Below, one piece after another: positions 1 through 64,000 of a DNA stretch of 64,000 bases; within the stretch, counting starts at the first letter, position 1; each line of letters begins with the position of its first letter. The DNA is from Blastocladiella emersonii ATCC 22665. Taxonomy: Eukaryota; Fungi; Blastocladiomycota. A program made the translations under genes and the position numbers. The notes below the pieces were generated by a model. That model did not search any database. It was not told where the DNA came from and saw only the letters and a list, made by a program, of their open reading frames with translations. The stretch spans positions 1,426,001-1,490,000 of the forward strand of contig JANHCV010000002.1 in assembly GCA_025594325.1 (NCBI GenBank). Direction: 5' to 3'.

Positions 1-1
1 T

Positions 2-394
2 ATCGACCTGAGCATGCTTCTGTTTCTGACCGGCGGATGCGGGATCCGGCAACTCTCAGTTGCATCGCGTACAACCCGGCTCAAGTGGACTTCGGATGGC
101 GGAACGACCACTGTGGCAAGCATTTTCTGGACACGGCGGACTTCGTCGCAGGCTTTGCGCGAGCTTGCGACTCGGACATTGAACCAAGGGTCGCGAACCA
201 CGATCAAGCTCAACGTCGGTGCGGGCGACGAGGCGCCGAACCTCGCCACTGCGCAGGCTGTGGTTCATCTGCTTGCCAGCTTCACCGATGCGTGTACTAC
301 CGTGCTTGTTGACACGTCGGACAAGGGTGTCATCGTGGTCTTGCGCGAGCGCGCTGCGAAGATGCGTGCACAACTCACTTTTGTTGCGATTTGA
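2..394 (+). CDS. 3' end of an F-box/LRR-family paralog (partial, runs off the window start)
   Basis: The C-terminus (LTGGCGIRQL...IKLNVGAGDEAPNLA...VVLRERAAKMRAQLTFVAI) aligns by eye to the C-terminus of the next gene (LTGKCNIRTL...IMLDVGAGNDAPDLA...AALRERAASMSVRLNFTPM). Confidence 0.8.
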   Translation: MDLSMLLFLTGGCGIRQLSVASRTTRLKWTSDGGTTTVASIFWTRRTSSQALRELATRTLNQGSRTTIKLNVGAGDEAPNLATAQAVVHLLASFTDACTTVLVDTSDKGVIVVLRERAAKMRAQLTFVAI

Positions 395-574
395 ATAATG
401 GAGCTCTTCATTTATACTATACAGTCATATGTGTTGAGCAACCCTTCGTCGTTCTGCCCTGGAGGCGCGACGCTCATTTCGTGTGACGAAAACGTGACGT
501 GCAGTGCGCCACACGGAGCCACATCGCGGCGTCGTCAGACGGGAGTCCGCGCTCCCCCAGCCGCGCCGCACAGC

Positions 575-2527
575 ATGAAACTAATGGACGCTCCTGACGA
601 GATCTGGCTTTTGATCATCAACGACTTGCTGCATTTGAACGCGAAACGCGATGTCATTGCGCTGAGCACGACCAGCCGCCGGTTTGCGGACCTGGTCCGC
701 CCCGTCCTTCACCGGACCATGACGATTAAGCTAAACGCCGACCAGCTTCCTGGATTCTGGCAGGGCGTGCCCATTTGCACGTTTGGCAAACAGCTTGATC
801 TCCAGCCGTTGCGCGGTTGGCTGCCGCTCGTCAGCGACATTGTGCTCAAACCGAGCTATGCGACCCAGGTCACTGCGAGCTCGATCCCGCCGCTTCGTAC
901 TCTACTTGAACCCGCAGCTGGTCCTTTGCCCGAGCCCACCGTCGCAGATCTAATTGCTCGGCTTGCCCAAAGCAACCCAATCAACTCGTTCCGTGTCCGC
1001 GGACTCGTCCTCAGTAACGAGTACCTGCTCCACACGATTTCAAGTATTGCTCCGAGTCTCACTCTACTCGACATCTCAATGCAGCAGCTTCCTGTTGCGC
1101 TCAACCTCGAGCATCTTGCTTTGCCATCGCTTACCTCCTTTTCCTTCTACGTCGGCCTGTTGAACAACATGCTCCTTGGCCTCCCGCAGGCTCCCAAGTG
1201 CAGCAAACTCAAGCTTTACATCCCGAGGTGCCCACCAAACCTCATTCGTCAAATCCGCGATATGCAGCATCTCCGATCGCTTACAATCGACGTCTCCGAT
1301 GTCTCCTCGCGTCGTGAGCTCTCTGCCATGCTGCTGACATCGGGCTCTCCCGCCGCATCTCTCGTTCACTGGGGCATCCCCTGGCTGACAATTGAAGAGA
1401 TTGAGCGGCTGCCCTCGATGCCGCACCTCGCATCCTTGTCCCTGCGCCGTCAGAAGACTAACAAGGAACGAGGTGGCGGGGCTCTTCCGACGACCCTCGT
1501 CGACCATGAGCGCGTGGCGCGAATCGCTGCCCGGTTCCCTAACCTTCGCAAGGTATCAATCGACGGCCCAATCGATGCGGATGTTCTTGCGCATCTTTCT
1601 TGGCTTAGCATCGCACCCGCGCTTCATTGTGTTGAGCTCAGCGACCCTTGCGCGTTTGCACGTCCCGTCAATGTGGCTTCGACCCAGCACCTGTTCGACA
1701 ACAGTTGGGGTTTGCATTTTCCGGCCCTTGAGTCGCTTTCGCTTCCTATCACGCTGTGGAAGCCCTTGTCGCGAGTCCTTGGCGCGCCAAACCTCACCAA
1801 GCTTCGATTCGAGAGCACGGGTTGTCACTCGAGCCACATCAAAAGCAGACTTGCGCTACACGAGTCGCTTGCGCGATTGACGAGCTTGGACCTCGAGCTC
1901 GGCAACAAAGTCCCTTTCTTCTACGCGAAAGACTTTCCCGTCCTTTCCCATCTTTCTGCCTCGCTTTCAACACTTCGAGAGCTCGGGGATCGCTTCCCAT
2001 CTGTCACGCGGCTTCGCGTTCTTGGCGAAGAGTCGCGCCCGCTCTCGGACCTGCACTTCATGTCCCAGTTTCCGGGTCTCGCCCATCTCACGCTCGAGTG
2101 GTCCAAGCCTCCGTACCGCCCACTCTCCGTTGCGCTCGGTCCTTCCGCCCTTGCGCAGCTCACCGGCAAGTGCAACATCCGAACGCTCGCGATTGTCGCA
2201 CACGGCCGCCCTGTCATGTGCAAGCCCGAGGGCAGCTCCAAGTCTGCGCTCGCAATCAGCTGGACCCGGCAGTCGTCGGCGCAGGTGATGCACGAGATCG
2301 CCAACAAAACGACGCACCGTGCGTCCCGGCGCGAGATCATGCTTGACGTTGGAGCGGGCAACGACGCGCCGGACCTTGCGATCACTTCGAATGTCATCCG
2401 GCTCCTCGTCAAGTTGACTTCTCGGGAAGCCACCGTCTTTGTTGGTCCGGCGGACGAACGCGTCATGGCGGCCCTGCGCGAGCGCGCTGCGTCGATGTCA
2501 GTTCGCCTCAACTTTACCCCAATGTAA
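575..2527 (+). CDS. F-box / RNI-like leucine-rich-repeat protein
   Basis: ATG at 575 gives an F-box-like N-terminus (LMDAPDEIWLLIINDL...VIALSTTSRRFADLV), followed by many LxxLxL repeats (FPNLRKVSI, FPALESLSL, APNLTKLRF, FPGLAHLTL). Confidence 0.8.
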   Translation: MKLMDAPDEIWLLIINDLLHLNAKRDVIALSTTSRRFADLVRPVLHRTMTIKLNADQLPGFWQGVPICTFGKQLDLQPLRGWLPLVSDIVLKPSYATQVTASSIPPLRTLLEPAAGPLPEPTVADLIARLAQSNPINSFRVRGLVLSNEYLLHTISSIAPSLTLLDISMQQLPVALNLEHLALPSLTSFSFYVGLLNNMLLGLPQAPKCSKLKLYIPRCPPNLIRQIRDMQHLRSLTIDVSDVSSRRELSAMLLTSGSPAASLVHWGIPWLTIEEIERLPSMPHLASLSLRRQKTNKERGGGALPTTLVDHERVARIAARFPNLRKVSIDGPIDADVLAHLSWLSIAPALHCVELSDPCAFARPVNVASTQHLFDNSWGLHFPALESLSLPITLWKPLSRVLGAPNLTKLRFESTGCHSSHIKSRLALHESLARLTSLDLELGNKVPFFYAKDFPVLSHLSASLSTLRELGDRFPSVTRLRVLGEESRPLSDLHFMSQFPGLAHLTLEWSKPPYRPLSVALGPSALAQLTGKCNIRTLAIVAHGRPVMCKPEGSSKSALAISWTRQSSAQVMHEIANKTTHRASRREIMLDVGAGNDAPDLAITSNVIRLLVKLTSREATVFVGPADERVMAALRERAASMSVRLNFTPM

Positions 2528-2835
2528 TGATTGAGCGCCGACCTTTGCGCGTTACAATAAATGTCTGCATTGGACGTCGCCCTGGTTGAGGCTGTTATCA
2601 CGCGTGACGAGCTCCGCCTGCTGGGTCAAAGTTCGGCGCATCGTCCGCCCAGCTTGCTTGGGCAGCGTCAGCAGCACTTCCGACTTGGTCGTGACGGCAG
2701 TGACCCGATCGGATCCATAACAACCCGTGCTCGTCATCCTCGGCTCCACCGGCCAAGAAGTCATCGCGACGTTCGCTGGACTGTTTTCACGGTTCATGAG
2801 AAGGGGTTATATATGAATATGAAGCGCTCTCAACA

Positions 2836-3932
2836 TCACGAACTACTGAAAACGCTCGAGATCATGCCCGCGACACCGCGCACGATCCCGCCAATGGCGC
2901 CGCCAATGACCGAGCCCTGGTCGCCCTCGATGACCGCGCGCCAGTCGCCGCCCGCAGCGTCGATGCGCTGGCGACGCACGGCGCGGATCTCGGCAATGTA
3001 CCACCCGTCGTAGAGCGCGCGGTTGCTGTAGTCGGTCCACGACATGCGCACGCGAGCGAACCCAGTCGGCGAGCGAACCTGGACGGGCGGGCCGGCGAGC
3101 TCGCGGAACTCGGGGATGGGCGTCGTGGTCGCGCCGTACCACTGGAAGCTGGTTTGCGGCGGACCGACGAGGCGGCCCGGGGTGGTCGGGAACGGGATCC
3201 ACTCGTACGCGGCGCCCGTGGCGGGCAGGCCGCCGATGTTGACGTCGTCCGAGTAAGTCGCAATCGGCTGTGGTAGCAGGTCGCTAGACTCGGGCTTGTG
3301 GTGCAGAGGCGTCGTCGGGAAGACGTCGACGGACCACTTGGTGGTGCTCGGCATGTGGCCCTGGCGGCACCGCGTCAAAATGAAGAAGTCCCAGTCGCCG
3401 TTCTGCAGCGTGAGGTCGCACTCGAGCTACACGGTTCGATCGGACCCGAGTTAGCTCATAGAGTTCTGACCCGGTTGGACGGATATCCGAGAGCGTACCT
3501 CGAGCCACCACACGTTGATGAGAAGTGCCTGCTTGGTCGGCGCAGCAGCGTCCGTGACGGGCCGGTTCCACTGCGGGTGCGGCAACCACGTCCCGGTGAT
3601 GCCGGGAACCGCGTCGACAGCCGGGTTGACTACAAAGCAACTGCGTCAGATCCCTTGCTCGACTCGTACGCGTGGGCGGGCAGCGGGGTACCCTTCTCAA
3701 GCAGCGCGTCGCGCCACGCGCGCCAGTCGCCCTGCGCCGTATCCGACTGCGCGGGACCGGCGACGCCGGCTTGGGTGCACAGTTGCGCCCAGTACTCTGG
3801 GTCTGCGACGAGCGCGTGCACGTCGCGACAGGTGGCGGCGAGCCGCGCCATGTCCGGGAACGGGAGCGACTGGAGCAGTCCCACGAGAATGTCGTTTGGC
3901 AGGTCGGTGAAGCGAATCCGAGTATATTGCAT
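2836..3932 (-). CDS. F-box protein with PP2 (phloem protein 2)-like C-terminal domain, 3 exons
   Basis: F-box FTDLPNDILVGLLQSLPFPDMARLAATCR. Inferred introns 3691-3630 and 3498-3427 (GT..AG with CTGAC/CTAAC) give a continuous frame ...ITGTWLPHPQWNRP...ALLINVWWLELECDL...VRMSWTDYSNRALYDGWYIAEIRAV, which resembles the PP2 motifs ITWG..YW, AEL..VCWLEI and V.MSL.E...WKSGL..EGIEI. Confidence 0.65.
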
Positions 3933-4219
3933 GTTGTTACGTGGAGCTAGCGAGTAGCTTGGCGTTGGGGTGGGAGAGGAGCGGGAGCGCGGGTCCGAGT
4001 GCCCTTTGAGCGGCACGCCACGACGCGAAGGTCGTCAGCGTCGAAGGTCGTCGACTCACCTGCGCTTCCTTGCTGTTTTCAGAGACGGCCGGCGAGCTGA
4101 ACGGCGAGCGAGTTCCAGCCTGTCCAGCCGCGAGTAATTTAATTCGCTGTTCGAGAAGGCGGCGGCCTGAACCTACCTTCTGCGGCCCAAGTGGCTAAGA
4201 CGGGGGCGGGAGGCGACGT

Positions 4220-4266
4220 GCTGCGCCACCATGCAGGGCGCACGTGTCCTGCGCGAGTGCGAGACA
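4220..4266 (+). promoter_or_regulatory. Conserved upstream block GCTGCGCCAC - CACGTG - AGTGCGAGACA (copy 1)
   Basis: The same three motifs occur in the same order upstream of all three 7TM paralogs. This copy ends 93 nt before ATG 4359. Confidence 0.6.
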
Positions 4267-4358
4267 CGGACTGGGCGAAATTCAAGTGCGATCAGGCCTA
4301 TTCAAGTCGGCTTCCGCTCCCCACACATGAATCACTGAACCATGCAAGTCATCATACC

Positions 4359-5963
4359 ATGCAGCACGCGCAACTGACCAGCGGATACACGCTCCCGCCG
4401 TGGGAGGTCCTGCCCTACAAGATCGCCTCGGTCGCGAACCTCATTTTCTCGCTACTATGCTTGTGCCGATCCATCTACGAAGGCGTCCAAGAACTCGGCC
4501 CTCGCCTTGTCTCCGCGATCGAGGTGATTCGCGAGGAGACCTCGGTCGTTCCGAAGCGGCCGGACGACGTTGACTCGCTGCCACGCCGCACAGCGACCAT
4601 GACGCGCAAAATGTCTACCTTCGGCCGAAGCTTCACACCCGAGCGACGAGCGAGTGACCTGGCTTCGGCAGCCGGCTCATCGACGCGGCGCGGCCGTCTG
4701 ACTCTGCAGCGGGCCAAGATTCTGTGCTCCGCGATTCACTACAGCGACCTCCGCTGGTTTCTCATGGCCGTCCAATGCGTGCTCGCCACGGTGCAAGCCA
4801 GCTTCGACATCTTCAACGCCTTCGTGAGCCCGTCCTTCCCGTTTATCAAAATGTTCCCAGATTACGCGATCGTCATTCTCTTCGGATTTTGCATCACGGG
4901 CTCGCTCGGTAGCTGTATCGCCATGACCCGCGTCAGTATTGTTTGTCTCAAGCGCACATGGATGCGGCAAATCATGTGGCCGGCGACCCTGGCCTGCGCC
5001 GCCATCTTGATCCCGGTCAACTTTACGTTCGGCTATCGAGCCTTACTCGAGGCGCAGCTCGCCGATACGTGGGCCGATTTCATCGTGCCCTCGTGGATGT
5101 TGCAGCTCAACACGATACAGCTGGCCACCAACATCGTCTTTACCGTCTACAGCTACCGTTCCGCTTTTGCCAAGTCCGAGACAAGCACGCGGGAATCGTC
5201 GTCCCGCCGCGGGCTCTATATGAGTTCGTCCGTCACCGTGGACCACGAGGCTCCGTCCGCCATGTCGTTTGCCACTATCCTTCGTCCTTGGCGTGCTGCT
5301 TCACTGGCCGGAGCAAACTGGCGTCCGGGCACGATATGGCGTGGACGCCAGGAAGCGTCCGCCTTGAACCCGTCGCATCCTCAAGTCTCATCGCCCGCTA
5401 TCTTGCGCCCGACTTCGCCATCGTGCGCTTCGCCTCGAGAGGGTTCGGCGCTCTCATGGCTCACAGATCCTACCCAGCCACTGAGACCAAGTACCGCGAC
5501 GAGCGGTGAATCCGGGGGCGGGCACGCGGCAGCGACTGCCGGGACAGCGAGTTCCTCCGGCGCCTCGACCTCGGCTGACTCGGCTGCTCCCACACGCAGC
5601 CCCGCTGCACCTGCCTCATCGCCGCCCGTGCCGGCTAGCCGCCGACCAAAGCTCCTCGCCTCGGTGCGTCGAACCTACCTCAACCTGACCATCAGCTTCG
5701 CCATCGGATGGGCGTGCGCGATCGTTCTCTTGATGTCGCCCGCGGCATCACTTGGTAGCTTTGCCCTCCGCTCGCCGTTCTTTGGGATCCTTTGCAACTT
5801 GGTGATCGTCCTAGAGTCTCAATTCCGGAATATTGTTCGAGCACAAGCCCGACTGACCCGCGCACCCGCGCGGCACGCGAACACCCACTTCGAGGAGTCA
5901 CGCGGCGGCGGCGAGGCCGAGTCCGCACCGAAGGTGCTGAGTATCAACACAGCCATGCAATAG
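4359..5963 (+). CDS. Seven-transmembrane receptor-like protein, paralog 1
   Basis: Seven hydrophobic segments by eye, a TM3-end motif AMTRVSIVC at the position of the DRY-type motif, and a long S/P-rich loop between TM5 and TM6. Clearly paralogous to 9136-10800. Confidence 0.65.
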   Translation: MQHAQLTSGYTLPPWEVLPYKIASVANLIFSLLCLCRSIYEGVQELGPRLVSAIEVIREETSVVPKRPDDVDSLPRRTATMTRKMSTFGRSFTPERRASDLASAAGSSTRRGRLTLQRAKILCSAIHYSDLRWFLMAVQCVLATVQASFDIFNAFVSPSFPFIKMFPDYAIVILFGFCITGSLGSCIAMTRVSIVCLKRTWMRQIMWPATLACAAILIPVNFTFGYRALLEAQLADTWADFIVPSWMLQLNTIQLATNIVFTVYSYRSAFAKSETSTRESSSRRGLYMSSSVTVDHEAPSAMSFATILRPWRAASLAGANWRPGTIWRGRQEASALNPSHPQVSSPAILRPTSPSCASPREGSALSWLTDPTQPLRPSTATSGESGGGHAAATAGTASSSGASTSADSAAPTRSPAAPASSPPVPASRRPKLLASVRRTYLNLTISFAIGWACAIVLLMSPAASLGSFALRSPFFGILCNLVIVLESQFRNIVRAQARLTRAPARHANTHFEESRGGGEAESAPKVLSINTAMQ

Positions 5964-6054
5964 ACTTCCCTGTTGGATCGTTTTTGCTGAGGGCGCTCAG
6001 AACTTGGCCTACGTCGTCGACGCGCTGCGCCACATGCGAGCAACACGCGAGCGC

Positions 6055-6097
6055 GCTGCGCCACATGCGAGGCACACGTGAGCGCAAGTGCGAGACA
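6055..6097 (+). promoter_or_regulatory. Conserved upstream block (copy 2)
   Basis: GCTGCGCCAC 6055-6064, CACGTG 6075-6080 and AGTGCGAGACA 6087-6097, ending 94 nt before ATG 6191. Confidence 0.6.
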
Positions 6098-6190
6098 AAC
6101 ACGTGTCGTGTTTTCGGATTCGATGACCTCAAATCACTCCGATCCACCTCAGCACTACCTGGACTCCAACCTATGAATGCATGTTAGACC

Positions 6191-8887
6191 ATGCAGCACA
6201 CGCAACCAAGCAGTAGCTACACGCTTCCGCCTTGGGAAGTGCTGACCTACAAAATCGCGTCGATCGCGAACCTCGTCTTCTCGCTATTATGTCTTCTTAC
6301 TCTTCTGGTATGCGTGGTCGGGTGTCGGCAAACTTCACGCAGTGGGCGGGCGAGGCACGTCAGCGGGAGCCCAGCGCCAAAGCTACTCCGCGCGTTTTGA
6401 ACCCACCGAGTGTGCGGCGCGGTTGTTCTGTTACTGGTGCTGCCGCCGGACACGTTGCATAGCAGTTGCTGGAACTTGTCATCAACGCGGCCAAGCGGGA
6501 GAGCGAGCGGGAGAGGGAGGGGACGAGAGAGCCGCGCGTCCCGCCCGCGGGCAGCGTGCTCCGAGTGACGCATCGCTTGCCACTGTTGGCGGACATGAGC
6601 AACGCGTGCTCACCCACGACCGCGCCAAACCCAACGCTGCTCTGCTCGTTCAAAGGGATATATATCCTCGGTCAACAACGCGCTTCCACTACGGGCGTGC
6701 CCTGCTCGCCCCACAACTCACAAACGACAAAACACCAGCTCGATCTACTCGGACACCCTAGGGCTTGCGCCGCTTGCGCGGGGGCGTCAGGTCGATCTCG
6801 GACTCGGACTCGGACTCGCTGAGGTTGGGCTGCTGGTACGTAGCCTGGCTGAAGGTTCACTTCTTCTTCTCCTCCTCCTCGTCGTCGCTGGACGCGGCGC
6901 GCTCGTCGTCGTCGCTGGACGCGGCGCGCTCGTCGTCGTCGCTGGACGCGGCGCGCTCGTCGTCGTCGCTGGACGGGGCGGTCCTCGTCGTCGCTGGACG
7001 CGGCGTGCTCGTCGACGAGATCCACGGGCGGCGCCTTGCCGCTGCTGCGCGTGCTGCGGCCCGTCGGCGGCTTGGCCTTGGGCAGCGCCGGGGGCTTGGC
7101 CTTGGGCAGCGCTGGCGGCTCGCCGAGCGGGCGACCCGTCGCGAGACGATGACGGCGTTTGGCGGCCGCGCTCGGGCCCGAGTCGGCCTGCTCGTCGTCA
7201 TCAGCGGCGGTGTGCGCGGCGTGCGCGGCGCGCTCGTCGCGCGGGTCCACGGACAGCGCCTGGCCGCTGCTGCTGCGCGTGATGCGGCCCGTCGGCGGCT
7301 TGGCCTTGGGCAGCGCCGGCGGAGAAGGCGATGCGGAACGCGCGGGCACAGGGGGCCGGTGACAGCGTTTGGCGGCCGCGCTCGGGCCCGAGTCGGCCTG
7401 CTTGTCCTCGTCGTCGGCGGCGTGCGCGGCGCGCTCGTCGCGCGGGTCCACGGACGGCGCCTTGCCGCTGCTGCTGCGCGTGATGCGGCCCGTCGGCGGC
7501 TTGGTCTTGGGCAGCGCCGGCGGAGAAGGCGATGCGGAACGCGCGGGCACAGGGGGCCGGTGCGGCTCGTCGAGCGGGCGATCCGTCGTGAGACGCTGAC
7601 GGCGTTTGGTGGCCGCAGCGGCCGTTGTTGAGGAAGTGGCCGTCACGCTCGGGTCCATGTTCTCCTGACCACGATCGTCCACGAGGTCCATTTGCGGCGT
7701 CTTACTGCTGTTGCGCGTGGTGCGACCCGCCGACTTCTTGGGTCCCGGCGGCGGCGGGCCCGGCGGTGGTGGGGAAGGCGACGCGGAACGCGCGGGCACA
7801 GGGGGCCGGTGCCGCTTGTCGAGCGGGCCATCCGTTGTGGGATCGTGAAGGCGAGAATCGCGACGGCGACGATTGCGACGGCGAAGGGGACCGATAACAT
7901 CGTCGTCGCCGTCGTGTAGGTCCATCTCCATGGCTTCATCATGAGCGACCATGGCGGCGGTGGCGGCGCCCTCAACGGGTACCACGGCCATCACCATGGG
8001 CAGCAGCAGCAGCAGCAGCAGCAGCAACAACACCGTCGACCCGGTGGCGGCGCACGTGTACGAGCACGCTCGCGCGCGCGGGTGCCGCGGTCACCGTGGC
8101 CGTGGTCGCGGCGGCGGCAACTAGGGCCGCTCGGTCCAAGGCGTCGCACCCTCGCTCGACGGTCTTGTCCTCCCCTCCCTTCCTCCCACCCTTCCCGCCT
8201 TACCTGGGCGCACTCGGTCTGTTCTTGCGTGTGCGCGAGTCCGACTGGGTCCCCACATTTCTTGTACTGTGGCCCTAAGTGCCCTTTATACAATCTGGCG
8301 CGGTTGACAGGAAGCTGCGGCCATGGCGCCATCGTCTAACCCTGCGACGGCGCCCGGGACTTTGCGGCCGGCTTCTCCATCACTCGCGCATCCTCGCGAC
8401 GGATCTACTCTCATGCGAGTGGCCGAGCTCTCGGTTTCCGCGATCGCTAGTGCGGGAACAAGTGGCAACGCTGGTGGTGCGAGCTTGACCGTGGCCGGAA
8501 GTGCGCCCACGGCCAGCGAAGCAAGTCTGGCGACCCCTGCCACAACTTCTCTACCTGCAGCGCAAGCTCCGCCCGCTCCGACGCCGGAACCACCCTTCGT
8601 TCCATCCCGGCGGCCAAAGCTGCTACTCTCCGTCCGCAAAGTTTACTTGTACTTGACGATCAGCTACGTTCTTGGTTGGACCTGCGCGAGCGTTCCGGTC
8701 GCCGTTCTTTGGATTGCTATGCAACGGCGCCATCTTCCTCGAGTCCCAGTTTCGGACTATCGTGCGCGCCCAAGCACGACTCACTCGGGCCCCGACGCGG
8801 CAGGCCATCACACACTTTGATGAGTCAACGCACCAGCAGCAACGCACGCGCGGCGAGTCGGCGACTACGCCGCAGGTGTTCAAATAG
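6191..8887 (+). pseudogene. 7TM paralog 2, disrupted
   Basis: The 5' part 6191-~6295 (MQHTQPSSSYTLPPWEVLTYKIASIANLVFSLLCL) matches paralog 1. Homology resumes at ~8290 (TIWRG*QE, premature TGA). A ~41-nt deletion near 8693 shifts frame before RSPFFGLLCNGAIFLESQFRTIVRAQ. The middle is replaced by ~2 kb of unrelated DNA. Confidence 0.8.
6296..8289 (-). other. Foreign ~2-kb segment inside paralog 2, carrying a decayed low-complexity, internally repeated ORF (~6857-8033, minus)
   Basis: HRPPVPARSASPSPP occurs 3 times, a ~210-nt block is duplicated (~7155 and ~7365), a 27-nt unit occurs 3 times (6881-6961, SSDDDERAA), and there is a (CAG)n run at ~8002-8027. A frameshift near 6980 separates the two reading frames. 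Confidence 0.5.
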
Positions 8888-8992
8888 ACATGTTTGTTGC
8901 ATGCGCCGCTCAACGCGTTGGCCACTGAGCGCGACTGAGCTCTCGTTTAAGCGGATTCCGAAAGGACCAAAACCGGTGACGCGTCTCGGCGC

Positions 8993-9027
8993 GCTGCGCC
9001 ACCCACGTGAACTCGGAGTGCGAGACA
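8993..9027 (+). promoter_or_regulatory. Conserved upstream block (copy 3)
   Basis: GCTGCGCCAC 8993-9002, CACGTG 9004-9009 and AGTGCGAGACA 9017-9027, ending 109 nt before ATG 9136. Confidence 0.6.
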
Positions 9028-9135
9028 ATCACGCGTCGCGTGCGAGACAGAACATATTCCCGAATTCACAAGGTTGCAACTCTAGTTCGCTCCCTTCGGC
9101 TGCACCGAAAGCCATGAAGGAATGAATCATAGACC

Positions 9136-10800
9136 ATGCAACTCGACCATCTGAGCAGCGGCTACAAATTGCCCGCGTCTGAGGTCACAACCTACAAGGT
9201 CGCCTCCGTCGCCAACCTCGCACTTGCCCTGATATGTCTCCTCCGGTCGCTGTTCGAGGGGTACCAGGAGCTGGGACCGCGGCTCGCCGCCGCCATCGAG
9301 GAGGCCCGCGGCGCGGATGAGCCCGTCGCTACAAGCCAGCCGCTCGAGTCGGACACGCTGCCCAGACGGACGCTCACCCGCAAGCTGTCCATTGCCGTTC
9401 GCGGCCAGCACCACCCGAGCCGCCGGACCAGCGATCTGGGTTCGACGGCGGGCTCGTCGAGCCGGCGGCGCAACTCATCGTTCCTCCGCACCATCCGCAT
9501 CCTGTTAACCGCCTTCCACTTCACCGACATTCGCTGGACTCTGATGGCCGTCCTGAGCGCCATGACCACGGCGCAAGCGGCCGTGGATGTGCACCACGCG
9601 CACCTGAGCCCGACGTTCCCGTTTGTCCACATGTACCCGGAACACGCCATGGTGACGTGGGTCAATTATTGTATCACGGGCTCTCTCGGCAGCTTCATTG
9701 CGCTCACGCGCGTCAGTGTCGTGTGTCTCAAACGCACGCGCGTTAGGCGCCTCATGTGGCCGATCACGCTCGCGTGCGCCGCCGTGCTGATCCCGCTCAA
9801 CCTCGTCTTCGGGCTCGAGAGCGTCCTCGAGACGCAGAACAACGACACGTGGGCCGAGTACGTGGTTCCGACGTGGCTCACTGAGATCAACATCATCCAG
9901 TTCGCGACCATCATCTTCTTCACCTCGTACAGCTACTGGTCCGCCTTCGCCAAGACGACGCCGGCGCCATCGTCGCAGGTCACGTCGTCGCGCCGCGCGC
10001 TCTTCTCGACCTCGTCGGTCGCTCTCGACCAGCAGCCGTCGACAGCGTCGGCCTCGTTCGCGACGATCCTCCGGCCGTGGCGCGCGACGTCCCTCGCCGC
10101 GTCCGTCTGGCGGCCGGGGACCATCTGGCGCGGCAAGCAGGAGGCCAAGGCCATGTCGCTCCCGCCGACACCGGTCTCGACGACGCCGGCCGCGCTGCGC
10201 CTCAACTCGAACTCGCCCAACTCGGGCGCGCCCATGTCGCCGCTCTCGTCCTCGCCGCGCGAAGCGTACGCACTCTCGCCCGCCATGGATCCTGGGCTAT
10301 CGCCGCCCGCGCCCGTACCCAGCCCCGGCCCGGACAGCGGCGACGCGGTGACCGTCGGCGTGGGCAGCACCGTGAGCGACGCGACGTCCGCCTCTTCGTC
10401 CTCGCCCGTGCGCGCGGCGACTCCCGCCGCAACCCCCGCCGCCGCCCCACTCTCGCCCGCGCGCCGGTCCAAGCTGCTCATCTCGGTACGCCGGATCTAC
10501 GGCCTGCTCGCGCTCTCGTACACGGTCGGGTGGATCGGGACCGTCGCGCTGCTGCTTTTCCCAAAGACGATGGGTTCGCCGGCGACACGGTCGCCGTTCT
10601 TTGGGCTGCTGTGCTGCGGCGCCATCTTCCTCGAGTCCCAATTTCGGACTATCGTGCGCGCTCAAGCACGACTCACGCGGGCGCCCGCGCGGCAGGCCGA
10701 CACGCACTTCGACGACGCGACGTGGCGCACGCGCGCCGAGTCCGGGTCGTCGTCGAGGAACACGCTCGGCGCGACGACGGGGACGGCGGGCAAGGGATGA
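9136..10800 (+). CDS. Seven-transmembrane receptor-like protein, paralog 3
   Basis: Same architecture as 4359-5963 (YKVASVANL, ALTRVSVVCLKRT, RPWRATSLA..WRPGTIWRG, RSPFFG.LC..AIFLESQFRTIVRAQ). Confidence 0.65.
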   Translation: MQLDHLSSGYKLPASEVTTYKVASVANLALALICLLRSLFEGYQELGPRLAAAIEEARGADEPVATSQPLESDTLPRRTLTRKLSIAVRGQHHPSRRTSDLGSTAGSSSRRRNSSFLRTIRILLTAFHFTDIRWTLMAVLSAMTTAQAAVDVHHAHLSPTFPFVHMYPEHAMVTWVNYCITGSLGSFIALTRVSVVCLKRTRVRRLMWPITLACAAVLIPLNLVFGLESVLETQNNDTWAEYVVPTWLTEINIIQFATIIFFTSYSYWSAFAKTTPAPSSQVTSSRRALFSTSSVALDQQPSTASASFATILRPWRATSLAASVWRPGTIWRGKQEAKAMSLPPTPVSTTPAALRLNSNSPNSGAPMSPLSSSPREAYALSPAMDPGLSPPAPVPSPGPDSGDAVTVGVGSTVSDATSASSSSPVRAATPAATPAAAPLSPARRSKLLISVRRIYGLLALSYTVGWIGTVALLLFPKTMGSPATRSPFFGLLCCGAIFLESQFRTIVRAQARLTRAPARQADTHFDDATWRTRAESGSSSRNTLGATTGTAGKG

Positions 10801-10866
10801 ATGTTTTGTGATTGGTGATGAGTGGATATGGGAATGTACACGTTGATGGTGACGAACAATGGTTGG

Positions 10867-13800
10867 TTAGAAGTTTTCCTTGGCAAACTCGAAGAACGTG
10901 GTCGTGGCCGCGTTGGTCGCGCGGACGACGTGGCCGAGCTCCTTGCCGAGCGCCTTGAGCCCACAAAAGTAGACGCCGACCTTCTTCCCCGGGTACAGCG
11001 CGGCCGTCTGGGCAAAGATGGACGCCCAGTGCGGGCGGCCCCACGTCACGGCCGAGTTCTGGTGCATGCCCGTGAGGAGGCACCGGCCGCCGGCGCGCCG
11101 CTTGGCGAGCTCGAGCCCCCACCACAGCATGAACGACGCGAGCTCGTCGCCGCCCTTGGCGCACGTCAGGAACGTGTGGACGCGCAGGACCCGCAGGACC
11201 GCCGGGTCGACGCTGCGCAGCGCCTCGCTCATCCACTTGAACCCGTCCTGGTCGCGGTTCAGCCAGTAGAAGTCGATGCGCTTGAGCGGCTTCGGGTCCG
11301 CGACCACCGACGACGCGCGCGAGCTCGCGACGCCGCTGCCGGGTGCGCCCGCGAACACGGTCGTGCGCCGCCGCCGCGCCTGGCTCGCGCGCACCATGTG
11401 CTGCACCTCCTGCAGGATCGACAGGAACGGCGTGCACCCGACGCCCGTGGCGATGAACATGACGTGGTCGTGCTCGAAAAAGGACTGCGACGGCGCGCCG
11501 AAGATGCCGTCGATGCGGACCTCGAGGACCGGCCGCGGCGGCGCGACCGACGCTGTGGCGCTGCCGGTGACGGGGTACGGGCCGGTCGTCGAGTTGACCA
11601 TGGTGTCGTCGGCGCCCTCGACCATGGACCCGAGCGACAGGTAGCTCTTCATGAAGTTGAGGCTGGTCGGCGTCATGCCGACATCGATCGACGTGTGGTG
11701 CCGCACCGAGTCCATGGATGCGTTGCGCGCGAGATCGGTCGCACCCGGGGCTGGCTGTGGCGCTGCTGCGCCGGTGCCCGTGCGGCTGCCCAGCGACGAC
11801 ATGAGCGAGCCGGCGAACGCGCTCGGGCGCGCCGCGACGGTCGGGTCGGGCCGGCGGGGCCACGAGATGGAGATGCCGTTGTTCGCGTTGGCGGCGGGTA
11901 GTGTTGGGGCCGTTGGCGCCGCGGGGCTCGTCGCCTCGGACTCGGCGACCGAGAGCGACGGGGACCGGTCCGTGTCCATCTCGTCGCCGCAGCTGGCGGT
12001 GCTCGCGCGGGTCGCGTCCTTGTCTCCGGCGCCCGAGACGCCGCCGTTGAGGGCGCGCACCATGGCCGTGAGCTCGATCCCGCCCTTACCGCCGCCCGCT
12101 ACGGCGTCGTCAGCGCCGCCGCTGCCCTCGAGCATCGGCTCAACGGCCTTGAACACGGCGGACGTCCAGTCGCCGGCGCGCTTGATGCGGAGCGTGAGGA
12201 ACGGGTCGGACCCGCACGACGTGAGCGAGAAGGGGTGCCACTCGAGGTTCGAGACCGACGGCACGTTGAGGAAGATGTACTGGCCCGCAACGTACTTGCT
12301 GACGAACGGCGGCTTGTCGAGGACGAGCACGAGCGTATCGGCCTGGACCACGGCCTCGCGCACGCGCACCTTGTACGAGGCGCGGTGCACGCGGAGCAGC
12401 CGCTCGACCGTGTACGCGAACACGGGCACCGAAATGTACTTCCAGGTGCTGGGCGGCGCGAGCAGCGCCGAGGACCCGTGCAGGAGGAGCAGGACGACGC
12501 CGACCGTGAACAGGTGGTGCGTGTACCAGAACCGCTCAAAGTGCGCGCGGCGCGTGGCGCTGCCCGAGGTCGCGGCCATGGCGAGGAACACGACGACGAG
12601 CGCCCACCCGGTCCACCCGGGCACGCTGCGCAGGTGCAGGTCGACGTAGCCGAGGTCCGGCAGCCCGAGCGCCTTGCGCGCGGCCGCGTCGTTGACGAGG
12701 ACCGGGATGGTCTTGACGCAGTGGCACAGTGTGTGGACGAGGCCGGCGACGATGAAGATGACGCCCGTGTACTTGTGCCACACGATGTTCTTGTTAATGG
12801 GCACCCACGCGAGGAACTTGACGTCGCGCAGCGCCGTGAGCAGCGTGCGGCACACGAGCAGGAACAGGAACACGCCCGTCGTGTTGACGATGTTGGCGCA
12901 CCCCTTGGCCACGGGCACCCAGTACCCGAACTTGGCCACGACTACCGGGTTGCTCGCGTACTTGTGGAAGTTGTACGCGAACATGCCGCCGACCACGAGC
13001 GCGAAGAAGGCCACGCACATCCACTTTGGGCCCTCGCTCAGCCACAGCGTGTAAATCCACCGCTGCCACGTCACGGGCGGCACCCCGTCGTCGTCAGCGC
13101 CGCGCGCGACAACCGAGGCCGTGGCCATGGTGGCGCCCGTCGTCGCGCGCATGAGCCCGAGGTCGCGCGGCTTCGGCTGGTCTCCTGGTCCCGGCGCGCC
13201 GGGCCGCGCCGCGTGCGAGTGCGCCTGCAGGTCGTCGACGTCGAACTGGATCCGCGACCCGCGGCGGAGGAGCCAGCCAGCGGCGTCGCGCACCGTCGAC
13301 TTGCGGCGGAGCCCGCGCGCACGTGCCGTGTCGCCGTCGGCCTTGGGGCTCATAAACCCGCCGGCCCCGCCCATGGAGAACCGCGCCGCGGTCGGGGTGA
13401 CGGGGAACGCGAGCCCGAGGTGGTCCTGGTCCGTGATATCGACCTCCTTGTTGACGGTGGTTCGCGTGAGCGGGAGCCCGATCTTGGCGAGGTTCCAGCG
13501 GCGCGTGACGAGGAGAAAGTCGTGGAACGAGACGACGCCGTCCGAGTCGACGTCGAGCTTGTCCATGACGCTGGTCACGAGCAGCTCCATGTCGTCGGGC
13601 CGCAGGTACAGCGCGTTGGCCTTGACGGCGCCGCGCAGCACGTTCTCGACGACGGCGCGCGTCACGTCGCCGTCGCCCGCCGCGTCCAGGATCCGGTACA
13701 GCACCGCGAGCTTCTGCTCGTGCACGAGCGCCGCGTTCACGTCGTCGCCGTCAGCGCCCGCTCCAGAGGCTGCGGGAGCGAGCAGCGAGATGAGCGGCAG

Positions 13801-15442
13801 GAACGTGTCGAGGTCCAGCTCGACGAGGTCCGGGTCGCTCTCGACCGCGTGCACGCCCAGCAGCTCCTGCACGTGCGACGCCTGGTTGCGCAGGCCGGGG
13901 GCGAGCGTCTGCCACTGGTCGCGCGTGATGACTACAGCACCGACGTGCCCCGCCGGCGCGTCGTCTTCGGGATGCACGGGCGACTCGTGGTCGTGGTACG
14001 CATCCGCGCCCTCGATCGACGGCGCGACGCCGTTCGGCGCCTCGATATCGACGGGCACGACCACCGCGTGCTCGACGGGCGTGTCGGCGCGCGACGCGGG
14101 CGTCCCGCCACGGTCGATCGTCGACGCCGCGGTCGTCGTGATAACGAGGTCGGACCCAGCAGCCTCGGGCTTGGTGACCGAGTCGACGAGCTCGCGGAGC
14201 GCCGAGAACCCAGCGCGGTCGAGCGTGCGGGGCTTGTCGCTGTCGGACTCGGACCCCGAGTCGTTCCCGCCGGCGTGGACGTTATCCGCGCTCGCGGTGC
14301 GGCGCAGCGACAGCGACCGGGCGAGCGTCGACGCGATCGACGACGCGGGTTTCGGGACGGGCGGGACGAGCGACGGGTCCGAGTTGCTGCGCTCGATGCG
14401 GTTGAGCGTGGCCATGCGGCGCAGCGTCATGGGGACGGGCGACGGGGTCCCGCCGCTACCAGACTCGCGCTCCTGCTGCTGTTGCTGCTGTTTGGCCTGC
14501 CGCCGCTCGAGCAGCGTCAGCGTGCGCGTGAGGGTCGGCGCGCCGAGCGTCACGGTCGCAGGGCTCGGCGTGCGCACCGACCCGCTCCGGCCGAGCGTCT
14601 GCGCCGTGTGCGAGCGTAGCAGCGGCGGGGCGGGTGGCCGTGGCGCTGCCGCAGGAGCGGGAGCGGGCGCAGCGGCGGTCTCGGCGAGCGGGGCCGTGTC
14701 GTAGCTGGAAGCCGACTCTTCATCTACAGGTACGACGAACCGGGTCAGCGACGGTGTGATGCGAACCGTGATCAGCCAGCGTACCGCTCGACCCCGCGTG
14801 GACGCCTCCGACATCCTCCTCGCGCCCGTGAGACCGACCACGGCGACCGCGCCCCGGGGACACGGCGTCGGCCATATCGACGTCGACCGTGACGCCGCCC
14901 GTGGTGTCGGCGTCCGAGTTGGACTCGGGGTGCGGGTCGACCGACGCGTACGTCGACACCTCGAACCCGTTGGTCATGATGCCCGGGGACGGCAGCGCGC
15001 CGGTGGCGGCGTCGAGGCGCGGGCGGAAGTTGAGCGTCGGCGACAGCGGATCGGGCGGGCCTGCCGCGGGCTCGTCGGCTGACGAGTGCGACAGCGGGTA
15101 CCGCGCCGAGACGGCGGCAAAGACCTCTGTCGTCGGGAAGAAGTCGCCGCCGCCATCGTGGTCGCTGTCACCGTGCTGGTGCCGCGCATCAGCGCCGCCG
15201 TGCCCGTTCATGTCAGCGGCAGCAGCGCTCGTGCGCGCGAAATCGAGCGGCGGGAGCGATGGCGGCTCGGCCGCGACGGGCGGCGAGTCTGCGAAGGTGT
15301 CCTCGGGGATGGACGCCGGGGTACGAGGCAGGGACGGCCGGGTGCCGAACCCAACCGACTGCGTGAGCGACTTGATGGAGAGGGACCGCTTCAGCGAGGA
15401 GGGCGATGATGCGTGGTGGTCGGGCGTCTGCTTGCCCTTCAT
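10867..15442 (-). CDS. EF-hand (calcium-regulated) NADPH oxidase, NOX5/NoxC/RBOH-like, ~1504 aa, 2 exons
   Basis: EF-hand-like loops (LDAAGDGDVT, LDVDSDGVVSFHDF), heme His pairs (WHKYTG..LVHTLCH, FWYTHHLF..LLLH), FAD motif EWHPFSLTS and GDWT, NADPH motifs IDGIFGAP, ATGVGCTPF and VGVYFCG, and C-terminal FEFAKENF. A 61-nt intron at 14784-14724 joins the upstream frame starting MKGKQ. Confidence 0.9.
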
Positions 15443-15792
15443 GGTGCCGGACGGTGCAGGCTCGGAGGGAGAGAAGGGGGAGAGGAGACCGGGTGCGGGC
15501 CGATTCGGGCGGGTCGTCGAAGCAGGGCAGCAGCACGGGGTTGCGACGGGTGCCCGGGTCGAGTCGCTGAGGGAGACGCAGCGGCTGCCTTCTGGCGAGA
15601 ATCGGGAAGGCGGGCGGGGCAGCGGGCGAGGGGAAGCGCGACGGAAGGTGACGCGCGGCGACGCGGCGTGACGAGGTAACAATCAGCGGTGTCTCCCACC
15701 GCGCCCGCCGAACGTGACCGCGGTGCGAGACGCGTCGCTCATGTCATCACCCCACCCCACCCGCTACCCAAAAAATGATTCATACATTTAAT

Positions 15793-17757
15793 CTACAGCA
15801 CAACCGAAACCATCCGCGTCTCAGTGAGCACCGCGAACCCTCCCGCGCGCCCGCCGGCCATGCGGAGCGGCGTAAGCCCAACGATCTCGTCACTGCCGAG
15901 ATCCAGGACGTGCTGCGGCGCGCGGTGGTCGCGTCCGCCGGGCGGCGGCATGTACACGTAGACGTGGCCGCGCGACTCGGCGAGCGCCGTGAACTGTGGC
16001 GTGGCCACCGCGAGCCGCTTGTCGCGCTTGGACGCCTGCACGTAGCTGAACGCGTGCGCGGTTGCCGAATGCACGAGCGCCGGGGGTGCGTCGGTCTCCG
16101 ACTCGGCCGCGTGCGTGTACAGCACGCCGTCGACGTCGCTCTTGAGGCAGATCCCGGCCGGCCACGCGGGGCACAGGAACTGGTGGATGCCCGTCGACAC
16201 GGGCTCGACGGTCGCCGCGGGTCCGGACCCGGACCGCGTGCACCGCGCGAGGTACAGCGTGGCCTCGTCGACCAGCAGGTCGATCTCCTCCTGCCCGTTG
16301 AGGATCGACGCGGGGCCCGGGCCGGGGACCGCGCGGCCCTCGAGCGCGGCGGGCGCCGCGAGGTCGGCCGTGTACTTTTCGAGCTGCTCGCGGAAGCGGG
16401 CCACCTCGGACGGGTCCACCGTCTCGAGGACGGGCGTCCGGGAAACCGACTCGTCGAGGAGACTCGACCACCGCGTGCCGGGGTCGCCCTTCTCGAGGTG
16501 CAGCGTCAGGTGCCGGTTCGCCTCGAGCGTCCACACGCAGTCGTCGGGGTCGACGGTGCCCCACAGCTTGCCGTCGAGGACGACCACGGTGCGGTGCGTC
16601 GTCGCGTCTTCGGCCTTGACGGGCAGGTCATCAACGACCAGGTGCACGCCGGAGCGCGTGAACCGGCACCGGATCTGGCGCTTCTCGACCGGCGCGCCGC
16701 GGAACGAGACGTGCACCGACACGTCCTGCTCCGTCTGCTGCCACACCCACGAGTACTGGTCGCACGCGAACACGGTCGACGGCGGCTCGTTCCCCACAAC
16801 ATCCGTGTCCATGGCCTGCGATGGAACGGGCGTGTCCTCGAACAGGTCGCCCGACCCGGACCGCACCGGCGCATTGGACGCGACCCACGCGTGGTCGGGC
16901 CCCGTGAGCCGCGCGTACAGCGGGTGGCTGAGCGTGGTCCACTGCGGCTCCGCGGTCAGGGGCTCGAGGAGCGCGGGCACGCCGTCGAGCTCCATGACGT
17001 CGCCGAGATCGAGCGAGAAGACGAGCCGGACGCCGTGAAACTGCGACACGGTGCGCGCGCGCTGCTGCGCGGACGAGGACGCGGCAGGCAGCTGTTCCTC
17101 GGACACCCAGTACGCGAGGACGTGTGCCGCCGCCGCCGCGCCGTCGTCGCTTGCGGGGAACACGGCGGCGTCAGCGGCGGCAAGCGGCTGCGGGTGCGTG
17201 TACACGCCGACGACGGACCGCGACACGAGGTGGACCAGGTGCAGCGACCCGACGCCGTCGCTCACCACGACGTGCGTCGTGGGCTGCGCGGGGTCAGAGT
17301 GCCGCACGGGTACGATCGCGGGGACCAGCGCGGTCGCTTGCACGCCCAGCGTCGATAGCGACTGCGTCAGCGGGACGGCGAAGTGGACGGCGCCCTACAC
17401 ATTCGGACAGCGTAAGTCCCGCGGCCAGATCGGTCGATAGCCGCGAGCCGCACGCACCTGCCGGTCAAGAACGACAAGCCGCCAGTTCTGGTCGAGGAAC
17501 GCGAGCTGTCCCTGGCCGAGGTCCGCGAGGTTGTTGAAGGCCATGCGCGCGGACGCCATGGCGAACCCGGGGTTGCTCGCGCCCGCCTGGTGCCGGTCCA
17601 GGAACGCGAAAGTGATGGGCGCCGACGGCGCGGCCGACTCGTGGACCTGGCCCGGCGCGAGCGGCGCGAGCTTGTAGCCCTCAAAGTTGGGGTCGAGCAG
17701 CTCGCGGCGCACGCGCAGGTGCGGCTGCGCGGGCTGGTTCATGGCGCCGAAGGTCAT
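15793..17757 (-). CDS. NUDCD1: NudC domain-containing protein 1 (CS/p23 co-chaperone)
   Basis: N-terminal LRVRRELLDPNFEGYKL and CS domain WQQTEQDVSV...GKLWGTVDPDDCVWTLE...LTLHLEK...WSSLL. One intron near 17453-17393. The start is ATG 17757 or 17742. Confidence 0.85.
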
Positions 17758-17938
17758 TGCAGGGAGTGGGGAAGCTCGATCGAGCGGGGGTGAGGGAGGG
17801 AGGGGAGAAGCGGTGGTGGTCGCTGGCGACGCAGCAGGACCTCGCGTCTCTCGCCGACCTCGCGACCATCAAACTCGCACGGACAAGGGGGATTGGGTTG
17901 AAGGAAACAAGATGATGTATGTGAATCGACGACACTAC

Positions 17939-19066
17939 TTAGAAGAGGCCGCGGATAGCGACGGGGAGGTAGGGCGCCTCGAGCGCGGCCTTCTCCTCGG
18001 CCGTGAGCGTGATGTCGAGCGCAGCGACCGCGTCCTCGAGGTAGGCGACCTTGTTGATGCCGACGATGGGCGCCGTGACCTCTGGCTTGGCGAGGACCCA
18101 GGCGAGCGCGATCTGCGACGCGGGAACGCCGCGCGCGGCCGCGACCTTGCGGAGGGCGGCGAGGATGCGGTCGTCGGTGGTCGCGACAATGGCCTTGGCG
18201 CGGTCCTCGTCCGAGAGCTCGGCCGTGTTCTCGGCCGACGACTCGGTGACGTGCATGCTGCGGAACGAGTCGGTTTGTGCGCGCAGCGAGGTGGCCGACT
18301 TGCCCTTGTCCGAGAGCAGGCCGCCGGCGAGCGGCGACCACGGGATCACGCCGACGCCGAGGTCGCGGCACAGCGGCAGCATCTCGCGCTCCTCCTCGCG
18401 GTACGCCAGGTTGACGAGGTTCTGCATGCTGACGAACTTGGTCCACCCGCGGCGCTCGGCGACGGCCTGCGCCTTGGCGAACTGCCACGCGTACATGGAC
18501 GAGGCGCCAATGTACCGCACCTTGCCGGCCTTGACCAGGTCGTGCAGCGCCTCCATGGTCTCCTCGATGGGCGTGTTGCTGTCCCAGCGGTGGATCTGGT
18601 ACAGGTCAACGTAGTCGGTGCCGAGGCGCGCGAGCGACGCTTCGACCGCCTCGAAAATGTACTTGCGCGACAGCCCGCGCTTGTTGGCCATGGCGTACGC
18701 GGGCAGCGGCGCGAAGGCGTCCTGGGCGCCAGGCGTGTCGCTGATCTGGAAGTTGACCTTGGTTGCAACTACAATCTCGTTGCGCTTGATGCCGTACTTG
18801 CGCATGAAGTCCCGGAGCAAAGTTTCGGACACGCCGTTCGAGTATACGTCGGCCGTGTCGAAGAAGTTGATCCCGGCGTCCCACGCGGCCTTGAGCAGCG
18901 GCAGCGACTTGTCGGCGTCGAGCACCCACGGCTGCCACTCGGGCGACCCGTACGACATCATGCCGACGCAGATGCGAGAGACCTGCAGGCCCGACTTGCC
19001 GAGCCGCGCGTAGTGCATCTTGTGCGCGTTCGGGCGCTCGGTCGAGGTGGCGGCAGCGGTCGACAT
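17939..19066 (-). CDS. Aldo-keto reductase (aryl-alcohol dehydrogenase / YajO-like)
   Basis: Motifs LGKSGLQVSRICVGMMSYG, GINFFDTADVYSNG, VVATKV, SLARLGTDYVDLYQIHRWD, GKVRYIGASS, PWSPLAGG and QIALAWVL. Confidence 0.93.
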   Translation of the reverse strand: MSTAAATSTERPNAHKMHYARLGKSGLQVSRICVGMMSYGSPEWQPWVLDADKSLPLLKAAWDAGINFFDTADVYSNGVSETLLRDFMRKYGIKRNEIVVATKVNFQISDTPGAQDAFAPLPAYAMANKRGLSRKYIFEAVEASLARLGTDYVDLYQIHRWDSNTPIEETMEALHDLVKAGKVRYIGASSMYAWQFAKAQAVAERRGWTKFVSMQNLVNLAYREEEREMLPLCRDLGVGVIPWSPLAGGLLSDKGKSATSLRAQTDSFRSMHVTESSAENTAELSDEDRAKAIVATTDDRILAALRKVAAARGVPASQIALAWVLAKPEVTAPIVGINKVAYLEDAVAALDITLTAEEKAALEAPYLPVAIRGLF

Positions 19067-19487
19067 GGTTCGGTTGGTTTGCTTCGTGGATGTGTTGGTT
19101 TGTGTTGGACGAAAGAAAGGAGGGGAGCAGCCGGCTTTTATCGACAGGAAGAGGGGCCAGCGGGTTTGTCCGACGGCGATCGGCGAGCGCTCCGGCGGAA
19201 CGCTGCAACGCGTTGCGCCACCCGCCGGAGCTCTTTCGCCTCGCCGCCGGGCCCGGCCGCTGACCGTGGGACTCTCATGCACGACGCACCTCACGCGGGC
19301 CACGCTGCACATGCGAATAAATCAACGTGTCTCCGCAATGGATCGGCAGAGCATCAGGTGAGCTCACGTCGTGGACGCGTTCCGCGCGTTCCGCGCGCTT
19401 CGACGCGTTCGCTTCGCGGAGCCCAAGTCCCGGCAGCGACGCGAGCCGCCTCCTCTCTTACCGCAACGATACACACTACGCTAGCAA

Positions 19488-21169
19488 ATGGAGGGCAAGG
19501 GCACCGTGTGCATGTATGCCGCGTCCAAGGCGCTGGACCTGCTGGACCTCGGTACGGCCGCGTCGTCGATCGACTGCCGACTTCGAGCCCGCGGAGCCTG
19601 ACTGCCGGCGTCTTCAGGGACGGTGTACGAGGAGACCAACGTCCTCAACCGGTTCAAGTCGCCGACCGAGATCGTCGACTACAGCTCGCCCGCGGCCGAC
19701 GGCGGCGCGGGACCCGTCCACCTCGTCCTGCTCGGCGTGTGCGACCCGTCGACCGTCATTAAGACGATTTCGCGGGCTCGCCGGCATGGTAACCGACCGC
19801 TCCACGTACGCTCCTTGTCCCGGACCGACCGCGCGTCCGTTTCTCACGACGCACCCGCCGCTAGATCACGATCAGCGAGCCGCAGGCGACGCTGCTCGCG
19901 CGGCACATGCTGCTGCTGTACATTGCGCTGGACCCGTCGCTCGACGAGCTCAGCTACACGGAGCGCACCGAGCTGTTCCTCGAGTTCTACGGCTCGCTGT
20001 ACATTCGCGAACGCTCGCAGCAGTGGCTCGTCGGCGCCACGGACCATCTCATTCGGTACCACATCACCTTCCTCACCCTCGCTTGCGCACCTCATCGCTC
20101 ACACCGTCCCCCGAAATAGCGCCGTGACGGATGGCAAGGGCCTGCTCGGCAACCTCATCGACTTTGACAAGCTGCGGTACCGCGAGCGCGACGACCTCGA
20201 GTTCGTCTTCAAGTTCTGGCGCGGCGCCAAGCCCATGCCGCTCGACCAGATGTGGGACTTCCGCCTCAAGCGCTTCTACGGCGCGCGCTACGACTCGCGG
20301 GAGAACGCCGTTGACTGGGACTACCACATGCGCCTCAAGAACAACGTGCGTCGCGGAGCCTTGCTGCTCCTTCACCTCCCCTTCTCACTCGTCTCCCGGT
20401 GTAGACCAAGTACATCACAAAACACGAGTTCCTCGAGTGGCGGCAGACGGGCCACGCCTTCACCGTGCGCGACTCCGCCCGCGTGCAGCCGAACCGCACC
20501 CTCGCCGCCGTCGACGCGCTGTTCGACCCCGCCGAGGGCGTCAAGGCCGCGAAATGGGGCTACTTCGGTGACGTCTCCACCGGCCCGTGGCCCGCGTGGT
20601 GCACCGACACCGAGTTCAAGGACCCGCTCCTCAAGACCGCCAACGACCTGCCGACGCACGCCGGGTCCGACATCGCGCTGCACAACGTGGTCGCCGCGAT
20701 CCGCGAGTGGCACACGGGCCGGCCCGACGACGGGCCCGTCGTCGGCGCTGAGACGCCGAGGGTCAAGATTACGTTCCTCTCGTGCGAGCCGGCGCGCGCG
20801 ATGGGGAAGATCGCGCCGGGGAGCGTCGATGTCGCGGTCTTCGGGTCCGCCCTCGCGCACCGCGCGGCCGACCTCGTCCCGCGCATGCGTGACGCGAAGG
20901 AGGCGGCGATCTGCGTCGAGACGGCCAGATGGCACCTCGACCTCTCGCCCGCGCAGCGCGGCGCGTACTGCGAGAAGGTCGTCGAGATGGTGACGGGCAA
21001 GGGGACGGCGGGCGCGATGGCCCTGTCGCGTCGCCAGGCGCGCAAGCTGTGGGAGGCCAGCGGCAAGTGGGAGGCCGTCGGCGGCGCGTGGGACTACCTC
21101 GTGTTCTCGCCGCGGCGGGCCGAGGGCGAGGAGAGCGACGGCGACAAGGTCGCTGAGGCGGCATCGTGA
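19488..21169 (+). CDS. DNAAF3: Dynein axonemal assembly factor 3 (PF22), multi-exon
   Basis: Spliced segments MEGKGTVCMYAASKALDLL, VHLVLLGVCDPSTVIKT, LARHMLLLYIALD...ERTELFLEFYGSLYIRE, WDFRLKRFYGARYDSRENAVDWDYHMRL, PNRTLA and GYFGDVSTGPW match the DNAAF3 layout. Confidence 0.88.
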
Positions 21170-21188
21170 TGGTGAATGGAATCGGTTG

Positions 21189-22943
21189 TTATTGGCACAG
21201 CTGGTACATGGCGACCGCGAGCTCGCGCGTGATCCGGTGCAGCGAGTACGGCGGGATCGACGCGTCGAGCGCCGCGAGGAGATGCAGGTCGCCGAGGTCT
21301 GGGAACCGGCGCCACACGACGTTAGCGATGTCGGGTGTCACGCCTTGGCGCTTGTTCTACGATTCACCGGTGAGCTCAGGAACACCGACGAGAACTGAGC
21401 GACGTACCAGCGTGAGAATGACCTGGTCGCACTCGGGACCCGCACGCTCGCGGTGTGTCTCGACGGCACCGAGCCACGCGAATAGGCGCGAGCGGAGATC
21501 GGTCCGTGCGTACCACGTCCATGCGCGCTGCTGGGTGAAGTGGTAAAGGACACTATGGGAAGCGATCGGTAAGCGAGGGACGAGAGTCGCGACAGCTGGG
21601 CGTACCCGTGCAGGAACGGGTGCTGCAGGATCGGCTCGTCGAGGAAGGCCATGGGCGGCGTGACCTCGAAAAAGAGCGGGATGACCTGGTCGTGGCGAGA
21701 GTCAGCGTGGTCCGCGCAAGGACGGCGCGGGAGCGAACGTGCCGATTCCGTGAGCTCGTCGACGTTGAGCCGGGACGACTGGCTGGTCAGGCACAGGACC
21801 GAGAGGCCGTCGCGCAGTTTGAAGCCCAGGAGCTGGTGCACCGTCTACGTATCGAAAACGCAGGGTTAGTTCAGGTCATACGCGTGAAGTCTGATTGCGC
21901 GCGCACCATGGGCGACGAGTCGTGGAGACAAACGTTCTGCTTGAAGCTCCGCGCGCGCGGGAGGTAGCGCGACGCGACGGTGACAAAGATCTCGCGCTCG
22001 AGGTCGGACAGAGAGAGCCTACTCGCTGCGGTTAGTCGAGTTGACGTATTCTTCAGTAGCGAAGACGTACCAGTCCTGGGTGAAGCTGGTGACTTGGCCG
22101 TGGTACAAGAGGACCGTGATGGGGCACCCGATCCGGGCGGCGAACGACGAGACAAGTTTCTGGTACGCGGCCCCTGCCTTGGGCGCCATGGGGAAGAACG
22201 GGTAAGAGTTGGCGATGAGCGGCAGGAGGAACAGGTTGTGCGCGTCGATGAGCTTGGTCAGGACCTACACGGGCGCCAAGTCAGAAATGCGGATAGCGGG
22301 ACACTGCATGAAGTTGTACCCGTTGAGACACTTGGTCGGTCGGGGATGCGAGATGGACGAGGGAAAAGAGCAGCCGTGCCATGGAATCGACGCACGCTCG
22401 TCCAACCGACCTGTCCGTTTCGAGCACAATCACGAGGCTACAGAGGGACGGGATATGAGCCGCCATATCACATCGAAATTTGCGAGGACCTCACGTTCGA
22501 ACTCGTCGCACGTGCACCCGCCACTTGCCGTGGAGATGCACGCAGTCCGGCGCATCCTCGCTCGATGCCAAGGCGTTGGCCAGCTCCAGGAATCGGGTAC
22601 AAGAAAGCGGCCCACCGGGCATTCTTGACTCAGAAGCGGGCGCTGAAGCACTCTTTGAGCCGTCGAGCGTGGTGAGCAGGCTCCGGAGCGACGGGAACGG
22701 GCCGGGCGGCGGCGCGACGACGGGCAGCGCCCCCGCGCTCTGCATCCGGTGTAGCGTGCTCTGGGCCGCATAAGCCCCGGTCACCGAAGCCGACAGCGGT
22801 CCACCGCGGCACACGGCGATCCGTTTCTCGGTCTGCAGATCATAAATGACAAGGTGGCGGAACCACGCGGACGGCGGGCCCGGCTCGCCTGGCCCGTGAA
22901 CCGGACATGCCGTTGCAGGTGGTTGCGTGGTCGGAGCTAACAT
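21189..22943 (-). CDS. FUZ: Fuzzy-like (CPLANE) tri-longin protein, ~7 exons; not visible in the ORF track as one ORF
   Basis: Manual splicing gives ...KWRVHVRRVRTLVIVLETD...MARLLFSLVHL...AYQKLVSSFAARIGCPITVLLYHGQVTSFTQDWLSLSDLEREIFVTVASRYLP...VCLHDSSPMTVHQLLGFKLRDGLSVLCLTS... This aligns by eye with FUZ (LQEALSGFAEAAGTTFVSLVVSGRVVAATEGWWRL...VYLPHGSPTVPHRLLTLTLLPSLELCLLCG). Confidence 0.72.
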
Positions 22944-23203
22944 GGTGGGCTGGGATTCCGGATTCGTAGCTTGGATCGGCGGCGAACCGAAAACGCGTCG
23001 CGCGACGCGTCGCAGCGCACGTGAGCGGTGCACGTGTGCGATCGCAGCGCCTCCGCGCCGCCGCCGTTCCCGCCGGCCGTGTGGCGGCGCGCCAACTCCT
23101 CTCCTCCCTCCTCGCAAGGAAACGGCAACGTCGCACTCCCTGCAACGCAACTAGCGCAACGCATCGAGCGGGAAACCACCCACCTCCGCAAGAAAAAACC
23201 ATC

Positions 23204-23692
23204 ATGTGCAAGCATATCCTGAACGCGCAGGTGTCGGTCCGGGCGCAGTGCTGTCGGCGGTGGTTCGACTGCCCCGAGTGCCACGAGGAGGTGTCGGACC
23301 ACCCGCTGCGGCGAACGACCGAGATGGTGTTCGCGTGCAAGAAGTGCAAGAAGGTGTTCCGCAAGGACCTCGGCAGCCTCGAGGAGCAGGACGAGTTCTG
23401 CCCGCACTGCGACAACCAGTATGTGATCGAGGCGCAGGAGCCCACCATGGAGGTCGGGTTCGAGACCGAGGACATTCGCAAGGACTCGAGGTGCGTTTCT
23501 GCTGCAAAGGTTCGGGTTGCCGATCGATTGCTCACCGCGCGCTCGGGATCGCTGTGTAGTCTGGTGCGCGACGACCGCGTCAAGCAGAAGATGCTCGACC
23601 CGCTCGAGGCCATGGAAGAGTACCGCAAGCGGTACGCCAAGCAGATGGCCATGCTCGAGGCGGCCGAGGAGGAGGAACTGTTCAAGGACTAG
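23204..23692 (+). CDS. CHY zinc-finger protein
   Basis: MCKHILNAQVSVRAQCCRRWFDCPECH...HPL...CKKC...CPHC. One in-frame 69-nt intron (GTGCGT..TGTAG). Confidence 0.9.
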   Translation: MCKHILNAQVSVRAQCCRRWFDCPECHEEVSDHPLRRTTEMVFACKKCKKVFRKDLGSLEEQDEFCPHCDNQYVIEAQEPTMEVGFETEDIRKDSRCVSAAKVRVADRLLTARSGSLCSLVRDDRVKQKMLDPLEAMEEYRKRYAKQMAMLEAAEEEELFKD

Positions 23693-25227
23693 TGCTGTCC
23701 GAGGACGATCGCGACCAACGGAGACTCGATATATTTTTGACCAACCCACCACGAATGTTGTCAGCGCCGGCCAAGCGCGCGGGGCGAGCGAGCGGGGCGC
23801 CGACTGAGGCGGCGCATGGTGCGACGCGGCGCAGGGCTTGCGCGCCGCGATCACAACGGCGGCGCTTCACGTCCTCGGACAACAGCTTACGGCTGCGGCC
23901 CCGGCCATGGCCGAGCGAGCGGCGCTTGTGGTCGCCGTGCCTCTCTGATGCCCACGAGCGAGCTGAGTGCTGTCAGGCGGCGAGGCCATCGGCCGTTGAG
24001 CACTGGCCGACCTCCCGCACGGCGGGAGTCCCTATGGACCCGACGAGGTGACCAAAGCTCTCAGCGGTCGGTTTGCACCGAGTCCTTCCCGCGCACGGTG
24101 CCGCGCAACACGGCAAGCAGGACCATCGCAGAGTGACGCGACAGCCGAACGCGTCCCAAAATAAGCGCGTGCGTGCGCAACGGCGCGCCGTGGATGCATC
24201 AACGTAGCGAAGAGATGGGCAGCGGCACGCTCCCTGTCCAGCGACGGCTGCCCGGCCTCAGAAAGGCAAGAGCGCCCAGCCGAGGGACAGGCGAGCGCGA
24301 GTGGGCTGCAGCGCGCGATGCAGCCGCGTCGCAGGTGCAGGACCGCGAGAGGAGGAGGAGGGCTCATGACATGGCGCCGTCGCGAGTCCCTTGCACCGAG
24401 CGTCAAGGGCGGCGGCGAGCAGGACGGGAGCGAGGGCGAGAGAGAGCGAGGGAGCGAGGAAGCGCGTCTCGCAGGCCCCCTGTGGGCGGTCGATGAACAC
24501 GGGTCGCGGACCCGCCACACCCGCTCCTCTCCTCCCTCAGTCGCCAGCCGCGGACCCGGACCCGTCCTCTCTCTCTCTCTTGCTGCTCGTCCTCGACTCT
24601 TTGCTCCCGGTTGTTCCTCTAGTGTTGCCCTCCCGGCCCTCCTCCTCGTTGCTCCTCCTCGCTCCTCTTCGCGGCATCACCCTCCTCCTCTCCCTTCCTC
24701 CGTCCTCACTGATTGACCAAGGTCTCGCCGACCATTCCCTCCCGCCCGCGCTACCGCTGTGTTGCCGCTGCTGTCCCGCGAGCAACCGCATCGCGGCCCA
24801 GATCTCCACTTGTCGCGGCCTCCACCACCCGCCCTCCCATCAACATCGACCCTCGCCGTCGCTCACGTCGACTGCCTGAGCCACCTTCTCTCTCCCTCTC
24901 ATACTCTCGGTGCATTGTCTTGTTCCGCGTCCCGAGTCTGCATCCTCTCTCTTGCCGACCGACCCGCACACACACACACACGCGTCCTTGCATCAGCCAG
25001 CCGCCCGCCGACCGACCTCCGCCTCGCTGCTCCTCTTCCTCCTCTCTCTCTTCCTCCCATACCTCGTGCCATCACCGCGCGAACACATCCCACTCTCAGC
25101 ATCGGGCCCGCCTGCCGGATCCGCGCCCGTCATCCCGCACCCCCGAGTGTATCCCGCGACTGTCTCCCTCTGCTCTGCTGCTCCGCCCAGCCTGGCAACA
25201 ACCGCCATCCAACGACCACCGACCGCC

Positions 25228-27293
25228 ATGTCTGACGACAACCATACCATCATCTGCGTGTGCGGCGAGAACGGTACGTTCGCATGCTCTCTGCTTCTGC
25301 CTCTCCTCCGTCTCCAAGGCCCGAGCGCGTCTGGCTCTGCTGTTCGTGGTCTGCTCGCTCGTCCCAACTGCCCGCATCGGACTCCAGAGCGCCCTCGCGG
25401 CGGTTCCTGAGTGGATGCAGAAGCGCTCGGTGGCGAGATCTCGGGCCCGAGCAAGCGAGCGAGCGCTTGTTCTGTGTGTGAGTGTGGCCTGGCTGCCGCA
25501 CCAGCCCTGCTCCCGTCTTTCCCTCACTCGGCGCACTCGGCTGCCGACCTTCTGCTCGCCGTCCCTGTGTTGTGGGATGGGCAGGCGGGCTCGAACCGGG
25601 TGCGACGCGTGGGCGACGACGCGTGGCACCGCCGCCGCCGCCGCCGCCGCGATTACTCACTGCGCGTAATCCTCCTCGCGGCGCGCGGTGGGCCGCGAGC
25701 GAGTCAGGGGGCGCCGCGCCGCTCGGCCTGCTCGTTCGCTGCGTCATTTTCACTCCTCCACCTCCGACATCAACTCGAACTGCACTCACCTCCCCCGCCC
25801 CCGCCCTACTGAACAGTCGACCTCGGCTCGCCCATGGTGCAGTGCGAAATGTGCGGGTGCTGGCAGCACGTCGCCTGCACCGCGTACACGATGCGGCAGA
25901 TCGAGGCCATGGACATCTACCTGTGCGACCGGTGCGACCAGCTCAGCCTGCCGTCGCCCACCGCCTCGGTCGCGTCCACGGCCGCGAGCGTGCCCACGGG
26001 CATCGCCATCCCGGGCTCGCTGCCCGGCGCCCACCACCCGCAACCGCTCGCCGCTTCTTCGGGTACCGGCGCGGGCACCCCGACGCGCGGCAACGGCACC
26101 GCCACGCCGCTGCGCGGAGTGCCTGCTGCCATGGCGGCGGCCGCGGCGGCTGCGGCATCGCCGTCCCCGTCGCCCTCGGCCGCCTCGTCCAACGGGTCGC
26201 TGCTCGCCCCGACCTCCGACGCGCTCGCCGCCGCGGCTACCTCGTCGCCCGCGTCCTCGATGAACGGTACGCGATAATCTCGCGCGATCGCCTCTCACGT
26301 GCCCGACGCGCGCCGGCTGTCTCGCGGCGCCTGTCTCGCGTCGGTCACGTGGGCGGCGGCCGCGCCACGCCACGCCACACGTGGGCGGGTGTCGCAAGCA
26401 GGCCCGGGTGTCTCACGCGCTGCGCCACCCCCTCCCTTGCCCGCTCGCCTAATTTAGGGATCCGCGGGTCGTCGGCCCAGAACCACCCGGCCCTCCGCGG
26501 CATCGTGCTCAAGCTGCGCAAGGCGTCGCCGTCCGGCACGGCCAACGGAGGCGCTACCTCGCCCCCATTGCCCGAGCTCCCGCTGCCGACTGCCACCGCC
26601 GACGCCTCGCGCAAGGAGACTTCCGCGGCGCCAACACGGACCACGACGGGTCGCAAGGACAGCGCGCGGTCCCGCGCCGCGGCGCGCCGGTCCACGTCGC
26701 CGCCCGTGTCGTCGAACGGCGGCGCGCTCTCGCCCATCCTCGACATTGTCGGCGACTCGTCCGCCCCACCAACACCCACGGCGCCGAGCGCACCCTCTGC
26801 CGTGAAATCGGTTTCCTCGTCGACGGCGGCTACGCGCGGCCAGTCGCCCGTCCCGGAGCCCACGACGGCACGCACGCGGCCCACGCGGCGCGCAACGACC
26901 ACCACTACCACCACGACGACTTCGGGCCGCGGCGGCCGCGGATCCGCCGCCGCGATGCGCCGCGTGTCGTCGGCCTCGACCTCGTCGTCGGGCTCGAGCC
27001 ACGACGAGGACGGGTTCGCGGGCCAGTCGATCAAGTCGATCCGCAAGCGGATCCGAAAACTCAAGCGCGTCGCGCGCCACGAGTTCAAGCACATGCAGCG
27101 GTTCCAGGCGTGCCAGCGGCAGATCCTCGACCGGTTTGGCGGCGGCGACAGCCAAGACGAGGCCATGATGGACGTGGACGACGCGTCGCGCGAGGCCGTC
27201 GACGCGGCGCGCAGTATCGCGGCCGACCTCAAGTCGTTCCTCGCGGTCGCGGGACAGTTCGAGGAGCGGTACCGCACGCTGCTGCGGCCATGA
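25228..27293 (+). CDS. PHD-finger chromatin protein, 3 exons
   Basis: IICVCG in exon 1 joins MVQCEMCGCWQHVAC...YLCDRC across intron 25274-25816, giving a C4-H-C3 PHD. A second intron starts at ~26268. The tail is long, disordered and S/T/P-rich, ending in a helical segment. Confidence 0.8.
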
Positions 27294-27530
27294 GCGGCGC
27301 GGGTCGCGTACGCGGACTCGGAGTGTACTATGCTGCTGTCTCACCCTACCACCCCTGCTATCCATCCATTTCAACTCGTTTCCCTCTTGACCCCCTGTTC
27401 TGATTACCTCTCTGTATCCCCCTCTTCTCTCCGCTACTTCTGATTTTTTTGGACCCCCTCCCTCTCTTCCTTCATTGCTCGTGTGGCCACAAATCAAATC
27501 AAAACTCTCCTTCCAATCACCACCAAATCA

Positions 27531-30500
27531 TCACAAGTACAGCGACCCGCAGAACACGATATCGCGCTTGATCGCGGCCGCCGCCGCGTCCATCTTGACG
27601 TACAGGGCACCATCCCCGACCAGCCGCGCCGCGTCCTTGATCTCGCGGCACGTCTCCTCGAGCCGCACGATGCACCGCACGATGCTGCCCTCGGCCACGC
27701 TCGTGAGCCCCATGATCTGCTTGAACGGCAGCCCGCGCGCCCACTCGTACACCACCTCGACCAGGCCGTACTTGAGCGAGTCGCGCAGGTACCCTTCCAC
27801 GGTGACGGGCACGCCCAGGGCCTCCTGCACCGCGACCACGCGGCGAGCCGTCTCGCGCACCGTGCGCAGCGCGTCGAGCATGCGCGCGGGCCAGCGGGAG
27901 ACGGTCAAGGGGGCCGTCGGCGCGGGAGCGTCCAGCGTGTCGTCGGCCGCGTCCGCGGTGGCCTCGGCCGCGGAACTGGTGGCGGCGCGGGACTCGGCGG
28001 CCGTCAGCGCCTTGACGAGCTCGGCGTCCATGTCCGTCTTCTCCTGGAACAGGAACACCGACAGCACCGCGACGACTTCCGCCAAATCAAGGTCGGCGAA
28101 GAAGTTGTTGAGGATGAGCTCGGTGAGCAGGAGCTCGTCGCAGTTGTTGATCTCGCACGCGACGCGGCCCTTGAGCTGGACCGTCTTGGACCGCGGGTCG
28201 ACGTACCCGAGCTGCATCAGCACGTCCATGCGCGTGTGGTACTCGGGGAGCAGCTCGAGGTTGAGCGACGACAGGGTCAGCGTCAGGGACTGCATGCGGT
28301 CCGCGAGCGTGCGCTCGGCGTGCACCGCCGCGTAGTGCGCGACCAGGTCGGGGCAGTGCGCGCACTGGTACTTGGCGAGCGACCGCATCAGGTCCACGCG
28401 CCGCGCGTACTTTTCCTGGAAGTCCAGGTCGCGCAGCTTCGACCAGCTGAACTCGCGCAGCGACCCGTCGTGCGCCGCCGCGTACTTGCGCATCACCTGC
28501 ACCGCGACCGCCGTGTCGTGCTTGGCGTGCCGCGCGACCGCGTCGAGCGAGATCCCGAGCCCCGCCGTCGACCCGACCGCGTCGCCGAGCTCGGCCGCCG
28601 ACGCCAGCGAGTGCGCGAGCACCAGCGCGATCTCGCCCGGCTGCACTACCACGACGCGCCCGTCCGCCACGTCCGCCGCGGGCACCTGCAGCCGCGTCAC
28701 GGGCAGCGGCACGTCGTTGAGCGCCGCGGCCACGGCCTCGTCCGAGTCGGAGGTCGATGCGTCCGACGACGCGTGCTTGGCGGCGCCGCGCTCAACGAGG
28801 ACCAGTACCGTGAGACTCGCCTTGGCGTTCTGCGCGGCGGACCGCTGCTTGGACAGGACGACGGCGAGGTGGTTGCGGTACCGCGGCGTGTTGATGACGA
28901 CGAGGCGGCCGGCGGCGAGCGCCTTGGCGCCAACGGCGCTGCCCATGATGGCGTCGGCAGTCGCGCGCTGCAGGGTGACGATCTCGGCGCACGTCGAGTA
29001 GAAGTCGGCGAGGTCGCGCGAGCACAGTAGGCACGCGAGCGCGGGCAGCTCGCGCAGCGCCGACTGCAGCTTGTTGAACTCCTTTTCGACGTCGGGGAGC
29101 ATGCGCTGCGACGAGTTCTCGGAAAACGACCGCTTCATCATGTCCTCGACCTGCAGCGTCTCGACGCGCAGCAGGTTCAGGATCATGTTGTAGGTGAGGC
29201 GGAACTGCGACTGCAGCTTGGTCGGCGGGCCGAGCGTCATGTGCTGCAGGGCGAGCAGGTCGGGCGAGTCGAGGCACATCTGGATCACGGTGCCCGTCTC
29301 GTCGAGCCCGCGGCGGCCCGCGCGGCCCGACATCTGCGTGTACTCGCCGGGCAGCAGGTTGCGGAACGACGTCCCGTCGTGCTTGCGCGTGCTCGCAAAC
29401 ACGACGCACCGCGTCGGCATGTTGACGCCCATGGCAAACGTCTCGGTCGCGAACAGCACCTTGACCAGGGTCCGCGCGAACAGCATCTCGATCACCTCCT
29501 TGACGAGCGGCAGCAGGCCGCCGTGGTGCACGGCGATCCCGCGACGCAGCATCTCGCGCATCCGCACCAGCTGCGGCAGCTCGCGGTCCTCGGGCCGAAG
29601 GCGGCACAGGCTGCGCTCCAGGAACACGTGCACCTCCGACTTCTCGGACGCGGTCAGCAGGTCGAGCGAGTTGAGGCAGTCGGCGTACTCGTCGCACTTC
29701 TTCTTGGAAAAGACGAAGGTCGTGACGGGCAGCAGGTCCTTTTTCTGCAGCACGCCGATCAGCTGCGACCACGTCGTGCGGTCGAGCCTCTGCTGCGTGA
29801 TGGTCTTGGTCGGCGGCTGCTTGCCTGGGCGCCCGTTCGCGCCGCCGCCGCGGCCGCCGCGCGATGACGTGACGAGCGCGGGCCGTTTCTCGCCCTGCTT
29901 CACGGGCGGCTGGTTGGCGATGCCCAGGATGTGGTCGTTGGCGTCCTTGATGCCCTTGCCCAGCAGGTTCTTCTTGGCGTCCACGAACTTGAAGTACTGC
30001 TTGGCCGACGGCACGTACAGGTGGTGCTCGAGCGGCACCGGACGGTACTGCGTCGAGATCACGTAGATGTCCTTTTTCTTGGTGCGGCTACACGGTTGGA
30101 TGGGCGGTGGGTCGGTTGGTCGGACGGTCGGTCGGTTAGCGCGCGTGTCGAGCGACGTGCAAACCTCGGGAAGACGCGTACCCAACCCAATCGGCAAACT
30201 CGCGCGTGTTAGGAACCGTAGCCGAGAGCAGGATGATCTGGATGTGAGCAGGGAGCATGATGATGACCTCCTCCCAGACGACGCCGCGCTCCGAGTCATT
30301 CTACACGGGCAGCGTCAGTAACTGGCGCGACAACGGACCCACGAGCTGCGAGATACTTTCGATGTAATGAATTTCGTCAAACACGACGTATTCAACGTCG
30401 CGGATGAGGTCGGCGCCGCGGTACAGCATCGAGCGCAGGATCTCGGTGGTCATGATGAGGCAGCTGGCCTCGGGGTTGATCTGCACGTCGCCCGTGAGAA

Positions 30501-31897
30501 TGCCCACGTCGTCGAACGTCTTGGAGAAGTCGCGGAACTTCTGGTTGCTGAGCGCCTTGATCGGCGACGTGTAGATGACGCGCGTCATGTGCTTCTTCGC
30601 CAGCGCGATCGCGTACTCGGCCACGACCGTCTTTCCCGCGGACGTGTGCGCCGCCACGAACACCGAGTCACCCCGCTCGAGGCGGTACACGGCCTGCTTC
30701 TGGAACAGGTCGAGCTCGAACGGGTAGTCGTGCGCGAGCCGCGGGACCGACGTCGCGAAGTGGTCCATCGGGTCCGTCATCACGTGCGCCCACTCGGTCT
30801 TGCGGCTCGCGGCGGCGGCAGCAGCGGCCGACTTGGTCGTCGAGGTGGCGGTCGGGTCGCCCGAGGCCACGTCCACGTCGAGGGCTTCCTCGAGCGACGA
30901 CGCGTCGCCGTCCGCGTCGGCGGCAGCGGCGGGCGCCTCGGTCTCGGCGGCAGGAGCGGGCTCCGGCACCGGCTCGGGCTCGGGCTCGGGCTCGGCCTCG
31001 GCCTCCATGAGGTGGTCGAGGATCGCCTGCTCCTTTTCGTGCGATGAGGTGATGACGTCGACGAGATCGACCATGGTCTGCAGCCCGCCGTCGCCCTCGC
31101 CATCATCGCCGGCGACCGCGACGAGCCCGCGTTCGAACCCGGGCGGGACCGAGAACAGCTTGCCGCCGTTATCGAGCAGCGTGGCGGGGTCGAGCACGCG
31201 CTGGTTCGCCTCCGTGGTGCCGTCGAGGTCGAGCCCGCCGGGCATGAACGGCACGTTGCCCGACTTGCCGCGCACGAAGGCGCTGGCCTTGTCGACGCAC
31301 CGCTTCATGGACATACTGTTGCTCGTGTTGAGGCCCGCGGCGGCCGACTCGACCTCGGCGAACCCGGTCACGGCGCCCGTCAGCACGTCGCGCTGCAGCA
31401 GCACGGCGAGCGGCGACGGCACGGGCTCGAGCTCGCGGTACGACGAGAGCGGCGGGAGGAAGGACTCGGCGGGCGGAAAGTACTGCGCGTCGTCGAGCAG
31501 CGCGGCCGGGAAGGACGCCGGCGGCGTCAGGAACTCGGACTCGAGCTCGGACCGGATGTCGTGCGCGAACACATAGTCCTCGCCGAGGCCCAGCGGGAGC
31601 TATACATGTGGTGTCCAGAGGGTCAGCGAGCGAGGGTGGCGGAGCAAGTGGCAGGCCGTACGTTGGTGGCGGGGACGACGGGCCGCTCAGCCGAGGTCGG
31701 CACGAGGCGGAACTCGCCGGCGAGGCCGATTTGCTGGACGGCAAAGCCCGAGTCCTGGACTAGAGTGGGCGGCGGCGTAGACGGTGGGACGGGTGAGCTG
31801 CTAAGGTCGGCCGTGTCCACAAGTTGTCGCCACAGGGCTACCCACCGGCATCGTCGGTCGTGCCCTCGAGGGCGACCACCTTTTCAGGGACTGTCAT
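27531..31897 (-). CDS. SKI2: Ski2 DExH RNA helicase (SKI complex)
   Basis: [80 protein letters not shown] and C-terminal [11 protein letters not shown]. Two short 5' exons are inferred (start ATG 31897; [17 protein letters not shown] resembles the SKIV2L N-terminus). Confidence 0.93.
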
Positions 31898-32059
31898 CAG
31901 TTTTCGTGTGCGACGGCGTCGTCGGGTCGGCGGTGCGGTTGGGGAGGATCGCTCTCGAGTGTTGGTCGGCGCGACGTTCACCTCGCCGCTTCCTCTCTCC
32001 CGCAACCCGCAACCGGTCTCTCTCTTTGCAACGGATCAACCGCATACGCCGCCGCCGCC
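31898..32059. promoter_or_regulatory. Putative bidirectional promoter between SKI2 and SKI3
   Basis: 162 nt separate the divergent start codons, with a pyrimidine-rich tract on the SKI3 side. The SKI2 start is inferred from splicing. Confidence 0.6.
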
Positions 32060-35000
32060 ATGTTCGCTGCGCGCGTCAAGTCGCAGCTCAAGAAGGCGCG
32101 CGAGGAGCTCGGGGCCAAGCGGTACGAGGCCGCGCTCGAGGCGCTCGACGACGTGCTGTACTACGAGCCCGACAACGTCAACGGGCTCATGTTCAAGGCC
32201 GCCGCGACGCAGAACCTCGACCGCTTCGCCGAGTCGCGCGCCGCGCTCGAGCGCGTCCTCGAGCTCAACCCGGCGCTCGCCGCGGCGTGGCAGGGCCTCG
32301 AGAAGCTGTTCGAGAAGACGGGCGACACGGACCGCCTCGTCCCCGTCGTTGAGAAGCTGCGCGACCTGCACATTGCCTCGGGCGACGGCAAGCGCCTCGC
32401 CGACGCCCTCGAGCGTCTCGTGGACCTGCACTCCAAGGCGGGCGACTGGCCCGCCGCCGAGGCCGCCCTGCGCATGTACCTCCCCGGATCCCCGGCCCGC
32501 GCCGTGCTCGAGTCCCCGCCCGAACCCGCCGCCGTCCTCATGCGCATCGCCGACATGCACGAGGCCCAGGAGGCCAAGGCCATCGCCGACGACGTCAAGC
32601 GCCAGCGTGCCCTGCTCGGCGCACCGCCGCTCGCCGTCGTCCAGGCCCGCGTCGAGCGCGACGTCGCTCTCAAGTCGCAGCTCCTCGACGTCTACGAGCA
32701 GCTGTTCGCCGCGGGCCCCGCCACCGCCGAGCTGCTCGCCAAGTACATTGCCTGTCTGCGCAAACGCATCGCCGTCACTGACGACGCCACGCGCCGCGCC
32801 GCGCTCGCCGCCACGCTGCGTGCCCGCATCGACGAGGTCGTCAAGGCGCGCCAGCCGATCGCAATCGCGCTCCAGTTCTTCCTCGACCTGCACGACGCCG
32901 CCGAGCCCGCCGAGTACCCGCGCGACGTGCTCGAGTTCTACGTCGCCAGCCTCGCCGATGCCGCGCCCGCGAAAGAAGGCGACGAGGACGAGTACCTGCT
33001 CGTCGCCAAGTGGATCCTCGACGGCAACGAGCCCGCCGACCTCGTCGACCCGCAGTCCATGTTCGGCGCCACCGTCACCACCATGCTCTCCTCGGTCGAC
33101 GACCTCGTCCTTTCCGCTGGCAAGCGCGCCCTCGCCCTCGCCGCCGACCTCGAAGCGAGCATGGGCGCGTCGTTCGCCAAGGCCAAACCGACCATTCGCC
33201 TCCGCCGCGCCCAGGCCCTCGTCCTCGAGAAGCTCGCCCACGAGGCCATTGCCGAGCTCAACGCGCCCGGCGTCGACCCCACCGCTGACCCCGTCCTTCT
33301 CGCCCGCGGCGACGCCCTCGCGCTGCTCGGCGAGCACTACGAGGCTCGCAAGTGCTTCGCCAGCGTGCGCGCCGACTCGGCGTGGGCGCAGTCGTCGATC
33401 GCATGGCTTGATTTCGTGATTGGCGACTCGGACGCCGACACGGGCGCGATCGCCGCGACGCTCGCCGCCATCGACGCAAGCTCTCTGACCGGAACCCCCG
33501 CCGCCGTGCACCATTTCCGCGTCGGCCGCGTCGCGTGGGCCGCGGGGCTCCACGCCCCCGCCTACACGCACCTGCTGCAGGCCGCACAGCTCGCTCCGCA
33601 GGAGTGCTCGTCGGCGTTCACGTACCTCGGCCTTGTCTTTGCCGCGCGCGGCGACCCCGAGCGCGCCGCCAAGTGCTGGTCCAAGGCCGTCGCTCTCGAC
33701 AAGGCCGACCACGAGGCTGCGGACCACCTCTCGGCCTACTACGTCGGGCACCAGCAGTGGGACCGCGCGATCGCGGTCCTCGAGGCGTCGACGGCCGCGA
33801 GTCCCCGCGTCGCGCTCGGGTGGAAGCGCCTCGGCATGATCCTCGCCCGCACCCACAAGTGCGAGGAGGCCGCGGCTGCGCTCCAGACGGCGAACCGCGT
33901 CGATGGAGATGATCATGTCGCGTGGCAGTCGCTTGGCGAGGTGTACCTCGCGCTCGGCAAGTTCTCGGCCGCGCTTAAGGGTACGGATATTCCGCCCTTG
34001 CTCAGCTTTCAAGGCAACAACTAACGCACTCTCGTACAGTCCTGCTCCGCAGCCAGGATCTCGTCGCCAACGATACCGTGACCAACTACCTCCTCGCCGA
34101 CGCGTACTGCAAGCTCGGCCAGTACACCGAGGCGACGGCGCTGCTTGACCCCAGCTTCCCGCCGAGCGTGCTCCTCGCCGGCGAAGTGTACAGCATGCAC
34201 GCGCGCGAGGTGTTCAACCACGGCCGGTTCCCCGAGGTCGCGCGCCTGCTGACCGAGGGCATCGCGATCCTCGAGGCCAACCCGCTGCCCAACACCAAGC
34301 TGTACGCGAAACGTCTCGCCGACCTGCGCGTCCAGTGGTCGCTCGTCCCGCACCACTGCCCCGACTACGCGCACGAACTTGCGGCCGCCGCCGACCTGTA
34401 CTCGTCGGTCGAGCTGTGGACCGAGGCCGGGATCGCCCGGTACCACGCGTTCGAGCACGCGGGCGACGCCTCGTTCCTGACGGCCGCGGAGGCCGACCTG
34501 CGCGTCGCCCTCGGCCAGTCGGCGACCGCCGGGACTAGCCCCGCGTGGACCGCCGTCGGGTGCGTGTACGCGGCGCAGGGCCGCGTCGCCCTCGCGCAGC
34601 ACGCGTGGATCGTTGCCGCGCAGCTCAACTCGTCCGCGGCCGCACCGTGGCTCAACCTCGGGTTCCTGTACCTCGACCAGGGCGACCGCGAGCTCGCCGC
34701 CCAGGCGTTCCAGCACGCCACGCTCCTGCTCGACCTCGACGAGCCCGCCGCGTGGATCGGCCAGGCCATGGCAGCCGACGCCGCGAGCGAGCGCGGCGCC
34801 GAGATCCTGCACCACGCGTGGCGTACCGGCGCCTGGCATACGCCCGCGCTCGCGCGCGTGTACCTCGCCAACGCCGCGCTGCGGCAGACCAACGCCGTCG
34901 AGGCCGAGGTCGCCGCGCACCGGTGGACCGAATACGCGCCGTCCGACGCGGCGGCGTGGATCGCGCTCGGGTGCGCGCAGGAGCGCACGGGCAACGCGCG

Positions 35001-36534
35001 CGGCGCCGTGGCGGCGCTCAAGACGGCGCTTAAGCTCGACCGGTCCAACGCTGCCGTCATCGGCAACCTCGCGCGGTGCCTCGCCGCGTCCGACCCGAAG
35101 CGCGCCATCGACCTGCTCCGCCGCGTCCCCGCCGCGCAGCGCGACGCATGGGGCTGGTCGGCCGCGTGGACGCTCGCGCTCGCCGAGCACCACAGCGCCG
35201 GGCACGCGTCGCCCGAGTCCCTCGCCGCGTGCCTCGCGTACCCCGCCGATACGGTCCCGCCGGCCGCGCGCGTCGTCCTCGCGCAGCTCCTGTACCGCGC
35301 GGGCGAGACGGCCGCGATCCCGTCGCTCGTCGCCGATACCGCGCCCGCGGCGCTGTGCGCGCTCGGCATGGTCACGGGCGACGAGACGCACATCGCGGCG
35401 GCGTTCGCGGCCGCGTCGCCCACCGAGACCCAGTACCTCACGTCCATCTACCAGGTGCTCCAGGGCGACCTCGTGGCCGCGCAGCGCGCGCTCGAGCGCG
35501 CCGTCCACATGTTCCCTGGCGACCCCAACGCCGTCGCGCGCCTCGCCCGGTTCCTCGTCCGGTACTCGGGCGCCCGCGCCCAGGTCCCGCTCGCCCTCGC
35601 CGTCGCGGCCCACGAGCGCGGCGCCGGTGAAGCCAAGACCGACGCCGGCGGCGAGCTCCAGGGCCTCGCCCTCGCCACATCCGGCCTACTCGCCGCCGGC
35701 CACACGGCCAAGGCGTGCCGCATGGCCCAGCGCCACGCGTTCATGCGGCCGAGCTCCGCGCGCGCGTGGCGCGGCGTCGTGCACACGGCGCTCGCGTGGA
35801 ACGCCGAGTCGCCCGCGGCCGTCGCCGACGAGACCCTCGCGCGGATTGTTCTCGCGGACCCGTCCCCGTGCGCGCCGCCCGACTCGCCCAACGCGTTTGC
35901 ACACCTCCTCACGTCCGCGGTCGTCCTCGCGCTCGGCGACCCCGCCGTCGCCATGCAGCACGCCGAGGCGGCCGTCGCGGCCGCGGGCGTCGACGTCGCC
36001 GCGCTCCCCGCCGTCTACCTGCGCCAGCTCGCGCGCGTCCTCGCGACGCACGGCGAGGCCGACGCCGCCCTCGCCATGCTCAAGCGCGCCATCGACGACG
36101 CACCAGCCGCGGCCGACCCTGTCGCCGGCGCGACCCGTGCTGCGGCGTGGCTCGAGCTCGCGGACCTGTACCGCCGCGTCGGCTGGGTCCCTGCCGCCGC
36201 AGCCGCGCTCGACGACGCCGCAGACCATCTCGTGGACCTTCCGGCCTCCGCGCGCGCGGTGATTGCCGCCGCGGCGAGTGTTGCCCAGGGACTCTCGGTG
36301 CCGACGGCGCAGCACGCGCTCGCGGCCGCCCGCAGCGGCGAGGCCGGCGAGATCGAGCGGTCCGGACCGCTCACGGTGCTCGAGGAACAGGCCCGCGGGC
36401 TCGTCGCCGTCGCGTGTGCTCGAGCTGGGTTCGCGGCGCGCGCGACTAAGATGATGGCGGGCGTCGCGCGCGCGGACCTCGTTGACGCGTTCCTCACGAG
36501 CGGTGGCGCGATGGCGGTCGACGCGAGCGCGTGA
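32060..36534 (+). CDS. SKI3: Ski3/TTC37 TPR scaffold (SKI complex)
   Basis: N-terminus VKSQLKKAREELGAKRYEAAL...VLYYEPDN...NPALAAAWQGL resembles yeast Ski3. TPR repeats run throughout. Intron 33981-34039 joins the two ORFs in frame. Confidence 0.85.
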
Positions 36535-37210
36535 GGTTTGGGTGCTTCAGAGACGAATACATAGTTTTGAGTCTGTCTCCAATATTTATGTCATGCCGTT
36601 CTCTTGCAGCGATAGCTCGCTCAACGGTACACTGGGGAGTGAAAAGATCAAGTCCGTAAGCCCCATGCCGACAGGTCAGGTGACCTCACCCGACTCAGGA
36701 CGCACTGCCCCGACACTGCTGCGCCACGCGTTCCTGCCCTGCGCGCGCCGGCGGACGCGCTCCATAAATCTCGCCGCGCTCCTCGCCCTCCACTTTCTGT
36801 TCAGTATCCAAATCAGTAGCGGAAATCTTATCTGTAAGGGTACCTACGGGGCCCTAACAATAATGTTTTTCTTTCCTGTGAAGAATGTGGGATGGTCGAC
36901 TTCTCTGAAGATAAAAAGACCCCTTGCCGTCAAAAGGTCCGACGTGTGAGGAATTCCGAGGGCTTACGCTACATGTTTTGCTACTTTGGCCTTTATTGTC
37001 GAGCTTCGGCTCTGGTGATCTGTCGCCGTATCGAGTTCACCCGCGTAGTGCACGGATCGTGTCCGACGCATGTGCTCGCGGTTGGGATGTAGCATACTCT
37101 GACCGCAACACCAATCTGCCCTTAACATCGTTCCCCTCAACCTTCGGTGAGCACTGACCACTCGTTAATCGGCGTACGGTGTAGGCCTGGCCCACAGCTG
37201 CACGGTCTCG

Positions 37211-37310
37211 GCAGGACTATGAGACATGAGGTCGAGAAGGCAGGACTATCAGAATTGAGGTTGAGACGGCCGGACGATCAGTGTTGAGGCCGCGAAGGCA
37301 GGACGATCAC
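37211..37310 (+). repeat. Degenerate 29-bp tandem repeat, ~3.4 copies
   Basis: Units start at 37211, 37240, 37269 and 37298; consensus roughly GCAGGACKATCAG..TTGAGG.CG.GAAG. Confidence 0.8.
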
Positions 37311-38001
37311 AGAGCTAAGTGAGAGCAAGAGTGGTCCACTTCACCTAGTTCATGGTGCGGCACCAAAGAACGCATGGGTGGAACTAGGCGTGATCGTCCT
37401 CGTACGGACGACGCTGGACGCGGAGCGTGCAGCCGCTGGCCAGCAACTCGTGGGTCGAGCCAAGCGGTTGTGGCGCGCGATAATCCTTCTCGACGAGAAG
37501 CAGGTAGGGCGAGCTCAGCGGGTGGAGCAAGCGCTCCGTCGTTGCTGCTGCGGCCCGACTAAGCTTACACGGCTGTCCTGGACTGAGAAACGACCGACCT
37601 TTGAGATGGCGACGGCGAGGCTCCGAGTCCCAGTTAGACAAGTTGCATGAGGTGCCATCTCAAAACCGAGAGTGTAGACGAAGCGCTCATGGAGATCGCG
37701 GAGGAGCGGCCAAGGAGGCGTGGCGCCCAAATCTTGGGGAGGGAATGTGCGACCAGGCCAAAACGCGACGCGACGAAGGTGGCGCAGCGATGCGCTGTGC
37801 TGCGCCACTCACTTTCACAGAGTCACCTGAGATCTGCTGCTTTCGCATTGATCATCATCTCAAGCAGTGCATAGCGAGGGTGCAAAGCAGTCCAAGCAAG
37901 GAAATGGAGTGGGATCGCCTATAAATCCCAGCCGCCCTCCCTGCCTCAGCACTCGCTCCTCATCCTTCGTTCAATTCGACTACCATCGTTTGTAACACAC
38001 C

Positions 38002-38251
38002 ATGTCTGCCCAGATTGCCCTCGCCTCGTCGTCCTCGTCGTCCAAGGTGTTCTCTTCCTCGGCCAAGCTGCCGCTCAATGGCACCAGCATCAGCATGCCC
38101 AAGAGCAAGACCATCAACAACGAGTGCGCCGATTCGACTCCGACCCCCAAGGTCGGCACGCTCAAGGACCGGTTCGAGCAGCTCGTGCCTGCTCCCGGCT
38201 CGCCCACGACTCGTTCGCCCGGCTCGCGGTCCAAGGACCAGGTTCACGTCA
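38002..38251 (+). pseudogene. 5' half of a host gene interrupted by the Helentron
   Basis: TATAAA at 37920 and ATG 38002 (MSAQIALASS...SKDQVHV). The frame runs into the element 5' end at 38252. Confidence 0.7.
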
Positions 38252-38822
38252 TTCTCAGCTGTAGCTTTAGCGAAGCTGAGTTTCTGTGGGAGCAATTGAA
38301 ACCTATCAGGCACATCAACCTTGCTCTTGTGGTCACATGAGTGGCTCAGTGACCGTTTTCGATTTTCGTCGCGCGACGAGTTCCGTTGTTTTTCGCTTTC
38401 ACTTCATTCCGACCCCTGCAACGTAAATCTGGACTGTGCTTTGCCTAGTCCCCAACAGTTCGAGGCTGTTCACTTCGAGGGGAGCGAGGTCCTGTGCAGC
38501 GGTTCCCGTGCGCAGGCGCGACGAGACGGACCTCGCTCGAAACTGACTGTTCAGCATCACGTGACCTGACATCAATCCTGTCTGGCTGCATTTTCGCGCC
38601 CTCGGAAGCTCTCCCACTCCACGCCCGCTCGCTCGCGCTTGCCGCTGCTCGTCGACGCTCTTTGAGACCTCCTGTGCTGACCAGCTCTTTACCCGCCACT
38701 CCTACCCCATGCAGCGCTTAATACTTCGCGATCCGGCGTCTGCCTGGCCGCCATGCGGCCACATATAAAGGCGCGCGGGCCGCCGCTGACAGTCCTTGCT
38801 CTCCTCCACCACTCGCAACACC

Positions 38823-40354
38823 ATGAACTTCTCTCCCACGTTCTCGCTGCGCTGCTCGTCGCGCTTCACGGTTCTCTCCAAGCTTCCGTCTCCGCCGTCA
38901 AGCCCCTTCCTCTTCTTCAACAACGAGATCCCCGTCCGCTACTCGCCTGGTGTTCCCCTCATCAACGCCAACGCCTCAACCGATCCGCTCGGCTTGCTGC
39001 AGGCCACGGCCGTCGCGTACCGCGGCAGCCTGCTCGTCGGCAACTCGTACAAGGCCGACGGCTTCATCAAGATTGACGTGTGCCCGTCCGTGATGGCTCC
39101 AACCTTTGACGCCCCCAAGACGCTCGTGTTCTACCTGATCGCTTCCAGCCTGCTCGGTCAACTCGACCCCGCCATCTGCTACCCCGACCCCGCAATCATC
39201 AGCGGCCTGTTCACCTTTGGTTTGGTCGTCCTCATCGATTTGTTCCCTCACCGCGCTCACACACATCTCCCACTTCTAGGCGGCGGCAAGACGTTCGCCA
39301 TGTGCCAACCCACGCTTGAACTGGCCCAGCCCATGACCGTCATGAACGGCACGTTGCAGTTCCTCAACCCGACGCACCGCGGCCAGCCTGCTCCCCGCGC
39401 AACCACGTGGTCCATGAGCTGTGTGATCCCGACCAACCGGTACGTCCTGATCCGCTGTTCGACTCTTCTGCGAATCTTCTCACTCACGAATCGATGTGCA
39501 GTGTGCATGGCAGTAAGGGCCTGTGGGTGATGGGCAAGACCATGCTCGTCTCTGGCCCGCTGTTCTGTGGCTTCGAGGGTGCGGCTAACAATGACCACTT
39601 CACCATGTCCTTGTCCGTCGCCTTCTTCATCACCGAGATGCGGTCGGTCGCCACTGCGACGGCTCCGCCTCCTTTGCAGGGCCCCAACGGTCCGCCCATG
39701 TTCACGGCCAGTCCCTCGTTGCCCGCCAAGATGGTTCCCGGCGCTGCGGCCGCGCCCGCTGCGCTCGTCCCGCTCATGGCCGCGTGCACCACCCGCTCGC
39801 CAACTTCCACCTCGGCGTCCATCAACGCGCCGTCGGGCGGCACCACGTTGGGCAGCACCACGTCTGGCAGCGCCACGACGCCGTCAGGACCCGCGGCGTC
39901 AGCTGTCGTCCAGGAGCTTGACATCAACCTGCAGGAGTGGGATGACGTCGGCAGCGAGTCCGACATGACCGTGGTTCCCGCGTTGTTGTCCGCCGTGACC
40001 AAGAACAAGAACATCACCAAGATCGTCGTCAACTCGGAGGCTGATGAGGAGGTCGACGCCGACGAGGAGGAGAGCAAGTGCGAGTTGGGCCCGTTGTCAT
40101 TGTCAAGCCGCGCACGCAAGATGGCCACCAAGGCCAAGGGCCGCGACAAGAACAAGACGGTCAAGACCCCGCCAGCCTCGCCCACCAAGCGTACCCGCAC
40201 GTCGGCCGTCAAGGGCAAGTCCGGCGCTGCCGTCCCTGCCGCCCAAGATGACGACGAGGCTGACGACGACGACTCAGCGACCCCGCCGGCCTCGCCAACC
40301 AAGCGCGCGCGTCGCGGTCCCGCCAAGGGCAAGGGCAAGGACCGCTTGGCCTGA
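38823..40354 (+). CDS. Element-borne gene (3 exons): beta-rich N-terminal part, possibly OB-fold ssDNA-binding, plus an acidic/basic disordered tail with NLS-like TPPASPTKR x2
   Basis: TATAAA at ~38764, ATG 38823, and introns 39220-39279 and 39440-39501 give an uninterrupted frame. The fold assignment is inference. Confidence 0.6.
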
Positions 40355-40609
40355 TCCTGATCCTGTTCCTTCCTTCGTTTCTTTCGAAAAATACTTCTGC
40401 TGTCTGATATATTCCAAACTCTTTTTCTTCCAACTGGTTACTACTCGAATTTGTGAGGTGCTCGTTGACTGGCGAGCTCAAAGAGTTTACCCCTGAACTC
40501 TGAGAACGCGTTTCAAAGACGCGTTGCGTGACGCGTCGCGTTGGCGCTCGCGTTCGTGTTCTCACAACTGTGACGCGCGACGCGCAACGCGAAGAGCCCT
40601 CGCTTCTCT

Positions 40610-41450
40610 GTGCTCATGGTCACGCTCAGCGAGGCCGGCACGGGAAAATCTTGGGTCATCAACTCGCTTTCCCAGATGTTCGCAGCACACGGTCGCTCAG
40701 ACATGCTCCTCATTGCGGCTCCGACTGGCGTTGCGGCTTCACCAATCAACGGAGCGACATTGCACTCGACATTCAAGCTCCCAAATCATCCGCCGCTTGA
40801 GTCGATTTCCAGCAAAGTGGCTCACGAGGCCAGGACTCGACTACGGCCTGTCAAGTTTATCCTCATTGATGAAATCAGCATGGTTGGGGCCTCAGTTCTT
40901 TCAATGATTCACACGCGCCTGATTGAGCTTTTCCACGAGAGCCGCGACCTTCCCTTCGCTGGTTGGCATGTCCTTGCATTTGGCGACTTCATGCAGTTCC
41001 CGCCCGTTGGTGCAACGTCACTGTGCACCGCCCAAGAAGTACCACGGGAACCCGAACTTGTCACCAACGAGTTTCTCGGCCTGCACGTCAATGGCGAACA
41101 AGTCCAGAGCGAACCTTCGAAACCTCAAAAGAAAAGGTCTTTGAGCGCGGACGCTCTAAACCAAGCGGTGGACCTTTTGGCGATCGCAGTTCCCCATTGA
41201 GCTGAGCTACGCGATCACAGCGCACAAGGCGCAGGGGATGACCCTGAACAAGGTCATTGCCGACTTCGGCGACCCCAAGCTCCCGCATCGTTTTCCTGCC
41301 TGGTACCCGTACATGGTCCTCTCTCAAGCGCGCAGGACCGAGGACATCCTCATCATCCGGTTCAACAGTCGGGTTCTCGTGCAGAAGGCATTACAGCACG
41401 TGGCGAAGGACATGGAGCGACTGTCCCTGCTGAGCAGGATTGAGAATTGA
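40610..41450 (+). pseudogene. PIF1-family helicase remnant of a RepHel transposase
   Basis: Motifs EAGTGKS, APTGVAA, IDEISMV and GDFMQFPPV, then after an internal deletion/frameshift QFPIELSYAITAHKAQGMTL and YMVLSQAR. The stop lies ~45 nt before the 3' subTIR. No Rep (HUH) domain is seen. Confidence 0.9.
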
Positions 41451-42658
41451 TAAACTACTTCACTTTCACCAACTGAAACAGTCTCAAGAAGCCAAGTAAA
41501 GCTACAGCTGAGACCCAAGTGTGTGCGCAGCACACACACCTAGTAGATTTAATTTGCGGGATGTGGGAGGGGTCGAGACTTAGTGCTCTAATTCGCCATC
41601 CACCCGGTGCTTGGCGGCGGACACGTCACGCCCTTGCAGCTCCCTTGCGTTGCAGCCCGTCAAACCCAAACCCCTTGCGATCGCGGCTCTAGATCAAATT
41701 CCCCACACTTGTAAGATAACGGCCATACGTTGCAGCTTTTGTCCACATCAGCTTGGTCGAGGTCAACGGTTTCCGCGCTTGAAGGAGCAGCGCACACAGG
41801 TCGCGTCCGATTCTCAGCTATGGGCCTTACGTCCGTCTCACTAGTAATACGGGTGGGATGACCGAGCCGCCAGGACGAGTGAAAACGGGTGCAAGGATGG
41901 GGGAGAGAAGTCGTACTCGTACTGCTCGAGCCTAAAGAAGTAAGCCGCCCGGCCTGCCTGGGCCATGGATGGACGACGCGATGCGCCACTTGCGTGATAT
42001 GGCGGTGCCAATGATATCTCCCTGCCCTGTTCTCGCTTTCATGGACACAGTTTTTCTCCACTCGCGCGTCCAAACCGTAGCTGACCAATTCATGTGTGAT
42101 GCGCTCAGAAATTCGGGTACTTTGACCATATACCTGGGCTTCAATCATGCTACTTCGATCGACTCACTCTCGCGCCGGTAGCCATGTGAAAATCGCCGCG
42201 TCGTTCAAGCAGCGTCGACGCCCTGGGCTGCGCCACCCCGTGGCTGAGCCACCGCCACTCGGTCGCGTCCCCATTTTCCTTTTCGACGCCTCGAACCCGC
42301 GTTCCCTCCCGCTTGCATTCCGCTTTCCACTTTCCGAATCTGCCGTTGACAGCGGCCAGTGCACCGGATTGCGGCCGAATCCGCAGCGGCCGCTAACCGC
42401 AGCCGCAGCTTTCCGCTGGAACTGCGGCGCACTGCGGCGCCGCCCCCGCGTCTGTGAACCACACGCCGTGGCGCTTCGCCGCTACGTCCACGTTCCGGTG
42501 CGGAGCGCTCCGTTACCATGTGCAACGTCTCATCGGCATGCAGCTCCGGACCGTATAAGAACGGGCTGCTTCCCCGCCGCCTCAGACCGAGTTGATCATC
42601 AGCTCCTCATCCAGCGTCACCAACACCCACACCAAACCCACACCTCCACGTCTTCAAG

Positions 42659-43492
42659 ATGACCTTCGGCCCGATCTTCGTCCCGTCCTTCCAGTCTCAG
42701 TCGCAGTCGCAGTTCCAGAACCAGTGGGGCGGCAACGGCGCTCAGCAGCAGTCCCAGTCGCAGTCGCAGACCCAGTTTGGCGGCAACGGCTCGCAGTCGC
42801 AGTCCCAGTCGCAGACCCAGTTCGGCAACGGCGGAAATCAGTCCCAGTCGCAGTCGCAGTCGCAGTTCCAGGGCCACAACTCGGTCGATCCCGCACAGCA
42901 GAACCAGTCGCAGTCGCAGACCCAGTTCGGCAACGGCGGTACCCAGTCGCAGTCGCAGTGGCAGTCGCAGAACAGCGGCAATGGCGCGCAGAACCAGTCG
43001 CAGTCGCAGACCCAGTTTGGTGACCATGGCGCTCAGTCGCAGTCGCAGTGGCAGGGCCAGTGGGGCGGCAACGGTGCCCAGAACCAGTCCCAGTCGCAGT
43101 CGCAGTTCGGCGACGGCGGTGCTCAGTCGCAGTGGCAGGGGCAGTGGGGCGGGAACAACTCGGGCGACGCGGCGCAGCAGCAGTCGCAGTCGCAGACCCA
43201 GTTTGGCGATCACGGCGCGCAGTCGCAGGCCCAGTCGCAGTGGCAGCAGAACCACGGCGGCGACGCGTTCCAGGCCCAGAACCAGTGGCAGCAGCAGGGC
43301 CAGTGGGGCAACCACAGCTCGACCGACGACGGCGGCTCGCTCATCGTTGGCGGCGATCCGGCGACCTGGGGTCCGTCGCCCATGGACGGCGGCGGCAACG
43401 GCGACTTCCACCACCTCCTCCCGACCCCGCACCACGGCGACGTCGGCGGCGACGTCATGACGCTCCTCCCCGTCCACCACAACCTCATGTGA
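42659..43492 (+). CDS. Q/S/G-rich repeat protein (prion/amyloid-like), no signal peptide
   Basis: TATAAG at 42554. About 13 units of ~15 aa of the type QSQSQTQFG(N/D)xG and QSQWQGQWGGNG, followed by a short non-repeat His-rich tail. Confidence 0.8.
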   Translation: MTFGPIFVPSFQSQSQSQFQNQWGGNGAQQQSQSQSQTQFGGNGSQSQSQSQTQFGNGGNQSQSQSQSQFQGHNSVDPAQQNQSQSQTQFGNGGTQSQSQWQSQNSGNGAQNQSQSQTQFGDHGAQSQSQWQGQWGGNGAQNQSQSQSQFGDGGAQSQWQGQWGGNNSGDAAQQQSQSQTQFGDHGAQSQAQSQWQQNHGGDAFQAQNQWQQQGQWGNHSSTDDGGSLIVGGDPATWGPSPMDGGGNGDFHHLLPTPHHGDVGGDVMTLLPVHHNLM

Positions 43493-44059
43493 GGGCGGCG
43501 TTGCGTTCGCCAACTCGCCACCCTCAAGCACATTCCCCAAGGTCTTGGACGCTCCGAACGCGAGGATCGACCGTGTAAATACTTTGTCATGTTACCCAGC
43601 AATCAATATCACATCTTTCGTTTTGTCAGTTTCATGGTGTCGTGGAGGATGGGGAGAGCGAGGACGCGCTGCGGCGCCTCGACGCGCTTTGAGCTGCGCT
43701 TCTCCGCCACTCGTTGACCGACCCGTCTACGACTTCCTGGATTTTGACGATGACACCTCATGCAACTTGCTTATCCATGACGCATAAACCCGTCATCGTT
43801 GTTGCACGGACCGTTTCAGTGCCTCGGCGCGAGTCGGGCCACGACAGCGACGCGACGCACTCGATCCGCTTGCGTCAGTCGAGGACCGTTTCGCCGACTC
43901 TTGAGGAACTCCGGCTCATACCCGATAGTCCTGTCTTCGGCCTATGGACTCGCCATCGACGAACTCGGGCGCCCCTGGATGGCAGCTGGACGCGGGCTCG
44001 TCGCCTATGAGCTCGTAGCACTCTGCACGGCGCTCGATGTGATCCAGGAGGAGCGATCC

Positions 44060-44529
44060 AGGGGGACTTTGTCGTCAATGAGCGTACGAGAGCCGCGCGT
44101 CAGCATGAACATGCACTTGCAGCGCACTTGGACGTGGCCCGCGATGAGAACGGACAGGCTCTCGCGAACAATGACAACGGCCTTCTCCATGAGGTCGGCC
44201 GTGAAGGCGAGCGCGTCATCGACGAGTCCAACGCTGATGATGCCCGAGTCGGCGCTAAGGGTGACTGCCGAGGTGCACAGGCCGTACAACGTGGCCGTGA
44301 TCCTGGCGGTCGCGATCAGCGTCCGGAACGAAACGATGAGAATCAGGCCGAGGAACAGCAGCCCGAAACTGGAGAATCCTCGACTACGGCTATCACGACC
44401 GTCGCGATCATCACCATGATGCCGAACGAGTTGGCCACGTACGCGAGTAAAATGAGGTTCTGGATCGCCGTCAGCAAACACGTACTGACGACCAGCCGTG
44501 TCGATCTCCCATTTGAGCCAAGTTGCTGA
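44060..44529 (+). pseudogene. Unassigned coding-like remnant
   Basis: Open frame with host-like codon usage, but no clear start or recognizable domain. Confidence 0.25.
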
Positions 44530-44670
44530 GTCCGATCCAGATCGACGAAGTGATGATGTTGGGAACACACGAAAGAAATCAAATTTTCGAACAAGAGAAA
44601 CACAAACAAACGGTACTCTATGAGAGAATAGGCAAGGATGAGGGGTATCACGAAAGCAAAACACGGAAAC

Positions 44671-45374
44671 TCAGAAACCATCAACGGCGGCCACGGCGGA
44701 CTGCAGGACAACGGGCGCTGAGGAACTGGGGAGAACCTTGACGCCAAAATTGGTCGAGCACGGCTCGGAAGTCGCAGCAGACACCTTGACGGTACTGGAT
44801 GCACCGCCCAGTAGGTTGCTGAACTGAGCCTTGATTGACAACCAACGGGAGCTCGAAGCCGACTCGACCAGCGTCTGATCTGACCCGAACTCGGCCGGGA
44901 GCTTGACGAGTTTTGAGTCAATGGCTATGGACTTGGCCACCGCCGCCACCTTTGCCTCGGGGTTCACCGCGGCCGCCGACGCACTGCCACGGTGGCCGGC
45001 ACGGCGGCGAACTCAGCGCAAAACTTTGCCAGCGGTGCTGCGCTTCTTCTCGGCCTTGGCGGGAGCGGTGGGGGCGTGAGTCGCAGCCGTCAACCCAAAA
45101 GTGGTGGAGAACTCAGTTGACACGGTGCCCGCGGAGTCGGGGCACGTTGAGGTCTCCTTGGTCTTGATCAGCGCCGTAGCAGCGGCCTGGGTAGTCGGGA
45201 CGGCGGCAGGTGTAACAGCAGTCACGGCGGCGGGCTCAAAGGCAGCGCGCAGGGTCAAAACATGCACCCCGGCGAGCGCATTGAGCACCGCCGCCGCCGT
45301 CACAGCGCACGCCGGAACCGACTTGGTCTTGTTGTCGCCCTGCGCGAGCTGGTTCTTGTCGTTGCCAAAGTGGA
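44671..45374 (-). pseudogene. 3' half of the host gene whose 5' half is at 38002-38251
   Basis: A38251 joined to minus-strand 45374 onward reads ATC CAC TTT GGC AAC... = (QVHV)IHFGNDKNQLAQ..., in frame and open to 45013. A further frameshifted segment continues to 44671. Confidence 0.65.
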
Positions 45375-47998
45375 CTAGGTGTGTGTGCTGCGCACACACT
45401 TGGGTCTCAGCTGTAGCTTTACTTGGCTTCTTGAGACTGTTTCAGTTGGTGAAAGTGAAGTAGTTTATCAATTCTCAATCCTGCTCAGCAGGGACAGTCG
45501 CTCCATGTCCTTCGCCACGTGCTGTAATGCCTTCTGCACAAGAACCCAACTGTTGAACCAGATGATGAGGATGTCCTTGGTCCTGCGCGCTTGAGAGAGG
45601 ACCATGTACGGGTACTGGGCAGGAAAACGATGCGGGAGCTTGGGGTCGCCAAAGTCAGCAATGACCTTGTTCAGGGTCATCGTTGTGAGAACACGAACGC
45701 AAGCGCCAACGTGACGCGTCACGCAACGCGTCTTTGAAACGCGTTCTCAGAGTTCAGGGGTAAACTCTTTGAGCTCGCCAGTCAACGAGCACCTCACAAA
45801 TTCGAGTAGTAACCAGTTGGAAGAAAAAGAGTTTGGAATATATCAGACAGCAGAAGTATTTTTCGAAAGAAACGAAGGAAGGAACAGGATCAGGATCAGG
45901 CCAAGCGGTCCTTGCCCTTGCCCTTGGCGGGACCGCGACGCGCGCGCTTGGTTGGCGAGGCCGGCGGGGTCGCTGAGTCGTCGTCGTCAGCCTCGTCGTC
46001 ATCTTGGGCGGCAGGGACGGCAGCGCCGGACTTGCCCTTGACGGCCGACGTGCGGGTACGCTTGGTGGGCGAGGCTGGCGGGGTCTTGACCGTCTTGTTC
46101 TTGTCGCGGCCCTTGGCCTTGGTGGCCATCTTGCGTGCGCGGCTTGACAATGACAACGGGCCCAACTCGCACTTGCTCTCCTCCTCGTCGGCGTCGACCT
46201 CCTCATCAGCCTCCGAGTTGACGACGATCTTGGTGATGTTCTTGTTCTTGGTCACGGCGGACAACAACGCGGGAACCACGGTCATGTCGGACTCGCTGCC
46301 GACGTCATCCCACTCCTGCAGGTTGATGTCAAGCTCCTGGACGACAGCTGACGCCGCGGGTCCTGACGGCGTCGTGGCGCTGCCAGACGTGGTGCTGCCC
46401 AACGTGGTGCCGCCCGACGGCGCGTTGATGGACGCCGAGGTGGAAGTTGGCGAGCGGGTGGTGCACGCGGCCATGAGCGGGACGAGCGCAGCGGGCGCGG
46501 CCGCAGCGCCGGGAACCATCTTGGCGGGCAACGAGGGACTGGCCGTGAACATGGGCGGACCGTTGGGGCCCTGCAAAGGAGGCGGAGCCGTCGCAGTGGC
46601 GACCGACCGCATCTCGGTGATGAAGAAGGCGACGGACAAGGACATGGTGAAGTGGTCATTGTTAGCCGCACCCTCGAAGCCACAGAACAGCGGGCCAGAG
46701 ACGAGCATGGTCTTGCCCATCACCCACAGGCCCTTACTGCCATGCACACTGCACATCGATTCGTGAGTGAGAAGATTCGCAGAAGAGTCGAACAGCGGAT
46801 CAGGACGTACCGGTTGGTCGGGATCACACAGCTCATGGACCACGTGGTTGCGCGGGGAGCAGGCTGGCCGCGGTGCGTCGGGTTGAGGAACTGCGACGTG
46901 CCGTTCATGACGGTCATGGGCTGGGCCAGTTCAAGCGTGGGTTGGCACATGGCGAACGTCTTGCCGCCGCCTAGAAGTGGGAGATGTGTGTGAGCGCGGT
47001 GAGGGAACAAATCGATGAGGACGACCAAACCAAAGGTGAACAGGCCGCTGATGATTGCGGGGTCGGGGTAGCAGATGGCGGGGTCGAGTTGACCGAGCAG
47101 GCTGGAAGCGATCAGGTAGAACACGAGCGTCTTGGGGGCGTCAAAGGTTGGAGCCATCACGGACGGGCACACGTCAATCTTGATGAAGCCGTCGGCCTTG
47201 TACGAGTTGCCGACGAGCAGGCTGCCGCGGTACGCGACGGCCGTGGCCTGCAGCAAGCCGAGCGGATCGGTTGAGGCGTTGGCGTTGATGAGGGGAACAC
47301 CAGGCGAGTAGCGGACGGGGATCTCGTTGTTGAAGAAGAGGAAGGGGCTTGACGGCGGAGACGGAAGCTTGGAGAGAACCGTGAAGCGCGACGAGCAGCG
47401 CAGCGAGAACGTGGGAGAGAAGTTCATGGTGTTGCGAGTGGTGGAGGAGAGCAAGGACTGTCAGCGGCGGCCCGCGCGCCTTTATATGTGGCCGCATGGC
47501 GGCCAGGCAGACGCCGGATCGCGAAGTATTAAGCGCTGCATGGGGTAGGAGTGGCGGGTAAAGAGCTGGTCAGCACAGGAGGTCTCAAAGAGCGTCGACG
47601 AGCAGCGGCAAGCGCGAGCGAGCGGGCGTGGAGTGGGAGAGCTTCCGAGGGCGCGAAAATGCAGCCAGACAGGATTGATGTCAGGTCACGTGATGCTGAA
47701 CAGTCAGTTTCGAGCGAGGTCCGTCTCGTCGCGCCTGCGCACGGGAACCGCTGCACAGGACCTCGCTCCCCTCGAAGTGAACAGCCTCGAACTGTTGGGG
47801 ACTAGGCAAAGCACAGTCCAGATTTACGTTGCAGGGGTCGGAATGAAGTGAAAGCGAAAAACAACGGAACTCGTCGCGCGACGAAAATCGAAAACGGTCA
47901 CTGAGCCACTCATGTGACCACAAGAGCAAGGTTGATGTGCCTGATAGGTTTCAATTGCTCCCACAGAAACTCAGCTTCGCTAAAGCTACAGCTGAGAA
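45375..47998 (-). mobile_element. Helentron-type element, copy R (2624 bp), inverted relative to copy L
   Basis: Reverse complement of copy L with the same termini (CTAG 45375-45378, TTCTCAG at 47998). It lacks 668 bp (L 40569-41236) that carry most of the PIF1 remnant. Confidence 0.87.
45896..47427 (-). CDS. Second copy of the element-borne gene
   Basis: Mirror of 38823-40354. The translations are identical except one L/S change. Confidence 0.6.
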
Positions 47999-48994
47999 AT
48001 AATCGCGGGAACACCACTAAAATTGCTCATTCGACATATCCGAGTCGCATATACAATTTCAGCCGGGTCGGTTATGTGACTCGATTCAAGAAGCTAAGTC
48101 TGAGGGGCCGATTTCGTCCGAACGACCAAAACCGAAAGTTTTTTTCAACTTTGCACGGTCGGACAACTTCTCGGCACCCCGACACTCCGACTCGGAGACT
48201 TTTGTATATTCGGGGTCCCTGAAGCTCTCTGATCACGACCCTATGCTCAGAAAAAATTTTCGGGTGTACTTTGAATTTAGACAGCTAAGTCGTGTCACGT
48301 GGGATGATGTCAGGCTGGCGGAGCTACGCGTCGATCACGTCCGCGTGACCCGAAGCACACGTCGAGCCGAGCCGCTGATCTTCGCTGCTTGGCAGAAACA
48401 CCACACCCGTTCATTGATCATCGCTCTCCGGTTTCTAATTATTCCTTCACCCAGGGCTTGTACTCCAGAAGCGACTGTTGCACACGCCCACGAGAACGGC
48501 ACTCCGCCCCGCTTCTCCTCGTCTACCCGGCCACCGATTCAAAGTCCTATCGATAATGTTGCGGCTCTCGGTCGATACAACTTTGACGATTGTCGGCACG
48601 ATACGCTGGGCGCTCAGCCCGCGGACGAAGTGCCGCACGCTCTGAACAGTAGTTGCTCCGAGTAGGAGGCCTCGAACAACGCACACCGACTGACTCGGTC
48701 ATACGGGAAGCACGTTGTTGAGTTAGTTAGCGCGTTTTTGTGCAGGTTGCAGTCGCGGTCGTGGCTTTTGATGGGACAATGATGCGGAAGTGGCAGATGC
48801 ATTGATGCCTGCGTTAATCCTCGTCGCCGTTTCGCGCCACGGTGGCCTTGAGCTGGTTGACCAACCGGTTGGTTTGAGCTGTCGCTGCGCGTGTCTGGTC
48901 CTCCGTGAAAACGCGAGTAGCCGCGGTACGCAGATCGCATGACGCAGCCTCAGCTTCGCCTGCGTGGCTCGGGGCAAAGTTGAATGCCCGGTGC

Positions 48995-49460
48995 CTCTTC
49001 ACCTAGAAGCTGGCGAAGTCTTCTTCGAAGCCGCCCATGAGCTCGTAGAGCTTCGACCCAGAAGGTTCCGAACTGGCAAACGAGGACATGGACTCGATGC
49101 CCGACGTGCTCGTCGTTGAGGAGCCCAACCAATCATCTTCGCCGTCCTGCTGGTTGATGTTGACGTTGAGCTCGTACCGATCGCCGTTGTGACTGTGCTA
49201 TCTGCGGGTTGTAATGCAACGGGACGGCATTGATGACGCCATGTGCTGGATCTGGAGCTGCACGAGCATGATCTTCTGACTCGTCTCGAACGAGGACCTT
49301 GTCGTTTGAGTAGTCGACACCCTGCTCGGCCTCAAACTTGCTGAAGATGAGGTGCTGCCGTGCCCGCGTTTCATGATGGTGGCGCAGCGCGTCGACTTGA
49401 AACCCGACGCGAGTTGCTTGCCGCGGGATCTGTTCGCGCAGCTGATCGGTGAGGGAGCGT
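48995..49460 (-). pseudogene. Unassigned coding-like remnant next to a microsatellite
   Basis: Two frames (LTDQLREQIPRQ... and ...DGEDDWLGSS...GFEEDFASF*) with no clear start. Confidence 0.25.
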
Positions 49461-49507
49461 ACCGCACCGCACCGCACCGCACCGCACCGCACCGCATTGC
49501 ACCGCAC
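49460..49507 (+). repeat. (ACCGC)n pentanucleotide microsatellite
   Basis: accgc x7 followed by degenerate copies. Confidence 0.9.
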
Positions 49508-49809
49508 GACGAGCTACAGCAGCCCTGCTAAAATCGCCCGATCAAAAGCTCGGCGCAGCCGCGCCGCGGGTTTACGCGCACGTGGGCGGGCGCACCTGAG
49601 TGGCGCGTGTGCGCGCGCGTTCCCACGGTGGTCCGGGTCCCACGGTCCAGACCGTTCCAGACCTCGCAACCCCTGCTTTCCCGCCGCGCGCTCGATTCGA
49701 GCAACGCTCGAATGCTGGCCGAGTATAAAGCGGATCCGACGCCCGCCGCCCTCCCTCCTCAATCGCTTGCGCGACCCGGCTGGCCGGGACCCCCACATCA
49801 GTAGCAACC

Positions 49810-52800
49810 ATGAAGCAACCTGCCGGTCGTCGACCCGCCCGCAGGGCGCTTGCCCTCGCCGTCGCGGCCGCGTTCGTCGCCGCCCTCCTCGTCACCTCGC
49901 CCGTCCACGCGACCGCGACTGCGCCCGAGACGGGCACGCCCACGACCGCGGCTGGCGCGGCTGAGCCGACCGAGCGCCAGCGTCGCAACCCCGCTCCTGG
50001 TACGATCGACTTGCGGGACAGCTCGAGCCGTCGAAACTGACGCTGGTCGCCTCGTACTGGTAGCACCCGCGCCCGGCGACGTCGTTGCGACACCGGCGTG
50101 CACCCAGGTCAACTACCGGTTCGCCGATACCACCTCGGTCGAGCCGTGCACGACCCGCTTGTGCGTCACGTACAGCGTCGGCGGGAACCGCGCCGTGACG
50201 GGCCTCAACTTCCCCGTCTCGACGGTCGGGCTCGTCTCGATCGCGTCCGACTTCACGTACACGCGCGCCGGCGGTGCCGCCACCTCGACCCGCATGACCG
50301 CCGCCTTCACCGGAGCGACGGGCACCCTCACCATGACCCACCCCACCGTCAGCGTCTCCAACGCACTCACGGCGTTCACGTACTGTTTTACGGCCCGCGC
50401 CGGGCCCATGCCCCTCTCGGTCGGACCCAACATCTACCCCGTCATCGATGGCTCGACGTACGCCTCCATCTTTCTTCGCTGTCACTCCGTTCCGATCGCT
50501 CACTTCTTCACTTCCCCTCCCGCCTGTAGCTGCTCGCTTGCCGCTGCAACCCCCATCATCGGCGGTTTCGGCTGTAACGCCGACTGCTACATCTACCCTC
50601 CGCCGCCCAACTTTGACTGCCCCGCCGCCTGCGCCACCATCTCGGGCACCACCACCACCTCGCCCGGCTTCACGGCCACGGCCACGCGCACCCTCACCAC
50701 GCTGCAGGCCCAGCTGGGGATCGGCACCTCCTGCCCGCCCAAGACCACCACCTGTCCCTGCGCGCCGATCCCCTGCGTCACGGGCGTCACCGTCCAGTCC
50801 ACGACCACCGACATCGCGTGCTCGACGACCCAGGGCCCCGTCACCACAAAGACGCTCAAGACGTTCGCCACCGTTGTCACGTCAGCCCGTTTCGGCGGTA
50901 CCTGCTCGCTCGGCGCTACGACCACCAACTTCGAGACCAAGTCCTGCCCGCCGCTGCCCACCAACTGCGTCCCGAACACCGCCATCCCGCCCGTCTTCGA
51001 CTGCTCCTCGGCGTGCCGCGCGACCACCGCCTCGAACCCGACCCTCACCTCGTCCTACCCGTACACGGCCACCCCCGCCGCCAACGGCGGCAGCGCCTGC
51101 ACATCGGCCACCTCGGCCTGCGCGTGCTCCAAGACCGACTGCGTCCAGGGCCCCGTCACGTCGCGCACCGACCCGATTGGCGCAACGTACGACTGCGCCA
51201 CCGTCACGGCTACCACCTCGTTCGTGTACGGTGCCGTGTACAGCACCACGCCCGTCCTCACGTCGCCCGCGCACGGCGGCTCCGTGTGCCCCGCCACCAC
51301 GGTCGCCACCTCGACGCTCTCGGCCTCGTGCGCGCCCGTCGACTGCGTCGTTGCCACGGTCACCCCGCTGGCGGACCGGTGCTCGACTGCGTGCTCGGCC
51401 CTCATCACCCCGCCGCCCGGCCCGCCCGCCGAGAACCGCGTCCCGCGCACCCTCACCCTCACGTTCCCCGCCGACACCACCCCGACGCCCGCCGCCCGCG
51501 GCGGGTCCGCGTGCCCGACCCTGACGGCGACCTGCGTCGCGCCGTGTGCGCCCTACAACTGCGTCCTCGGCGCGGACGCCGCGACCGAGGTGATTGGCCA
51601 GGAGGACTTCAGCTGCGCCACGGTCGAGGCCCCCGCCCCCGTCGAGACCACGTACCTCACGCGCCGCACCACCAGCGCCATCCTCACATCGGCCCATTTC
51701 GGCGGCACCTGCTCGCCGGTCGCCGAGACCATGTACTCGACCTCGTGCGGCGCCGTCGACTGCACCCCGAGCGTCACGCCGACTCCGACCACGGCGTGCG
51801 CCGACGCGTGCGCGGCCGACGAGATCGTGGTTGCCGACAACGCGTCGCCCTACACGGCCACGCTCACAGTCAACTACCTGCCCCTCACGGCCGCCAACCG
51901 CGGCGGCGCCGCGTGCACGCCCGCCACGATTCCGTGCGACTCGGCGTGCTCGGCGGTTGACTGCACGCTGGGCGCGGCCACCGCGTCCGAGACGTTCGGT
52001 CCCGCCACGTACGACTGCCAGGACTCGGACCTGGCAACGTCGACCACATTCCGCGAGATCCGCAGCACCTACGCCATCGCCCGCTCGGCGCGCTACGGCG
52101 GCCGCGAGTGCACCACGGTCTCCAAGTTCCCGACCGCCACCGTGTGCCCGCCCGTCGACTGCACGCCCGAGGCCACGCCGACCAATGAGCTGATCCCCGA
52201 CGCCGAGTGCTCGGCCGCGTGCGAGGCCCACGCCACCGCCTACAACGACAACCTCGGCTTCACGCCGACGCTGTCCAAGTCGTACCCGAACACGGTCCGC
52301 GCGGCCGTCCGCGGCGGCAGCACCTGCCCGCTCGCGACGCGCACCTGCCCCGCGTGCGCTCCGACCAACTGCGTGGTGGACCCGACGAGTGTTGTCGACG
52401 TGCAGGCCACGGGTCCCGCCGATTTTGATTGCGCGACCGTGGTCGCGACCGCCCCCGTCGAGACCACGTACCGCACCGCGACGACCACCTTCGCCACGGC
52501 CCCGCCGCGGTTTGGGGGTTCGACGTGCTCTGACCACACGACCATCGTCAAGTCGTCGACCACCTGCTCGGCCGTCGACTGCGTCGGCTCGTACCCGACG
52601 GACCTCGCCGAGCGGTGCGCCGCGCGCTGCGTTGCGGACAACGCGCAGGAGGCCAACTACCAGCCCACGCTCACGCTCCCGTACGACGTGACACTCACGC
52701 CGGCCAACCGCGGCGGCGTCGCATGCCCGACCTCGACCCACTACTGCCCGCAGTGCAACGCCGTCGACTGCGTCCTCGGCGCCGCCACGGCCTCGGCCAC

Positions 52801-55353
52801 GTTCCGGTCCAACCCCGTCGACTGCAACACGCTCGCCGGGGCCGAGCCGCTCACGACCACGTGGTTCTCGGCCGAGACCACGTACGCGGTCGCGACCGGT
52901 CCGCGGAACGGCGGGACCTGCGCGCCGACCAAGACATCGACCGAGGTCGCCACGTGTACCGCCACGGACTGCGTGTCCGAGACGATCGCGCCCGAAGCCT
53001 TTGACGCCGAGTGCGCGCGCAAGTGCGGCGTGCTCGCCACGGTGCTCCAGGACAACGCGGTTACGGCGCCGATGGCGACGATCGTGCCCGCGACGCTCAC
53101 CACGTCCAACTTTGGCGGCAAGACGTGCACCGCGTCCGAGTCGGTGTGCCCGACGTGCGCGGCCATCGACTGCCAGCTCGGCACCGCCACGGTCATAGAC
53201 TCGCCGATCTCGACCGATGGGCCATCGACGTACGAATGCAAGACGGGCGACGCGATCGTCACGCACGCGACGCTGTACGCGACGGTCGTCACGGCCACGC
53301 CCGCGCGGTTCGGCGGCAAGACGTGCTCGGCGAGCGTCGTCTCGACGGGTACGCTGACCAAGGACTGCCATCCAACGGACTGCGTCGTCTCGGGCGACCC
53401 TGTGTTTGACTGCGCAGGCGCGTGCGCCGCGGCGACGGAACTCGCCGAGTACGCGCCCGTTCTCGAGACCACGTACCCGGTCACGCTCACGGCGCAGGTC
53501 AACTCGGGCTCGGCGTGCCCCGCGGCCAAGACGACGTGCCCGACGTGCGACCCCGTCGACTGCGTGCTCAGCGCCGACCCGTACGCCGAGACGACGCGCG
53601 ACGTGCCGGTGCAGTGCGCGACGCTCTCGGGATCGACGAGCGCTGCGACCAAGATCGCCACCAAGACGTACTCGACGTCGCGCGCGGCCCGCCTCGGCGG
53701 CAAGGCGTGCGGCCCGACGACTTCGGTGTCGACGGTCGGGTACAAGACGTGCGGCTGCGACGCTGAGGTCGGCGACACGGCTACGCTCGCGACCAACTGC
53801 GCCCCGGCGTGCACGTACACGGCCAAGGTACAGAGCGCCGACGGGTTCTACTACTCGGACGGGATCAAGGCGTGCACCACGGCGACGCGCGACGGATGGT
53901 ACGTTTTTCAGCTGTTCGAGCCCGCTGATCCGGGATACTGACCCCATTTCGCGCGCGGATTCGTAGCACGAGCATCAACCCGACGCCCTGCAGCTCGCAG
54001 ATCCCCAAGACCGACTGCGTCCTCTCGGCGACGCCCTCGTGCCCCGCGGTCGCATGCCCGACCGGCTCTCCCGCGGCATCCACGTCGCGCATCACCTGCG
54101 AGTACCCGGTGCTGACGTCGGCGGCCAACGGCGGTACTGCGTGCGGCCCAACGACGACGGCATCGGACGTCTCGCTTTACCAGCTGTCCGCGACGTCGTG
54201 CTCGGCGTCCTCGATCAAGGCGTCAGCGACCACCGGCACGCTCGCGACTACGACGTGGGCGGGCAAGGTCGTTTCCACCTCGACTTACGTCGGCCCCACC
54301 TCGCTCGCCTGGTACGAATGCTCGGCTTTACTACCACGACTTTTCGCTGACAACGGTTCTTGAACGTGTAGCACCAAGACGGTGTCCAACACGGCCGAAA
54401 TCGCATGCGAGACGACAGTGGTCGCGGTGGTCAAGGAGTCGTGCGCCGCAAACCCGCTCGGGATCAGCACCGACTTCAACGCCGTCTTCTACAACTCGTT
54501 CGCGCAGTCGTCGGGCCGCACCGAAGGCCGGCTGGCGATCGGCGGCGCCGCGTCGCTCTCGCAGTACTCGGTCGCCGAGGGCATCACGCCGCCGCTGGCG
54601 TGCGACGCTGTGGCGCTCGTCGTCGGCGGCACGCTCAGCTACCCGTCGGGCCGCGTCTTCTCGGGCTCCATCCGCGTCGGTGCGACGGCCGGGTCGACGG
54701 TCGGCAGCTCGGTCCTTTCGGGTCTCCGCAGTTGCGCCACGTTCAGTGCGGCGTCGCCGAACCTCGCGTCCGTCTTCGACTTTGTCGCGCACCGCGCCGC
54801 CATGATTGCGCTCGCCAACACGCTGAGCGCGCTGCCCGAGACGCTCGAGATTGCGCCCAAGCCCGAGTGGGGCGCGCGCGTGGTGCGGCGCAAGGCGACG
54901 CCGGCGGCCGGCGACAAGTTCGAAGTGCTGCGCATCGCCAAGCCGGCGTCGTCCGGGTCGGCGGACATGCCCGAGATCAACTGGGCCACGGTCGTCGCGC
55001 TCACGGGCGCCAGCAAGGACCGCACGCTCATCATCAACCTCGACGCGAGAGTCGCGATCCGCGGCAACGACTACACCAAGCTCATCAACTCGGGGATCCC
55101 CGTCGTGTGGAACTTTGGGTCGGCCGCGACCTCGGCTGAGATCAAGTGGGTCACGCTGCCCGGGTTCGTGCTCGCGCCCAACGCCAAGGTCTCCGGGTCC
55201 GGCACCGTCAATGGGTTCGTCGTGGCCAAGGATCTCGACGGCGCGGCCACGCTCTCGTTTGCCCTCGCCAAGGACGCCATGGGCAAGCTCTGCGTCCCGC
55301 CCGCTGCCGCGGCGGCGAGTCCCGCGGGCCCGACCACTGTCACCGTGGCCTGA
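49810..55353 (+). CDS. Large secreted Cys/Thr-rich protein: ~16 degenerate spondin/TSP1-like repeats plus C-terminal choice-of-anchor-A domain; ~5 exons
   Basis: TATAAA at ~49724. Signal peptide RRALALAVAAAFVAALLVTSPVHA. Repeats VDCV...(N/R/F)GG..C. The C-terminus NPLGISTDFNA...EGRLAIGG...ALVVGG...FDF...LIINL...VVWNF...GFVLAPNA.V.G..NGFVVA matches the choice-of-anchor-A pattern. Introns at 50000-50063, ~50458-50530, ~53899-53967 and ~54311-54371. Confidence 0.78.
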
Positions 55354-56175
55354 CCTCGTCCGCGCACACCATCACACCAAGTCAAATTTTGCACATCTAC
55401 TCCCACCTGTATCTGATATTCCCGCGTAGCTTTTCACGAACGTGTAATTGAGTCAAGCTCCTTGCGATTTTCCGCCTCCTTGCCGCTGCCTCGTGAGGTC
55501 ATTGGCTTCGGGACACGCGTCTGCGTTTTAATCTCGATCATCACGCCGTTGATGGCGTGCTAATCGTACATGTACCGCCCCTCTCAAGGCACCTCGCGCC
55601 GCGTGCAGCAGCGATGCGGGACAGCTCCGCGTGAATCATGTGCACGTGATATGAACAACGCGTTTGGCACACCCGCTCCGCACAGAGTCGTCGGCCATCG
55701 CTGGCGGCGGGCATGGCGAGCACCCAGGAATCTCCCCCTAAAGAACCTCGGACCGAGGTGTAGGAAGTTGACACACGCGACAATGGTTCAAGGCCGGGCT
55801 GAGCGGGAAGATGCGCAACGCACGCCAACGCAATGTGGTCGCGAAAGGTCGCACTTCAAGACTCCAAACTCGGTTTGAGCGCAAGACCGAGGACGCGATG
55901 TAGGAAGCGAACATGATCGGGGCCGAAATGAGGATTACAGCCGCGATTATGGGCGAGGACGAACCGCTTAGCCGCGTTCTCATCGATCGTCTCCAGCACA
56001 CACCCGATAGAAAAATAGGATGAATAAGGCTCAACCGCAGCTTTATTATTGACAAGCGCCGACAGGCGACAGGAGTGAGAGCGAGAGGGTGAGAGAACAA
56101 CGAGAGGGGAGGGAGAATTGACAAAGGAGCGACGGGAGGAAGAGCAAAGGGAGCGGCCGGACGGTCGCGAGGGGC

Positions 56176-56611
56176 TTAGTTGCAGCCGTCGCCGTAGTAG
56201 CCCCAAGTCGTAGCTGCCGTACGAGTCGCCGCCGTAGTACCCAGAGTCGTACGAGCCGTACGAGTCGCCGCCGTAGTAGCCGGAATCGTAGCCGCCGTAC
56301 GAGTCGTCGCCGTAGTAGCCGGAATCGTAGCCGCCGTACGAGTCGTCGCCGCAGCCATCGTCGCCGTAGTAGCCCGAGTCGTAGCCGTACGAGTCGTCGC
56401 CGTAGTAGCCCGAGTCGTAGCCGCCGTACGAATCGTCACCGTAGTAGCCCGAGTCGTAGCCGCCGTACGAATCGTCACCGTAGTAGCCCGAGTCGTAGCC
56501 CTTCGAGTCGTCACCGTAGTAGCCCGAGTCGTAGGAGCCGTACGAGTCGTCGCCGTAGTAGCCCGAGTCGTAGCTGCCGTACGAGTCGTCGCCGTAGCCG
56601 TAGCCAGTCAT
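56176..56611 (-). CDS. Tyr/Gly/Asp/Ser-rich tandem-repeat protein (13-aa unit YDSGYYGDDSYGG, ~10 copies)
   Basis: CATAAATA TATA-like box at ~56765 and ATG 56611. The last unit has an extra G (TTGGGG for TCGGG); removing it restores ...YYGDGCN* at 56176. Confidence 0.7.
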
Positions 56612-57589
56612 GGTGACGGAGGGGGTGGGTGGTGGGGAGAGGAGGGGAGGCTGTGCGACCGAAGGCGCAGGCGGAGGTGTGCAAGGGTGCAAGGGAGGAG
56701 AGAGAGGACTGGGAGGTGCTCGCTGTCGAATCGAGAGGGAGGGATGCGGGGCGGCGGCCGGTATTTATGGGCGGGCCGGGTCATGAGCGGGGACGGTGAG
56801 GGCGGAGACGGCGAGCAGGGAGCAGCGGCGGTCGTGCAGCTCGAGATCCAGCGAGGAAGGCGGCGAGAAGGACGTGGAGGCCGACGCGAAGCAAGCGCAT
56901 AGATCCGCTTCCACGGCGAGCGGCCGCGGTGAGCAGCTTGCCTCCCTTGCCGATCGAGGGCGGATCCCGCCGGCGTCGCGATGATGGAAGGGACGCGCCG
57001 CGAAATGATCTAGCCGGCGGCTCCAGTTCCGGTGCGGCAGCAGCGTGATCGCTTCCACGCGCGCGCAGCTAGGCTCCCTCGCCAGCTGGCGCATGGAGCC
57101 AGACGCCACCTTCCCGAAGAGTCGGCAGGGACACGCGGCGCGATCTCGAGGCCCGCTCGAGCCGTTGCGCTAGATCCAGTCGCGCTCGCCGCGCGCCATC
57201 GGGGTGCCGACGCCAAGGCAGGGTCCACTTTCGCGGAGCTTCGCGTGGCCGCTGCGGCGCGCTGCGCATTGCATCCAGTTGGTTTCCATTTGCTTGCATC
57301 CGCGTCGGCAGGGACACGTGGGATGTGGGAGCGGGATGTGGGAGCAGTTCCCTTGGTGGGAGCTTGGGCGAAGCGGCCGGCTGGGAAAGTGTCTCGCGGC
57401 TCGCGTTTCAGCCGCGATGGCTGGTCACGCCTTTTCGCGACGCGTCTCCGCATGCGCGAGAGAGGCCCGAGAGACGCGAGCTGCTTTCCGATCGTGGAGA
57501 ACGGCCGAGAAGGTCAATTTGGAAGCAAAGCAGAGGTTATAGTACACTAGGTTCGAACGATACAAATACTTACACAACCGAAACCCGCT

Positions 57590-58230
57590 AGACTTGGAGC
57601 GCACACGCGCGCTCCCTCCCTTCCACTCCCCCTCATATGAGAATGATGCGAAAGAGGGCGTCGGCCACGTCGAGGTTAAACTCATCGGAGCCTTCGGGGC
57701 GAAAGAGCGGAGGGAGCAGCCCAAAGCGGCGGTGTGCGACGATGGCTGCGCGAGGTCGCGGGTCCGCGATAAGCTCGGGCCTGGTCTTCGACTCGGAGTC
57801 AATGATGGCGCGGAACACGGCTTCAACGTTTTGCGGGACCCGATCAGGGAAGCAGCCGCGTGAGCCCCATGAAGGCGCTTGCAATGATGGAGAACGCTGT
57901 TCACCTCGGCGTGACACTGTTCGGCACTTTCGGCGAGCTTTCCGGCAACTTCGACGAGCTCCCCGCGCGTTTTGTAACGAGCAGCGATCCCAGGAAGCGG
58001 TGTCTCGGGGAACAGCTCGTCAGCGAAAACATCGCGCGGAACGTGCCCGCCACTGCCAACGAATCGGTATTCATCGGGAGCGGGGAGAGTCTCGATGACA
58101 AGGGAAGCGGTGGGAGGAGCGTTCGCCGGAAGCGGTGCAAGATGCGCGGGATGCGCGGTAGAGGACACGGGTCAGGCGCCCTTGCCGCGGCCGCGGCCGC
58201 GCTTGCCGCCGCGCTTCATTTGGCTCATAG
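57590..58230 (-). pseudogene. Frameshifted coding remnant, unassigned
   Basis: Protein-like segments occur in alternating frames (DEYRFVG...ELVEVAGKLAES; FPDRVPQNVEAVFRAII...DALFRIILI). Confidence 0.3.
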
Positions 58231-58591
58231 TATGCGTTGCAAAGATTTTTCGCGACTCGGAGAGTTGCGTTAGGACTTTGGTGAAGGCGAAAATTGTGCC
58301 ACGACGCGCGAGCTGACCAACGCGAACCGCTGCCGATCATCACGCGAGCGTCACATGATTTCGCAACGCGTCTCGCACCGCCTCGTCTCGCGCCGCACTT
58401 CCCCGAAAAGCCGATGCTCTTGCCGCGCAGGTGTCACCTTTCCGAAACGCGCCGAAAAATATCGGGCGGTCGAGGTGCCGCTCAGTGGCAAGCCGTTGCG
58501 AGACGCAACGCGCAGTGCGATCTGCTCAGTGTGGAGAAAATGGACGCGATTTATTGCGAACAGAAATGAGAAAACTGTTGAGTTTCAGAGC

Positions 58592-60327
58592 TCAGACAGC
58601 CTCGTTCGACCCAACGCGGTTTGCCACAACATCTGATGCGTTTCCAGTTAGCTCAGTGGCCGTGACCTGCGCCTCCTTTCCGAGCTTGGCGCGATGCGCC
58701 GCCTGCGCGCGTCGGTTCTCCTTGTACGCGAGATTCATGCAGCGAATGAACAAGAAACCGATCACGACGACGGCGGTCAGCAACGCGACCACCATGACCA
58801 CGATAACGACGCCCCATCTCTCGCCAGCCTCCTTGCTCTCAGGCTCAAAATGCATGAGCCAGCCCCCACCACCCCGTTTCACCGGAGCAACCTCGAGAGT
58901 TGGCTCTTCCGAGCGCGGCGAGGGTTCGGAGAGCGAAAACATCATGAACAGGAGCGGCGCGGTGCTGCTGTTCCCACTCGCGGCGGTAGCGGGCATTGGC
59001 GCAGGGCTTGAGAACACGACGAGCGAGGTACCCGACTTGAAAGTACCACCACCGTGATAGAGAGTAAGAACGGGCGGCGACGTGGTCGTGAGCTTCGGGA
59101 CGGTGGTGATCTGGCGCGGCGGAGCCCAGCGAGGGTAGATGGTGATAGACTCCATGGTGAGCGGCTGCAGCGGCGAGGACGCGGGGGCGGAAACGTTCGC
59201 AGTGCCGCCGTACACGAGAACAAACTGCCGGTCGTACTCGCCCGAGGGAGCGCCGTCGCCCCAGCTGGTCTTGTACACGGCCATCTGGTGAAACGCACGT
59301 GGCTCGATGAGTCCGTCGCGAATCTACAAGGCTCGTTAGGGATAGCTCACGGACTAGCGTGGAACGGCAAGAGCGTACTGGTGACCAAATCCGCGCGCGG
59401 AGATTAAACGTCCAAACGTCGCCGAGAACTGCGGTTGCGTTGAAACCGCCCGAGAGTATCAGCGTTGTGTTTGAAAGCACGGCAAGCGCGCCATGCGAGC
59501 GAGCCGGAGGCACAGTAGTGGTTGACGGCGCGATCATCGTCAGGTTACCAACCTACATAGGAAACGTCAACTCGAAATCCCTACTGATTCGCGTTGTTCG
59601 ATGGTACCGCGTCGATCGAGTAGAGATCGCTCTTATTGTCGAGGATGTAGGTCGATGGAGTGGTAGAAGCCGAGTACGACGTGGTGCTGAAGCTCACCGA
59701 GGCCCAATCGATCGCGGCCTCAAGTGCGGTCGCCGTTCTGGCCTTGGTGATGACGCGGGCGGCGGGCAAGGTGTCGTTAACATTGGCGCGTCCAAACCGG
59801 TTCACCTCGACGACTTTTCGGTCCTTGGTAAGCGGGTAGCCTCGGAGGACGGCCGTCTCGTTGAAGTCGGCCGCAAAAGTTGGCTGCGCGAGTGGGATCC
59901 AGCGCACGGACTCGGCCTGGACGCCGTCACCAAGGAGCTTCTCCCACTTTCCTTCGGCTTCGGGCGCAGCGGAGCGGTATGCGGCAGGCCACTCCGACCT
60001 CGTCTCGTTGGTGAACGGGTTCCAGCGGTCTGTGACCGGCATCGGAGCCATATCAATGCGCCAGGCGGCGGCCAGGTCAAGTAGCGCAGCCGAACCACCG
60101 CGCACGACGTAGACTCGCTCACGCGCGGCATAGCTGGGCGGCACGACTGCGACGGCCGAGCTGAAGTTGTCGAGCAGATCGGCCGTCGGCCAGACAGCGC
60201 GGTCACGGGCGAGGTCGGCGACGCGCTGCTTCTGCGTTGCCTCCGTGAACGGCGCAGTAAGCGCTGCGACAGGCAGCACAAGCGCCGCGACGGCAGCGAT
60301 CAGACCGAGGGTATACATTTGCTTCAT
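58592..60327 (-). CDS. Secreted/type I membrane protein with Kelch-like repeats
   Basis: Signal peptide MKQMYTLGLIAAVAALVLPVAA, Kelch motif PPARSHGALAVLSNTTLILSGGF...DVWTFNL...WS, TM segment WGVVIVVMVVALLTAVVVIGFLFI and basic stop-transfer. Two introns inferred. Confidence 0.7.
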
Positions 60328-60953
60328 GTTGCGATAGGAGAGACCACAGCAAGCTGGACGAAGGTGATCTCTCGTGAGAGCGCGATCGAAACGCGGGGCG
60401 GCTCCTCCGAATCGAGTCGTTTGGCCAGCGACGCGGAACGTTCTGCCTGGTGGTCGCTGCGGCGCTGCCACCCAGCCTGGCGTTCGATCCGGTGCCCCCT
60501 CACATCAGTCACATGATAGTTTGACGCGTCTCCAGTGTACAGATAGCTTGCAAGGGGCAAGAAGGTCACTTAGTGCGACCAAAGGAAGATCGGTGCACTA
60601 CCGCCTCAGGAAACGCCGTGAGCTTTGCCCAAAGCCGCCCAGGCATATCCTATTCGAAAGAGCAGCATTCTGATAAACGTCGTTGCTTGCGATGAGTTGG
60701 AGAGGGGCAGCTGCGTGCACCGCGCTCCCGCGCAACATGTCTCGTGCGTGAGACGCGTTTCAATATGATGTGACCGTTGTATTACCTCATGGCGCAAGTT
60801 GAAGCTTGAGAGCTCGATCAAAGCTTACTCACTGCTGCACGTAGTATTGGAGAAGGGCAAACTCGCAGATAGCACAGCCACACGGGCAGTGCAGAGGATG
60901 GAGAGTTGGCGATGCTGTACAGATCCGTTCGCCACCCTAACCGCTCGTCCAGC

Positions 60954-61429
60954 TCACTGACGCATGATGGGGCGCAGAATGAGGTGGATCTCGCCCTTGG
61001 CGACCTTCTTGCCCTTCTTGTTGGTCAGCGGGTACCACAGGTCGAGCTTGCCGTTGCGAACAATATCGTCGATGTTGATCTCCACCGAGCCGAGATGGTC
61101 GTCGCGGCGGAGCGAGTCGTTGTCCCAGATCTCGACGTGGACCTTGTTGGAGAAGGTGCCCTTGGTGAGCTCAAACTTCTCGTCCCAGACGGGGTTGACG
61201 GTCTTGCGCTGGACCGCGGTCTTGTGCTTGTGCGTCAGACCCGCCGACACGATGACGTAGGGGTCCGACTTGCGGCCGAGGATGCCGTCCTCGCCCTCGA
61301 GGTGGCGGGCCTCAACTACGTGGCACGCCGCGTCAGCGGCGGTGCTCTGCAGCTGCGGCTCGTGCGGACGGCGGCGCTCGAGGTGGCGCACTCACCAACG
61401 GTGATCTCAACAGCGGAAACCTGGGACAT
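60954..61429 (-). CDS. Single C2-domain protein, 2 exons
   Basis: TATAAAA at ~61515. MSQVSAVEITV|VEARHL...SDPYVIV...KTAVQRKTVNPVWDEKF...VEIWDND...DDHLG. Confidence 0.9.
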
Positions 61430-62048
61430 GATGTGACGTGTGTGTTGATGCGTAGAGTTACAACGATGCGTTGCTGGAGAGCGAGAGCTGGACGCGCGGG
61501 GCGGTCGCCTTTTATAGGGCGTCCTTGCGTTTTAAGGCCGTGAAAACGCCCGGAAGCCAAGAGCGGGGAGCGCGAGTCGCTGCGCCACAGCACGGACTCT
61601 GTCGCACGTGCGAGAAAACGCGCTCCTGATCAGGGACGTGCACCACGACGCGAGCCTACCGGGTCACGGACGCGCTTCGTCTAGTCGAACCTGGCGCTCG
61701 CCCGGTGATGTTGGTGATGTTCCTCGACCGTGCGCGAGCCCGGGGAAGTCACGGCGTCGTGAGAACGGTGAGGAAGGGGGAGCGAGCCCAGCTCTGATCT
61801 GACATCACGTCCAGCGGCCGCTCTACGCATCACGCGGACATGATCGACGCGTCCTTCATCGGTCGCCAACCATGAGGAACCTGCATCGCTCCCATAGCTT
61901 CGCATCTGACCAAAAAACAAATCATCATGACGCTGTAGCTCAAAAACGTTCATCGTTCGTTCTCTGGGGCCTTAAGCTCCACTCCATTCCGCAAGTCCGG
62001 TAGAAAACTTTCATCTTAGAAAATGGGACAAAGGAACAAATCGTGGGA

Positions 62049-63856
62049 TCAGATCGAGATGTCGAGACCTGCAGGTGCGGCCTCATGAATGGCGGCTTCG
62101 TTGTTTGGATCGATTGCATTTCCCAAAAGGCCCAGAAACGTGAGACTAGGTGGAGCACCGGCGACGATTGAAAGAGCGCCAGTAAGGGTGAGTTTGTTCG
62201 CGGTGAGGTCAAGCTTGGCCAAGGACTGAGGGAGTCCATCACTCAGGATGGACGCACACGCGTCATCAAGTTGCCCGGAGTGCAGCGAAAGGTTTTCGAG
62301 CCGCGGCGCCATATGTTGAACAAGAGCCCGAGTGGCCGTTCTATCAAGGATCGAACCGGCGAGTTTGAGAATGCGCAGCGAGGGCGGCAAGTCATGGAAG
62401 AGCCTGGCCGTCTGCGTCGCTGAAAAGTTGCACGAGCAACTGTCAAGAACCGTCAAATCGCTCGGAAAGCTAAGTGCAAGTGCAGCAACTTCAATGTCAT
62501 GGAGCGAATTGCCTCCAATGTCAAGAGTTGTAAGCGAATTGGGAAGTGCGACAAAAAGACTGGTCGCCTCGATTGATTCAAGCTTGCTCCGCGTGAGCCT
62601 GAGTAGCCCAAGCGACCGAGGCAGTACACTTGCAATAGCACGAGTGCCATACTGGTAGAGTTTGATATCAGTCAGGTCAAGCTCGACAAGCGTCGGAGGA
62701 AGCGGCTGGATTTCAACGGGTGCCTCAGCGCGCTCGAGCTTGTTGCGCGCCAGGTTGAGCAATTGAAGCGAGGCGGGGAGCCGATCCAAGACGGCCGAGA
62801 GACCGGCCAAGGTAAACTTGTTACCGTTTTGCACGTACAGCTTTTCCAGAGTCGGAGGAAGGGTCTGCACAACGGCGAGTAAGCTGTCATCGTCGAGGCT
62901 GCAATCAGAAATGGAGAGACACTGGAGCGTGCTTGGCAGGGTACCGTGAAAGAGCAGCGGCACGATGTTGGTAAGGTCGATGCTCATGAGGACGAGCGTC
63001 TCGAGACGCGAGGGCCAGCGCACGGGGTCAAGCAAGTCACGGTGCACGCGGCCAGTGTCGCTCAGCCAGTGTCCAGCAAGGCGGACGTCGGCCACCGAAT
63101 CGGGAATGCATAGAGCAGTCAGCCGTGGGAGATTCGTCGTACATCCGAGAATCGAAAGCTTTTGGAGTTGCTACGACGGGCTAGTCATGGCTTCATTCAG
63201 CTGTTCAATCCCATCTCGTGAGATCGGCTCATGAAGCAGCTCTAGCTCGTGAATTGCACCGCTCGCAATCGAGTCGAACGACTCTGCGATGGCTCGATAA
63301 ACGACCTGAGTCGACTTGGTGCCCTACAGAGCAAAATTCACAGGTTGGCTGGTTAGCGGGATAACGCTGTTACGGATTAACGAAACACGCACCGCAAAAA
63401 CCACGGTGTCCTCGTGCTCATCCTCAAACTCGTCGACGTCGACGTCAAGCCCAAGAGCAACGCGCACGTCACTCCATACGTCGCCGTTGGATATCTCGAG
63501 CTCGTCAAGCCAATCCGCAAGCTCTGGGGCCGAAAAGTCCAGCGCGTTCGCATCTCGCCACCACTCAAGCACTTCGAGATGCCGCGAGTCAATCGCCCGT
63601 TGCAGGGCTTCGGCGGAACACTCGAGCGGCGCAAGGCTGTTGGCGACCCAGCGACACTGCCGCGAGCCGTGGCCTCGTCGACCGAGAAAGCAGCTGCGTG
63701 AGACAAGATGGCCGGCTCGATGCGAGGGGTAAGCTTCCGCGGCATTACGCGGGCATACTGCAAGAAACATTCAGCGTCATCGTCCGCGTCGTGGAGCTCG
63801 ATGGCGAATAACAGGATCCGCTCGATGACTTCGGGTAAGTGCAAGGTGCCAAACAT
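62049..63856 (-). pseudogene. Ankyrin-like N-terminus plus RNI-like LRR gene with inactivating lesions
   Basis: LRRs LPxxLxxLxLxxN in 62049-63095 and an N-terminal HLEVLEWW motif. There is a frameshift near 63655 and an in-frame TAG at 63173-63171 after splicing intron ~63392-63324. Confidence 0.7.
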
Positions 63857-64000
63857 GGTTGCATCAGCTTAACATTGGTCGCAGGCTGTGATCGAGGGGA
63901 GAGTTGATTAGGAGAGGGAGAAGGAACGGGACGGTGGCGCACGCGCTCGCCCCCGCGCACTCCCACCATCTACTTCCCTCCCGAGATTTATACTCGCACA

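Follow-up and report, generated by a model that had tools for sequence, protein, structure and literature searches.

The SKI complex is a cytoplasmic assembly that feeds RNA to the exosome; its genes are SKI2/SKIV2L, SKI3/TTC37 and SKI8/WDR61, with SKI2 acting as the helicase and SKI3 as the TPR scaffold. Typical SKI3 proteins bind the Ski2 N-terminus together with two copies of Ski8. SKI2 and SKI3 are unlinked in yeast (chromosomes XII and XVI) and in human (6p21 and 5q15). In Blastocladiella emersonii ATCC 22665, by contrast, the two genes are neighbours, SKI2 on the minus strand and SKI3/TTC37 on the plus strand, starting divergently from ATGs separated by 162 nt. The proteins are the same as those of the yeast and human complexes: the helicase combines Ski2_N with a DExH core, an arch and DSHCT, and SKI3 (about 1470 aa, all-TPR) is collinear with human SKIC3.

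The histone H2A-H2B and H3-H4 pairs, which are conserved across eukaryotes and co-regulated by known elements, offer one comparison. As in those pairs, two 1:1 partners are transcribed outward from one short spacer, but the SKI2-SKI3 arrangement is not kept across related species and has no known shared element. Mesosynteny in filamentous fungi, in which a region retains its genes but small inversions rearrange their order and orientation, offers another. A third comparison is human SKIV2L itself, which is located in the MHC and lies head-to-head with NELF-E; a 176-bp bidirectional promoter between them drives both genes experimentally, according to PMC6769589 citing Lee & Song 2000. In both cases a SKI2 orthologue and a divergent neighbour are separated by a minimal spacer of about 170 bp. 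However, the human partner is a transcription-elongation factor and not a SKI subunit, and the NELF-E/SKIV2L pair has been kept from sharks to humans, whereas the B. emersonii pair was seen in one species. For linkage of genes of the same complex in general, a rationale of dosage balance and co-fluctuation has been proposed (PMC6762216, PMC6785257). Our literature search found no paper describing SKI2-SKI3 adjacency.

The window, that is, the whole stretch of 64,000 nucleotides that was analysed (contig JANHCV010000002.1, positions 1,426,001 to 1,490,000), contains the following features of the pair, numbered from its first letter.

27531..31897, minus strand: SKI2 (SKIV2L-type DExH RNA helicase), start to stop codon, 5 exons
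31897-31846, 31759-31662, 31599-30343, 30300-30182, 30087-27531, minus strand: exon model of SKI2
31898..32059, no strand: spacer between both start codons, read directly from the sequence
32060..36534, plus strand: whole coding sequence of SKI3 (TTC37/SKIC3), 2 exons
32060..33980, plus strand: SKI3 exon 1 (ORF translation; TPR families; weak TPR_22 match)
33981..34039, plus strand: SKI3 intron, 59 nt, GT..AG, with a CTAAC branch-like site; junction agrees with protein P0130
34040..36534, plus strand: SKI3 exon 2, including the stop codon (ORF translation; TPR families)

The four SKI2 introns (86, 62, 42 and 94 nt) are all GT..AG, and the exon model matches exactly the 1360-aa protein P0001, 'Antiviral helicase ski2 [B. 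emersonii ATCC 22665]'. Pfam domains comprise Ski2_N (PF17911, 9e-26), DEAD, Helicase_C, an MTR4-like stalk (PF21408), a beta-barrel (PF13234) and DSHCT (PF08148, 2e-52). The helicase core is intact, with motifs I, II, III and VI readable in the exon translations in addition to the DEAD and Helicase_C matches. The top PDB matches are human SKIV2L (6.7e-157; 527 bits) and yeast Ski2 (3e-154; 518 bits), against 1e-97 for Mtr4 and about 330 bits for Mtr4/Dob1. SKI2 is single copy, and the second-best genomic match is a separate MTR4 paralogue on contig C15, with 37-46% identity.

The SKI3 model agrees with P0130 (1471 aa), an all-TPR protein within the SKI3/TTC37 length range of about 1400-1650 aa. 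Human SKIC3 is its best natural PDB match and is collinear across both exons: exon 1 has collinear matches to human SKIC3 (3e-29) and yeast Ski3 (7e-14), residues 479-641 corresponding to human 455-624, and residues 105-577 of exon 2 match human residues 774-1287 (7e-19). Word-index searches with SKI3 gave few matches, and an exhaustive search of representatives was used besides. The top library homologues, from at least 20 fungi and from fishes, are named Superkiller protein 3 or TTC37, and every named word-index match of exon 2 is TTC37/SKI3. SKI3 has one genomic locus in B. emersonii. The public NCBI annotation already has the correct names for both genes, 'Antiviral helicase ski2' and 'Superkiller protein 3'.

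The two start codons lie at 31897 (SKI2, minus) and 32060 (SKI3, plus), leaving exactly 162 nt between them. The SKI3 N-terminus (MFAARVK...) aligns from its first residues with the orthologues of Allomyces, Catenaria and B. britannica, and that of SKI2 aligns from its first residues with the orthologue ends (..IPDEVLALEG / MTVIDEITALES). Since these N-termini are conserved among orthologues, both start codons and the 162-nt figure are firm, and the layout is head-to-head across much less than 1 kb. An earlier note, made from the sequence alone, had read the locus as a Ski2 helicase and a Ski3-type TPR protein, orthologous to TTC37, diverging with 162 nt between inferred ATGs. The spacing proved exact, the helicase is SKI2 and not MTR4, as the Ski2_N domain, the PDB ranking and the MTR4 on C15 indicate, and the TTC37 orthology is borne out by the collinear SKIC3 match, the named homologues and the single copy. 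Taken together, SKI2 and SKI3 of B. emersonii are two ordinary, intact, single-copy housekeeping genes placed head-to-head.

A spacer of 162 nt has to accommodate the 5' leaders and core promoters of both genes, which would necessarily share one nucleosome-free promoter region. The spacer has no TATA-like hexamer. The counts are G 36 / C 18 for its left half and C 40 / G 14 for its right half, so that in either half the sense strand of the adjoining gene is the one rich in C; the switch lies near 31978, and a CT-rich tract occupies 31978-32020. A search of the spacer for repeats and palindromes returned nothing of note, only GC-rich chance matches. Because the promoter region would be shared over these 162 nt, some incidental co-regulation of SKI2 and SKI3 is possible, and would be likely to arise as a physical by-product. 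Spacers of this size are not exceptional: in the gene tables of the relatives, head-to-head spacers range from 78 to 2698 nt with a median of 465, and 3/20 are 162 nt or shorter, so short divergent spacers are common in these genomes.

The pair was found in none of the five other Blastocladiomycota with data, namely Allomyces javanicus, Catenaria, B. britannica, Paraphysoderma and Sorochytrium, and tblastn across the relatives found no locus with both genes together. Catenaria was judged from its SKI3 locus and Paraphysoderma from its SKI2 locus, while the contigs of A. javanicus and B. britannica are short, ending at or inside SKI2. In A. javanicus, SKI2 has a counterpart of gene Y (described below) upstream in tandem, and a Cu-ATPase gene lies upstream of SKI3 on a different contig. 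In Catenaria, Img2 is upstream of SKI3 and SKI2 is absent within 10 kb. In B. britannica, 119 nt separate SKI3 from its head-to-head neighbour FUZ, and SKI2 is followed by DNAAF3; in Paraphysoderma, a lipase gene lies upstream of SKI2. Sorochytrium has both genes on one contig and the same strand, SKI2 at 221,639-226,398 and SKI3 at 314,410-320,208, 88 kb apart. Upstream of Sorochytrium SKI2 lie two unnamed minus-strand genes; the idea that they are a split SKI3 was rejected, since both lack TPR and any tblastn match and one is a subtilase. A WD40 gene downstream of Sorochytrium SKI2, considered as SKI8, is a G-beta. The head-to-head partner of SKI3 differs in every relative (FUZ, GLE1, Img2, Cu-ATPase). 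SKI2 and SKI3 are on different contigs, which differ in length, in eight further fungi (Terramyces, Quaeritorhiza, Powellomyces, Spizellomyces, Cokeromyces, Linnemannia, Fimicolochytrium and Polyrhizophydium). The relatives are distant from B. emersonii (50-61% identity for SKI2 and 33-42% for SKI3), and the pairing could be old within an unsampled B. emersonii clade.

Two further genes of the window served as synteny markers.

25482..27293, plus strand: gene Y, no Pfam family; convergent with SKI2
19488..21163, plus strand: DNAAF3-like gene (DUF4471), with collinear tblastx matches

The C-terminal 147 aa of Y match (32% identity, E 2e-10) an unnamed A. javanicus gene (L001 8823-9233) that lies directly upstream of SKI2 in the same direction. 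Y thus points to the 5' end of SKI2 in Allomyces and to its 3' end in B. emersonii, and SKI2 has been flipped relative to this neighbour. The DNAAF3-like gene matches a B. britannica gene (L003 2312-4117) located immediately after SKI2 and on its strand; in B. emersonii the gene is 6 kb from SKI2, and the relative orientation of the two is reversed. DNAAF3 and the adjacent gene X are conserved between B. emersonii and B. britannica, but SKI2 is placed and oriented differently relative to them. Canonical FUZ of B. emersonii is on contig C16, with none of its B. britannica neighbours around it. A single inversion of a SKI2..DNAAF3..FUZ block, turning the B. britannica order into that of B. emersonii, was considered and rejected, because DNAAF3 is on the plus strand (tblastx) and FUZ is on C16, outside the window; no one inversion accounts for the gene orders of all three species. 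The likeness to mesosynteny is that SKI2 keeps Y, DNAAF3 and X from Allomyces or B. britannica in changed order and orientation. The difference is that most neighbours of SKI2 and SKI3 are not common to the compared species at all, a handful of genes being comparable.

Our results make it likely that the head-to-head pair is a derived, lineage-specific and most probably neutral juxtaposition that arose from local gene-order shuffling, and not a conserved cluster. Shuffling on the lineage to B. emersonii would have brought SKI2 and SKI3 together, probably through small inversions, in a region that adjoins a stretch rich in transposons; any co-regulation of the two genes would then follow from the promoter region they came to share. 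For a named pair such as SKI2-SKI3, the prior probability of adjacency is about 2e-4 (2 / 10,031 genes), taking the published gene number of 10,031 (PMC9730499). At that gene number, about 2 adjacent pairs per 10,000 same-complex pairs are expected by chance, or about one or two same-complex adjacencies per genome, which calls for caution with any adjacency of complex partners seen in a single species. On this evidence, the pair appears to be a recent and ordinary outcome of gene-order shuffling in a compact genome.

It is unlikely, by our assessment, that the pairing was instead selected for co-regulation, with a shared bidirectional promoter synchronising two 1:1 subunits for dosage balance and co-fluctuation. 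The 162-nt spacer, its mirror-image strand composition and its want of a TATA are as expected of back-to-back core promoters. Linkage of same-complex genes has been reported as favoured in mammals (PMC6762216), human SKIV2L has its own 176-bp bidirectional promoter, with NELF-E as partner (PMC6769589), and the Sorochytrium genes are within 88 kb of each other. Against this stand the record of 0/5 other blastoclads and of separate contigs in eight more fungi, the different SKI3 partner in every relative, and the expectation of about one such pair per genome by chance. Nor was a third SKI gene found near the pair: neither SKI8, which has no specific family model, nor SKI7/HBS1 was found nearby. 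The nearest strong WD40 gene (C11:1,417,282-1,418,100, about 35 kb from SKI2), considered as SKI8, is a striatin. A pathway cluster of at least three genes, with SKI8, SKI7/HBS1 or exosome genes adjacent, was not found at the locus, where the neighbours are Y and the transposon-rich stretch.

The earlier note had proposed a shared bidirectional promoter that would fix subunit stoichiometry and form a mini-cluster for RNA surveillance, had taken the two genes to be unlinked in yeast and human, and had counted absence of the pairing in all relatives, along with uncorrelated expression, against the proposal. SKI2 and SKI3 are indeed unlinked in most other fungi examined, and a shared promoter region is implied by the 162 nt. 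The mini-cluster did not hold up: the synteny survey found the pair in none of the five blastoclads with data, no third SKI gene was found nearby, and there is no sign of a selected cluster.

A broader version, in which SKI2-SKI3 linkage has been selected in Blastocladiomycota since the phylum ancestor and B. emersonii represents the extreme, a single synchronising bidirectional promoter of 162 nt, seems to us quite doubtful. The 88 kb in Sorochytrium is suggestive of a loose linkage in the ancestor, of a kind that could be favoured by selection for co-fluctuation (PMC6762216). If true, selected linkage would offer a natural setting in which to test the theory that dosage balance and co-fluctuation shape eukaryotic gene order, and a selected pairing would be a compact example of two RNA-surveillance complex subunits wired to one promoter, testable by gene relocation in B. 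emersonii, a fungus being developed as a model organism.

Ancestral loose linkage could also be considered on its own terms: the neighbourhood would have been common since the blastoclad ancestor, as in mesosynteny, and inversions would later have joined the two genes, so that linkage, not adjacency, was conserved. Proximity of 88 kb on one contig and one strand, as in Sorochytrium, would be roughly a 0.3-0.6% event under random placement, for an assumed genome of 30-60 Mb, and the short A. javanicus and B. britannica contigs, ending at or inside SKI2, are compatible with linkage. Nevertheless, we hold this history to be improbable, given that a single species supports it, that no other gene of the window is common to the two Sorochytrium loci, that the comparison covered the SKI3 position in Catenaria and the SKI2 position in Paraphysoderma, and that the genes are on different contigs in the eight non-blastoclad fungi.

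An assembly mis-join, making the junction between SKI2 and SKI3 an artefact, was raised solely because the junction falls on a synteny breakpoint, found no support and is extremely improbable, since the assembly consists of 21 PacBio HiFi contigs (PMC9730499), the window lies at 1.43-1.49 Mb within a 2.84-Mb contig, the spacer sequence is unique and non-repetitive, and both genes are complete.

Direct counting confirmed that SKI2 (minus strand) and SKI3 (plus strand) are divergent, with 162 nt between their ATGs, in an assembly (G000) of 32.65 Mb in 21 contigs, of which the window is G000:C11:1,426,001-1,490,000. The published assembly has 10,031 genes and 21 contigs (PMC9730499). The features of this part of the window are:

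25482-27293, plus strand: gene Y, a 603-codon open frame
31897-31846, 31759-31662, 31599-30343, 30300-30182 and 30087-27531, minus strand: the five exons of SKI2, ATG at 31897
31898-32059: the SKI2/SKI3 spacer, 162 nt between ATGs
32060-33980 and 34040-36534, plus strand: the two exons of SKI3, ATG at 32060

The four SKI2 introns (86, 62, 42 and 94 nt) are all GT..AG, and the 59-nt SKI3 intron likewise runs from GT to AG and contains a CTAAC site. Comparison of the joined exons showed that the conceptual product of SKI2 is the database protein P0001, 'Antiviral helicase ski2' (1360 aa); that of SKI3 is P0130, 'Superkiller protein 3' (1471 aa). Public annotation already has both names. Our own gene models were searched singly, exon by exon, while full-length P0001 and P0130 are database entries. 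Both N-termini can be aligned with those of orthologues from the first residues, so that the two ATG positions do not rest on annotation alone.

The identities proposed in the earlier note held for both genes. In SKI2, the domains (Ski2_N, DEAD, Helicase_C, MTR4-like stalk, beta-barrel and DSHCT), the intact helicase motifs I, II (DEIH), III (SAT) and VI, and the scores all agree. Against solved structures, the large exon gave 527 bits with human SKIV2L and 518 with yeast Ski2, versus about 330 with Mtr4; these scores, the Ski2_N domain and a separate Mtr4-like gene on contig C15 rule out MTR4. The TPR protein is Ski3/TTC37, as indicated by structure matches, named homologues and its single copy in the B. 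emersonii genome. Its best natural structure matches were human SKIC3/TTC37 (3e-29 and 7e-19) and yeast Ski3, collinear across both exons, and all named matches in a word-index search were TTC37/SKI3. An exhaustive search placed at the top the proteins named Superkiller protein 3 by NCBI in Allomyces, Sorochytrium, Basidiobolus, Batrachochytrium and many other fungi.

Given that only 162 nt separate the start codons, both 5' leaders and core promoters necessarily lie in one nucleosome-free region. No TATA-like element was found in the 162-nt spacer, and a CT-rich tract precedes SKI3. On the plus strand, the half adjoining SKI2 contains 36 G and 18 C, and the half adjoining SKI3 40 C and 14 G; in this mirror composition each half is C-rich on the sense strand of its own gene, a pattern fitting two promoters placed back to back. 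Some co-regulation of SKI2 and SKI3 would be a likely physical consequence of the shared promoter region. Human SKIV2L and NELF-E have a common 176-bp bidirectional promoter, reported as experimentally verified (PMC6769589). There, as here, the SKI2 orthologue stands on a short divergent spacer, whereas its partner is NELF-E and that in B. emersonii is SKI3. The head-to-head SKI2/SKI3 pair is a fresh instance of an already known kind of arrangement. No paper describing SKI2-SKI3 adjacency was found in our literature search.

The synteny survey covered SKI2 and/or SKI3 loci from five other Blastocladiomycota, all that the collections offered:

Allomyces javanicus: SKI2 preceded by the unnamed gene Y in tandem; SKI3 mid-way in another contig (127 kb), in a head-to-head arrangement with a Cu-ATPase gene
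Catenaria anguillulae: SKI3 head-to-head with Img2; SKI2 absent within 10 kb either side
Blastocladiella britannica: SKI3 head-to-head with FUZ, 119 nt; SKI2 cut by the contig end, then DNAAF3
Paraphysoderma: a lipase gene precedes SKI2
Sorochytrium: SKI2 at 221,639-226,398 and SKI3 at 314,410-320,208, separated by 88 kb on one strand of the 498-kb contig JAVQLU010000018.1

When four exon pieces were compared by tblastn with eight loci of these relatives, none contained both genes. SKI2 and SKI3 are recorded on contigs of unequal length, and hence on separate contigs, in a further eight fungi (Terramyces, Quaeritorhiza, Powellomyces, Spizellomyces, Cokeromyces, Linnemannia, Fimicolochytrium and Polyrhizophydium), and they are not known to be linked in yeast or human. 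A conserved pairing was thus not borne out: as far as testable it is absent in all relatives, which are all distant (SKI2 identity 50-61%).

In a genome of 10,031 genes, one named gene pair would be adjacent with a probability of about 2e-4, and about 2 adjacent same-complex pairs per genome are expected by chance, assuming on the order of 10,000 such pairs per genome (our own estimate). The relatives' gene tables contain 20 head-to-head spacers of 78 to 2698 nt (median 465), three being of 162 nt or less; short divergent spacers are normal in the blastoclad genomes examined.

Gene order around the pair has been reshuffled from species to species. Gene Y, for which no Pfam family was found, shares its conserved C-terminal 147 aa with the gene adjoining SKI2 in Allomyces javanicus and is a blastoclad-specific gene staying beside SKI2. 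The Allomyces homologue lies upstream and points to the SKI2 5' end, and Y in B. emersonii points to the 3' end, so that SKI2 is flipped relative to Y. In B. britannica, SKI2 is directly followed by DNAAF3 and then by gene X; this pair is kept in B. emersonii at 19.5-22.3 kb, beyond Y and in the other orientation relative to SKI2. One inversion fails to reconcile the B. emersonii, Allomyces and B. britannica orders, and at least two events are needed. The SKI2-SKI3 junction is one rearrangement breakpoint.

FUZ was rejected as the identity of the gene at 21300-22950 (minus strand, tail-to-tail with DNAAF3). Its homologue is an unnamed 238-aa gene beside B. britannica DNAAF3 (SKI2 locus L003, 4195-5230), and it has no similarity to the true FUZ of that species (SKI3 locus L005, 8386-9881). 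The canonical B. emersonii FUZ (Fuz_longin_1, 88.6 bits) is outside the window, at G000:C16:2,173,878-2,175,262, and none of the B. britannica FUZ neighbours were found around it.

On its other side SKI2 is flanked by gene Y, and SKI3 by a transposon-rich stretch, a few kb from the junction. SKI8 was not located near the pair. Among strong WD40 genes the nearest, some 35 kb away from SKI2 and 8 kb ahead of the window start, is at G000:C11:1,417,216-1,418,337 (3216-4337 of L014, a stretch of contig C11); its striatin-like identity (Striatin-3, 4.8e-65) rules it out as SKI8. The earlier note had read the pair as an RNA-surveillance mini-cluster under a shared bidirectional promoter; the identities, orientation and necessarily shared promoter region stand, but a selected mini-cluster is not supported, the pair being absent in the relatives examined and part of no larger cluster.

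The 88 kb between SKI2 and SKI3 in Sorochytrium is closer than random placement usually gives. This linkage leaves a low probability of an ancestral, or favoured, loose association of the two genes in Blastocladiomycota, in line with the reported tendency of same-complex genes toward linkage (PMC6762216).

In each of the five blastoclads for which data exist, B. emersonii included, the gene upstream of SKI3 runs on the opposite strand, and the partners all differ:

L005 (B. britannica), 9882-10000: spacer to FUZ
L006 (Sorochytrium), 9442-10000: spacer to GLE1
L007, 9385-10000: spacer to Img2
L008, 8689-10000: spacer to Cu-ATPase
Window, 31898-32059: spacer to SKI2

The chance of five out of five is about 3% under coin-toss orientation and independent species, which these are not.

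Blastocladiella britannica is no nearer to B. emersonii than are Allomyces or Catenaria (SKI2 identity 58% vs 61%; SKI3 N-terminal half 38% vs 41-42%), and hardly any micro-synteny is left between the two Blastocladiella species. These observations are consistent with a non-monophyletic Blastocladiella.

Follow-up and report, generated by a model that had tools for sequence, protein, structure and literature searches.

Recombination between two facing rolling-circle elements as the probable source of a 3.8-kb inversion that separates the halves of a gene in Blastocladiella emersonii

Introduction

In the early-diverging fungus Blastocladiella emersonii, a small gene breaks off at the 5' end of a transposon copy, and a second copy of the same family faces the first from about 3.8 kb away. 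The sequence that would continue the gene adjoins the second copy, on the opposite strand. This arrangement raises the question of how the two halves of one gene came to lie on different strands, and what part the two transposon copies played in their separation.

Inversions between bacterial IS copies or between yeast Ty elements are well known. In Drosophila, inversions have arisen from ectopic recombination between inverted copies of the transposon Galileo (PMC2775673). For rolling-circle elements, a study of Helitron2 in Fusarium names ectopic recombination between Helitrons as a source of deletions only (PMC5148889).

The DNA analysed here comes from B. emersonii ATCC 22665 (contig JANHCV010000002.1, assembly GCA_025594325.1), and the window is the whole stretch of 64,000 nucleotides that was examined. 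This genome was assembled with the La Jolla Assembler from PacBio HiFi reads with a mean length of 10.5 kb, followed by Illumina polishing, and duplicated contigs were taken out by hand (PMC9730499). The reported totals of 6.37 Gb of reads and 34.27 Mb of assembled sequence (PMC9730499) correspond to a computed HiFi coverage of about 185x. An earlier reading of the locus, made from the DNA alone and called the sequence-only reading below, had proposed that a host gene was split by an inversion between two transposon copies. We conclude, with a probability of roughly 0.8, that recombination between two facing rolling-circle copies inverted the intervening 3.8 kb and placed the gene halves on opposite strands.

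Results

Two facing copies of a Helitron2-type element

The locus is framed by two element copies, designated L and R, whose principal parts are as follows.

38252-41544, plus strand: copy L, a putative non-autonomous Helitron2-type element of 3293 nt including one ambiguous T (repeat search, alignment)
45374-47998, minus strand: copy R, 2625 nt, a short form of L's family (repeat search, alignment)
38253-38280, plus strand: 5' terminal inverted-repeat arm and hairpin of L; the arm (38253-38269) is TCTCAGCTGTAGCTTTA, with a 7-bp stem involving 38274-38280
40569-41236, plus strand: 668-nt stretch of L that is missing in R, with a PIF1-type helicase remnant (alignment, Pfam)
41497-41544, plus strand: 3' end of L, comprising an arm (41497-41513), a hairpin (41519-41537), ACCTAG and the ambiguous T

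The inverted repeat described by the sequence-only reading is real, and a repeat search recovers its arms at 38252-40574 / 45676-47998 and at 41237-41544 / 45374-45681. The element ends proposed there agree with ours to within 1 nt, and the shift reflects one T of ambiguous placement: the 11 copies compared (L, R and nine further loci) all carry the string TTCTCAG...CCTAGT, which is preceded by A, T or G and followed by any base. Within the window, CACACCTAGT is found solely at the 3' ends of L and R. Inside the element lies a gene in which a Pfam search detected no domain; it has 16 annotated relatives, every one of them in the B. emersonii genome. In short Logan unitigs from one sample, the 3' end of the element reaches 17-70x single-copy depth, indicating that the family is abundant.

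The name Helentron, which had been given to these elements, is not established by their termini. In its strict sense it calls for an autonomous partner that encodes an AP-endonuclease domain in addition to Rep-helicase, and among the copies compared no partner with an endonuclease was seen. Helitron2-type elements are defined by a 5' arm with a hairpin, a complementary subterminal 3' arm and a hairpin near the 3' end (PMC3627910), and four observations bear on whether L and R belong with them. First, the element starts with a T, and its 5' arm begins at the second nucleotide (38253), within the 0-2 nt from the end that characterize this type, and carries a predicted stem. Second, all 17 nt of the arm at 41497-41513 are complementary to 38253-38269, and this arm lies directly 5' of the 3' hairpin, which has an 8-bp stem (z -3.5). 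Third, there is no target-site duplication, as seen at two paralogous empty sites that each hold a single T. Fourth, an ORF in the L-only stretch (40610-41200) encodes a PIF1-type helicase remnant of 196 aa (PF05970, E 2.4e-19); a Rep domain was not found. Helentrons insert into TT, whereas the empty sites here have one T, with A, T or G standing 5' of that T across the 11 copies. A canonical Helitron (Helitron1), which has 5'-TC and 3'-CTRR ends and lacks terminal inverted repeats and a 5' hairpin, was also considered and rejected: the terminal CTAG fits CTRR, but inverted arms and a 5' hairpin are present, and the 5' flanking base is A, as in an A-T target, in only 5 of the 11 copies.

Judged by their termini and empty sites, L and R appear to be non-autonomous Helitron2-type elements. 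The ambiguous terminal T has a counterpart in FoHeli1/2 of Fusarium (PMC5148889). Unlike other elements of the Helitron2 type, L and R end in a hairpin followed by ACCTAG, which resembles the canonical Helitron CTRR, and their target is N-T with a single T.

Insertion leaves a single ambiguous T

Empty sites of the 11 copies were sought among the fetched loci, and that of copy L004 was found. The repeat surrounding L004 has relatives of 76-80% identity in L003, L009 and L006, each with exactly one T where L004 has the entire TTCTCAG...CCTAGT string. From this single T it follows that insertion adds the element length minus one T, and the rule agrees at two independent sites, namely the L004 site and the join of the split gene described below. 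An A-T target, as the sequence-only reading had it, is not a rule of the family, the base 5' of the element being A, T or G. Among the loose unitig ends shown for one sample of short Logan unitigs, no empty-site allele was present.

The broken gene and its intact paralogs

The two pieces of the split gene occupy the following positions.

37737-38251, plus strand: promoter region and N-terminal 83 codons, with the ATG at 38002 (codon usage, paralogs)
44671-45373, minus strand: C-terminal part, reading HFGNDK... from 45372 (frame, paralogs)

Downstream of a TATA box at about 37921, the 83 codons at 38002-38250 have a GC3 of 0.87 and a codon score of +0.35 bits per codon, and the gene start then breaks off within codon 84, after its first base (A 38251). 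On the minus strand, a frame that begins HFGNDKNQ... at 45372 is open for 119 codons with a GC3 of 0.77 (0.84 in the first 150 nt), and it is the one frame with a positive codon score there, +0.19 (+0.39 in the first 150 nt). An in-frame TGA at 45013-45015 occupies the position of a Trp in the paralogs, and the frame afterwards runs on to 44671. Coding DNA adjoins the elements at 38251 and 45373 only; the flanks at 41545 and 47999 are non-coding, with negative codon scores in all six frames. The possibility that L lies in an intron of a gene continuing along the plus strand was rejected, as no plus-strand coding signal precedes the ATG of a Q/S/G-repeat gene that lies beyond it.

The split gene belongs to an S/T/A-rich family that is specific to the lineage. 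A phmmer search with the 83 N-terminal residues identified as relatives P0018 (327 aa), P0019 (296 aa) and P0021 (333 aa, encoded at two loci), to which P0022 is added as a cluster-mate of P0018; all four are B. emersonii proteins. Another match, P0020, proved to be an unrelated protein of low complexity. The paralogs are 296-419 aa long, and five intact ones in the same genome all continue the N-terminal piece straight into the C-terminal piece. P0018, P0019, P0021 and P0022 align to residues 1-83 and span the join as ...DQVHV-x-(Q/H)FG.... Where the paralogs read ...DQVHV-A-QFGDAKNQLAQG..., the window read across the join gives ...DQVHV-I-HFGNDKNQLAQG.... Against residues 85-325 of P0018, the C-terminal piece aligns in a single frame at 75% identity, down to 44671. 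A protein search with this piece (minus-strand ORF 45016-45399; matches of 70-224 aa) returned as its sole hit the genome's own chimeric gene model, and a Pfam search found nothing in it.

These paralogs decide several points raised by the sequence-only reading. Its in-frame join, GTC-ATC-CAC with the restored T between the A and the C, was correct, as the paralog proteins cross it. Paralogous counterparts of the uninterrupted ORF exist in the same genome, and they run from the counterpart of 38002-38251 directly into the minus-strand sequence. Its statement that the inversion split the gene holds for the displacement of the halves, but the splitting itself is the work of an insertion.

The simplest alternative is that nothing was inverted, L and R having inserted in their present places beside unrelated gene pieces. 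An in-frame join has a one-in-three chance of occurring, and GC-rich DNA often contains open frames. However, this explanation is already refuted and retains next to no probability: paralog proteins and a collinear paralogous locus cross the join exactly, and there is no coding sequence after L or before R.

A paralogous locus preserves the uninverted order

The segment between the elements contains a second gene.

41545-45373, strand not applicable: inverted segment, 3829 nt (L011 collinearity for 42226-45373)
42659-43492, plus strand: Q/S/G-repeat gene, 277 aa, inside the inverted segment (L011 comparison)

The ancestral order is read from paralogs of about 80% identity within the same genome, above all from L011, the locus of P0018. 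Positions 9759-10264 of L011 correspond to window 37737-38250 (80%), and positions 10259-13388 correspond, without interruption, to the minus strand of the window from 45381 down to 42226 (81.3% over 3262 nt). A second paralog within L011 has the same continuity across the join. At least 42226-45373 is thus inverted relative to the gene start. Over the join, L011 aligns without a gap only when precisely one T is restored after 38251 and ahead of the complement of 45373, and one breakpoint therefore coincides with the element ends to the nucleotide. L011 also has a gene resembling the Q/S/G-repeat gene, which is convergent with its family gene; a Pfam search found nothing in the Q/S/G protein. 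The remainder of the segment, 41545-42225, is unique and non-coding, with single-copy unitig depth at 41600-42199.

Intact paralogs and the collinear L011 together show, at the level of sequence comparison, that the segment between the two copies runs opposite to its ancestral orientation, which bears out the central claim of the sequence-only reading. It might be argued that the orientation is a choice of the assembler, the uninverted order being the real or predominant one, or both orders coexisting through flip-flop. A 2.3-kb inverted repeat of 99.9% identity is a good substrate for recombination, and duplicated contigs were removed manually from this assembly (PMC9730499). Nevertheless, we consider this improbable. 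Given the read length and coverage, a 2.3-kb repeat lies well inside the reads, which easily span copies of 2.6-3.3 kb, and the 668-nt indel ties the 3' part of each copy to its flank.

The second breakpoint

The other pair of flanks includes the following sequence.

47999-48300, plus strand: non-coding AT-rich flank at the 5' end of R (probable former partner of 41545 onwards)

By elimination, we infer that 47999 and 41545 were once neighbours, with the partner site CCCGCGATTAT-T-AGATTTAATTTGCGGGA. The homology of L011 stops at 42226, short of this second site. Among the fetched loci, no paralog or ortholog had its empty form (the reverse complement of 47999 onwards, a T, and 41545 onwards). 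A TCCCGC...GCGGGA palindrome had been claimed at this junction, but it is not significant, as randomly paired flanks yield arms of 6 nt about 10% of the time (p ~0.1).

A nearly identical 5' block in copies of different subfamilies

The feature that bears most directly on mechanism lies within the elements themselves.

45713-47998, minus strand: homogenised block in R, the counterpart of L 38252-40537 (1 difference in ~2286 nt)

In global alignment, L and R differ by 3 substitutions in the 2316 nt of the 5' block and by 8 in the 308 nt of the 3' block (2.6%), a disparity in density with a Fisher p of 4e-6. These substitutions are CpG transitions nearly throughout. In the 5' 2.3 kb, any two independent copies of the family differ by about 2-5%, and most copies have 9-20 private variants each there (44 and 76 in the degenerate copies L008 and L010). 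L and R, by comparison, share 17 variants that are absent from the nine other copies, 16 of them transitions, and their difference in the last 308 nt is as large as that between independent copies. In L positions, private variants shared by the two copies extend as far as 2215, the first R-private variant follows at 2287, and heterology sets in at 2317. Finally, L002, L003, L004 and L009 carry exactly the internal deletion boundary of R, which places R in a short form that transposed as such.

Comparison of the copies shows that L and R are members of different structural subfamilies, R having an inherited short-form deletion and L a helicase remnant, and that their 5' blocks have been homogenised. 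The distinct subfamilies and the divergent 3' block suggest that two separate insertions preceded the inversion, and the crossover likely fell within the 5' block (R 45713-47998 / L 38252-40537). Two features are expected of ectopic recombination. Homologous copies in opposite orientation are present at both breakpoints, and an exchange of flanks is evident at the gene site from the paralogs and L011, and is inferred at the second site. Since this family makes no target-site duplication, the exchange is read instead from the split gene and the one restored T.

The following course of events is likely. Two non-autonomous Helitron2-type elements would have inserted in separate events, facing opposite ways at a distance of about 3.8 kb. 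Codon 84 of a small intronless gene would have received one of them, probably the short form, and the AT-rich intergenic DNA upstream of the Q/S/G-repeat gene the other. Homologous recombination in the shared 2.3-kb 5' blocks, with a crossover and gene conversion that stopped at the heterology, would then have inverted all DNA between the crossover points and given the present order, leaving the gene start at the 5' end of L on the plus strand and the remainder at the 3' end of R on the minus strand. The nonsense codon of the broken gene may have been gained afterwards or may have been present already. Homogenising the full 2.3 kb in one event requires a long conversion tract; otherwise several events are needed.

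A different origin would be through the rolling-circle transposase, either by replicative intramolecular transposition or by cutting at the facing 3' ends and religation of the segment in reverse. In Tn3, Mu and IS elements, intramolecular replicative transposition produces an inversion together with a second, inverted copy, and the end topology is the same as here, with inverted copies around an inverted segment. Each of the four junctions is a genuine element end, and junction sequences by themselves cannot distinguish transposition from homologous recombination, and the near identity of the 5' 2.3 kb of L and R would also suit such an origin. Unlike the products of Tn3, Mu or IS transposition, however, L and R are structurally distinct subfamily members, and no target duplication is split between them. 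Replicative transposition predicts copies that are identical at birth, a prediction at odds with the 668-nt indel, the boundary shared with a subfamily and the 8 differences in 308 nt. The difference in the 3' part would require later conversion of R's 3' part alone, from a third copy. The papers on rolling-circle elements that were consulted contain no precedent for either process, and such elements are not known to undergo replicative intramolecular inversion. We therefore regard a transposase-coupled origin as very improbable. Of the two mechanisms offered by the sequence-only reading, ectopic recombination fits the subfamilies and the homogenised 5' block, and replicative transposition is disfavoured.

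Discussion

Recombination between two facing insertions would make this locus comparable to the Galileo-type inversions of Drosophila. In both cases, opposite-facing copies occupy both breakpoints, the flanks of each copy derive from two original targets, and uninverted sequence reveals the ancestral order. The present case departs from those inversions in its reference, a paralog rather than a sister species, in its host, a zoosporic fungus, and in its element, which is of the rolling-circle kind.

The inversion also accounts for two chimeric models among the publicly annotated genes. In H9P43_002433 (P0012, 510 aa), a predicted splice at 38240/38241 connects the orphan gene start to the gene inside the element. 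H9P43_002435 (P0001, 163 aa) begins in the helicase remnant of R and reaches the orphan C-terminal piece by taking the AG of the terminal CTAG for its acceptor. Unless RNA shows otherwise, both are prediction artefacts of a broken gene.

The event is a familiar kind of rearrangement and involves no new mechanism; what is new is so clean an instance in a rolling-circle family, and in Blastocladiomycota. Paralogs give the ancestral join with single-nucleotide precision, the one-T rule is fixed by two independent sites, and recombination left a visible conversion tract. The locus is suited to measuring ongoing flipping in the existing HiFi reads, and it represents an unusually well-resolved transposon-mediated inversion in an early-diverging fungus.

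The element and neighboring genes

At the split host gene, the public annotation has two chimeric models, H9P43_002433 (510 aa) and H9P43_002435 (163 aa), each of which fuses part of this gene with ORF sequence borne by the element. The gene that the element itself carries has 16 annotated paralogs; its protein exhibits no Pfam domain, and relatives outside B. emersonii were not found.

Features in the window
38002-40354 and 45013-45680: regions of H9P43_002433 and H9P43_002435, respectively
38823-40354 (in copy L) and 45896-47427 (in copy R): element-borne gene, 469 aa, introns predicted
37211-37349: three tandem-like units of ~30 nt each, then a short palindrome and TCACCTAGT

The units, palindrome and TCACCTAGT upstream of the split gene resemble a solo 3' end from a related rolling-circle family. 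This feature has no second copy among the 11 fetched loci, and its predicted fold is no better than those of shuffled sequences.

Within the inverted segment, the region of the Q/S/G-repeat gene (window 42600-43300) exhibits a unitig depth of ~10-40x single-copy and numerous internal repeat joints, and so it is part of a multi-copy repeat-protein family. A Q/S/G-like gene also occurs at the paralogous locus, L011, where positions 9759-16139 form a near-palindrome in which two genes of the split-gene family, P0018 (+) and P0022 (-), face each other with the Q/S/G-like gene between them.

Other copies of the element

Loci with short-form copies
L003 and L009, contig JANHCV010000011.1, ~452-467 kb and 505-519 kb: one short-form element in each
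L004 5130-8352: dispersed repeat around the copy; relatives at L003 562-1151, L009 1981-2570 and L006 10922-11515

The elements of L003 and L009 differ by 1 nt and lie in opposite orientations with ~50 kb between them; on either side, the 300 nt next to one element are identical to those next to the other. The filled element site is thus part of a large inverted segmental duplication. The L004 copy is inserted in another dispersed repeat, which shares 76-80% identity across loci in a coding-like alignment.

Transitions at CpG make up the great majority of differences between element copies, including L (38252-41544), and account for 16 of the 17 variants common to L and R and for nearly every difference between these two. 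Several of the differences reappear in scattered copies, a pattern that suggests decay of the element family through methylation.
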